Assembly: GCF_003334355.1 (NCBI RefSeq)
Contig: NZ_QOWP01000040.1
Reading direction: 5' to 3' (one strand)
DNA length: 30,137 nt
Source of the DNA: Escherichia coli
GTDB lineage: Bacteria > Pseudomonadota > Gammaproteobacteria > Enterobacterales > Enterobacteriaceae
In this document: positions 1-30,137 of the stretch, one piece after another
Layout: each line of letters opens with the position of its first letter
Position numbering within the stretch: the stretch's first letter is position 1
Position numbers and translations under genes: made by a program
The notes under the pieces: model-generated
What the model was told of the DNA's origin: nothing
Seen by the model: only the letters and a program-made list of their open reading frames with translations
The model's database searches: none

Positions 1-7958: not shown

Positions 7959-8549
7959 TTATTGCTGAAAAATTATACCAATATTGCTCTCACCCGCCTC
8001 ACGCAGGTCTGCCCTAAGGCCTTTTATCAGCTCGATATCGCGTTCTTCGCACTCAGCTAAAAGTCGGAATATTTCCCACTGAATGTCCCATTCTTGCTCT
8101 ACAGCTGGGTTTTCTTTAAGCTCTTCATCGCTCATTTCGCGACCAGCCTGAGTCATTTCCAGCATCGCAACGGTCGTGATGGAGGTCTTACTCACTTCCA
8201 CCGCGTGTTCGAGCGTTTCACCACTCAAACGCGAATGGACCAGTTCACTTAACGCCACGCATGCATCGATTGCCGGATAAACGCCGTACAGATCGAAATC
8301 GTCGGCTGAAGGAATCGCTTCTTCAAATTTCTCCAGTTGGCTGTCGAAATTTACTTTTGCGTCTTTAACGGTCAGCGTTTCCCAGATGAGATCGAGAATG
8401 CGACGGTAAATTTGCCCATCACCAAAACCGGTTTGCTGGCAGAACATGGCGTAATTGGGGTACATGCGTTCGCATAAGCAAGCCATGAAAGTGACATGCT
8501 GCCAGCTTTCCAGGCGCTCCAGACGCAGATGAATTGGGTTTTGTAACAT
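7959..8549 (-). CDS. yjaG: DUF416 family protein
   Basis: 196-aa ORF MLQNPIHLRLERLESWQHVTFMACLCERMYPNYAMFCQQTGFGDG...; conserved position upstream of hupA. Confidence 0.9.
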   Translation of the reverse strand: MLQNPIHLRLERLESWQHVTFMACLCERMYPNYAMFCQQTGFGDGQIYRRILDLIWETLTVKDAKVNFDSQLEKFEEAIPSADDFDLYGVYPAIDACVALSELVHSRLSGETLEHAVEVSKTSITTVAMLEMTQAGREMSDEELKENPAVEQEWDIQWEIFRLLAECEERDIELIKGLRADLREAGESNIGIIFQQ

Positions 8550-8591
8550 GTTGAGTTCTCAAATACGGAAATTATCCGCAGTTTACCTGAA

Positions 8592-9263
8592 TTAGGGCTG
8601 ATTTGCTGTATAGCGCACGAACGCCGGACGTTCCGAGGCCACCGCGTCCGCCCAGCGCGTTGGCTCCGGCAGACGATAGCCTTTCATGCAGCGTTGTACC
8701 CACGCCAGCGCGCTGTCCACGCTGACCCGATGGCCGGTAGCGATAAACAACGGGTTACAGCGCGCTTTGCTGCGCCAGACCCAGGCCAGCTGCTCGCCTT
8801 TATCCATCAGTGGGGCCAGCGCGCCCGGTTCGCTGGAGAGCGGTTCGAATTTACCGCAGAGCCGTTTTTTCGCCACGCCAATGGTCGGCACATCCACCAA
8901 TAAGCCAAAATGGCTGGCGACGCCAAGACGGCGAGGATGCGAGATCCCATGACCATCGACAAACACTAAATCCGGCTTTTGCGACAGCATCTCCCACGCT
9001 GCCAGCAGCGCAGGATATTCGCGGAAGGAAAGAAAACCTGGAATGTAAGGCATGGTGGTGGCGATGCGGGCAACTTTATACTCGACCAGCTCAAGCGAGG
9101 GATATTTCAGCAGCACCATCGCCGCTCGCGTCACTTCTCCGCCCTGCTCAAACCCGACATCGGCTCCGGCGATCAGATCCGGTGGATCTTTATCGAGTCG
9201 ATCCTCGCGGATCACAGAAGAAGCCAGTTCGATTTGTTGAGCGCGTAATGACGCGAGATCCAT
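8592..9263 (-). CDS. nfi: Endonuclease V (deoxyinosine 3' endonuclease)
   Basis: ORF-track start MIMDLASL at 9269; the sequence I recall for Nfi begins [16 protein letters not shown] (start 9263, 223 aa). Either start is possible. Confidence 0.92.
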
Positions 9264-9272
9264 AATCACTCC

Positions 9273-10337
9273 TTAGCGGTGATATTGTTCAGACAGTCGA
9301 TGCACTGCCTCCACGAACACGCCAGCATGTTCTGGCGGCACATCCTGATGAATGCCGTGACCAAGGTTAAAGACATGACCTTCGCCGTGACCGAAACCTG
9401 CAAGTATAGTCGCTACTTCTTCTTCAATGCGGGCAGGCGGCGCGTACAGCATCGACGGATCCATATTACCCTGCAACGCGACTTTATTGCCCACACGGCG
9501 GCGCGCATCGGCGATATCCGTTGTCCAGTCGAGGCCCAACGCATCGCAACCGGTTTCTGCCATCGCTTCCAGCCACTGTCCGCCGCCTTTGGTAAACAGC
9601 GTGACCGGTACGCGGCGACCGTCGTTTTCACGCAGTAAACCATCAACAATTTTATGCATGTAATAGAGCGAGAACTGTTGATAATCGCGCCCGGTAAGCA
9701 CACCGCCCCAGGTGTCGAAAATCATCACTGCCTGAGCACCGGCTTTAATCTGCGCATTCAGATACAAAGTGACGCTTTTCGCCAGTTTATCGAGTAGAGC
9801 GTGCAGCGCCTGCGGATCGGCATACATCATTTTTTTGATCACGGTGAACGCTTTGCTGCTGCCGCCTTCCACCATGTAGGTCGCCAGCGTCCACGGGCTG
9901 CCGGAAAAACCAATCAGCGGCACTTCGCCTTTCAGTTCGCGACGAATGGTACGCACCGCGTTCATCACGTAACCCAGCTCATCTTCCGGGTCCGGAATTG
10001 GCAGTTTATCGACGTCGGCTTTGCAGGTGACTGGCGAGGTAAAACGCGGACCTTCTCCGGCTTCAAAATAGAGCCCTAACCCCATCGCGTCCGGCACGGT
10101 GAGGATATCGGAAAAGAGGATCGCCGCATCCAGCGGGTAGCGACGCAGCGGTTGCAAAGTCACTTCGCACGCCAGCTCGGCGTTTTTGCACAGCGACATA
10201 AAATCGCCCGCCTGGGCGCGCGTGGCTTTATATTCCGGTAGATAGCGACCCGCCTGGCGCATCATCCATACTGGAGTGACATCAACGGGCTGGCGCAGCA
10301 GCGCCCGCAGATAACGATCGTTTTTAAGTTCGGTCAT
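9273..10337 (-). CDS. hemE: Uroporphyrinogen decarboxylase
   Basis: 354-aa [53 protein letters not shown]..., canonical HemE N-terminus. Confidence 0.97.
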
Positions 10338-10376
10338 TTTGGCTGTTCCTTAGTGCGTCAGGCGGTCAGTGTATCA

Positions 10377-11150
10377 TCACTCATACTCTGCCCGACACAT
10401 CGCCACAGTATCTTCTATCAGACGGCGCGCTACGGTGCCGGGCGGCGGGAGTAACGGCAAATCGTCATAGCGATACCAGTTCGCCTCAAGCAATTCTTTC
10501 GGGTCGATCACGATGTCGCCGCTGTCATATTCCGCCATAAACGCGGTCATTAAAGACTGAGGAAACGGCCACGGCTGGGAAGTCACATAACGCAAGTTTT
10601 TAACTTTAATTCCGCTCTCTTCCATCACTTCCCGCGCGACCGCCTGCTCGAGGGTTTCGCCCACTTCGACGAATCCGGCAAGTACTGTATGGACACCGTT
10701 ACGATGGCGGGTATGCTGGGCGAGGAGGATCGAATCATCGCGACGGATGGCAACAATAATGCAGGGGGCGATTTGCGGGTAGTAACGCTCACGGCAATGG
10801 CTGCACAGCATCGCCCATTCGGTTTTGCTCGGATACATTTCATGCCCGCAGTAACCACAGTATTTATGCGATCGGTAAAACTCCGCCAGTTGTACGCCTC
10901 GTCCGGCCAGTTGAAACAGCCCAACATCGAGATCAATGACCTGACGTACCGACCCCATATCGTGACGCCGCTGCTGTTGTACTAACCAAACAGGTTCCCC
11001 CTGCCATTCGCCGATTTGTAGTGCGCGCTGACCCACAAGATCGAAATTTGCCGCTTCGCCATATGGCAATTCTCCCTTCGGCAACCATAATTTTTGTTCA
11101 TGGCTGACGACCCACCAGCCGTGATCTAATTTTTCAATTATACGATCCAT
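10377..11150 (-). CDS. nudC: NADH pyrophosphatase / RNA decapping Nudix hydrolase
   Basis: 257-aa ORF with zinc-ribbon cysteines (CGYCGH...CSHC) and a Nudix box ([22 protein letters not shown]). Confidence 0.96.
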
Positions 11151-11244
11151 AGCTCTTGCACTACCTTTGCATCACTGGCATGTTTAACATGGTTTTTACA
11201 TTTCTCACTGAGCAGTTTTTGAATACAAACTTGCGGAGTCAATC

Positions 11245-11721
11245 ATGCTTAACCAGCTCGATAACCTGACGGAGCGCGTCAGAGGAAGTAACAAACTGGT
11301 TGATCGCTGGCTACATGTACGTAAGCATCTGCTCGTGGCTTACTACAATCTGGTTGGCATTAAGCCTGGCAAAGAATCGTACATGAGGCTAAACGAAAAA
11401 GCCCTTGATGATTTTTGTCAGAGCCTGGTCGATTACTTGTCTGCCGGACATTTCAGTATTTATGAGCGCATTCTTCATAAGCTGGAAGGCAACGGGCAAC
11501 TCGCGCGCGCCGCGAAGATTTGGCCGCAACTCGAAGCCAATACCCAACAGATTATGGATTACTACGATTCCAGCCTGGAAACCGCCATCGATCATGATAA
11601 TTACCTTGAGTTTCAACAGGTTTTATCTGACATCGGCGAGGCGCTGGAAGCGCGCTTTGTGCTGGAAGATAAGCTGATTCTGCTGGTGCTTGACGCCGCC
11701 CGCGTCAAACATCCTGCTTGA
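11245..11721 (+). CDS. rsd: Regulator of sigma D (anti-sigma70 factor)
   Basis: 158-aa ORF MLNQLDNLTERVRGSNKLVDRWLHVRKHLLVAYYNLVGIKPGKE...; divergent from nudC. Confidence 0.95.
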   Translation: MLNQLDNLTERVRGSNKLVDRWLHVRKHLLVAYYNLVGIKPGKESYMRLNEKALDDFCQSLVDYLSAGHFSIYERILHKLEGNGQLARAAKIWPQLEANTQQIMDYYDSSLETAIDHDNYLEFQQVLSDIGEALEARFVLEDKLILLVLDAARVKHPA

Positions 11722-11769
11722 GTTCTGCGCTGTTAACGCGTAATTTACATTCAACGCCCCGTTTGTGGG

Positions 11770-11900
11770 GGCTAATTTCTTGTCGGAGTGCCTTAACTGG
11801 CTGAGACCGTTTATTCGGGATCCGCGGAACCTGATCAGGCTAATACCTGCGAAGGGAACAAGAGTTAATCTGCTATCGCATCGCCTTTGCGGCGATCGTC
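11770..11900 (+). promoter_or_regulatory. TPP (thiamine pyrophosphate) riboswitch / thi-box leader of thiC, with downstream hairpin (ATCGCC-TTTGC-GGCGAT, about 11878-11894) as candidate expression platform
   Basis: Contains conserved thi-box elements CTGAGA (11801-11806) and ACCTGATCAGGCTAATACCTGCGAAGGGAACAAG (about 11829-11862), located in the 5' UTR of thiC. Confidence 0.85.
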
Positions 11901-11951
11901 TCTTGCTTCATCCGTCGTCTGACAAGCCACGTCCTTAACTTTTTGGAATGA

Positions 11952-13849
<1,898 letters not shown>

Positions 13850-13850
<1 letters not shown>

Positions 13851-14485
13851 TGTATCAGCCTGATTTTCCTCCTGTACCTTTTCGTTCAGGACTGTACCCG
13901 GTGGTGGACAGCGTACAGTGGATCGAACGTCTGTTGGATGCAGGCGTACGTACTCTCCAGCTACGCATCAAAGATCGGCGCGATGAAGAGGTGGAAGCCG
14001 ATGTCGTGGCGGCAATTGCGCTGGGCCGCCGCTATAACGCGCGATTGTTTATCAACGATTACTGGCGGCTGGCGATCAAGCATCAGGCGTATGGCGTCCA
14101 TTTGGGGCAGGAAGATTTGCAAGCCACCGATCTCAATGCCATCCGCGCGGCAGGCCTGCGGCTGGGCGTTTCGACACATGACGATATGGAAATCGACGTC
14201 GCGCTGGCAGCACGCCCCTCTTATATCGCGCTGGGACATGTGTTCCCGACGCAAACCAAACAGATGCCTTCTGCACCGCAGGGGCTGGAACAGCTGGCAC
14301 GGCATGTTGAGCGACTGGCGGATTATCCCACCGTGGCGATTGGCGGTATCAGTCTGGCACGCGCGCCTGCGGTGATAGCAACGGGTGTCGGCAGTATCGC
14401 CGTCGTCAGCGCCATTACTCAAGCCGCAGACTGGCGTTTGGCAACGGCACAGTTGCTGGAAATTGCAGGAGTTGGCGATGAATGA
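13850..14485 (+). CDS. thiE: Thiamine-phosphate synthase
   Basis: ATG at 13850 overlaps the thiC stop (TGATG); product [24 protein letters not shown]..., 211 aa. Confidence 0.95.
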
Positions 14486-15233
14486 CCGTGACTTTATGCG
14501 TTATAGCCGCCAAATCCTGCTCGACGATATCGCTCTGGACGGGCAGCAAAAACTGCTCGACAGCCAGGTGCTGATTATCGGTCTGGGCGGGCTGGGTACA
14601 CCTGCTGCGCTGTACCTGGCGGGCGCTGGCGTCGGGACGCTGGTACTGGCAGATGACGACGATGTGCATTTAAGCAATCTGCAACGACAAATCCTCTTTA
14701 CCACTGAAGATATCGATCGCCCGAAATCGCAGGTCAGCCAACAGCGACTGACACAGTTGAATCCCGACATTCAACTGACAGCATTACAACAACGGTTAAC
14801 GGGTGAGGCGTTAAAAGATGCGGTTGCACGGGCCGATGTGGTGCTCGACTGTACCGACAATATGGCGACTCGCCAGGAGATTAATGCCGCCTGCGTGGCA
14901 CTCAACACGCCGCTTATCACCGCCAGCGCGGTCGGATTTGGCGGTCAGTTGATGGTACTGACGCCGCCCTGGGAGCAGGGGTGTTACCGCTGCCTGTGGC
15001 CAGATAACCAGGAGCCAGAACGCAACTGCCGCACGGCGGGCGTGGTTGGCCCGGTGGTCGGGGTTATGGGCACTTTGCAGGCACTGGAAGCCATTAAGTT
15101 ATTAAGCGGTATAGAGACACCTGCGGGAGAACTCCGACTGTTCGACGGTAAATCGAGCCAGTGGCGCAGCCTGGCGTTGCGCCGCGCCAGTGGTTGCCCG
15201 GTATGCGGAGGAAGCAATGCAGATCCTGTTTAA
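14478..15233 (+). CDS. thiF: ThiS adenylyltransferase (E1-like)
   Basis: Internal ATG at 14478 overlapping the thiE stop (ATGAATGA); product [15 protein letters not shown]... with GLGGLG nucleotide-binding motif and CxxC pairs; about 251 aa. Confidence 0.93.
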
Positions 15234-15417
15234 CGATCAAGCGATGCAGTGCGCCGCCGGGCAAACTGTTCACGAACTACTGGAGCAACTCGACCAACGA
15301 CAAGCGGGCGCGGCTCTGGCGATTAATCAGCAAATCGTCCCGCGTGAGCAGTGGGCGCAACATATCGTGCAGGATGGCGACCAGATCCTGCTTTTTCAGG
15401 TTATTGCAGGGGGTTGA
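15217..15417 (+). CDS. thiS: Sulfur-carrier protein ThiS (ubiquitin-like, C-terminal Gly-Gly)
   Basis: 66-aa product [25 protein letters not shown]...LLFQVIAGG; start overlaps the thiF 3' end by 17 nt. Confidence 0.93.
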
Positions 15418-15418
15418 A

Positions 15419-16189
15419 ATGTTACGTATTGCGGACAAAACGTTTGATTCACATCTGTTTACCGGCACAGGGAAATTCGCTTCTTCACAACTGATGGTGG
15501 AGGCGATCCGCGCTTCCGGCAGCCAGCTGGTGACACTGGCGATGAAACGTGTCGACTTGCGCCAGCACAACGACGCTATCCTCGAACCGCTTATCGCGGC
15601 GGGTGTGACCCTGCTGCCAAATACATCCGGGGCGAAAACAGCGGAAGAAGCCATTTTCGCCGCCCATCTGGCTCGTGAAGCGTTAGGCACAAACTGGTTA
15701 AAATTAGAGATTCACCCTGACGCCCGCTGGCTGTTGCCCGATCCCATCGAAACCCTGAAAGCCGCCGAAACGCTGGTACAACAGGGATTTGTCGTGCTGC
15801 CTTACTGCGGGGCCGATCCGGTATTGTGTAAACGTCTGGAAGAAGTCGGCTGTGCAGCGGTGATGCCGCTCGGCGCGCCGATTGGCTCGAATCAGGGACT
15901 GGAAACCCGCGCCATGCTGGAGATTATTATCCAGCAGGCCACAGTGCCGGTGGTTGTCGATGCTGGCATCGGCGTTCCCAGCCATGCCGCGCAGGCGCTG
16001 GAAATGGGGGCCGACGCGGTGTTAGTGAATACGGCGATTGCCGTCGCGGACGATCCCGTCAACATGGCGAAGGCATTTCGTCTGGCGGTAGAAGCAGGCC
16101 TACTGGCACGTCAGTCCGGACCGGGCAGCCGCAGTTATTTTGCTCATGCCACCAGCCCGCTGACCGGATTTCTGGAGGCATCGGCATGA
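15419..16189 (+). CDS. thiG: Thiazole synthase
   Basis: ATG at 15419, 1 nt after the thiS stop; product [20 protein letters not shown]..., 256 aa. The ORF-track N-terminal extension is rejected. Confidence 0.95.
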
Positions 16190-17319
16190 AAACCTTCAGC
16201 GATCGCTGGCGACAACTGGACTGGGACGACATCCGCCTGCGTATCAACGGCAAAACGGCTGCTGACGTAGAGCGGGCGCTAAATGCCTCGCAACTCACCC
16301 GCGACGACATGATGGCGCTGTTATCGCCTGCCGCCAGTGGCTATCTGGAACAACTGGCCCAACGGGCGCAGCGTCTGACCCGTCAGCGATTTGGCAACAC
16401 AGTTAGTTTCTACGTCCCGCTTTATCTTTCCAATCTTTGCGCTAACGACTGCACGTACTGTGGATTTTCCATGAGTAATCGCATCAAGCGCAAAACGCTG
16501 GATGAAGCGGATATTGCCAGGGAAAGTGCCGCTATACGGGAGATGGGCTTTGAACATCTGCTGTTAGTCACTGGTGAACATCAGGCGAAAGTGGGGATGG
16601 ATTACTTTCGTCGTCATCTCCCTGCCCTTCGTGAACAGTTCTCTTCACTACAGATGGAAGTGCAACCGCTGGCGGAGACGGAATACGCCGAGTTAAAGCA
16701 ACTTGGTCTGGATGGCGTGATGGTTTATCAGGAGACATATCACGAGGCGACTTATGCCCGCCATCATCTGAAAGGCAAAAAACAGGACTTCTTCTGGCGG
16801 CTGGAAACGCCGGATCGGCTGGGGCGTGCGGGGATTGATAAGATAGGCCTCGGCGCGCTAATTGGCCTTTCCGACAACTGGCGCGTTGACAGCTATATGG
16901 TTGCCGAACATTTGCTATGGCTGCAACAGCATTACTGGCAAAGCCGTTACTCTGTCTCCTTTCCGCGCCTGCGCCCGTGTACTGGCGGCATTGAGCCTGC
17001 GTCGATTATGGATGAACGCCAGTTAGTGCAAACCATCTGCGCCTTCCGACTGCTTGCACCGGAGATTGAACTGTCACTCTCCACGCGGGAATCACCGTGG
17101 TTTCGCGATCGCGTTATTCCGCTGGCGATCAATAACGTCAGCGCCTTCTCGAAAACGCAGCCAGGTGGCTATGCCGATAATCACCCCGAGTTGGAACAGT
17201 TCTCACCGCACGACGATCGCAGACCGGAAGCGGTTGCTGCCGCGTTAACCGCTCAGGGTTTGCAGCCGGTATGGAAAGACTGGGACAGCTATCTGGGACG
17301 CGCCTCGCAAAGACTATGA
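16186..17319 (+). CDS. thiH: 2-iminoacetate synthase (tyrosine lyase, radical SAM)
   Basis: 377-aa ORF with radical-SAM CxxxCxxC motif ([10 protein letters not shown]); start overlaps the thiG stop (ATGA). Confidence 0.96.
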
Positions 17320-17513
17320 GACGGAATGTAAGAACGTAAATTTATTCCGAGCCGCTACGGAAGATGAAAAACGCAAGGTTGTTGAAAGCGTTGTGTTTTT
17401 TTATGGTAGTGCCGTCAGCAGGAATGTTGTCCAGGGCGAAAAGCTTCTTCCTCGTTTCGCCCTGCCTTTCTTAATATTTTCCGTGAAGAATTTGCCCTCT
17501 GAATAACACCCAT

Positions 17514-17539
17514 AAAAAAACCCGCCGAAGCGGGTTTTT
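17514..17539. terminator. Bidirectional rho-independent terminator immediately 3' of rpoC (and facing thiH)
   Basis: AAAAAAACCCGCCGAAGCGGGTTTTTA: 8-bp GC-rich stem, 4-nt loop, A-run on one side and T-run on the other; 22 bp from the rpoC stop. Confidence 0.85.
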
Positions 17540-17560
17540 ACGTTATTTGCGGATTAACGA

Positions 17561-20500
17561 TTACTCGTTATCAGAACCGCCCAGACCTGCGTTCAGCAGT
17601 TCTGCCAGGCTGGCAGATGCGTCTTCTGCAGTCACCTGCGGTGCAGCCGGAGCTTCACCCGCAGCACGGCGACGCATACGATCCTGGTGGTACGCGTAAC
17701 CGGTACCGGCCGGGATCAGACGACCCACGATAACGTTCTCTTTCAGGCCGCGCAGTTCGTCGCGTTTGCCCGCAACGGCTGCTTCGGTCAGCACGCGAGT
17801 CGTCTCCTGGAACGATGCCGCGGAGATGAAGGACTCGGTTGCCAGAGACGCTTTGGTGATACCCAGCAGATCGCGGGAGTAAGTTGCACCCACTTTGCCG
17901 TTCGCTTCCAGTTCGCGGTTTGCGATCTTGACGCGAGAGTATTCAACCTGTTCGCCTTCCAGGAAGTCGGAGCTACCCGCGTTAACGATGGTAGCTTTAC
18001 GCAGCATCTGACGAACGATAACTTCGATGTGTTTATCGTTAATCTTAACGCCCTGCAGACGGTATACGTCCTGTACTTCGTTAACGATGTAACGAGTAAC
18101 AGCATGAACACCACGCAGACGCAGAATGTCGTGCGGCGCTTCCGGACCGTCGGAAATTACGTCACCACGTTCTACACGTTCACCTTCGAACACGTTGAGC
18201 TGACGCCATTTCGGAATCATCTCTTCGTACGGATCGCTACCGTCTACCGGGGTGATAACCAGACGACGTTTACCTTTGGTTTCTTTACCGAAGGAAACGA
18301 TACCGCTGATTTCAGCCAGGATTGCCGGCTCTTTCGGACGACGTGCTTCGAACAGATCCGCAACGCGCGGCAGACCACCGGTGATGTCCTTGGTACCGCC
18401 GGATTCCTGCGGAATACGCGCCAGGGTGTCACCAGAGCTGATCTGTACGCCATCTTCCAGCTGAACAATCGCTTTACCCGGCAGGAAGTACTGCGCAGGC
18501 ATATCGGTACCTGGGATCAGAACGTCGTTACCCTGAGCATCAACGATTTTCAGTGCCGGACGCAGATCTTTACCACCTGCGGTACGTTCTGCGGAATCCA
18601 GAACCACCAGCGAAGACAGACCGGTCAATTCGTCGGTCTGACGCGTAATGGTCTGGCCGTCGATCATGTCAGTAAAGCGTACAAAACCGCTTACTTCGGT
18701 GATAACCGGCATGGTGTGCGGGTCCCAGTTTGCAACGGTTTCGCCGCCAGCAACCTGTTCGCCATCGCCTTTCGCCAGTACCGCACCGTAAGGTACTTTG
18801 TAGCTTTCTTTGGTACGACCGAATTCGTCGATCAGTTTCAGTTCGGTATTACGGGAAGTGATAACCAGTTTACCGCTGGAGTTCACAACCGACTTCACGT
18901 TGCTGAGCTTGATGCTACCTTTGTTTTTCACCTGGATGCTGGATTCAGCAGCCGCACGAGATGCCGCACCACCGATGTGGAACGTACGCATGGTCAGCTG
19001 TGTACCCGGTTCACCGATGGACTGTGCCGCGATAACACCGATTGCTTCACCTTTGTTGATGATGTGGCCACGCGCCAGGTCACGACCGTAGCAGTGCGCA
19101 CATACACCAAAGTCGGTGTCACAAGATACAACAGAACGTACTTTAACCGCGTCGACAGAGTTCTCTTCCAGCAGGTCACACCACTGTTCGTGCAGCAGCG
19201 TGTTGCGCGGAACGAGGATATCAGCAGTACCCGGCTTCAGAACGTCTTCAGCAGTTACACGACCCAGTACGCGATCGCGCAGCGGCTCTTTAACGTCACC
19301 ACCCTCGATAACCGGAGTCATCATGATACCTTCATGGGTACCACAATCGTCTTCGGTAACCACCAGGTCCTGCGCCACGTCAACCAGACGACGAGTCAGG
19401 TAACCGGAGTTCGCAGTTTTCAGTGCGGTATCCGCCAGACCTTTACGAGCACCGTGGGTGGAGATGAAGTACTGGAGTACGTTCAGACCTTCACGGAAGT
19501 TCGCGGTGATTGGCGTTTCGATGATGGAGCCATCCGGCTTCGCCATCAGACCACGCATACCAGCAAGCTGACGAATCTGTGCCGCAGAACCACGCGCACC
19601 GGAGTCGGCCATCATGTAGATGCTGTTGAAGGAAACCTGCTTCTCTTCCTGACCGTCACGGTTAATAACGGTTTCAGTTTGCAGGTTATCCATCATCGCT
19701 TTGGATACACGATCGTTCGCCGCAGCCCAGATATCGATAACTTTGTTGTAGCGTTCGCCCGCAGTTACCAGACCAGACTGGAACTGCTCCTGAATTTCAG
19801 CAACTTCTGCTTCTGCCTCGGAGATGATTTCGTGTTTCTTCTCCGGGATGACCATGTCATCGATACCAACAGATGCACCAGAACGCGCTGCATAGGCGAA
19901 GCCGGTGTACATGATCTGGTCCGCAAAAATAACGGTCGGTTTCAGACCGAGAATGCGGTAGCAGGTGTTCAGCATTTTGGAGATTGCTTTTTTACCCAGC
20001 GCCTGGTTGACGATGGAGTAAGGCAGACCTTTCGGTACAATCATCCACAGAATGGCACGGCCAACAGTCGTGTCTTTCAGGCTGGTTTTCGCTACTAATT
20101 CACCGTTAGCATCTTTTTCATACTCGGTGATACGCACTTTAACGCGCGCATGCAGAGAAGCCAGACCAGAGCGATACAGACGTTCTGCTTCTTTCGGGCC
20201 AGTCAGCACCATGCCTTCGCCTTTGGCGTTAACACAGTCACGGGTCATGTAGTACAGACCCAGTACAACGTCCTGAGACGGAACGATGATTGGTTCGCCG
20301 TTCGCCGGGGACAGGATGTTGTTGGTAGACATCATCAGCGCACGCGCTTCCAGCTGGGCTTCCAGCGTCAGCGGTACGTGAACAGCCATCTGGTCACCAT
20401 CGAAGTCGGCGTTATATGCCGCACAAACCAGCGGGTGCAGCTGGATAGCTTTACCTTCGATCAGTACCGGTTCAAATGCCTGGATACCCAGACGGTGCAG

Positions 20501-21784
20501 AGTCGGTGCACGGTTCAGCAGTACCGGGTGTTCGCGGATAACTTCGTCCAGGATATCCCAAACGACAGCTTCTTCGCGCTCAACCATTTTCTTCGCAGCT
20601 TTAATGGTGGTAGCAAGACCACGCAGTTCCAGCTTGCCGTAGATGAACGGTTTGAACAGCTCCAGTGCCATTTTCTTCGGCAGACCGCACTGATGCAGAC
20701 GCAGGTATGGACCTACGGTGATTACAGAACGACCGGAGTAGTCAACACGCTTACCGAGTAGGTTCTGACGGAAACGACCCTGTTTACCTTTGATCATGTC
20801 GGCCAAAGATTTCAGAGGACGCTTGTTAGAACCGGTGATTGCACGACCGCGACGACCGTTATCCAGCAGGGCGTCAACCGCTTCCTGCAGCATACGTTTT
20901 TCGTTACGTACGATGATGTCCGGCGCAGCCAGATCCAGCAGACGTTTCAGACGGTTGTTACGGTTAATGACGCGACGATACAGATCGTTCAGGTCAGAAG
21001 TCGCGAAACGACCACCATCCAGCGGAACCAGCGGACGCAGATCTGGCGGCAGTACCGGCAGAACGGTCAGGATCATCCACTCTGGTTTGTTACCAGACTG
21101 AACGAACGCTTCCAACAGTTTGATACGCTTGGTCAGCTTTTTACGCTTGGTTTCGGAGTTGGTTTCGTTCAGCTCTTCACGCAACTGTTCGCACTCTTGC
21201 TCCAGATCCATGCTCTTCAGCAGAGCCTGGATTGCTTCCGCACCCATCTTCGCGTCGAATTCGTCACCGAACTCTTCCAGCGCGTCCAGATACTGCTCTT
21301 CAGTCAGGATCTGCTGACGTTCCAGGTTGGTCATACCGCCTTCGATAACCACATAGGATTCAAAGTACAGTACGCGTTCGATATCGCGCAGCGGCATATC
21401 GAGCAGCAGACCGATACGGGACGGCAGCGATTTCAGGAACCAGATGTGCGCAGTCGGGGAAGCCAGTTCGATGTGGCCCATACGCTCACGGCGTACTTTA
21501 GTCTGGGTCACTTCAACGCCGCACTTCTCACAGATGACGCCACGGTGTTTCAGGCGCTTGTACTTACCGCACAGGCACTCGTAATCTTTTACCGGCCCAA
21601 AGATACGGGCGCAGAAAAGGCCGTCACGTTCTGGTTTGAACGTACGGTAGTTGATGGTTTCCGGCTTTTTAACTTCACCGAAAGACCATGAACGGATCAT
21701 GTCTGGCGAAGCCAGAGCAATTTTGATCGCATCAAACTCTTCGGTTTTAGTCTGCGCTTTCAGAAACTTTAATAAATCTTTCAC
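17561..21784 (-). CDS. rpoC: DNA-directed RNA polymerase subunit beta' (GTG start)
   Basis: 1407-aa [52 protein letters not shown]...; contains NADFDGDQM catalytic motif; start codon GTG. Confidence 0.99.
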
Positions 21785-21860
21785 GGATTTGCTCCCGTCG
21801 GAGTTAGCACAATCCGCTGCCGGGTTTTAACCCGACAGCAGTGACCTGTTTGAGCGAGAA

Positions 21861-30137: not shown

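Follow-up and report, generated by a model that had tools for sequence, protein, structure and literature searches.

The thiC TPP riboswitch in a segment of the Escherichia coli chromosome and the two hairpins that flank its aptamer

The rsd-thiC interval and its aptamer

The window, which is the whole stretch of 30,137 nucleotides (30 kb) analysed here, is a segment of the E. coli chromosome that runs from purH through rsd-thiCEFSGH-rpoCB to tufB. Its mechanically derived list of open reading frames agrees with the RefSeq gene layout; the gene order and the features discussed below are collected in Table 1. Over its whole length the window differs from E. coli ATCC 8739 at 109 positions. The interval 11700-11960 (261 nt) shows 100% identity to many E. 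coli chromosomes and was found in 5421 of 5426 complete genomes.

Table 1. Genes, RNA elements and mapped sites of the thiC leader and its surroundings, in window coordinates (nt, published numbering of the thiC leader).
Feature	Position	Strand	Basis or remark
Gene order			purH, purD, zraRSP, yjaH, hupA, yjaG, nfi, hemE, nudC, rsd, TPP riboswitch, thiCEFSGH, rpoC, rpoB, rplL, rplJ, rplA, rplK, nusG, secE, tuf (RefSeq, from the E. coli ATCC 8739 annotation)
rsd	11245-11721	+	RefSeq
Conserved sigma-70-like element, candidate promoter: TTGAGT (11718-11723), 17-nt spacer, TAATTT (11741-11746)	11718-11746	+	Column conservation
G/C hairpin GCCCC/GUUUGUG/GGGGC, followed by UAAUUUCUUGU	11756-11772	+	Between rsd stop codon and P1; folds, terminator scan
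Published +1 of thiC mRNA (primer-extension 5' end)	11773	+	Residue fit to PMC5234074
TPP riboswitch aptamer (THI element)	11774-11874	+	Rfam RF00059; RefSeq 'TPP riboswitch' at identical coordinates
P1 5' strand CUUGU, nt 7-11	11779-11783	+	Rfam alignment, Chauvier 2017 numbering, folds
CUGAGA, pyrimidine-sensor side	11801-11806	+	Sequence
Pyrophosphate-sensor helix, ACCTGATCAGGCTAATACCTGCGAAGGGAAC	11829-11859	+	Sequence
ON-state basal helix, 5' arm GAACAAGAG, nt 84-92	11856-11864	+	PMC5234074 SS_cons, unconstrained MFE, alignment
P1 3' strand ACAAG, nt 86-90	11858-11862	+	Rfam alignment, folds
Very abundant in-vivo RNA 3' end, MG1655 4196186/4196185	11868/11869	+	Adams et al. 2021 Term-seq tables (PMC7815308)
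Hairpin ATCGCC/TTTGC/GGCGAT, nt 108-124, extendable to 11877-11898	11880-11896	+	Folds, published consensus, oligonucleotides
ON-state basal helix, 3' arm CUCUUGCUUC, nt 128-137	11900-11909	+	C-rich; PMC5234074 SS_cons, folds
Pause site A138	11910	+	PMC5234074 figure legend and numbering
RBS/AUG-sequestering stem-loop, TPP-bound state	11914-11965	+	11914-11934 with 11945-11965; P1-enforced fold, PMC5234074
Anti-P1 3' strand UCUGACAAG, nt 146-154	11918-11926	+	PMC5234074, folds; nearly invariant in 64 leaders
Pause site C158	11930	+	PMC5234074 and numbering
SD-like GGAAUGAG	11945-11952	+	Within sequestering stem
thiC AUG	11955-11957	+	Within sequestering stem
Rho-dependent termination at U184 and C187; C187 checkpoint pause	11956/11959	+	PMC5234074 and numbering
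thiC coding sequence, first gene of thiCEFSGH	11955-13850	+	ORF list, RefSeq
thiCEFSGH	11955-17319	+	RefSeq

The original prediction had placed a TPP riboswitch ahead of thiC and had pointed to the thi-box core, CTGAGA together with ACCTGATCAGGCTAATACCTGCGAAGGGAAC; both blocks are present, and an Rfam covariance scan returned a significant, full-length RF00059 match on the + strand at 11774-11874 (model positions 1-105 of 105, 74.8 bits, E = 3.2e-13; gathering score 54.3 bits), exactly the interval that RefSeq annotates. The conserved sensor blocks, CUGAGA and the ACCUGAUC-GG-UAAUACC-GCG-AGGGA of the pyrophosphate-sensor helix, lie within helices P1-P5, and their columns are invariant or nearly so in 64 enterobacterial leaders. 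All aptamer helices align to the family model, with few non-canonical pairs and these only in two helices of the pyrimidine-sensor arm. From the end of the aptamer to the thiC ATG (11955) there are 81 nt on the sense strand, with thiEFSGH further downstream. We are nearly certain that the element is the E. coli thiC TPP riboswitch, lying ahead of thiCEFSGH.

This riboswitch was reportedly described by Winkler, Nahvi and Breaker in 2002. It is already known in detail, being among the founding riboswitch examples and among the best dissected mechanistically. Its detection here has little discovery value, and RefSeq already annotates the riboswitch at the same coordinates; it serves as a positive control, a real regulatory RNA that was recognised from the raw sequence and on which Rfam agrees.

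The published numbering of the leader was transferred to the window by means of the residues C7, G16, G31, A138, C158, U160, U184, U186, C187 and U188 named by Chauvier et al. 2017 (PMC5234074). All ten fit a single offset only, in which +1 is window position 11773. The coordinate in MG1655 is 4208054 minus the window coordinate; as a check on this map, the stated distance of -87 to thiC fits, and the 3' end of the thi operon lands at window 17470 as predicted. The element is the same, at the same locus, as the riboswitch studied in E. coli K-12 (PMC5234074; PMC9098449): there is a base-for-base correspondence of the aptamer, P1, anti-P1, the RBS-sequestering stem, the pauses at A138, C158 and C187, the Rho sites U184/C187 and the A138 hairpin. 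The differences are allelic only, such as a hairpin loop that reads UUUGC here and CCUGC in the K-12 constructs. For the K-12 allele, a G31C mutation abolishes regulation and a Kswitch of ~0.4 uM has been published (PMC5234074).

Alternative folds of the leader

In the published ligand-free Stockholm consensus (PMC5234074, Supplementary Data 1), anti-P1 is formed by CUUGUCGGA with UCUGACAAG, CGCGGA pairs with UCCGUCG, and a helix of GAACAAGAG with CUCUUG(C)UUC is topped by a hairpin of UCGCC with GGCGA. Our unconstrained minimum free energy (MFE) structure of nt 1-200, at -53.8 kcal/mol, reproduces this ON-state architecture; it contains anti-P1, CGCGGA/UCCGUCG, the GAACAAGAG/CUCUUGCUUC helix and the apical hairpin, and the RBS is open. 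The TPP-bound state was mimicked by enforcing the five P1 pairs, the ligand energy being left out of the total. In the fold obtained in this way (-46.6 kcal/mol) the hairpin stays, most of 11899-11913 is unpaired and 11914-11934 pairs with 11945-11965. On these models the leader is predicted to have two mutually exclusive folds that are tied to the formation of P1.

The strands exchanged between the two folds are few. The 5' strand of P1 (11779-11783) pairs with 11858-11862 in the OFF state and is part of anti-P1 in the ON state, and 11918-11926, the other strand of anti-P1, enters the RBS-sequestering stem in the OFF state with the same bases. The published pair U160-A175, which was mutated in PMC5234074, corresponds to 11932-11947 and lies inside this sequestering stem. 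The 3' arm of the ON-state basal helix (11900-11909), which pairs with 11856-11864 in 99.6% of the cells of the E. coli-like class alignment described below, is single-stranded in the P1-enforced fold and belongs to the 100-140 region, where the rut site was initially proposed to lie (PMC5234074). The actual switch is the choice between anti-P1 (11779-11787 with 11918-11926) and the RBS/AUG-sequestering stem (11914-11934 with 11945-11965). The pairing CAAGAG/CUCUUG (11859-11864 with 11900-11905) had been a candidate for anti-P1 and was rejected because the literature puts anti-P1 at 11779-11787 with 11918-11926; it is an additional ON-state helix that is already in the PMC5234074 consensus.

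The literature shows for this sequence that, when TPP is absent, the P1 5' strand pairs with 11918-11926 as anti-P1, 11856-11864 pairs with 11900-11909, and the SD and AUG are free. If TPP is bound during transcription, P1 forms, 11914-11934 sequesters the SD and AUG at 11945-11965, and a rut site becomes accessible. Rho then terminates at U184/C187 (11956/11959), aided by the pause at C187, and abundant TPP would lead to repression of thiCEFSGH. Termination in the thiC leader has been found to be Rho-dependent at U184/C187, with pauses at 138, 158 and 187 in vitro (PMC5234074).

The E. coli thiM and thiB (tbpA) riboswitches have the aptamer family in common with thiC. Both control translation initiation and have a pause near the start codon (PMC5234074), and Rho-dependent premature termination has been published for thiM; their platforms, however, are unrelated in sequence to that of thiC. 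A long platform that combines the A138 pause hairpin with dual anti-P1 pairing is peculiar to the leaders of thiC in Enterobacterales.

The conservation of these elements was followed in 80 Enterobacterales loci, returned with the first 150 residues of ThiC as a query; rsd lies upstream of thiC in every locus for which upstream sequence is at hand. A whole-leader MAFFT alignment misaligned species with long insertions in P3 or in the platform, and we turned to anchor-based folding of each sequence and to an alignment restricted to one class. In the 64 aligned leaders the aptamer core, UCUGACAAGCC and GGAAUGAGCUAUGUCU hardly vary. Between the aptamer and anti-P1, each of the 65 distinct sequences folds into a stem-loop whose apical hairpin varies and is between 17 nt and over 100 nt long, and the published consensus likewise draws the part after the aptamer as a stem-loop of variable length (PMC5234074). 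This stem-loop comes in two classes, an E. coli-like one closed by GAACAAGAG/CUCUUGCUUC and a Salmonella/Citrobacter/Kosakonia-like one closed by GAGUAAU/AUUACUC. Among the 31 sequences of the E. coli-like class, 97.4% of cells can pair, compared with 34-52% when the partners are slid, and two pairs show compensatory changes from G-C to A-U; the hairpin sequence is mostly conserved in this class, so covariation there is thin.

The hairpin downstream of the aptamer

A hairpin of ATCGCC-TTTGC-GGCGAT had been predicted downstream of the aptamer at 11878-11894. The hairpin exists, at 11880-11896 and not at the predicted position, and two extra pairs (C11877-G11898 and G11878-C11897) lengthen its stem. 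It is also part of the expression platform as had been suggested, and it appears in the published ON-state consensus. Folded alone (11872-11900) it reaches -10.0 kcal/mol with z = -1.97, and 8 of 200 shuffled sequences did as well, so that by calculated energy alone it would be only marginally beyond chance; it is its conservation, together with published mutagenesis, that makes the hairpin real. The folds predict it in both the ON and the OFF state while its flanks switch, and being present in both it cannot itself be the switch. In the ON-state MFE structure the apical hairpin uses the repeated AUCGC in a shifted register, and the exact ON-state pairing is thus not fixed by the folds.

For RNA ends in vivo we consulted the Term-seq tables of Adams et al. 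2021 (PMC7815308). They list a very abundant 3' end at 4196186/4196185 of MG1655, flagged as Rho-dependent and as 'riboswitch', and the same Term-seq study gives a bicyclomycin-sensitive region inside thiC. This 3' end is nt +96/+97, which is 5-6 bases past the 3' strand of P1 and 11-12 bases upstream of the 11880-11896 hairpin. We infer that it represents the Rho-terminated transcript trimmed back to the TPP-stabilised P1.

Two functions had been offered for the hairpin, termination and RBS control. The first recalls the terminator-type TPP riboswitches of Firmicutes, such as the Bacillus subtilis tenA and thiC leaders, in which a ligand-dependent terminator hairpin is followed by a U-tract. 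Their order of aptamer and then leader hairpin is also found in E. coli thiC and is the arrangement that the suggestion of termination implies; in the E. coli thiC leader, however, no U-tract follows the hairpin, which is predicted in both states, and Rho-dependent termination takes place further downstream. As an intrinsic (Rho-independent) terminator or attenuator of the kind found in many Gram-positive TPP riboswitches, the 11880-11896 hairpin would offer a G+C-rich stem of 6 bp between the aptamer and the start codon. Against this, its tail reads CGTCTCTTGCTTC / CGUCUCUUGCUUC and the hairpin is not among the five terminator-like sites that a consensus scan called in 11150-12100. The Term-seq tables place the 3' end upstream at 11868/11869 and list none between there and thiC (PMC7815308), and the published text reports only the pauses at 138/158/187 and the Rho-dependent termination at 184/187 in vitro (PMC5234074). 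Together with its presence in both folds and its published role in the A138 pause, these observations leave the terminator reading exceedingly improbable, and we regard it as effectively refuted.

That the hairpin directly masks and unmasks the ribosome-binding site is equally hard to credit. It does lie in the expression platform, ~60 nt upstream of the AUG, but its two arms are paired to one another in either state, the SD and AUG (11945-11965) pair with 11914-11934 instead, and in the published model control of the RBS falls to the sequestering stem and anti-P1 (PMC5234074). In other genera, moreover, the sequence of the apical hairpin is unrelated while the RBS region is invariant. Both suggested roles were dropped, with the terminator scan, the Term-seq ends and the folds all against them.

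The role that the literature gives to this hairpin is in transcriptional pausing. Nadon et al. 2022 (PMC9098449) disrupted an 'A138 hairpin' and saw the A138 pause half-life drop from 14-16 s to 8 s. Their oligonucleotides carry ...ATCGCCCCTGCGGCGATCG... / ...CTATCGCATCGCCCCTGCGGCGATCGTCTCTTGC... in the wild type and ...ATCGCCCCTGCCCGCATCG... in the stem mutant, which identifies the hairpin at 11880-11896 as the A138 hairpin and the mutation as a change of its 3' arm from GGCG to CCGC. The end of the extended stem at 11898 (nt 126) is 12 nt from the pause site A138 (11910), and the end of the core stem at 11896 is 14 nt from it; the 12-nt spacing agrees with the 10-12 nt that characterise a his-type, hairpin-stabilised (class I) pause. 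As summarised in a 2025 review, Chauvier et al. 2019 (RNA Biol) found the most upstream pause to be hairpin-stabilised and NusA-responsive, and a weaker hairpin to give a weaker pause and to lower the affinity with which the full-length riboswitch binds TPP. The hairpin at 11880-11896 is the characterised RNA-polymerase pause hairpin, neither a terminator nor an RBS mask. In keeping with its published role, the hairpin would act with NusA to stabilise the pause at A138 (11910), and this pause would give the completed aptamer more time to bind TPP before transcription reaches the anti-P1 strand. The pause behaviour was measured on the K-12 version with its CCUGC loop, and both this allele and the UUUGC loop of the window occur in the published E. 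coli alignment (PMC5234074).

A close parallel is the pause in the his operon leader (class I, NusA-enhanced), in which, as in thiC, the hairpin ends ~11-12 nt upstream of the paused 3' end; in both systems the pause becomes shorter when the stem is disrupted and is enhanced by NusA. Unlike the his pause, that of thiC lies inside a riboswitch platform and is used for sensing a ligand, not for ribosome coupling, with a modest half-life of ~15 s. In this Gram-negative leader, a hairpin that follows the aptamer should not automatically be taken for a terminator or an RBS mask.

The G/C hairpin after rsd and the thiC start

A G/C hairpin just after rsd had also been predicted, in a register that differs slightly from the one found here. 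The hairpin is present at 11756-11772, where it has five G-C pairs and a 7-nt loop (GTTTGTG). It folds at -11.1 kcal/mol with z = -2.45, a value matched by 4 of 200 shuffles, and the consensus scan calls it terminator-like. In the window it reads GCCCC-GUUUGUG-GGGGC, compared with GCCCCG-UUUG-CGGGGC in other Escherichia genomes. The 72 distinct upstream segments of Enterobacterales contain 65 different hairpin sequences (median energy -11.9 kcal/mol, median z -3.3); the G/C hairpin is real, its structure strongly conserved and its sequence not, and it covaries across these 72 sequences.

The position of this hairpin relative to the thiC start admits two readings. The published +1 (11773) is one base 3' of the G/C stem and comes from primer extension on total RNA (PMC5234074), a method that cannot tell primary ends from processed ends or reverse-transcriptase stops. 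Further upstream, column conservation brings out the sigma-70-like element TTGAGT-17-TAATTT, a candidate promoter whose TTGAGT overlaps the rsd stop codon; it would predict a start at ~11753/11754, 2-3 bases upstream of the G/C stem.

According to the first reading, the hairpin is an intrinsic terminator of rsd that separates this gene from the thi operon, as had originally been suggested, and thiC starts at its 3' foot, at 11773, where the published primer-extension 5' end lies. This is plausible, although we give it somewhat less than an even chance. The terminator-like call of the scan and the invariable position of rsd upstream of thiC speak for it; nearly all of the 72 distinct segments have a stem-loop, most of them ending 4-6 nt before CUUG, and 56 have at least 5 T in a 9-nt tail. 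Several genera have near-ideal terminators (e.g. GACGGGG-UUUUUCUUGU). In Ewingella and Erwinia relatives there is a TTGTAG-17-TATATT/TATGCT promoter with its -10 within a hairpin loop, and in the Ewingella-like loci the predicted start is at the foot of that hairpin, adjoining P1. The E. coli tail, UAAUUUCUU, is however a weak U-tract. For a start at 11773, E. coli and most Enterobacteriaceae lack a suitably placed -10/-35 pair; the hexamers there would be GCGTAA and GTTTGT. The Term-seq tables for two conditions list no 3' end from 4196186 to 4196488, although ends inside rsd were called (PMC7815308); a weak end could be masked by the calling thresholds and by low expression of rsd.

The second reading takes the G/C hairpin as a 5'-proximal stem-loop of the thiC leader, transcribed from TTGAGT-17-TAATTT with a start at ~11753/11754, and the published +1 as the product of processing or of a reverse transcriptase that stopped where the stem ends. 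We consider it possible but doubtful. The columns of TTGAGT, the 17-nt spacer and TA[AG]TTT are conserved in 59-68 of 68 loci each, also past the stop codon of rsd, and in Pectobacterium TTGACA-17-TACAGT occupies the corresponding position. The distance from the end of the -10 to the start of the hairpin is mostly 7-11 nt, which would put the stem within a few nucleotides of the 5' end; leaders of the Erwinia type likewise have a predicted start upstream of the hairpin adjacent to P1. That the published +1 derives only from primer extension of total RNA and falls exactly one base past the stem also fits this second reading. On the other side, we found no experimental 5' end near 11753, the hexamers TTGAGT and TAATTT are weak (7 of 12 matches) and fail a stricter consensus scan, and their conservation may partly reflect the C-terminus and stop codon of rsd. 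A good terminator directly after a promoter would, in addition, waste transcription; the reading as a leader hairpin can nevertheless coexist with partial terminator activity of the hairpin. If the second reading is true, the primary 5' end of thiC would lie ~20 nt upstream of 11773, and the stem-loop, placed ahead of the riboswitch, would stabilise the mRNA, serve as an insulator or work as a partial attenuator.

A scan for consensus sigma-70 promoters between rsd and P1 called none, and the accessible parts of the Cappable-seq and SMRT-Cappable-seq supplements hold no entries at the rsd-thiC coordinates. Another promoter candidate, TTCAAC-17-TAATTT (11750-11778, with its -10 just before CUUG), was rejected, since a start from it would fall within P1 and its sequence lacks conservation. 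An account of how the upstream stem-loop, the promoter-like element and the published start relate to one another would refine the annotation of a model system and would not open a new field. A reporter-library construct, in the part of its description available to us, is said to carry the natural thiC promoter together with the riboswitch and to be expressed and to respond to TPP, and its expression indicates that a promoter lies in the cloned region.

RNA 3′ end and upstream elements of the thiC leader

The TPP riboswitch aptamer ahead of thiC ends its P1 helix at 11862, and a few bases further on, at 11868-11869, the published Term-seq tables place an extremely abundant RNA 3′ end with ~1.8-1.9 million reads, whereas the rsd-internal 3′ ends in the same tables reach 26-82 thousand reads (Adams et al. 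2021, PMC7815308). The position of this end just beyond P1 indicates that cells build up a stable RNA fragment comprising the aptamer alone.

Upstream of the aptamer, the segment 11718-11772 carries a conserved sigma-70-like element (TTGAGT-17 nt-TA[AG]TTT) that overlaps the rsd stop codon. It precedes a G/C stem-loop, also conserved, and exactly 1 base past this stem comes the published +1 of thiC, at 11773. The resulting order from 11718 onward, a promoter-like element followed by a terminator-like hairpin and then a riboswitch, is unusual.

Leader variation among Enterobacterales loci

The loci named below by L-numbers come from a set of 80 Enterobacterales loci collected by a ThiC N-terminal search. 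The post-aptamer stem-loop is closed by GAGUAAU/AUUACUC, replacing the E. coli-type GAACAAGAG/CUCUUGCUUC, in 25 of them (L007, L010, L011, L013, L015, L016, L023, L027, L033, L034, L036, L044, L046, L050, L052, L054, L056, L057, L059, L060, L062, L068, L070, L073 and L078). The ON-state helix of the E. coli-type loci covers most of the P1 3′ strand; in these 25 loci its overlap with that strand is limited to the final bases, and it otherwise involves the sequence that immediately follows.

The two P1 strands lie ~180-205 nt apart in Phytobacter, Kosakonia and Citrobacter loci (L014, L017, L027, L033, L043-L045, L050, L052, L054, L059 and L060), compared with 77 nt in E. coli, a spacing that points to a large insert within the aptamer.

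An insertion of ~100 nt replaces the short pause hairpin in the aptamer-thiC interval of L019 and L028 (both Kluyvera) and of L058. The inserted sequence folds as a long, irregular stem-loop (about -55 kcal/mol), and a second motif resembling CTGAGA is present within it.

Elements at the thi operon end and downstream of rplL

Features of the thiH-rpoC and rplL-rpoB intergenic regions
Feature	Position	Strand	Remarks
thi operon 3′-end region	17430-17472	+	thiH-rpoC intergenic; Term-seq 3′ end
'Pseudomonas sRNA P26' (RF00630)	26143-26204	-	Rfam match, 71.1 bits (gathering score 36)

The RF00630 match is located immediately downstream of rplL (26209-26574, -) and comprises a pair of hairpins, with UUUUU directly after the second; the segment is the rplL-rpoB intergenic attenuator region. 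The family name here probably labels this conserved leader element, not an independent sRNA.

The Term-seq 3′ end of the thi operon, MG1655 4190584 (PMC7815308), corresponds to 17470 in the window and is preceded by a hairpin, CAGGGCGAAA...UUUCGCCCUG, and then the tract CCUUUCUU. The published Term-seq table places sroH on the opposite strand of this intergenic region (PMC7815308).

Follow-up and report, generated by a model that had tools for sequence, protein, structure and literature searches.

An unoccupied, probably ancestral thiH–rpoC intergenic site in an Escherichia coli genome, and a candidate conserved small RNA at its edge

Introduction

In Escherichia coli K-12 MG1655 the gene rpoC (b3988) is followed by yjaZ (b3989), which encodes a protein of 179 amino acids, by the noncoding-RNA gene sroH (b4691), and then by thiH (b3990). 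Skippington and Ragan (2012; PMC3318445) reported that sroH is absent from B2+D, from ATCC 8739, and from Shigella flexneri and S. sonnei, which absences those authors interpreted, by parsimony, as secondary losses; and the function assigned to yjaZ under the name 'htrC' has been retracted (PMC11551758). In addition, the Term-seq survey of Adams et al. (2021; PMC7815308, supplementary file 1) lists for MG1655 an 'orphan' 3' end at position 4190584 on the minus strand (context ...CCAGGGCGAAAAGCTTCTTCCTCGTTTCGCCCTGCCTTTC), with 130,816 reads in LB at OD 0.4, 527,736 in LB at OD 2.0, and 74,886 in M63, which end is neither named nor discussed in that paper.

We here compare with those descriptions a stretch of 30,137 nucleotides from another E. 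coli genome (assembly GCF_003334355.1, contig NZ_QOWP01000040.1), hereafter the window. An initial annotation, made from the sequence alone, had noticed that thiH and rpoC are separated there by only about 240 bp and had proposed that a gene of some 180 codons, lying between them in K-12, was either deleted or never acquired.

Results

The thiH–rpoC spacer and its K-12 counterpart

The features of the locus, in window coordinates, are the following:

16186..17319, plus strand: thiH (2-iminoacetate synthase), a 377-aa ORF annotated as thiH in identical RefSeq loci
17366..17403, plus strand: terminator-like hairpin with a U7 tract, assigned to the thi operon (fold of -14.6 kcal/mol, z -3.5)
17379..17407, plus strand: predicted sigma-70-type promoter (-35 TTGTTG at 17379-17384, 17-nt spacer, -10 TATGGT at 17402-17407)
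17413..17470, plus strand: candidate two-hairpin small RNA of about 58 nt, unannotated (covariance model, covariation, Term-seq 3' end)
17475..17508, no strand: putative ancestral linker and insertion point (pairwise and multiple alignments)
17514..17539, both strands: rpoBC bidirectional rho-independent terminator (terminator scan; fold on both strands; hairpin conserved across Enterobacteriaceae)
17561..21784, minus strand: rpoC (RNA polymerase beta'), a 1407-aa ORF (RefSeq annotation, identical loci)

Between the stop codon of thiH, which gene is the last of thiCEFSGH, and that of rpoC the spacer (17320..17560) measures 241 bp, in agreement with the first estimate; and the largest ORFs touching that spacer in the ORF list of the window are of 36, 37, and 32 amino acids, so that the reported lack of any ORF of 60 amino acids or more holds. 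The two terminators recognized at the outset do both fold—the one at 17516-17539, whose hairpin is flanked by T5 on the plus strand and by T7 on the minus strand (that is, by A7/T5), and the other at about 17366-17403—but the spacer contains in addition a predicted promoter and a structured RNA. The loop and the T-tract of the upstream hairpin overlap that promoter, and a GC-rich stem followed by a T-run is found at the matching position in other genera.

In K-12 the distance from the thiH stop to the rpoC stop, taken from both the K-12 RefSeq genome and the curated MG1655 record, is 1,161 bp and not about 240 bp, and the expected gene is indeed located there in the form of yjaZ. In the pairwise alignment the identity is 100% from thiH to 17474 and once more from about 17509 into rpoC, the intervening junction consisting of 34 bp in the window (17475-17508) versus about 954 bp, with sroH and yjaZ, in K-12. 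When the short allele of E. coli W was used as a bridge, the K-12 homology reached to about 17484, which extension leaves the 24 bp at 17485-17508 without a K-12 counterpart. A residual homology of the 34-bp linker to the right end of the K-12 insert was considered and rejected, the identity of about 55% being at chance level.

A tblastn search with the K-12 YjaZ gave no match in the window, while sroH (Rfam RF00372), which scores 201 bits in the K-12 locus, was not found in the window either at the gathering threshold or at E<=1. The initial annotation, in naming a single missing gene, was accordingly right about yjaZ and incomplete in that sroH is missing too. The difference at this locus is a replacement-type indel—24 to 34 bp versus about 954 bp—that removes yjaZ and sroH, and the comparison of the whole window with MG1655 revealed no other presence or absence of a gene, as had been anticipated.

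Elsewhere in the window, the N-terminal (sensor) part of zraS together with the zraP–zraS intergenic region (5555-6013) is divergent from K-12, with about 66% DNA identity over some 400 bp and many indels; the zraS ORF is intact, the ZraS protein is 85% identical overall, and the divergent allele looks like a recombined segment. Two regulatory elements were also located:

11774-11874, plus strand: TPP riboswitch upstream of thiC (Rfam)
26143-26204, minus strand: 'P26', the rplL–rpoB intergenic attenuator region (Rfam; a K-12 Term-seq 3' end is there too)

Occurrence of the short allele in E. coli

A count over 5,426 complete E. coli genomes gave 3,741 (69%) with the K-12-type insert and at least 1,294 with the window-type junction, the exact right half of the window and W type occurring in 362. 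Some 390 other genomes without yjaZ were missed by the short junction queries—probably because the megablast word size and the low-complexity filter limit queries of that length—and were assigned by subtraction only. An evenly spaced sample of 30 records contained 10 short contiguous alleles and 20 occupied ones, and among the latter were an O157 variant, smaller by about 70 bp, and an allele with an inserted IS30. The short alleles occurred in A/B1-like (K-12-like), W, and B2 backgrounds, always with one common structure.

That the short interval might result from an engineered knockout or from an assembly artefact, in the form of a collapsed or mis-joined contig, has nothing in its favor except that the locus differs from the laboratory reference. 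Against such an origin stand the lack of any match to FRT or loxP sites (<=3 mismatches) in the whole window, the presence of the junction in those at least 1,294 independent complete genomes and of the spacer in three other species, and natural isolates of human and surface-water origin whose sequence is 100% identical to the window for 25 kb. We give this explanation practically no credence, and the opinion expressed at the outset that the locus was not engineered is thereby upheld. The frequency of the short form among the complete genomes and the published sroH polymorphism indicate that the absence of yjaZ and sroH, affecting about 31% of the complete genomes, is real, ordinary, and already known natural variation. 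Since these are accessory genes, missing from approximately one-third of E. coli, their absence from the window calls for no particular explanation, nor does it hint at engineering or misassembly.

The 4.83-Mb genome NZ_CP026085.1, labelled 'DH5alpha', contains the empty allele, which finding is unexpected for a K-12 derivative, so that this record may be mislabelled. In O157:H7 (L086 1355-1798), whose insert is smaller than that of K-12 by the amount given above, a shortened yjaZ is annotated as a 444-nt CDS for 'protein HtrC'. Strain PCP06173 (L085 9573-10724) carries an IS30 between the conserved RNA and yjaZ, and strain 200088 (NZ_CM128592.1) an IS1 within the yjaZ–sroH insert. The thiH–rpoC site is thus repeatedly struck by mobile DNA, as the IS30 and IS1 in occupied alleles attest.

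Polarity of the polymorphism

In E. albertii, E. fergusonii, and E. ruysiae the spacer is likewise of 241 bp (thiH 8001-9134 and rpoC 9376-13599 in each locus) and is 94.6–97.1% identical to that of the window, with the 24–34-bp linker included; upon addition of E. coli B2 and W, the linker-bearing spacers are 94.6–98.8% identical to the window. The outgroup species labels are the NCBI names of identical ThiH proteins considered together with the level of divergence: the thiH identity to the window is 92.7–93.6% in these outgroups, 94.8% in an E. coli B2 strain, and 100% in K-12, which values, at about 93% for the three species, place them beyond E. coli B2. Neither yjaZ nor sroH was found at the thiH–rpoC site in 80 other Enterobacteriaceae species representatives or in K. 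pneumoniae.

Judging from these alignments, the 241-bp spacer very probably constitutes the ancestral, unoccupied form of a variable Escherichia intergenic site and not the scar of a deletion. The outgroup spacers, the absence of the two genes across the wider family, and the foreign character of the insert all point to the short form as the ancestral one; and a K-12-like allele cannot have given rise to it by simple deletion, since a deletion would not recreate the 24 bp common to the outgroups. A spontaneous loss of yjaZ–sroH from a K-12-like ancestor in the lineage of this strain would nevertheless be suggested by the flanks, which match K-12 without a difference over at least 250 bp in either direction, by the 99.0–99.7% identity of the aligned blocks of the window, by the presence of the insert in most A/B1-like genomes, and by the published parsimony, which scored the sroH absences as losses (PMC3318445); indeed, K-12-identical flanks up to the very junction would suit a lineage most of whose relatives possess the insert, and in that respect count against the ancestral reading. 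Such a loss is, however, very improbable in the face of 24 to 34 junction bp that are missing from the K-12-type alleles and common to B2 and the three Escherichia species, as well as of the single structure that all the short alleles have. With respect to the two options originally proposed, never acquired is therefore the one that the 241-bp spacers with their 24 bp in three Escherichia species sustain, and a plain deletion the one that fails.

On this comparative evidence, the K-12 allele is very probably the derived state, a polarity that is the reverse of the published secondary-loss reading. As the insert shows a divergence of about 2% from one E. coli lineage to another it is old, and both alleles have probably been segregating for a long time.

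The yjaZ–sroH cassette

The K-12 insert has a GC content of 41% versus about 54% in the thiH and rpoC flanks, and some 690 bp of its length, with yjaZ and most of sroH, share 78.6% DNA identity with phage-plasmid contigs of about 88 kb. Genes of the YjaZ family are present on 559 plasmids and in no phage record, and are distributed patchily across phyla, from enterobacteria to Aeromonas and cyanobacteria. The K-12 YjaZ is a full-length member of that family (430 bits, NCBIfam NF007263), and a precomputed match to PF27200 exists as well; despite those matches, a Pfam-A profile scan of YjaZ gave none. No terminal inverted repeats, target duplication, or transposase were evident around the K-12 insert. 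An 11-nt direct repeat of 91% identity does flank that insert (L001 1076-1086 / 1986-1996), which repeat could be due to chance, about five of the kind being expected per 1.1 kb according to our own estimate. From the sequence similarities, the cassette is related to plasmid and P1-like phage-plasmid genes.

One of the phage-plasmid contigs of about 88 kb is the E. fergusonii plasmid NZ_CP099330.1, which is P1-like; its yjaZ homolog (L098 3001-3540), with 78% amino-acid identity and an sroH-like 3' flank, is a lone gene in the opposite orientation between the tail and the baseplate genes. E. coli and E. marmotae possess comparable plasmids of about 90 kb, and remoter copies of yjaZ are located on 2.4-kb cryptic plasmids.

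The events that we propose for the locus would begin with the insertion of a low-GC cassette of about 954 bp, consisting of yjaZ and the convergent sroH, at 5 to 15 bp past the 3' end of the small RNA described below; this insertion would have replaced most of the linker, giving rise to the allele of K-12 and of about 69% of E. coli. The strain of the window may have inherited the empty allele vertically, or may have regained it by homologous recombination from a donor with an empty site; in either instance it lacks YjaZ and SroH, with thiH, rpoC, and their terminators undisturbed. We infer both the direction and the mechanism of the cassette insertion, and so, too, the promoter and the 5' end of the small RNA.

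A conserved two-hairpin element downstream of thiH

The first 155 bp or so after thiH are conserved well outside Escherichia. A 35-species alignment contains an invariant core GTCAGC-loop-GCTGAC, followed by CCAGGGCGAAA-loop-TTTCGCCCTGCC with the invariant loop motif CTTCTTCCTC; hairpin 2 is formed by the stem CAGGGCGAAA/UUUCGCCCUG, which encloses the invariant C/U-rich loop CUUCUUCCUC. In the initial alignment the two-hairpin structure was 96.6% paired, versus at most 44% when slid, and exhibited 6 compensated pairs (0/500 shuffles), and RNAalifold recovered both helices independently. In a wider set, whose alignment was fitted to the covariance model, double-sided changes occurred in 12 of the 16 pairs, 95% of the cells were paired versus at most 55% when slid, and the compensated cells numbered 95 versus 28.5 +/- 6.9 in shuffles (0/500).

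The covariance model matches the window at 17413-17467 with 71.8 bits, recognizes about 60 of the 80 Enterobacteriaceae species loci at E<0.01, and matches K. pneumoniae, E. albertii, E. fergusonii, and E. ruysiae as well. The element is always on the thiH strand, 95 to 100 nt after the thiH stop, and the model found none elsewhere in about 1 Mb of sequence. Every Escherichia allele examined contains the element, with 17413-17470 being identical in E. fergusonii and E. ruysiae and having one substitution in E. albertii; and the predicted 58-nt RNA folds into both hairpins (-19.6 kcal/mol, z -2.6). The stretch between the thiH stop and the element (17320-17412 in the window) hardly changes in length, at about 94 to 100 nt, across almost all genera, including those in which its sequence is little conserved.

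No Rfam family corresponds to the element, the sub-threshold matches in the spacer (rsmX, leader peptides, STnc50, and others) resting on the rpoC terminator hairpin, and the MG1655 annotation contains no gene at this position. A small protein was considered and discarded: only Escherichia has the 36-codon ORF at 17364-17474 in intact form, and it is missing or interrupted in more than 30 other species that bear the element, so that the conservation of the latter is not protein-coding. That ORF stops exactly at the point of divergence between the alleles.

Genes downstream of the element in other genera

Downstream of the element most genera have, in the same orientation, a dCache-GGDEF diguanylate-cyclase gene (about 513 aa) and genes for the PTS proteins IIB and IIA of the cellobiose family, ahead of the convergent rpoC, as in the following examples of the dgc–PTS operon:

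L024 8451-10800: dgc–PTS operon
L093 10219-12549: dgc–PTS operon of K. pneumoniae

This operon is absent from the Escherichia loci examined. Five Escherichia species have either the 241-bp spacer or the yjaZ–sroH insert, while E. whittamii (L004 8283-14758) and Escherichia sp. MOD1-EC7003 (L005, from 8283 onward) contain a different island of about 6.5 kb, whose ORFs comprise a 211-aa protein, which gave no match in a family search, an 895-aa protein, and a permease-like and a DeoR/sugar-kinase-like product, names that are guesses from the sequence. Remnants of the dgc–PTS genes or of the E. whittamii island were looked for in the E. coli spacers and none were detected.

All the alleles part within about 5 to 17 nt of the 3' end of the small RNA, and their sequences come together again at the rpoC terminator or close to it; the cargo, according to the lineage, is nothing, yjaZ–sroH, the dgc–PTS operon, or the 6.5-kb island. 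The small RNA thus marks the fixed left edge of a site of cargo exchange, a boundary that may be due to a recombination mechanism or may just be the point at which functional constraint stops.

Transcription of the element

The predicted promoter at 17379..17407 is conserved in 62 species, with TTG at 95/61/87% and TAnnnT at 87/94/92% and a fixed 17-nt spacing of variable intervening bases; this placement of TTGTTG and TATGGT would put the start of transcription at about 17413, at the base of hairpin 1. A simple consensus promoter scan did not call that site. The orphan 3' end at 4190584 (minus) of MG1655 corresponds to position 17470 of the window, 9 nt past hairpin 2; the data are from K-12, the sequence of the RNA being identical in the window, and the read counts are of the same order as those of the SroH terminator. 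A literature search on thiH in combination with sRNA or RIL-seq returned no papers.

The principal alternative is that the hairpins belong to the thiCEFSGH mRNA, as its 3' UTR and true 3' end, or else are a functionless leader left over from a diguanylate-cyclase operon that Escherichia has lost. With that alternative agree the location of the element on the thiH strand at a constant 95 to 100 nt past the stop codon, the lack of a listed 3' end at the upstream T7 tract (the 17366..17403 hairpin) in the K-12 Term-seq data, the cyclase and PTS IIB/IIA genes downstream on the same strand in most genera, the absence of a recorded transcription start site for the element in the supplements of three datasets (PMC3415461, PMC4782308, PMC6131387), and a hairpin 2 without a canonical U-tail. 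In the opposite sense, the TTG–17 nt–TAnnnT arrangement is conserved directly upstream of the element in 62 species; the cyclase genes appear to have a proximal -10 box of their own; and the element is nearly unchanged in five Escherichia species that lack the cyclase. Moreover, the 3'-end reads were fewest in the minimal medium M63, in which derepression of the thi operon is to be expected, and most numerous in LB at OD 2.0, in which the riboswitch represses it, which distribution favors the conserved promoter against read-through from thi. On balance, we consider the 3'-UTR or leader explanation rather unlikely, without dismissing it. As to SroH, the idea that it might be a processing product of the transcript from the conserved promoter was weakened by the existence of an sroH transcription start site of its own in both E. 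coli and K. pneumoniae.

The most far-reaching reading of the element, which we hold with about as much confidence as doubt, is that the spacer encodes an unannotated sRNA of about 58 nt conserved across Enterobacteriaceae (MG1655 approximately 4190640-4190584, minus strand), with its own, possibly stationary-phase-induced promoter and an invariant, anti-Shine-Dalgarno-like C/U-rich loop, whose targets in trans might be purine-rich ribosome-binding sites or, at its origin, the adjacent dgc–PTS operon, and with a 3' end that forms the fixed left edge of a cargo-exchange hotspot. The loop CUUCUUCCUC, together with a loop GGA, is only suggestive of trans targets or of an Hfq, ProQ, or CsrA partner. 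A pairing of the anti-SD loop with the ribosome-binding site of the cyclase gene was looked for, and no convincing complement was seen.

Discussion

The gene-content difference at this locus was already known, and the conserved small RNA in the spacer is plausibly a new representative of a known kind. That K-12 would represent the derived state matters for the treatment of yjaZ or SroH as core E. coli functions; and a conserved, expressed, and covarying small RNA without a name, located in most genera beside a gene for a c-di-GMP cyclase, is a concrete candidate for wet-lab work.

Comparison with known systems

The closest comparison is with the K-12 interval itself, with which the window has in common the flanking genes, the 155 bp on the thi side, and the rpoC terminator, and from which it differs in that K-12 carries yjaZ and sroH, both being absent from the window. 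The study of Skippington and Ragan (2012; PMC3318445) deals with the same locus and the same sroH polymorphism; that study, however, scored the sRNA alone and deduced losses, whereas here the outgroup spacers and the plasmid-like nature of the cassette point to a gain within E. coli. The YjaZ family of plasmids and phage-plasmids resembles the K-12 insert in that its members travel with an sroH-like 3' flank, and differs in that on plasmids yjaZ is a lone gene among unrelated ones; the family has no representative in the window.

With the hotspots of variable cargo that adjoin tRNA or small-RNA genes, the thiH–rpoC alleles share an edge at the 3' end of a small RNA; in contrast to those hotspots, no integrase, att-like repeat, or target duplication was found at this site. 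Finally, among the orphan 3' ends of Adams et al. (2021), some of which belong to small RNAs derived from 5' UTRs, the end at 4190584 (minus) coincides with that of the present element, to which entry the analysis here adds a conserved promoter, a covarying structure, and a synteny that extends throughout the family.
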